DNA of 42,471 bases from a virus (Duplodnaviria > Heunggongvirae > Uroviricota > Caudoviricetes). The translations under genes were made by a program, and so were the position numbers. The notes beneath the pieces were generated by a model. That model ran no database searches and was not told where the DNA came from. It saw only the letters and a list, made by a program, of their open reading frames with translations. Positions within the stretch are counted from its first letter, which is position 1. Each line of letters begins with the position of its first letter. The stretch spans positions 1 to 42,471 of the IMG/VR virus record IMGVR_UViG_2513237219_000005; one strand, written 5' to 3'. Positions 1-42,471 of this stretch are shown one piece after another.

Positions 1-18878: not shown

Positions 18879-20196
18879 TCTCGATATCCTCGTCGGTAAT
18901 GGATGCCCCGATGCCGGTGACGTCAGAGTTTTCGCGCAGGTCGGTCATCGCCGCCTTACGCGTCATCAATCCGTCGCCCAGCGCGGTACTGATCGCGTTG
19001 GTGGTGTTTACGGCCACCGTTGATCGGTCAACGTCTGACATTTGCCATAGCGGGTTAAACTCAAACGTGAAATCGTCCGGCAGCGGCTTTCCGAGTTCCG
19101 AGCGGTGCATAATGTCCAGTATCCGGCGCATCGGCAGCCGTAAGCGGCGCTCCTGCAATGAGCTCACCCGGTCGTAATAGTTGGCGAGGTCTGCATCACC
19201 AGTAGAGAAGCCTTTCGGGGATTGACCGAACAGGCGTACCAGCGGGATACCAACGGCACCGCTGATCTGCTCAGCAAACTGCGAAAGAATGTCATCCAGA
19301 CCACTAAAGCTGTACTGGTGGGTTTCGAACTTATCCCGCGAGTCCATGAGCGTCATACCTTCATTGCTCTGGAACTGGCGGATCAGGTCGATGTTCTTCA
19401 GCAACGCTTCGAACGCCGGGCCTCCAAGCGCGATAAGCTCGCGCAACTTCTCCACGCTATAGGTACGCAGATGCGCTTTATAGACCAGCTGCGCCGCGCC
19501 GACAGTGGCGCTATCGAACGCAGTAAGCCGATCCCAGATACGCTCTACAACCGACATTCCCCATTCGTTTTCGGTCATCTTCTGCTGGAATGGCAGCGTG
19601 ACGCCATCAAAGCGGATCAGGCGGCTGTGATGGATGCGCCAGGCCGGAATGCCCGTTGCGGTGGTCACCACGTCGTAAAACTCAGGCTTGCCGAGGTCCG
19701 GCCCCATCTCTTTAATGCGGCGTGTCAGCACCGGGTTAATCATCCAGCGGTCGAGCGGGAGAATGCCCTTAAACTTGCCCTCGCCAATGGTTTCGAGTCG
19801 CAGCGGGGTCATTGGTGCTTGCCCCTCGATCATGATGAAGCCGACCGCGCCGCCGTAGAGGCGCGACCATTTCAGCACGTCGTTCAGCGCATCCCAGATC
19901 TGCAACTCATCCAGTTGCGCTTCGAGGGTGCCACGGTCTTTGGCGTCAATCTCCGAAGTGATGCGAATGCCCTTTCGGGTCATATCGTCCGGGATAGCGT
20001 CGACCGCTTCACCGATAACCCACGAACCGCGATATGACCATTCCACCAGCATGCGGTTGCGGCTGGTGAAGTTCGCCCGGTAGGTCGATGCTGAATGCTG
20101 GTTAGGCGTCTGCATCCCAACGCGGGCGACGAAGTTCTCGTAGCCGTCAGCGGTGGCCTGTGCCGTTCGCTGAGAGGATTGCTTGTTTCGTGCCAT
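18727..20196 (-). CDS. Portal protein
   Basis: 489 aa directly downstream of the large terminase with a 4-nt overlap; acidic Pro/Gly-rich C-terminal tail. Confidence 0.75.
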   Translation of the reverse strand: MARNKQSSQRTAQATADGYENFVARVGMQTPNQHSASTYRANFTSRNRMLVEWSYRGSWVIGEAVDAIPDDMTRKGIRITSEIDAKDRGTLEAQLDELQIWDALNDVLKWSRLYGGAVGFIMIEGQAPMTPLRLETIGEGKFKGILPLDRWMINPVLTRRIKEMGPDLGKPEFYDVVTTATGIPAWRIHHSRLIRFDGVTLPFQQKMTENEWGMSVVERIWDRLTAFDSATVGAAQLVYKAHLRTYSVEKLRELIALGGPAFEALLKNIDLIRQFQSNEGMTLMDSRDKFETHQYSFSGLDDILSQFAEQISGAVGIPLVRLFGQSPKGFSTGDADLANYYDRVSSLQERRLRLPMRRILDIMHRSELGKPLPDDFTFEFNPLWQMSDVDRSTVAVNTTNAISTALGDGLMTRKAAMTDLRENSDVTGIGASITDEDIENAEDEAPPGIGELGDKPPESPGGDPISNEPTADSAGGRGYRKWALRWFKR

Positions 20197-21824
20197 CAGG
20201 CCTGTCTCCCTAGCAGCTCCCAGATGTTCAGGGCTGAATTCATTGGCGCGTAGCTGATCATCACCGAGTCGGCGAGGTTCGGCGACTTGGTGCCATCAGG
20301 CTGTTTATCAACAACGATTTTCCCCACGCCATTAATGGAGTAGGTCGGCTGCGACAGCTCAATGATGAGTTTGTCTTTGCTCGCCATGGCGCTGCTGATT
20401 GAGATGATTTCGTCCTGGTTGTAGGCCATGCCCTCAACCACGGCGCGCCAGGTATTCTGAAAAAGTTTACGTAACCGCCACCAGCTCTGGGCTTTGGCGT
20501 TAGCGAAGAAGTCCTTGTTCAGACGTGCGGCTTGCCCGTTGTCACCGCGCACCGCTTCGTCGTCCGGATCAAACACCGCGCCGCTACCGCGAAACGGTGT
20601 AGCGAGTATTGACGGTCGACGCGCAGCGTTACGCTGTTCGTTGATAGCGCGTGCATCGCCGCGAACGCCAGCGCCCAGCCCGTCCTCATCAAAGCGAAAC
20701 TCTTCGAGATTGTCCTGTTCGCAAAAACCGAAGACCTTCTCGACGGACTGATAAATGTCGCTGCCCACACCGGACCATTCCCGCACATTCTCCAGGAGGA
20801 AGCCATGACGGGTGGAAAAGGCATTTTTGTCCCTGCCTTCATCAGCGACATCCATCGCGCCAAGTCGTTTGCCTGTTGGCTGGATACCCAGTTTGATATG
20901 CGCATCAACGGCAGCCTGTACCCATTCGGATGGAATCAGGACGCCTTCCGCTGATGCGCTGTAGTTCAGATCAAGTTCCTGTGCCACCACCACCGGATTA
21001 TCGATTTTCTCGCATTCCCTGCGATACCACTCTTCATCCTTGCGAGGGTCATCTCGCCAGTGGAACGTGAATACTGGTATTTTTCCGCCGTGGCGCTTCT
21101 GCGCGAACGGGTTCGCCATGCCATTAACCGAGCTCAGGTCAATACGGCAACGGGTGGTTTGCGACAGTGCCGCATCAATCAACAGAGGACGCTGGAGGAA
21201 TGCAGCTTCATCCACCAGGTAGAGCGTGGTACGGTCACCACGTCCGATATTGTCGCCAGCCTCGCCTTTGATAACCGCGCCAGTATCTGGAAACTCAACG
21301 CGCATATACGGCGCATGCTTCTTCTCGTCCCACGAACCACGAAACTCGATGGGCAGTGTTTCCACGAACTTTCGCGCCTTCCAGAACAATGCTTTCGGGT
21401 CACCGGTGCTGTCGACGTATTCCTCTTTACGGGAGCCGAAGCCGATGACCATTTCTTTGTTGAAGAGGCAGAGCGAACAGGCCAGCCCGATCGCCGTCCA
21501 GCTGAGCCCCATTTCGCGGCTCTTTTCGGTGATGCCGTTCTCCAGCCGTTCGCGCCGCTCCATGATCCAGTGAATCCACTCTTCCTGTTTCGGAAACAGC
21601 AGAAAAGGGATGGTGACCGGCAGGCCATAATCGATGTTACGCGGGTCAGTAGTCATCCCCCAGTCGATGATGAACTGTGCCGGGTTGGTGCGGTAAAACT
21701 GCTTTAGCGCTGGCAGCATTTCAGGGTTCTGGCGAATGCGCTGTAAGCGCTCCATCCGCCATTCAAAAACCATCTGGTAATCAGGGTTTCTGAAATCGAA
21801 TTCAAACGGTAGAGGCATGATCAC
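20196..21824 (-). CDS. Terminase large subunit
   Basis: 542 aa; ATPase region (Walker-B-like [10 protein letters not shown]) and nuclease-type C-terminal half. Confidence 0.85.
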
Positions 21825-22294
21825 CCCATCATCTTGCGGTAAAGCTCTGCGGCCTGATCTGCGGTGAGGTTGGTCGTCTCGGTCTTGATCGGGCCGCCAT
21901 CCTTGCCAGTGCTTTCAACCTTCAGCTTATTGGTGTAAGCGTCGCCAACCTCTTTCGCGGCCTGTTCAATCAGCTGCGCCGTCAGGGAGAAGTTTTTCAT
22001 CCCCTCGGTTTTGGTTGCCATGCGGTCAAGCACGCGGAGGCGATAGGATTTGTTCGCGATCGGAATGTCGCTGGTTTCGGTCAGGAACCGTTCGCGCGTC
22101 GCGTGGAACATCTCGATCCACTTTTTGGCGAGCGTCTTACCGCTGGCCTTCGTGGGGTCGTGAGATTCAGCCTGCTGGCGGGTGATCTTGATCCCGAATT
22201 CTTTTTGGACAGCCTCGACCACCTGCGATGGCGTGTCATAGCACGCAAGCGACTGAATGATGAAGGCTTTCACATCAGGTTTTAATGCAGCCAT
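21821..22294 (-). CDS. Terminase small subunit (putative)
   Basis: 157 aa immediately upstream of the large terminase with ATGA overlap. Confidence 0.5.
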
Positions 22295-22325
22295 AAATCA
22301 CCATTCGTCTTATACAGTCCAGTAT

Positions 22326-22946
22326 TTAAGCCAGTCGCAGCATGCACGTCCCGCACGCTCTGGCAATATCGAGATGAGCTACCTCCGCTGGCTGATTCGC
22401 CGCATCAATCATTTCCTGCACGTCCCGGCTTGCACCGTAACGGCGAACCACGCCCACAAACTCTTCCACGTCATGGCCGCGCAGCTTCAGCTTTGGCTGC
22501 CCTTCCTGCGTGAACTTCGGCGCGCCAAATTCATCTGTCGCCTGGCAGATGTGATAAAGCTCGTGCTCTATCAGCGCGCAGAACTCCAGATCGGAACATT
22601 GCGAACAGTAATCGGCGGCGAGCGTGATGATGAAATGCGGCACCCTGCCGAACCATTCATACATCTGCTGCTCCATCCGCGCTTTCTGCCAGCCTCCGGC
22701 ACGCATTGCCACTTCTTCCGCCTGCCCCAGCACGGAACGCCCTTTCTTCTCGAAAGCGTTCGACGCCCAGAGAAAGCACAGATCCGCTTCAAGCAAATGC
22801 TGGTGGTCAGGGTTGTAGAGGTCACCCTCATCGCTCAGGATGTGCTGATTCAGCCACTCGCCAACGTCATTAGCGGGCATAATGCTGATGTACGGCTTCG
22901 GGTCAGGTGGCATCGTAAAATGCGCTGGTGGGTGTGGTCTGTTCAT
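22326..22946 (-). CDS. Putative phage metallopeptidase (HExxH)
   Basis: HELYH motif in IEHELYHICQATDEFGAPKF. Confidence 0.5.
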   Translation of the reverse strand: MNRPHPPAHFTMPPDPKPYISIMPANDVGEWLNQHILSDEGDLYNPDHQHLLEADLCFLWASNAFEKKGRSVLGQAEEVAMRAGGWQKARMEQQMYEWFGRVPHFIITLAADYCSQCSDLEFCALIEHELYHICQATDEFGAPKFTQEGQPKLKLRGHDVEEFVGVVRRYGASRDVQEMIDAANQPAEVAHLDIARACGTCMLRLA

Positions 22947-23160
22947 GAATAATTCCAGTGCTCCATTATCAAGCCCACCCGTAGATGGGCTTTGGAATGG
23001 ATGGCCGTTGCTCAGTTCTCGTAATACTTTGATTTTTTCGATAACGCAGTTTTGCGTTTGCCATCAGCACGCGATATCGAGAGTCAACTGCAGTTGCTCG
23101 CGCCAGTACTCGACATTTGCTTCAATAACCGGCTTATCCCATCGCCAGCGAGCCATCTCT

Positions 23161-23586
23161 CTAGCCCCCATTGCTGGCTTTTGATTTCCGGTCATCGCGA
23201 ATACGACATGCTTGCTCATATTTCTGCTGCTCAGTCAGTTCACCGCGAAGCAGACTATCAATGTGCAGGTCGCACCATACGGAGAATTTCGGATCGCACC
23301 ATCTTGCAAAGGCAACTGATAACTTTGGATGCAGCCATGTTCCGCCGCCCCTGTCCTTTCGTGCCTTGCTTGTTTTTACATACCCGGAATCACGGGTATG
23401 TAGAATTTTCGATGGTTCACCTGAATAAACCTCATCAAGAGCTCTAACGTATTCGAGAGTTTCAGCGTTGGACAACCAGTGATCCAGACGCTTCCCGAAA
23501 CGTTTTGCAATATCAGTGGCATTAATCCAGCCATCAGTATTGAAGCGGATAGGTTCGCCTTTGTAATTTAGTGGAACGATATTCAT
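23161..23586 (-). CDS. KilA-N domain protein
   Basis: N-terminus MNIVPLNYKGEPIRFNTDGWINATDIAKRFGKRLDHWL is the characteristic KilA-N pattern. Confidence 0.7.
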   Translation of the reverse strand: MNIVPLNYKGEPIRFNTDGWINATDIAKRFGKRLDHWLSNAETLEYVRALDEVYSGEPSKILHTRDSGYVKTSKARKDRGGGTWLHPKLSVAFARWCDPKFSVWCDLHIDSLLRGELTEQQKYEQACRIRDDRKSKASNGG

Positions 23587-23730
23587 AGCGTCTTACCTTT
23601 TAGAAAGATGAGCCTGTTCGCACAGAAAAGCCGCCCCGAGATGGTCGCCACCATATACGGCAGTTCTCAGGCTCAGCTTTCTGAAAGACTCGGGATTGTT
23701 ACGCGCTGCGATGCGCGTTTACTGCGGACA

Positions 23731-23755
23731 TAAAAAAGCCCCGCATCGCGAGGCT
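23731..23755 (-). terminator. Intrinsic terminator (minus strand) after the lysis cassette
   Basis: GCCTCGC-GAT-GCGGGGC stem with one mismatch, followed by a T6 run on the minus strand. Confidence 0.55.
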
Positions 23756-23788
23756 CATTAAATGGACTTTGTACTTTGCAAAACGTGT

Positions 23789-24259
23789 TTATTTCAGGCA
23801 CTGCTCTTTGATGTATTCCTGCAGATAGCCAACCTGCTTCGTCACTGTGACGATTCGCTCTCTGAGGGTGAAATAATCCCGTTCAGCGGAGTCAGTAAGT
23901 CGGGGGCCGGTAACATCGCCCAGGCCGCCGGTGCTGGTCGTTCCGTTCGCGGGACAGTTTGCGTTGAGCTGCAGCCGCTTACGGCCAGCAATGACATCGC
24001 TATGCAGACGCTCAATGGTTTCTTTCGCATCAGCCAGTTCTCCGGTGTATTTGGCATCCAGTGCAGCGACATCACGCTGGCGGGTCTGCATGTCTTTAAT
24101 GGTGGCGGTCGCCAGGAGGAGTTTCTCAGTGGCCTTATCGCGCTGGTCTCTGTAAGTGATGGCGTTGTCGCGGTAGTGGTTCACGAAGAAAGCCAGTGCG
24201 CCGATTAACGCCAGCACCAGCAACTGCAGCCAGTAACGCTTAACCAGTGCGCTAATCAT
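23789..24259 (-). CDS. Rz: i-spanin Rz
   Basis: Strong similarity to lambda Rz as recalled ([11 protein letters not shown]..., [28 protein letters not shown]). Confidence 0.9.
23842..24030 (-). CDS. Rz1: o-spanin Rz1, lipoprotein embedded in Rz in another frame
   Basis: Track ORF 23842..24075; start [20 protein letters not shown] with lipobox, Pro-rich body, lambda-like C-terminus [12 protein letters not shown]. Confidence 0.85.
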
Positions 24260-24705
24260 GACAGGAACAGAGCTCGCTCTGCCTTGCGGCGATTCGTGAG
24301 CCCCGGCATCACCTTTCCGCCTGATTTATTCCAGCGCAGAAATTCATCTGCCGCGCCTTTTATATCGCCAGCATTCAGCTTTTTCAGCAGTGTAGATGTG
24401 GAAAGAGCACGCGACCCAACGTTGTAAGCGAACGACACCAGTGCGTCGAACTGGCCTTGTGTCAGCTTCACCCTGACAACTTTCAGCACGTCATTCTCAT
24501 AACCAACAAGCCCTGTTTTCAGAAGCCTGTCAGCGGTTTGCTGGTCGATAGTCATACCGCGCTTTACTGGCTTTCCGTCAACCGGATGGGTCCAGCCATA
24601 GCCGATGGTCCACGGCGCATCTCCCGTTCCGGGGTCGGGGTAAGCAGTCAGCCGACAACCTTCAAATTTTTTTATCAGAGCAATTCCGTCAGGACTGGTT
24701 TGCAT
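24256..24705 (-). CDS. Endolysin, phage lysozyme (GH24, P22 gp19 / T4 lysozyme type)
   Basis: [17 protein letters not shown]...GYG core and C-terminal [12 protein letters not shown]. Start taken at MQTSPDG; track ORF extends to 24732. Confidence 0.9.
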
Positions 24706-25012
24706 CGTCAACTCCCGCCTTTTTTGCTGCAAGTTTTTTAATCAGATTGCCGATCGAATCGGTGCCGATGTATCCAATAAAGACGCTGGCTATGTAGGCG
24801 AGGTTGCTGCTCAGGCCGATAAAGTCCAGAAGGTCACGAACGAACCAGGCAATCATCGCGCACATCAGCGCATCAATTAGCGTTTTTGTTACCGCGCCGC
24901 CGTTATAGCGACCACGCAGATACGCCATGATAAAAGCCAGCATTGCACCAATACCCTGCTCCTTGGCGGCAAGTAGCGCAGCGATGAAATCTTGTTTGTA
25001 TGGCATTTTCAT
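24689..25012 (-). CDS. S: Holin, lambda S-like class I, with dual-start motif
   Basis: Strong similarity to lambda S as recalled, including the Met1-Lys2-Met3 start; GGAGGTGAG Shine-Dalgarno. Track ORF 24689..25132 adds 40 upstream codons that are not part of the holin. Confidence 0.9.
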
Positions 25013-25194
25013 AGGCCTCACCTCCGATTTTCCGGATGGTGCTGTGTGTGTTTGTAGGGGAAAGGCCGTCAGACTCTGATTGCTACATGGCATCTGAAAA
25101 TGATATCTGCGGCCTGCAATAAAAAAGCCCACGGCGCGGTGGGCAATAGAGGGTAGTGCGTTGAGCTTTTGCTCTTATGGTCCTGGTAGGTATT

Positions 25195-25269
25195 TGGCGG
25201 GACAGGAAGGATTCGAACCTTCGACCAATCGGTTAACAGCCGATCTCACAACCTCTGTGCTTCTGACCC
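25195..25269 (-). tRNA. tRNA-Asn (anticodon GUU)-like gene
   Basis: 75-nt cloverleaf folded by hand: 7-bp acceptor stem with one U-U mismatch, perfect 5-bp anticodon stem with loop CUGUUAA, canonical T-loop TTCGAAT, discriminator G and encoded CCA. A8 instead of U8 and a weak D-stem are atypical. Confidence 0.6.
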
Positions 25270-25275
25270 TGAATG

Positions 25276-25305
25276 CAAAAAGCCCCTGCATTTCTGCAAG
25301 GGCTT
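25276..25305 (-). terminator. Intrinsic terminator (tR'-like) between Q and the lysis genes
   Basis: 9-bp stem with GAAA loop followed by T5 on the minus strand, about 80 nt downstream of the Q stop. Confidence 0.65.
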
Positions 25306-25387
25306 AAATGTGGTTCACACCGCTCCGCGCAAGGCATCTCCGCTGGTGGGTAAGCTCTTTCGCCTTTGACGTCCGAGCATATCTGAA

Positions 25388-26071
25388 TTATGCAGTTTCA
25401 AAACTCGTTTTCAAGTCTTTTTCGCAAGTTTTTGCATTTTCGAAGCCAAATTCATCTTTTAACGTGAAGAAGACAGCAGAATTAAACAACTCAATACACC
25501 AGCGCACGCGGTCAATACATTGCTTTTCGGTCAGAAACGGCGCGTAGTAATATTGCATCCACCGTGCCATGTCATTAATGGTTTTCCTCCAGGTGTAATA
25601 GTCCTTCCCTATCTCATACACGGGATTCCCCGGCTTGAAGGACTTCAGGATGATAGCCTCCATGAATGCAGCTTCCTCTTGATCCCCGGCGTTGCCGATC
25701 AGGTCAGAAAGTGATTTCTTCGGCCAGATGATGGCTTTAGCCTGCTCAAACAACGCATCTCCGGTATAGCCAATTTTACGCAGACCAGACAGTACGGTAG
25801 CGATCCGCTCCTGCTGTTCGCCAGTCCAGCCGGTCAATATCATTGACCACATACCACCGCCACCTGAAAGGTGTTCTATTCCGCTGCCTCCATACATGCC
25901 GCCCCAGTGGTTCAGCAACGAACGAACCCAACGGCTTTGCGATGGTGTCAGTCGGCGGTATTTCCCCAGGTAAGATCTGCGTGGTGCTGCTGCCAGCGTC
26001 ACCCAGGCGTTTTGCGGGTTGGTACGCTCAACAGACGCTTTCTGGTAATTGTTAATATCGGTGCGTGTCAT
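25388..26071 (-). CDS. Late-gene antiterminator Q (putative)
   Basis: Position between nin genes and the terminator/lysis cassette; ATG at 26071 overlaps the RusA stop as ATGA. Family assignment rests mainly on synteny. Confidence 0.65.
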   Translation of the reverse strand: MTRTDINNYQKASVERTNPQNAWVTLAAAPRRSYLGKYRRLTPSQSRWVRSLLNHWGGMYGGSGIEHLSGGGGMWSMILTGWTGEQQERIATVLSGLRKIGYTGDALFEQAKAIIWPKKSLSDLIGNAGDQEEAAFMEAIILKSFKPGNPVYEIGKDYYTWRKTINDMARWMQYYYAPFLTEKQCIDRVRWCIELFNSAVFFTLKDEFGFENAKTCEKDLKTSFETA

Positions 26072-26427
26072 TGTCCGTTCTCCCGAATGATGATCTGGCC
26101 TTTCTCGCCCCATAGCTTTGTAATGCGACAATCCCAGACACTGGAATCATCATCAAACAGGGCATCCATCAGTGCTTTAAGCATGTTGTCGCAGTCTGGT
26201 TTTGACTGGTGCGGCTTGCCGTTGAGCTGTTCACGCTTCTTTTTGCTCCAGCTCGGAGGCATTGGCATAACGAAGGTGATATGCGCGCCGGACTCAGGGA
26301 GATTGATTTTGCGCAGACGTGCTTCATCGCAGAATGCGCGGTAACGCATGACCGCAGGCCGTGTTTTCCATTTGTCGGCGCGGGTCATACGGGGCTTGCC
26401 GATCGGCGTGATGTCGTAAATTTTCAT
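26068..26427 (-). CDS. rusA: Holliday junction resolvase RusA-like
   Basis: Start MKIYDITPIGKPRM chosen because it overlaps the upstream stop as ATGA; acidic motif KPDCDNMLKALMDALFDDDSSV fits the RusA active-site region. Confidence 0.7.
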   Translation of the reverse strand: MKIYDITPIGKPRMTRADKWKTRPAVMRYRAFCDEARLRKINLPESGAHITFVMPMPPSWSKKKREQLNGKPHQSKPDCDNMLKALMDALFDDDSSVWDCRITKLWGEKGQIIIRENGQ

Positions 26428-26723
26428 GCTGGCACCACCAGCCCAAGGCGGGCTATCTGGATAACGGTCAGAACGATAGCGCGGTCCATCAGCTGGCGGC
26501 GTTCGTCTCGCGATAGCTTGCTGCCGTTGTCGATGCTGTCGTGGCAGCAAACGCAGATCGCCGCCGTGGCGCAATCATCGGCTTTCAGGCCCATGCCTTT
26601 GCCTTCATTGCGATGCGCTACCTGTGTCCCCCACGAACCGCATAACACGCACTGCTCGATCTGCCCGACAGCGGCGAGCCATTTTTTGCTGCGGTAGGTT
26701 TTCTGACTGGGGTTATTTCGCAT
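26424..26723 (-). CDS. YbcO-like (DUF1364) putative zinc-binding nuclease
   Basis: Cys/His pattern CVLCGS...AHRNEGKGMGLKADDCATAAICVCCHDSID; start ambiguous (26723 or 26759). Confidence 0.6.
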   Translation of the reverse strand: MRNNPSQKTYRSKKWLAAVGQIEQCVLCGSWGTQVAHRNEGKGMGLKADDCATAAICVCCHDSIDNGSKLSRDERRQLMDRAIVLTVIQIARLGLVVPA

Positions 26724-27165
26724 TGCTGTTCCCCCAGCGCTTTGCCCACTCGATTTCATTGCGGGATTGTTCGCTGAATGTGAAGCCCTGCTGGGTGCCG
26801 AACCAGTAAATCGCCTCGATGACCTCTACCATCTGGGGAATGGTCATTTTGCTGGTGCGCTGGCCGAACATCACGACGCCGCCATCAAGCCCGGGGGCCA
26901 TTCGCTGTTCCTGCTTTTTGGTCTTCGCCACCAGCGCGGTGATGAGGTCTTTCCAGTCGTCGGAATCGTATTTATTGCCGAACCAGAGAACCTGGTCGGA
27001 AAGATCTTTCAGTAGCGGCCACATCTTGCGATTTTGAATAGCGGTGCGCGTCGACTCTTTGACGTCGAGTATCAGCGGGCGCTTACTGTCGACTGGCAAC
27101 TGACGAATGTAGTTGATAGCGTTCTGCTTAACGCTTTCGTTAACGAGGTGGAATTGTTGGCTCAC
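26713..27165 (-). CDS. ninB: NinB (Orf-family recombination mediator)
   Basis: Colinear similarity to lambda NinB as recalled (NAI...QERN.S.DQNRK.W..L.D.S.QV.W.G...D...WK). Confidence 0.85.
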   Translation of the reverse strand: MSQQFHLVNESVKQNAINYIRQLPVDSKRPLILDVKESTRTAIQNRKMWPLLKDLSDQVLWFGNKYDSDDWKDLITALVAKTKKQEQRMAPGLDGGVVMFGQRTSKMTIPQMVEVIEAIYWFGTQQGFTFSEQSRNEIEWAKRWGNSNAK

Positions 27166-27355
27166 GCGTCACCCCCGAAGAGGTTAAGCGACAGATACGA
27201 CAAATCGCTGACGTCGGATAACGTCAGGCGAATGTGTTTAAGCTGGTGGTGCTGCGCCATGGTGTTCTCCGTGGCGCGAATGTCCGGGTGTCAGTTGTTC
27301 AGGCTGACAGGGATATTATGGATGGGCATTGTGGCAAAAGCAATTTAACGCCGAC

Positions 27356-27377
27356 AAAAAAAGCCTCCGAAGAGGCT
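27356..27377 (-). terminator. Intrinsic terminator in the nin region (tR2-like)
   Basis: AGCCTC-TTCG-GAGGCT hairpin followed by T7 on the minus strand. Confidence 0.6.
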
Positions 27378-27405
27378 TGTATGTTATTGATTACATTGTG
27401 ACATG

Positions 27406-27744
27406 TCACAATGCTAATTTAGTTTCATGCCAGCCACGCGTAACCCAGCATTTCGAATCACCGTCGCACGGACACGACTTAACCGGCAGCGCATCTCCGC
27501 ATTTACCGCAGCGGTTCGCGCTGATTGACTTAATGCGACCACGAACGCGGGCATCGTCCTGGCGGATCAGCATCGCGACGTATTCGCTCATTTCATACGG
27601 CGCTCGCCCCGGGCGGCGTGATGCACAATTGCGCTCCAGCATCTCCAGTTCCTGCGTATCAAGCATGAGCTCAAATTTACGACCACCAGCAGCAGCTTGC
27701 CGGGCTCGCTGGGCGGCTTTGCGTTCAGCGGCAGATTTAGCCAT
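27406..27744 (-). CDS. Hypothetical zinc-ribbon protein
   Basis: Start at MAKSAAERK overlaps the upstream stop; C-terminal CGKCGDALPVKSCPCDGDSKC. Confidence 0.5.
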   Translation of the reverse strand: MAKSAAERKAAQRARQAAAGGRKFELMLDTQELEMLERNCASRRPGRAPYEMSEYVAMLIRQDDARVRGRIKSISANRCGKCGDALPVKSCPCDGDSKCWVTRGWHETKLAL

Positions 27745-36098: not shown

Positions 36099-37454
36099 AT
36101 GTTCGACTTAATTAAGTACCTCGTTAAAAACGATATTCAGCACACTGTTTCCGATAACGGGAATATTACCGTCACCCACAATCTAGATCTGGAAGATGTT
36201 AGCGGCGTCGACGCCTTGCCGGACAATCTGACCGTGGGCGGCTGGCTCGACCTGCGCGGCACCAGCATCACCGCGCTGCCGGACAATCTGACCGTGGGCG
36301 GCTCGCTCGACCTGCGCGGCACCAGCATCACCGCGCTGCCGGACAATCTGACCGTGGGCGGCTGGCTCGACCTGGAAGGCACCAGCATCACCGCGCTGCC
36401 GGACAATCTGACCGTGGGCGGCTGGCTCGACCTGCGCGGCACCAGCATCACCGCGCTGCCGGACAATCTGACCGTGGGCGGCTCGCTCGACCTGCGCGGC
36501 ACCAGCATCACCGCGCTGCCGGACAATCTGACCGTGGGCGGCTGGCTCGACCTGCGCGGCACCAGCATCACCGCGCTGCCGGACAATCTGACCGTGGGCG
36601 GCTCGCTCGACCTGCGCGGCACCAGCATCACCGCGCTGCCGGACAATCTGACCGTGGGCGGCTCGCTCGACCTGGAAGGCACCAGCATCACCGCGCTGCC
36701 GGACAATCTGACCGTGGGCGGCTCGCTCGACCTGCGCGGCACCAGCATCACCGCGCTGCCGGACAATCTGACCGTGGGCGGCTGGCTCGACCTGGAAGGC
36801 ACCAGCATCACCGCGCTGCCGGACAATCTGACCGTGGGCGGCTCGCTCGACCTGCGCGGCACCAGCATCACCGCGCTGCCGGACAATCTGACCGTGGGCG
36901 GCTGGCTCGACCTGGAAGGCACCAGCATCACCGCGCTGCCGGACAATCTGACCGTGGGCGGCTGGCTCGACCTGCGCGGCACCAGCATCACCGCGCTGCC
37001 GGACAATCTGACCGTGGGCGGCTCGCTCGACCTGCGCGGCACCAGCATCACCGCGCTGCCGGACAATCTGACCGTGGGCGGCTGGCTCGACCTGGAAGGC
37101 ACCAGCATCACCGCGCTGCCGGACAATCTGACCGTGGGCGGCTGGCTCGACCTGCGCGGCACCAGCATCACCGCGCTGCCGGACAATCTGACCGTGGGCG
37201 GCTGGCTCTACCTGCGCCCGGAGAAGATCACGAACGTTTCTTACCGTGAAAACTGTGGTTACTCCAGCCGTACCATCTTCGCTATGTGGACCGGCAAAGA
37301 GTTTCGGATCGCTGCGGGTTGCTTCTTCGGTTCCATCGAGCAGTTCGAACAGGCAGTAGACGATAAGTATGACGGCAACGCAGCCGAAGCATACAAAAAG
37401 GCCGGGCGTGACTGCGTGGCTGAACTGACAGAAAAACTCAATCCGAAAGACTGA
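36099..37454 (+). CDS. Tandem-repeat protein with about 16 bacterial-type 20-residue LRR-like repeats
   Basis: 451 aa: 37-aa N-terminus, 16 units of LPDNLTVGG[W/S]LDL[R/E]GTSITA plus a degenerate 17th, then a 110-aa non-repetitive C-terminus. AAGGA Shine-Dalgarno. Confidence 0.75.
   Translation: MFDLIKYLVKNDIQHTVSDNGNITVTHNLDLEDVSGVDALPDNLTVGGWLDLRGTSITALPDNLTVGGSLDLRGTSITALPDNLTVGGWLDLEGTSITALPDNLTVGGWLDLRGTSITALPDNLTVGGSLDLRGTSITALPDNLTVGGWLDLRGTSITALPDNLTVGGSLDLRGTSITALPDNLTVGGSLDLEGTSITALPDNLTVGGSLDLRGTSITALPDNLTVGGWLDLEGTSITALPDNLTVGGSLDLRGTSITALPDNLTVGGWLDLEGTSITALPDNLTVGGWLDLRGTSITALPDNLTVGGSLDLRGTSITALPDNLTVGGWLDLEGTSITALPDNLTVGGWLDLRGTSITALPDNLTVGGWLYLRPEKITNVSYRENCGYSSRTIFAMWTGKEFRIAAGCFFGSIEQFEQAVDDKYDGNAAEAYKKAGRDCVAELTEKLNPKD
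36213..37215 (+). repeat. Direct tandem repeat array, 60-bp unit x about 16.7, at least 95 percent identical
   Basis: Units differ only at TGG/TCG and CGCGGC/GAAGGC; sequence lines 36241 to 37141 are in perfect register. Confidence 0.95.
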
Positions 37455-37507
37455 ATTGATTCCGGCAGCCTCCACGGTGCCGGGCTTCCAGAACAGGAGA
37501 AAAAGCG

Positions 37508-37672
37508 ATGCGATCCGAAAACCAACAGCAAGCCATGAACCTTATCGCGTTGCTGTGCCTGATGTACCACTTATCGCCAGCTGACCTTGAGGCCATCGCC
37601 CACCAGCTCGCGCACTTCGATGCAGTTTGTGATTACAGAACACAGGGGATTAACAATGTTGCGCGTTATTGA
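37508..37672 (+). CDS. Hypothetical small protein (untracked ORF)
   Basis: 54 codons, hand-translated; AGGAGA Shine-Dalgarno; hydrophobic core; overlaps the exonuclease start. Confidence 0.3.
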   Translation: MRSENQQQAMNLIALLCLMYHLSPADLEAIAHQLAHFDAVCDYRTQGINNVARY

Positions 37673-38327
37673 TACTGAGACTACCGGCCTTGAAGGCGGC
37701 CCGGAAACCGTGGTGGAAATCGCCAGCGTCGATATCGTAGACGGCGTGATCTGCAACCCCATGAGCGACCTCGTTAAGCCAGGTGTGGCGATCGGATTTG
37801 AGGCCATGGCTATTCACCATATCACCGAAGACATGGTGGAAGGCGCGCCGCTGCTCAGTGAAGTAATTGGCCGCTATATGGGTGCCGACGCATACGTCGC
37901 CCACAACGCGAAGTTTGATAAAGCCAAGCTCCCCACAATGAACGCTCCATGGATCTGCACCGCCAAGCTGGCGCGCTCGCTCCTACCGGAGCACAAGAGC
38001 CACAGTAACCAGTACCTGCGTTACAGCCTCGGGCTGAAACCGGAAGTACCGGAAGGACTTTACGCCCACCGCGCGCTGTATGACTGCTACGTCACCGCCG
38101 AATTGTTGCTCTATATGGGCCGCCTGGCGAAATGGACGATGGGCGAAATGCGGGCCATCTCCAATAACCCTTCCCTGCTGCATGCGCTCCGCTTCGGTAA
38201 GCATAAAGGCGTCCCGTTCGCAGAGCTGGCAAAAACAGAACCGGGTTACCTGCGCTGGCTCGTTGCCAACAGCGACGACGAAGACGTGCTGTTTACGGCT
38301 GAACACTGGCTGAGCGGGGGTAAATGA
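37656..38327 (+). CDS. ExoX-like 3'-5' exonuclease (DnaQ/DEDDh)
   Basis: Colinear with E. coli ExoX as recalled: MLRVIDTETTGL, VAHNAKFD, HRALYDCYVTA, C-terminal GKHKGVPFAELAKTEPGYLRWL. Start at MLRVID, not track start 37587. Confidence 0.85.
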   Translation: MLRVIDTETTGLEGGPETVVEIASVDIVDGVICNPMSDLVKPGVAIGFEAMAIHHITEDMVEGAPLLSEVIGRYMGADAYVAHNAKFDKAKLPTMNAPWICTAKLARSLLPEHKSHSNQYLRYSLGLKPEVPEGLYAHRALYDCYVTAELLLYMGRLAKWTMGEMRAISNNPSLLHALRFGKHKGVPFAELAKTEPGYLRWLVANSDDEDVLFTAEHWLSGGK

Positions 38328-38995
38328 TGGGTACTCCAGTGCTGATCCTCGGTGATTCTGGCGCGGGCAAGTCCTACAGCCTGCGCAACTTCAATCCGGA
38401 CGATGTGATGCTGCTCCAGTGCATCCCCAAAATGCTGCCGTTCAAGTCTGCGGGCTGGAAACTTCACGGCAAGCTGCTGCCAGACGGAAGCAAACAGCGC
38501 GGTAACGTTCTGCGCTCGGATAACTGGGAAACGGTGCTGGACACCATCTATCGCATGGTGCAGTCGAAAACGCGCCGCGTCCTGATCATCGACGATTTCC
38601 AGGTGGTCATGCAGCACGAAAACATGAACCGCGCGTACCAGACCGGCTATGCCAAGTTCACCGAAATGGCAGATCACATCTGGCGAATCATCATGGCGGC
38701 CACCGAACTGCCGGACGACTTCCGCGTTTATTTCCTGGCTCACACCGAAGAGACCGAGGGAAAGATCCGCATGAAGACTACCGGAAAGATGCTCAACGAA
38801 AAGCTGACGCCAGAGGGCTATTTCTCCATCGTGCTGCGCGCCATCAAGAAGGACGGCAAACACGTTTTTCTCATCAAAGGCGATGACAACGACACCGCCA
38901 AAGCTCCGCCCGACCTATTCCCGGACCAGACGGAAATGGACAACGACCTCCACGCCGTAGACGTGGCTATCACCGAATTTATGACCGAATTGTAA
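38324..38995 (+). CDS. P-loop ATPase, Sak4-like RecA-core recombination protein
   Basis: Walker A GDSGAGKS and Walker B RVLIIDD in a short RecA-core-sized protein. Confidence 0.6.
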   Translation: MMGTPVLILGDSGAGKSYSLRNFNPDDVMLLQCIPKMLPFKSAGWKLHGKLLPDGSKQRGNVLRSDNWETVLDTIYRMVQSKTRRVLIIDDFQVVMQHENMNRAYQTGYAKFTEMADHIWRIIMAATELPDDFRVYFLAHTEETEGKIRMKTTGKMLNEKLTPEGYFSIVLRAIKKDGKHVFLIKGDDNDTAKAPPDLFPDQTEMDNDLHAVDVAITEFMTEL

Positions 38996-39011
38996 CTTTG
39001 AGGATTTAACG

Positions 39012-39743
39012 ATGAACCAACCAATGACTTTTATGTGGAACAACGAAACGGCTGAGATGGCGAAGAAAGCTGGCGCAACAGGCGGGATCAGCGAAACCGG
39101 CGCTTACGAGGGCGAAATCGTTTCTGCGGTGTACACCTTCGGGAAAGATGGCAGCCAGTCCCAGGCGCTCGAACTGAGCCTGGACTCGAACGGGGCAAAA
39201 GCAAATTACCTGCGCATTAACTTCCTCGGGAAAGACGGCCAGCAGACTTTCGGCATGGGGCTGGTATCAGCGCTTATGTGGGTCGCCCAGGTCAAACAGG
39301 CGCAACCGCAGCAGGTACAGGGTCAAAACGGCATCGAATGGCACTGCCCGGCACTGGTTGGCAAAAAGGTGGGCCTGTTCCTTCAGAAGGTGCTGTACAC
39401 CAAAAACGACGGCGGCGACGGCTACAAGTTCGAAGTGCGCCACGTTTTCCAGCCGGGAACGCGTAAGACCTACGCTGAGCACGCTGAAAATGCCCAGGCA
39501 GAAGCGATCGCCGCGCTTGAACTGTCGATGAAGGATAAGGACGAACGTATCCACAGCGGCGCGCAGTTCTCTGGCCCGCGCAATGCCCAACATGGCGGTA
39601 ACCCTTATGCAAATCAGACTGGCGGCGCACCACAGTCTCGCTTGCAGCAGAACAGCGGTCAGCCACCGGTCGACTTTGACGACGATATCCCATTTGCGCC
39701 GATTGGTCTCCCGTTCCCTTCTCACTCTATCTATGCGTTATGA
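39012..39743 (+). CDS. Putative ssDNA-binding protein with SSB-like acidic C-terminal tip
   Basis: Gln/Gly-rich linker ending DFDDDIPF; adjacent to the Sak4-like ATPase. Confidence 0.55.
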   Translation: MNQPMTFMWNNETAEMAKKAGATGGISETGAYEGEIVSAVYTFGKDGSQSQALELSLDSNGAKANYLRINFLGKDGQQTFGMGLVSALMWVAQVKQAQPQQVQGQNGIEWHCPALVGKKVGLFLQKVLYTKNDGGDGYKFEVRHVFQPGTRKTYAEHAENAQAEAIAALELSMKDKDERIHSGAQFSGPRNAQHGGNPYANQTGGAPQSRLQQNSGQPPVDFDDDIPFAPIGLPFPSHSIYAL

Positions 39744-39897
39744 CTCACGCTCACGACGACATCAGGGTTGGCACACTGCGCCTTCCCTGGCTCAAAGAGA
39801 AAAACGGATGGTTGCTGCCGTGGGGTGATGTCGTTACCAACCCACTGAAGGCGCAACGACTGGCTGAAGAACTTAACGAAAAGCAGGTGGCAGCATG
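39740..39897 (+). CDS. Hypothetical small protein
   Basis: 52 codons, hand-translated, coupled to both neighbours by ATGA overlaps. Confidence 0.35.
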
Positions 39898-40800
39898 AAT
39901 TACGGATTTGTAAGTGTTTGCGTTGAGCAATTCAATGAAGCGGTTAAGCTGCCACCCGCACACAATCCAGCATCACGAATTTGGCAGCGCCCGTTCCTTA
40001 AATGGGCTGGCGGCAAATATTCGCTGCTGCCGGAACTGGATCGCCTGATCCCCGCAGGGAAACGCCTTATTGAGCCTTTTGTGGGTGGCGGCTCGGTGTT
40101 CCTTAACTCAGACAAGCACGAACGCTTTCTTCTGGCTGACGTCAACGCTGACCTGATTAACCTGTATCAGATGCTGGCGGTGGTCCCCGACTCGGTGATC
40201 TATGAGGCAATGAAGGCATTCAGGCATCTGAATGATGCCGAAAACTACACGGTAATTCGTGAAGCATTCAACGCGCAGCGGCTGGATGCGGTTGAGCGCG
40301 CAGCAGCGCTCCTTTACCTCAACCGGCACTGCTTCAACGGGCTGATCCGTTATAACCTGGACGGTTTTTTTAACGTCGGCTTTGGGAAATATAAAGCGCC
40401 ATATTTCCCGGAAGAAGAGATCAGGGCATTTAAGCGGAAGGCTCACGCATGCGTATTCATGAATGCAGGCTTCAGGCGCACGATCGCGCTGGCAGGTGAT
40501 GGTGACGTCGTTTACTGCGATCCGCCTTATGAACCGCTGCCCGGCACCGCTGGTTTCACTAACTACGCGGCTGGTGGGTTCTCATGGGATAGCCAGGTAG
40601 AACTTACGGAAAGCTGTGTGGCAGCCCACCAGCGGGGGGCAAAAGTGGTGATCAGCAATTCTACCGCTCCGCGCGTAATTGAACTTTACGAACAGCACGG
40701 CTTCACGCTGCACCGCGTCAGTGCTCGCCGGGCTATATCCAGCAAAGGCAGTACCCGCGAAACAGCGAGTGATGTCGTAGCCACTTTGGGAGTGCAGTGA
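39895..40800 (+). CDS. dam: DNA adenine methyltransferase, Dam family (GATC type)
   Basis: Colinear with E. coli Dam as recalled: FLKWAGGKY, EPFVGGGSVFLN, LYLNRHCFNGLIRYNLDG, DPPY. Confidence 0.9.
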   Translation: MNYGFVSVCVEQFNEAVKLPPAHNPASRIWQRPFLKWAGGKYSLLPELDRLIPAGKRLIEPFVGGGSVFLNSDKHERFLLADVNADLINLYQMLAVVPDSVIYEAMKAFRHLNDAENYTVIREAFNAQRLDAVERAAALLYLNRHCFNGLIRYNLDGFFNVGFGKYKAPYFPEEEIRAFKRKAHACVFMNAGFRRTIALAGDGDVVYCDPPYEPLPGTAGFTNYAAGGFSWDSQVELTESCVAAHQRGAKVVISNSTAPRVIELYEQHGFTLHRVSARRAISSKGSTRETASDVVATLGVQ

Positions 40801-41042
40801 TGATGAAGCTGATTAATCGCAGTAAGCAATCACCTATTGGTCGCCGCGCTTGCGATGTTGCGCTGGCCGCTCACTTGCAAACATATGGCGACTATGGGCG
40901 AAGCAAGATGAAAGAGACTTATACGGTGAAGGTTGAAGGCGTGAAAGTCTGGGTGGAGGTGGTGAACCGAAAGGCGAGCTACGTGGCCACAGCGATGACC
41001 GGCATGCGCCGTCTCCGCTCCCTGCCCGGGCAGGTTGGTTGA
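40797..41042 (+). CDS. Hypothetical protein
   Basis: 81-aa track ORF coupled to the Dam gene. Confidence 0.4.
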   Translation: MMMKLINRSKQSPIGRRACDVALAAHLQTYGDYGRSKMKETYTVKVEGVKVWVEVVNRKASYVATAMTGMRRLRSLPGQVG

Positions 41043-41083
41043 AAAAGATTTTGAATGGCCCGAACGGGCAACTGGAGAGAGCT

Positions 41084-41281
41084 ATGGATGATATTTTGGT
41101 AACGTCAGACCTGACCAGTCGCTACAAAATTTCACGCAAAACCCTTTGGTCATGGCAAAGTGCAGACACAATGCCTCGGGGCTTCGTATGCCCGTTCCCA
41201 CCCCCTGACTGGCCCGGCAACCCTAACCGCTGGCGCTCTGAGTCAATCAAAGAGTGGGAGGATAAAAAGAAGATAAATTAA
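41084..41281 (+). CDS. AlpA-like DNA-binding protein (excisionase or regulator)
   Basis: Pattern SRKTLWSW...FPPP...RW...IKEW resembles AlpA-family proteins; start at MDDIL within track ORF 41039..41281; converges on int. Confidence 0.55.
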
Positions 41282-42471
41282 CTGAAGGGCTCTCCGATGA
41301 TCTCTTCAAGATGGCTCTGCCAAACGCGGAGCCAGTGTTTCTGATCATCGATATAGTCATGAAGGTTGTAATGCGCCATAACCCCCACCATCTGATGCCC
41401 GAGCAGCTTTTCAATTACGTGCGGCGGGCAACCTAACTCAGAGAGATTTGTGGCTATCGTCCGCCTCATATCATGAAGCGACCACTCTGCCATACCTGTT
41501 CCATTCCAAATAGAACGGGCGTAATTGGATGCCACAGGTGAATGAACGGGCGAATCTTTGATCCCGCCATCAATTTTACGTTGTGAAGTCACCAGGTGAT
41601 TGGTGTTTATTTTCTTGAGGTGATTTCTGACCAGGTTAACGGCGGCGTCTGAGAGTCCCCTTCTAATATGTACCCGAGTTTTATAACTGCCCGCAGGCAC
41701 GACCCACTCATTATCATCCAATCGAAACCATGATCTCTCACTAAGTCGAATCTCAGCCGTACGGCATCCGGTAAGCATAATAAATTTCACCAGGAAAACG
41801 GACTCTATCGACATATGGCTTTTCAACCACTGATAGATTTTGCGCAGATCGTCATCGTCCATCCTGCGAGTTCTCTTTTTAGGCTTTTGCCCGACATCAG
41901 ATGGCAGTAATCCCTCGAGTGGGTTTGAGGCGATCACACTTCTGTTAACGCAGAACCTAAACGCCCGTTTGCACAGCGAAAGCATGTAATGAGCCATCAC
42001 CCTGCTTTCTATAGAATCGAAGACGTTGATCCAGTGCATTTTCGCTGTGTTATCGACTTTGACATTCTTCATCGGTTCGGCGATATGTTTCTCAAACACC
42101 TGGCGATAGTAATCGACTTTAACTAGCCCGTTAGCGATACAGTGCCTTTCAATCCAGTAATTGAACGCTTCGGCAACGGACATCGCTTCCTGTCGGGTCT
42201 GCTTATCCAGCTTCACCTGCTCTCGCGGATCCAGACCCTCAGTTAACCAGTTTCTGAATTGTTGGCGACGCTCTCTTGCCTGGGTGATACTCATTGCAGG
42301 ATAATCACCAACATTGAGTTTTACCGCTTTACCGGCCCAGCGATACCGATAGAAAAATGATATTTTTCCGGCCTGGCTGATTCTGGCGTTGAGCCCGTGC
42401 GAATCAGAAATAATCTCGATATCATCTCTTTTCTTGCCGAGCGCCTTCCTGAGCTTTGTGTCGGTGATCAT
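41278..42471 (-). CDS. int: Tyrosine integrase, P4-like
   Basis: N-terminus [10 protein letters not shown]...[10 protein letters not shown] is P4-type; C-terminal catalytic region with HDMRRT and LLGH...MAHY (Tyr). Start codon is at 42469-42471. Confidence 0.9.

Follow-up and report, generated by a model that had tools for sequence, protein, structure and literature searches.

Phages 21, Sf6, ST64T, L and SfI have been described as carrying a tRNA-Asn(GUU) gene after the antiterminator gene Q. In the phage-21 type, comprising phages 21, Sf6, ST64T, L, PS3, SfI, BTP1 and HK446, this gene lies directly past the late terminator and ahead of the lysis genes, and it comes first in an optional tRNA array. 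A tRNA-Asn gene at the same locus is carried by HK639 and by temperate phages of Klebsiella and Enterobacter (Chronis, GZ7, ST11-VIM1phi8.1 and ENT1). Most GenBank and RefSeq records of this HK639-type family, which includes E. coli prophages, annotate the tRNA-Asn; HK639's own record leaves it unannotated. Stx phages such as 933W carry ileZ-argN-argO between Q/pR′ and stx, and in these lambdoid phages, too, the late transcript that depends on Q begins with tRNA genes.

We analysed a 42,471-nt stretch of viral DNA (the window; IMG/VR record IMGVR_UViG_2513237219_000005), in which a tRNA-Asn gene occupies the position that it has in the phage-21 type (Table 1). The window tRNA is 92–95% identical to those of HK639 and the Klebsiella and Enterobacter phages, and 92–100% identical to those of the HK639-type family as a whole. 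Copies identical to it are annotated as tRNA-Asn in RefSeq E. coli prophages, and PGAP annotates identical or near-identical copies, one per genome, in 79 of 5426 complete E. coli genomes. The gene and its arrangement are already known, being annotated in close relatives and present in the lambdoid-phage literature for decades. By its sequence, the window copy belongs to the HK639/Klebsiella-phage type of a known class, the predicted first gene of the lambdoid late operon. A sequence-only reading of the window had proposed a phage-borne tRNA-Asn between a tR′-type terminator and the holin gene, a spot where lambdoid phages carry tRNAs, and the neighbouring genes bear this out. As that reading also held, no toxin gene was found between Q and holin among the open reading frames of the window or with Pfam. 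The 933W-type tRNAs come with toxin genes and serve rare codons (AUA, AGA/AGG), whereas the window tRNA reads the common Asn codons and toxin cargo is absent. The window is not phage Omnitron: the best phage match covers 70–76% at 95–97% identity and reaches 100% only over the Q-tRNA-holin stretch.

Table 1. Features of the window that bear on the tRNA-Asn gene.
Feature	Coordinates	Strand	Basis or remark
tRNA-Asn(GUU) gene, 75 nt	25195..25269	−	ARAGORN, Rfam, covariation, annotated identical copies
Q-like late antiterminator gene (longest open reading frame; true start perhaps internal)	25388..26131	−	PHROG 753 'anti-termination protein Q-like', E 1.5e-57
Candidate late promoter (pR′-like): TTGAAA, 16-nt spacer, CATAAT; overlaps the Q stop codon	25387..25414	−	consensus scan, 10/12 matches
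tR′-type intrinsic terminator: 11-bp hairpin 25305..25280, T-run 25279..25275	25275..25305	−	hairpin scan
Second terminator-like hairpin, GCCCAC...GUGGGC + T6; 3′ of the tRNA, 5′ of the holin ribosome-binding site	25121..25144	−	putative, function inferred
Holin gene (lambda S family); opens the protein-coding part of the late operon	24689..25012	−	PF05106, E 8.5e-30
Endolysin (phage lysozyme)	24256..24732	−	PF00959, E 7.8e-48
Rz spanin	23789..24259	−	PF03245, E 1.2e-42
Major capsid gene	15397..16338		PF09950
Integrase gene	41278..42471		about 16 kb from the tRNA

Across the whole window, ARAGORN returned a single tRNA, the tRNA-Asn(GTT). The Rfam model RF00005 matched it on the minus strand at 25198..25269, over model positions 1–71 of 71, with 55.4 bits (E = 2.2e-9, computed over the whole window), the gathering score being 29. 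For comparison, host asnT reaches 72.6 bits and the SfI/phage-21 tRNA-Asn 55.3. A permissive Rfam scan of the surroundings (24950..25450) gave nothing credible except the tRNA. The cloverleaf is the MFE fold of the single sequence, with an energy z-score of −0.59 that is uninformative alone.

The 75-nt minus-strand cloverleaf with a GUU anticodon, a canonical T-loop, an encoded CCA, an acceptor-stem U-U mismatch and A8, as described in the sequence-only reading, is present in every detail. Specifically, the anticodon (25237..25235) lies in the loop CUGUUAA, the T-loop reads UUCGAAU, G18G19 and A14 are in place, and the discriminator G73 is followed by a CCA encoded at 25197..25195. Pairing of the 7-bp acceptor stem (GGGUCAG/CUGUCCC) is incomplete owing to U4·U69, and positions 8 and 21 are A and U, against U8 and A21 in the conserved tRNA core. 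Two further departures, the D-stem mismatch G10·A25 and the replacement of A21 by U21, had been overlooked. A sample of 134 other distinct tRNAs contained 123 with U8; A8 also occurs in the T5 tRNA-Thr(UGU). The identity set of E. coli AsnRS consists of the anticodon G34 U35 U36 and the discriminator G73. All of these elements are present in the window tRNA and constant across all variants, so that host AsnRS is predicted to charge it, possibly with lowered tRNA activity because of the non-canonical core (A8, U21 and U4·U69, plus G10·A25 here).

The four departures of the window copy from a canonical tRNA (U4·U69, A8, U21 and G10·A25), together with an MFE z-score so close to zero, might be taken for signs of a functionless gene, either a decaying pseudogene or a remnant of a host-tRNA attachment site. 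The sequence-only reading had gone some way in this direction by calling the tRNA 'diverged or partly defective', a description that comparison with its relatives does not support. Of the 183 copies collected, 182 have U4·U69 and one has U4·C69, with a Watson-Crick pair in none, and every one of the 19 distinct HK639-type variants has A8; both features are conserved in essentially all copies, in more than 10 enterobacterial genera. Furthermore, U4·U69 is common to two sequence families whose other stems all differ. The phage-21-type tRNA has the same anticodon, loop CUGUUAA, acceptor stem including U4·U69, G73 and CCA as the window tRNA, yet it is only 68–70% identical to it overall. Compensated changes set the two apart in the D, anticodon and T stems alike, and the variable loop is 4 nt long in the phage-21 type, which has U8 and A21, as against 5 nt in the window type with its A8 and U21. 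The sole part never to vary between the two families is the acceptor stem, with the anticodon loop and G73 constant across both.

Stem changes in the alignment are compensatory. Five stem pairs are changed on both sides, paired cells amount to 92.1% in the cloverleaf versus 35–56% when the partners are slid, and the covariation score is 0.291 versus 0.087 in shuffles. A first harvest of 122 IMG/VR and phage copies contained 17 tRNA variants, with 97 of the 122 copies identical, set in 67 distinct upstream and 53 distinct downstream 60-mers; the flanks diverge and the tRNA does not. The conservation of U4·U69 and A8, combined with the compensatory stem changes, indicates selected lineage traits and not decay, and the odd features of the window tRNA are, judged from these comparisons, inherited family traits. 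G10·A25 is confined to the Omnitron-type variant, to which the window copy belongs and which differs from the majority at four positions (A16, A25, which breaks G10:C25, and A27:U43 for U27:A43); with this mismatch the Rfam score goes from 63.9 to 55.4.

A pseudogene was accordingly rejected on score, conservation and covariation, the full-length match of 55.4 bits being clearly above the pseudogene level that the sequence-only reading had considered. The attachment-site remnant (attP/attB) raised in the same reading was also rejected: the tRNA is full length, 59% identical to asnT and some 16 kb from the integrase gene rather than beside it, and a search of the window for the 3′ half of host tRNA-Asn, allowing up to three mismatches, yielded no hit. 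We regard a functionless relic of either kind as extremely improbable.

The genes around the tRNA are those of a lambdoid late operon. The Q-like protein gave no match in Pfam and was identified through PHROGs, and its gene has the position of the annotated Q genes in HK639, GZ7 and ST11-VIM1phi8.1. The scanned region contains one pR′-like site where 1.6 are expected by chance, so that the candidate promoter alone is weak evidence; its position agrees with that of the annotated lambda-like pR′ of HK446. The tRNA +1 sits 10 nt past the terminator stem, and a promoter of the tRNA's own was rejected, since these 10 nt contain no promoter-like site detected by the scan. A hairpin with a T-run ends 7–10 nt before the tRNA +1 in all 71 distinct upstream contexts, with differing stem sequences. 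In HK446, the tRNA-Asn lies 4 nt past the T-run of a hairpin terminator that itself follows the annotated lambda-like pR′.

The arrangement is general in the family. In every annotated relative the tRNA is downstream of Q and upstream of holin, and the layout of Q, tRNA and lysis genes is repeated in HK639, GZ7, SfI, HK446 and an E. coli prophage. The tRNA-Asn is the most widespread tRNA at the late-operon position and is always first in variable arrays (Asn alone, 30; Asn-Arg(UCU), 23; Asn-Thr(UGU), 21; and others). From sequence and gene order, we consider it likely that the late-operon tRNA-Asn gene of the window, one of a known kind, is genuine and expressed. The anatomy of the locus suggests how it would work. 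RNA polymerase would initiate at the late promoter, where the Q gene ends, and without Q would halt at the terminator 10 nt ahead of the tRNA. Q-modified polymerase would pass this terminator and so produce the tRNA along with the lysis and virion mRNAs. On the 5′ side, the tRNA would be cleaved by RNase P, and, as CCA is encoded, trimming would suffice at the 3′ end.

The same anatomy admits two other readings. The first concerns the lysogen. Two terminator-like hairpins bracket the window tRNA, and if some polymerases from a constitutive late promoter leaked past the first and stopped at the second, the lysogen would receive a low level of toxin-insensitive tRNA-Asn, for instance as protection from CDI tRNases whose target is the acceptor end of host tRNA-Asn. 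The acceptor stem never varies between the two tRNA families, and G1-C72 stands where CdiA-CT(EC869) requires U1-A72, although G1-C72 is the commonest first pair among tRNAs generally and for that reason is no specific signature. In many relatives, further tRNAs and not a second terminator come right after tRNA-Asn, and as the basis of the idea is purely positional, we consider a benefit of this kind improbable.

In the second reading, the tRNA fold acts mainly as a site for RNase P and 3′ processing, which frees the late mRNA from the Q-loading leader and the terminator hairpin and sets the 5′ end of the mRNA, with decoding secondary or absent. A processing element would fit the fixed spacing between terminator stem and +1 (7–10 nt in 71/71 contexts), the constant place of the tRNA at the head of the late transcript and the non-canonical tertiary core (A8, U21). 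However, the AsnRS identity elements (loop CUGUUAA and G73) are invariant in both families and would be superfluous in a pure processing signal. To our knowledge, phage lambda is without any tRNA at the late-operon position. In addition, the tRNA-Thr of the HK446 array decodes in vivo (bioRxiv 10.64898/2026.07.10.737580). A role confined to processing is thus very improbable.

If the window tRNA decodes, it could simply enlarge the tRNA-Asn pool and speed the reading of Asn codons, mainly AAC, in abundant late proteins, with no nuclease involved. Judged by its position, the tRNA would share a transcript with the late genes, and the major capsid gene is 6.4% Asn, with 15 AAC and 5 AAT codons. 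In the capsid gene of phage L, whose authors propose supplementation, AAC accounts for 24 of 25 Asn codons, and partner tRNAs in related arrays read AGA, ACA and GGA, codons that are rare in enterobacteria. Asn, however, has a single isoacceptor, encoded by four identical genes in E. coli K-12, which leaves no rare Asn codon to cover. Asn usage is equal in late and early genes of the window (4.39% versus 4.43%; AAT fraction 0.38 versus 0.35) and is therefore no explanation for the gene, so that the codon-usage comparison put forward in the sequence-only reading yields no signal. A K-12 reference of 12 genes gave 3.5–5.0% Asn depending on one large gene, and is too small for a firm host baseline. 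In SfI, the authors saw a bias for ACA but not for Asn; to them the tRNA-Asn was unexplained and its significance unclear. Supply also leaves unexplained why a phage tRNA should be 59–63% identical to the host's and have an invariant odd acceptor stem. We therefore hold supplementation to be possible but rather unlikely.

The role that we prefer, tentatively, is that of a spare tRNA-Asn that would go unrecognised by host-encoded tRNA-cutting nucleases of defence or competition, so that Asn codons stay readable late in infection. Three such nucleases have published determinants in tRNA-Asn or in other tRNAs that they cut. AriB of PARIS cleaves host tRNA-Asn(GUU) at 40|41, and U39A abolishes AriB cleavage of tRNA-Lys (PMC12409363). 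P2 OLD targets tRNAs with paired C28-N-G30 and C40-N-G42 triplets, including tRNA-Asn (PMC12445682). CdiA-CT(EC869) cuts tRNA-Asn at 71|72 and requires U1-A72 and G73, a G1-C72 variant being poorly cut (PMC9071432). The window tRNA differs from host tRNA-Asn at the determinants of all three. Specifically, it has C39 in place of U39, UCG/CGA in place of CGG/CCG at positions 28–30/40–42, which puts the CNG triplets out of register, and G1-C72 in place of U1-A72; its anticodon stem is AUCGG/CCGAU and that of the host GCGGA/UCCGU. Such differences discriminate poorly and count as weak evidence, since a tRNA-Asn of any unrelated lineage would be likely to depart from the host's at these positions.

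Two phage tRNAs with experimental support offer parallels. The T5 tRNA-Asn aids escape of T5 from PARIS and is one of three T5 tRNAs required (PMC12409363). Like the window tRNA, the T5 tRNA-Asn has the anticodon GUU and is without U39-C40 at the AriB site (G39 U40 in T5, C39 C40 in the window), but the two are unrelated sequences with 62% identity. T5 is virulent and expresses about 25 tRNAs from their own promoters, and its anti-PARIS effect is experimental, whereas the window tRNA is known here from its sequence. The tRNA-Thr(UGU) of HK446, which comes immediately after tRNA-Asn in a late-operon array, resists OLD and restores plating of OLD-sensitive phages (bioRxiv 10.64898/2026.07.10.737580). 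It has UCG/CGA at 28–30/40–42, as the window tRNA-Asn does, along with a G27·A43 mismatch, and its anticodon arm is the commonest among the companion Thr tRNAs of these arrays. It differs from the window tRNA in amino-acid specificity, and the window phage is without a Thr partner.

Several observations run contrary to the anti-nuclease role. Three minor phage-21-type variants regain in-register paired CNG triplets (GCAGG/CCUGC). For both AriB and OLD, tRNA-Asn ranks as a secondary target only, and the published screens selected no suppressors other than Lys (AriB) or Thr(UGU) (OLD). Asn is also absent from the listed preferred targets of OLD (bioRxiv 10.64898/2026.07.10.737580). The window phage, according to ARAGORN, has Asn alone, with no Thr or Lys partner. 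Among the early-left open reading frames, Pfam recognised no RecBCD inhibitor of the Gam/Abc2-like kind, a known trigger of OLD, and the phage's own genes thus give no link to OLD.

A bolder version of the anti-nuclease role would cover the whole lambdoid late-operon tRNA-Asn lineage as a dedicated counter-defence tRNA. The invariant, odd acceptor stem with G1-C72 and U4·U69 and the re-registered anticodon stem (C39, no in-register CNG) would confer insensitivity to Toprim tRNases of the OLD/PARIS family and to CDI tRNases acting on the acceptor end. The first Q-dependent place would secure Asn decoding when abortive-infection tRNases fire, and the U·U mismatch, which is never repaired, would be a functional anti-determinant and not a tolerated defect. 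We think this generalisation rather unlikely as it stands, though conceivable.

The finding by itself adds little. Its value is that of a test case: rare-codon arguments fail for tRNA-Asn, and the work of 2025–2026 on tRNA-cutting defence (PARIS, P2 OLD) offers a concrete and cheap test. Should U4·U69, A8/U21 and C39 turn out to act as nuclease anti-determinants, they would explain a feature long noted in temperate enterobacterial phages, and the same oddities would help to predict which prophages escape which defence systems.

ARAGORN calls a tRNA-Asn with anticodon GTT as the sole tRNA in the whole window, and the Rfam tRNA model aligns with it over the full model length, scoring 55.4 bits against a gathering score of 29 (window-wide E = 2.2e-9). 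No Rfam family other than tRNA reaches threshold in the window. The 75-nt minus-strand gene with anticodon GUU described by the sequence-only reading is real and correctly located, and the acceptor-stem U-U mismatch, A8 and encoded CCA can all be read in the sequence. Specifically, in standard tRNA numbering, the acceptor stem is GGGUCAG/CUGUCCC and contains U4.U69; positions 8-9 are A8 and A9; the D stem, GCAC/GUGA, contains G10.A25, and the D loop is A14 G A G18 G19 U U21; position 26 is G26; the anticodon stem is AUCGG/CCGAU, with the anticodon loop C U G34 U35 U36 A A; the variable loop is UGGUC; the T stem is GAAGG/CCUUC, with the T loop UUCGAAU; and the 3' end is G73 followed by CCA. The minimum-free-energy fold of the single sequence is a cloverleaf of an energy ordinary for its base composition (z = -0.59), so that it is the covariance model and the related sequences, and not the energy, that support the tRNA.

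The tRNA is an already known feature, the identical sequence being annotated in other genomes. Copies with 100% identity are annotated as tRNA-Asn in RefSeq E. coli chromosomes, where they are prophage-borne and lie between the gene at the Q position and a 'phage holin, lambda family' gene; identical and near-identical copies together are found in 79 of 5426 complete E. coli genomes, always singly. At the corresponding locus, copies with 92-95% identity are present in HK639, in Enterobacter phages and in several Klebsiella phages, among them Chronis, GZ7 and ST11-VIM1phi8.1, and most of these phage copies are annotated as tRNA-Asn. With one genome taken per bacterial species, the family was found in Serratia, Klebsiella, Enterobacter, Cedecea, Pantoea, Apirhabdus, Atlantibacter, Lelliottia and Citrobacter. 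The record of HK639 itself leaves its tRNA-Asn unannotated, and the GenBank record of HK446 leaves both tRNA-Asn and tRNA-Thr(UGU) unannotated (1201-1356 of L215, the HK446 sequence). The SfI paper placed one or both of its tRNAs likewise in Sf6, ST64T, PS3 and phage 21, reported that Asn shows no codon bias, and left the meaning of the tRNA-Asn open (PMC3636060). Asn and Thr tRNAs are marked in P22-like prophages in the epsilon34 paper (PMC2629481), and according to the phage L paper tRNA genes head the late operon at its 5' end, the authors leaving open their excision from late mRNA (PMC8022706).

The late genes of the window lie on the minus strand, and the layout around the tRNA is the standard lambdoid nin-Q-pR'-tR'-lysis order, with RusA and NinB upstream of the Q-like gene. 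The tRNA starts 10 nt past the stem of the terminator hairpin and the holin gene lies downstream, bearing out the proposed place between a tR'-like terminator and the holin gene; no toxin gene is present at the nin-Q-lysis locus, again as proposed. Two terminators bracket the tRNA, the second of which may stop polymerases leaking past the first in lysogens. The best phage match to the window is Citrobacter phage Omnitron, with only 70-76% covered at 95-97% identity; in the 321 nt surrounding the tRNA, identity reaches 100%. Elsewhere, the invertase gene at the window edge adjoins tail-fibre-region ORFs, which suggests, by analogy with Mu and P1, an invertible tail-fibre (host-range) segment. 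The early-left ORF of odd codon usage (20 AAT vs 5 AAC) resembles an acquired gene of high AT content, which may serve in exclusion or defence.

Features of the window around the tRNA-Asn gene and elsewhere
Feature	Position	Strand	Remarks
Hin/Gin-type serine invertase	1-594	-	Pfam Resolvase + HTH_7
Putative phage metallopeptidase + KilA-N protein	22326-22946	-	just downstream of lysis cassette
Lambda-family holin, lysozyme, Rz	downstream of second hairpin		PF05106, PF00959, PF03245
Second terminator-like hairpin	25121-25144	-	between tRNA and holin ribosome-binding site
tRNA-Asn (ARAGORN)	25195..25269	-	Rfam match 25198..25269
11-bp GC-rich hairpin + T-run	25305..25275	-	upstream of tRNA
Promoter-like site TTGAAA, 16 nt, CATAAT	25414..25387	-	overlaps stop codon of Q-like ORF
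Q-like ORF, 247 codons	25388..26131	- (late strand)	PHROG 753 'anti-termination protein Q-like', E 1.5e-57; no Pfam match
Early-left ORF, 451 codons	36099-37454	+	sub-threshold Pfam fragments only
D12-class Dam-like adenine methyltransferase	39895-40800	+	early-left region

The HK639 type, to which the window tRNA belongs, is only 68-70% identical to the second late-operon type, the phage-21/SfI type, yet their acceptor stems, U4.U69 included, are identical, as are the anticodon loop, G73 and CCA. After an IMG/VR pattern scan with positions 4 and 69 unconstrained, the collected copies numbered 183, in which 4:69 is U.U in 182 and U.C in one; a Watson-Crick or G.U pair occurs in 0 of the 183. 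A divergent copy from the bacterial-genome scan (Candidatus Pantoea deserta; L200, around 1741) pairs U4 with A69 and has C5 facing U68; here the mismatch is shifted, not lost, and the copy may be decaying. A8 is present in 19 of 19 HK639-type variants and likewise in T5 tRNA-Thr(UGU); of 134 distinct tRNAs sampled from elsewhere, 123 have U8. In a covariation alignment of 21 distinct variants of both types, the acceptor stem shows zero variation and five pairs in the D, anticodon and T stems are altered on both sides; paired cells amount to 92.1%, vs 35-56% with slid partners, and the covariation score is 0.291, vs 0.087 in shuffles. The first harvest of the HK639 type gave 17 tRNA variants from 122 copies (97 identical), with far more diverse flanks (67 upstream and 53 downstream distinct 60-mers). 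Since U4.U69 is kept in nearly all collected copies and A8 across the HK639 type, the supposed signs of decay are conserved lineage traits; with covariation in the other stems, the suggestion of a diverged or partly defective tRNA is not supported. The window variant differs from the majority type by A16 in the D loop, by the compensated swap of U27:A43 to A27:U43, and by A25, which disrupts G10:C25, accounts for the fall in score from 63.9 to 55.4 bits, and is the sole candidate defect. Exact copies of this variant turn up again in IMG/VR contigs, in four E. coli genomes and in one Apirhabdus genome.

Upstream of HK639-type tRNAs, a hairpin with T-run ends 7-10 nt before +1 in 71 of 71 distinct contexts, and the stem sequences vary among contexts. 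Most phage-21-type contexts have longer hairpins, missed by a simple hairpin rule, which run into the same T-run, 3-4 nt upstream of +1. A lambda-like pR' is annotated in the HK446 record, and the tRNA starts ~200 nt downstream, 4 nt past the T-run of a long hairpin that we take to be the lambda tR' sequence. A separate tRNA promoter has no room, so the tRNA should be transcribed by Q-modified polymerase reading past the terminator; RNase P and 3' trimming would afterwards free it from the transcript. In 92 loci whose flanks are long enough, Asn comes first in every array of the related phages: Asn alone (30), Asn-Arg(UCU) (23), Asn-Thr(UGU) (21), Asn-Gly(UCC)-Thr (5) and other combinations. 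In HK639 (L001), a tRNA-Gly(UCC)-like sequence, without an ARAGORN call though near-identical copies on other contigs are called, lies directly 3' of tRNA-Asn, and a match to the Rfam STnc100 sRNA (52.6 bits) lies farther downstream (2596-2680, 2938-3143).

The proposed codon-usage explanation is without support: Asn has a single isoacceptor, encoded by four identical host genes, its codons make up 4.39% of late-gene vs 4.43% of early-gene codons, and the AAT fraction is 0.38 late and 0.35 early. The tRNA may still simply boost Asn supply, as Asn is somewhat frequent in the capsid gene and is encoded there mostly by AAC (15 of 20 codons).

A better candidate role, suggested by recent work, is evasion of tRNA-cutting nucleases. 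The PARIS nuclease AriB cleaves between positions 40 and 41, after U36-A-A-U39-C40, its cleavage of tRNA-Lys is lost with U39A, and PARIS is neutralised by T5 Lys, Thr and Asn tRNAs together (PMC12409363). P2 OLD cleaves tRNAs with paired C28-N-G30 and C40-N-G42 triplets and A37, best tRNA-Thr(UGU) and also Asn(GUU), and OLD-resistant phage Thr tRNAs have changed triplets and a shorter stem (PMC12445682). [quoted passage not shown] Host tRNA-Asn has all these determinants (anticodon stem GCGGA/UCCGU, U39, U1-A72), whereas in the window tRNA position 39 is C, the two triplets read UCG and CGA, and the first acceptor pair is G1-C72. Among array partners, tRNA-Thr(UGU) is the commonest; in its stem, GUCGC/GCGAA, G27 is mismatched with A43 and the triplets are again UCG/CGA, and the tRNA-Thr following tRNA-Asn in HK446 has the same anticodon arm. 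This HK446 tRNA-Thr is stable under OLD and restores plating of OLD-sensitive phages, and T5 tRNA-Thr(UGU) gives partial rescue from OLD (bioRxiv 10.64898/2026.07.10.737580). The altered determinants and the resistance of HK446 tRNA-Thr lead us to favour, tentatively, a nuclease-insensitive spare tRNA-Asn. The evidence is permissive, not decisive, because any foreign tRNA-Asn would tend to differ at these positions, for both Toprim nucleases Asn ranks as a secondary target, the window phage has Asn without partner tRNAs, the CNG register is restored in three minor variants, and no OLD trigger is recognisable among the early genes of the window phage. CCA-adding enzymes mark tRNAs for decay with a CCACCA tag when the 5' end reads GG and the acceptor stem is weakened; by this rule, the window tRNA could be deliberately short-lived. 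The role of the late-operon tRNA-Asn class is now approachable by experiment.

Follow-up and report, generated by a model that had tools for sequence, protein, structure and literature searches.

Three consecutive genes in a tailed phage genome, a lambda-like prophage (IMG/VR record IMGVR_UViG_2513237219_000005, analysed as one stretch of 42,471 nucleotides, hereafter the window), probably constitute the homologous-recombination (Rec) module of this temperate phage. The module would be a variant of the Sak4-SSB system of phage HK620, expressed within the early-left operon. They encode what appear to be an ExoX-like exonuclease, a Sak4-type annealing ATPase and a phage SSB of 243 amino acids, one more combination in the already catalogued diversity of lambdoid recombination modules. 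The only unusual feature of the module, and the only one for which no description was found, lies in the tail of the SSB, where a tip identical to that of the host SSB is capped by 15 further residues. This tail is modular: the cap is under selection and has passed between phage SSBs with unrelated scaffolds. Most likely, the extension changes which partners can dock on the SSB tail.

Module layout and genomic setting

Inspection of the open reading frames confirmed the three genes exactly where the original prediction had placed them (37656-39743), with the starts, stops and ribosome-binding sites given in Table 1. The SSB gene starts 16 nt past the sak4 stop, and its own stop codon overlaps the start (ATGA) of a DUF1317 gene, which shares 54% identity with lambda orf60a and bounds the Red-equivalent slot on its downstream side. 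No terminator-like site was found on the plus strand between 35327 and 40347. The surroundings are lambdoid, with cI, cII, O-like and DnaB-like genes upstream of the module and xis and int downstream. The proposal that lambda-type Exo/Beta is replaced here is borne out: searches against Pfam and PHROGs gave no Exo/RecE, Beta/RecT or Gam homologue among the ORFs of the early-left operon (35166-41281), and the module lies in the Red slot beside the orf60a homologue. The ExoX-Sak4-SSB order is common to 78 of 80 related IMG/VR viral contigs or loci, with SSB identity down to 60%.

A small conserved ORF, which runs into the beginning of the exonuclease gene, may be a fourth gene of the module. In almost all 80 related loci, tblastn places it directly ahead of the ExoX-like gene (40-100% identity), and it has no match in Pfam and PHROG searches; kinship with HK620 hkaM was rejected, as the comparison revealed no similarity. 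The module contains no recognisable anti-RecBCD gene and the phage genome is rich in Chi sites (28 observed versus 1.6 expected), a property of phages without an anti-RecBCD gene (PMC12315714); the phage therefore probably depends on host RecBCD in addition to its own module.

Table 1 Features of the module and its immediate flanks, in window coordinates
Feature	Position	Strand	Remarks
Small conserved ORF, 54 aa	37508..37672	+	RBS AGGAG, ATG; overlaps exonuclease gene start
Putative ExoX-like exonuclease gene, 223 aa	37656..38327	+	ATG 37656, stop 38327, RBS GGGGA
Putative Sak4-type gene, 223 aa	38324..38995	+	ATG 38324 overlaps ExoX-like stop (ATGATG)
Phage SSB gene, HK620 HkaK type ('SSB-2'), 243 aa	39012..39743	+	ATG 39012, stop 39743, RBS GAGGA
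Predicted OB-fold core of SSB, residues about 30-175	39099..39536	+	Structure prediction
Disordered Gln/Gly/Asn-rich linker, residues about 181-220	39552..39671	+	pLDDT 44-53, without secondary structure
DFDDDIPF motif, residues 221-228 of 243	39672..39695	+	Direct reading; internal
15-residue extension past the tip, APIGLPFPSHSIYAL	39696..39740	+	Sequence up to the stop
DUF1317 gene, lambda orf60a homologue	39740..39898	+	Pfam DUF1317 at 7.7e-19

An ExoX-like exonuclease and a Sak4-type ATPase

By sequence, the product of the first gene is best described as a DnaQ-superfamily DEDDh exonuclease of the ExoX subfamily, with 3'-5' polarity by family assignment. It is indeed colinear with host ExoX: BLASTP aligned residues 1-221 with residues 1-219 of the K-12 protein (223 and 220 aa, respectively) at 49% identity, and the PDB entry of E. 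coli ExoX (4fzx) was matched at E=5.7e-48. The Pfam domains RNase_T (3.7e-20) and ExoX-like_C (PF20600; 2.6e-8, 33.5 bits versus a cut-off of 26.5) both passed their cut-offs, and the catalytic motifs, D6-x-E8 (Exo I, DxE) together with HNAKFD at 83-88 and HRALYD at 138-143 (Exo II and Exo III, Hx4D), align with those of E. coli ExoX. Since DnaQ-type 3'-5' exonucleases such as ExoX usually act against recombination in E. coli (PMC12315714), a pro-recombination role of the phage nuclease is an assumption. A second, unrelated 3'-5' exonuclease family (Rv2179c-like) adjoins Sak4-SSB in a Kluyvera locus (L004) and Erf-SSB in the Salmonella phage epsilon34; such nucleases have therefore joined SSB/annealase modules on more than one occasion. 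In L004, what looked like an SSB-exonuclease fusion was rejected, as the ORF list gives separate genes.

The second product is a putative Sak4-type, core-only RecA-like annealing ATPase, in line with the minimal RecA core originally proposed. It matches phrog_2872 ('Sak4-like ssDNA annealing protein') at 8.3e-84 over residues 2-221 and shares 47% identity (E=2e-70) with HK620 Sak4 (HkaL), with which it aligns end to end (223 and 226 aa), without a RecA C-terminal domain. Walker A (GDSGAGKS, 10-17) and Walker B (VLIIDD, 86-91) motifs are present, and the Pfam profile AAA_24 (PF13479) was matched at 27.7 bits, barely over the cut-off of 27. A PDB sequence search returned no match at E<=1, and we infer the RecA-like core fold from the identity to HK620 Sak4 (PMC5928155).

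A phage SSB with a capped tip

The third product is an HK620-type phage SSB with a predicted OB-fold ssDNA-binding core. It matches phrog_743 (9.4e-45) and shares 37% identity (E=3e-23) with HkaK, the SSB partner of HK620 Sak4. The best structural matches of the predicted fold are ssDNA binders, the top Foldseek match being a DUF669 protein (E=5e-14). This link to DUF669 is visible only through PHROG and fold comparison: the profile check suggested with the original prediction gave no Pfam DUF669 match at E<=0.01 for the SSB itself, and none at E<=1 among 47 family members (this SSB and 46 relatives, HkaK included). Pfam likewise gave no match to PF00436, the canonical bacterial SSB, for which gp35 of epsilon34 scores 1.9e-37, and a PDB sequence search gave matches in the tail only and none in the core. 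The linker between core and tip differs in length and sequence among homologues.

DFDDDIPF is identical to the C-terminus of E. coli SSB and aligned with it in the SSB chains. Of 120 homologue clusters, 112 retain DD[DGV]IPF and the remaining eight are truncated or frameshifted, so that the motif is far beyond chance. Neither observation named as a refutation of the original prediction, the lack of a fold for ssDNA binding and the loss of the motif in homologues, was made. The protein had been described as ending in DFDDDIPF; the host-identical motif is there, but it is followed by APIGLPFPSHSIYAL and thus does not form the C-terminus. Among the 112 intact clusters, 96 stop exactly at the tip and 13 carry the extension (the cluster of the 243-aa SSB and 12 others). 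The same extension family is also present on the unrelated canonical SSBs of epsilon34 (an Erf-type phage), mEp235 and CP-1639. At least two kinds of SSB core that are unrelated to each other bear the extension, with Erf or Sak4 as the annealase partner. A survey of about 2 Mb of phage DNA gave 110 matches to the extension peptide, every one directly after DDDIPF and none at the C-terminus of another phage protein. There was no association between the extension and the presence of the ExoX-like or DUF1317 gene, tip-ending and extended forms sharing the same neighbours.

The extension families seem to be specific to host clades. Extensions in phages of enterobacteria follow the pattern AP[IV][GT]LP[FY]P.H.I.A[ILV]; a separate family in Pseudomonas phages reads APLHHLAGA, and APEWR is a further one. 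We considered 'PIGLPF' as a beta-clamp-binding motif, for which the consensus is QLxLxL, and dropped it as the main idea because the APLHHLAGA and APEWR families do not fit. Searches of open-access text turned up nothing relevant on the extension sequences. When bacterial genome contigs were searched with the SSB alignment, host SSB tips swamped the output and only eight loci were left, five with a real SSB-core relative.

Models for the module and its SSB tail

In our preferred model, phage ssDNA would be coated by the OB-fold SSB, whose acidic C-terminal tail would recruit the cognate Sak4, and this core-only RecA-like ATPase would carry out ATP-dependent annealing of complementary single strands. 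The translationally coupled ExoX-like 3'-5' exonuclease could be the nuclease of the system, resecting ends or clipping the 3' flaps that annealing leaves. Lambdoid Rec modules include SSB-2, Sak4 and DnaQ-like nucleases (survey in PMC12315714), and HK620 is the only characterised relative: its SSB stimulates Sak4 annealing and recombineering, and the last six SSB residues are needed, loading the phage's own Sak4 onto SSB-coated ssDNA (PMC5928155). Only in HK620 has the cognate SSB been demonstrated to stimulate ATP-dependent annealing of ssDNA by Sak4 (PMC5928155). The HK620 tail, NDYPPF, is a free C-terminus, whereas here the exact host motif is internal, with 15 residues behind it, and the loading mechanism may therefore not transfer unchanged.

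The same position of the tip bears on the original interpretation, in which the phage SSB uses its host-identical tip to recruit host SSB partners (ExoI, RecQ, RecO, PriA, the chi subunit and others) onto phage ssDNA or to titrate them off it. While the module composition on which that interpretation was built stands, we consider such recruitment or competition unlikely. All eight residues match the host tip, 96 of the 112 intact homologue clusters have the tip exposed at a free C-terminus, and Red-beta and similar annealing proteins reportedly contact the seven terminal residues of host SSB (PMC13490951). Known partner pockets, however, anchor the terminal carboxyl, in RecO through Arg132 (PMC3152348), and with the tip internal this anchor is unavailable to host partners such as RecO unless the extension is removed; moreover, the sole experimental data on this SSB family have the tail serving the phage's own Sak4 (PMC5928155). 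Hijacking of the host SSB network would be less likely for a capped tip. The cap could be a functionless product of read-through across the boundary to the following gene, as the overlap between the SSB stop and the DUF1317 start and the existence of 95-96% identical SSBs that manage without the extension might indicate. This explanation is already disfavoured and appears very improbable: 12 distinct DNA versions of the extension encode just 3 peptides, and of the 21 variable sites 15 are third codon positions; unrelated canonical SSBs with other downstream genes also have this peptide family behind DDDIPF; and one locus (L044) is extended although no DUF1317 gene lies downstream.

A part in phage replication, as opposed to recombination as such, has also been ascribed to proteins of the Sak4 family. 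The module might serve mainly phage DNA replication, with the SSB guarding lagging-strand ssDNA, Sak4 aiding restart or the transition to the rolling-circle mode, and the nuclease proofreading or trimming primers. The PHROG label of the nuclease family ('DNA polymerase exonuclease subunit'), the phage's own O-like initiator and DnaB-like helicase, and the implication of lambda Rec functions in the theta-to-sigma switch (PMC12315714) are all compatible with this scenario, which we nevertheless judge improbable. The nuclease is closest to stand-alone ExoX, the Pol III epsilon subunit being a far weaker match (E about 3e-4), no polymerase is encoded in the phage region examined (29500-42471), and the module occupies the Rec slot, outside the replication operon. 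A narrower idea about the cap is possible but on balance doubtful: the post-tip peptide would be a distinct, horizontally exchanged docking or gating cassette. Deprived of its free terminal carboxylate, the otherwise promiscuous host-type tip could become a selective adaptor that keeps out host nucleases and helicases and still serves phage partners; alternatively, the cassette would provide a second docking site specific to the host.

The last residues of SSB are a hub that recruits numerous proteins of genome maintenance as well as phage annealing proteins, and predictions of whether a recombineering system will function in a new host now draw on them. On the practical side, the nuclease, annealase and cognate SSB together make a candidate three-gene cassette for recombineering in enterobacteria. 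The capped tip is more useful than the module itself: a natural, selected and swappable peptide that buries the SSB hub would offer a direct handle on which partners need a free C-terminus and on how phages adjust the way they exploit the SSB partner network of the host.

Relation to known recombination systems

The closest counterpart, the HK620 Sak4 (HkaL)-SSB (HkaK) system (Hutinet et al. 2018, PMC5928155), has the same pair in the same order, sak4 followed by the OB-type 'SSB-2', also in a lambdoid early-left operon and also with an aromatic motif in the acidic SSB tail. HK620 differs in having the RecBCD modifier Abc2 and no exonuclease, whereas here an ExoX-like nuclease gene precedes sak4. 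The Rec module of epsilon34 (Erf - SSB gp35 - DnaQ-like gp34 - Abc2) likewise unites an SSB with an annealing protein and a 3'-5' exonuclease, and its SSB tail, ending in DFDDDIPFAPVTLPFPRHAIHAI, belongs to the same tip-plus-extension family as that of the 243-aa SSB. In contrast to the module described here, however, epsilon34 has a canonical PF00436 SSB core, an Erf annealase, a nuclease that is Rv2179c-like rather than ExoX-like, and Abc2.

E. coli ExoX (PDB 4FZX) has the DEDDh motifs and the ExoX-like C-terminal domain of the phage nuclease; the host exoX is a stand-alone repair gene, whereas the phage gene is translationally coupled to sak4 within a three-gene module. E. coli SSB (...MDFDDDIPF-COOH) carries the identical eight-residue motif behind a disordered Gln/Gly-rich linker, but there the motif is terminal and the core is PF00436. 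Lambda Red (Gam-Beta-Exo) occupies the same genome position, in the early-left operon directly upstream of the orf60a/DUF1317 gene, and none of its proteins is homologous to those of this module. The nuclease is, by family assignment, 3'-5' rather than 5'-3'; the annealase is RecA-like rather than Rad52-like, and the module has its own SSB and no Gam. In lambda, orf60a lies directly downstream of exo.

The recombination module and its genomic setting

The three closely packed plus-strand genes at 37656-39743 encode an ExoX-like exonuclease, a Sak4 and an SSB. The first protein (223 aa) exceeds the cut-offs of Pfam RNase_T (3.7e-20) and ExoX-like_C (2.6e-8), matches the E. coli ExoX structure 4FZX (E=5.7e-48), retains intact DEDDh motifs and shares 49% identity with E. 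coli K-12 ExoX along the full length of both, bearing out the original prediction of a DnaQ-type exonuclease colinear with the host enzyme. The RecA-like ATPase proposed for the second gene (223 aa) was likewise recovered, as a member of the PHROG Sak4 family (8e-84) that carries Walker A and B motifs, only just passes the Pfam AAA_24 cut-off and is 47% identical to HkaL of phage HK620, a Sak4 characterized biochemically (PMC5928155). The suggested check of the third protein (243 aa) for DUF669 or OB folds had an uneven outcome: a Pfam profile search gave no match, and Foldseek against viral models retrieved DUF669 proteins together with phage SSBs (best E=5e-14), consistent with a predicted ssDNA-binding fold. 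This protein also matches PHROG 743 ‘single strand DNA binding protein’ (9e-45) and has 37% identity to HK620 HkaK, the Sak4-stimulating SSB; its AlphaFold2 model (46 homologues) has a confident core at residues of about 30-175 (pLDDT 86-95) and a disordered tail.

The window represents a temperate phage of lambda-like type and, across the module region, shares about 97% identity with Citrobacter phage Omnitron. Upstream of the module are a cI-type repressor, cII-like regulator, O-like initiator and DnaB-like helicase; downstream are a DUF1317 gene, a Dam-type methyltransferase, an excisionase and an integrase, whose truncation at the window end places the prophage boundary outside it. Because the DUF1317 protein is homologous to lambda orf60a (54% identity), which directly follows exo in lambda, the module fills the gam-bet-exo slot. 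With this slot occupied and no early-left operon ORF matching the Exo, Beta, RecT, Erf, Gam or Abc2 families, the proposed replacement of Red stands. Translation of the ExoX-like gene is coupled to that of sak4, the two genes are conserved together, and the SSB stop codon shares bases with the following gene's ATG. Since terminator-like or promoter-like sites were not found on the plus strand between 35327 and 40347, the three genes are most simply read as part of a single transcript.

Features of the module and its surroundings
Feature	Position	Strand	Remarks
451-aa repeat protein	36099-37454	+	about 17 tandem 20-residue repeats, ALPDNLTVGG[WS]LDL[RE]GTSIT
54-aa ORF	37508-37672	+	overlaps exonuclease start; conserved upstream in nearly all related loci
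ExoX-like exonuclease gene	ATG 37656	+	RBS GGGGA upstream
Second gene (Sak4)	ATG 38324	+	start overlapped by exonuclease stop codon
Third gene (SSB)	39012-39743	+	16 nt past stop of second gene; RBS GAGGA
Dam-type N6-adenine methyltransferase	39895-40800	+	PF02086, 2e-57; between Rec module and xis/int
Integrase ORF	41278-42471	-	continues past window end

Among 80 related viral contigs retrieved via the SSB, 78 maintain the order ExoX-like, Sak4, SSB, with SSB identity ranging from 99% down to 60%; these 78 usually also contain the small upstream ORF, which has no family match and is not related to HK620 hkaM. The ExoX-like gene was not detected in one locus (L079) and lies downstream on the opposite strand in another (L089). 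The module is common among enterobacterial prophages and is present in 9 of 5426 complete E. coli genomes, annotated in E. coli as exoX, AAA family ATPase, hypothetical protein and DUF1317.

The Sak4-SSB pair is already known and characterized, and DnaQ-like nucleases, which in E. coli normally work against recombination, have been noted as likely members of lambdoid Rec modules (PMC12315714). An upstream ExoX-like nuclease, an exact host tip and the lack of an anti-RecBCD gene together make a variant combination. In other phages, a second, unrelated 3'-5' exonuclease family adjoins Sak4-SSB or Erf-SSB. A Kluyvera sichuanensis contig (L004, 5315-7167) encodes an HK620-like Sak4 and an HkaK-type SSB (SSB-2; tail ...YEYEGNDF) and, after them, an Rv2179c-like 3'-5' exonuclease of the type seen in epsilon34 gp34; this makes a second, independent case of Sak4-SSB paired with a DnaQ-superfamily nuclease.

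A capped SSB tip

The motif DFDDDIPF is identical to the E. coli SSB terminus, as originally noted, but the protein does not end in it: the motif is internal, spanning residues 221-228, with APIGLPFPSHSIYAL after it. Across 120 SSB homologue clusters, 96 terminate exactly in DD[DGV]IPF (92 of them in DDDIPF), 3 have a single additional Asn past the tip, 13 carry a 15-16-residue extension of one family and 8 are frameshifted or truncated. The tip motif is thus strongly conserved among homologues, where its absence had been named as part of what would refute the original reading, and the window's SSB is among the minority with a capped tip. Several database homologues (P0011, P0084, P0094 and P0100) are frameshifted or truncated and have no tail, and one of these lies on a complete E. 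coli chromosome, which points to occasional gene decay in prophages or to assembly errors.

The extension is a mobile cassette under selection. In SSB-2 genes, the 45-nt extension exists in 12 distinct DNA versions that yield just 3 peptides, and of its 21 variable sites 15 fall at third codon positions; figures for epsilon34-type SSBs are similar. Related loci (L037-L043) encode SSBs that are 95-96% identical, yet terminate at IPF-stop, and DNA alignment with them shows that about 100 nt have been replaced, beginning immediately ahead of the tip and reaching the start of the gene downstream. In epsilon34, mEp235 and CP-1639, canonical (PF00436) SSBs adjoining Erf also have this extension family behind DDDIPF; with this recurrence across SSB cores and annealases, the extension is tied to neither SSB core type nor annealase type. 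On limited evidence, it goes with host group.

Viral contigs scanned for DDDIPF-AP yielded at least 120 loci; the 120 matches listed comprise 94 canonical SSBs, 7 SSB-2 and 19 other or partial sequences. Extension families include AP[IV][GT]L[PQM][FY]P.H.I..[ILV], APLHHLAGA and short APEWR/APAWLI forms, some of the other families sitting on SSB cores that match neither canonical SSB nor SSB-2. SSBs with APLHHLAGA have their nearest database relatives in Pseudomonas phages; among the matches listed, this peptide occurs once on an SSB-2 adjoining a Sak4 (L203). In L092, L203 and other listed loci, the tip is also followed by APLHHLAGA, APEWR(G), AP[AV]WLI or APPFRGKQLLAI. In about 2 Mb of scanned phage DNA, every match to the extension peptides stands immediately behind the IPF tip (110/110). 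In open-access text, we found no paper containing the extension sequences, and the capped tip is the sole feature of the module for which no published description was found.

Proposed mechanism and host partners

The best-supported reading, by analogy, is that the HK620 mechanism carries over to this module. In HK620, the SSB tail loads Sak4 on SSB-covered ssDNA for ATP-using annealing (PMC5928155). Here, the SSB would coat ssDNA, its C-terminal tail would bring Sak4 to the covered DNA, and Sak4 would anneal complementary strands with the use of ATP. For the ExoX-like nuclease we infer a role that could be resection of ends to 5' tails or 3' flap trimming following annealing. The original prediction that the host-type tip could recruit, or compete for, host SSB partners is the weaker reading for the capped protein: known partner pockets grip the terminal carboxyl of the last Phe, RecO using Arg132 (PMC3152348), and an internal tip should not fit such pockets unless the extension is removed. 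The many relatives with a free tip may still recruit or compete for such partners. The capped tip is open to direct testing; gating of partner access by the extension, if true, would be more noteworthy than the module itself.

No RecBCD inhibitor is recognizable in the module or in the early-left operon as a whole. The window contains 28 copies of the Chi octamer GCTGGTGG (19 on the minus and 9 on the plus strand, for example at 2914, 4501 and 40626), against 1.6 +/- 1.3 expected and a maximum of 6 in dinucleotide-preserving shuffles. The count fits a published rule: lambdoid phages that lack an anti-RecBCD gene are rich in Chi and make use of host RecBCD (PMC12315714).

Upstream of the module, the 451-aa repeat protein is encoded by a stretch of 65% G+C and has weak LRR-like and assorted repeat matches only; related loci differ in how long the matching stretch is, which suggests that repeat number varies.
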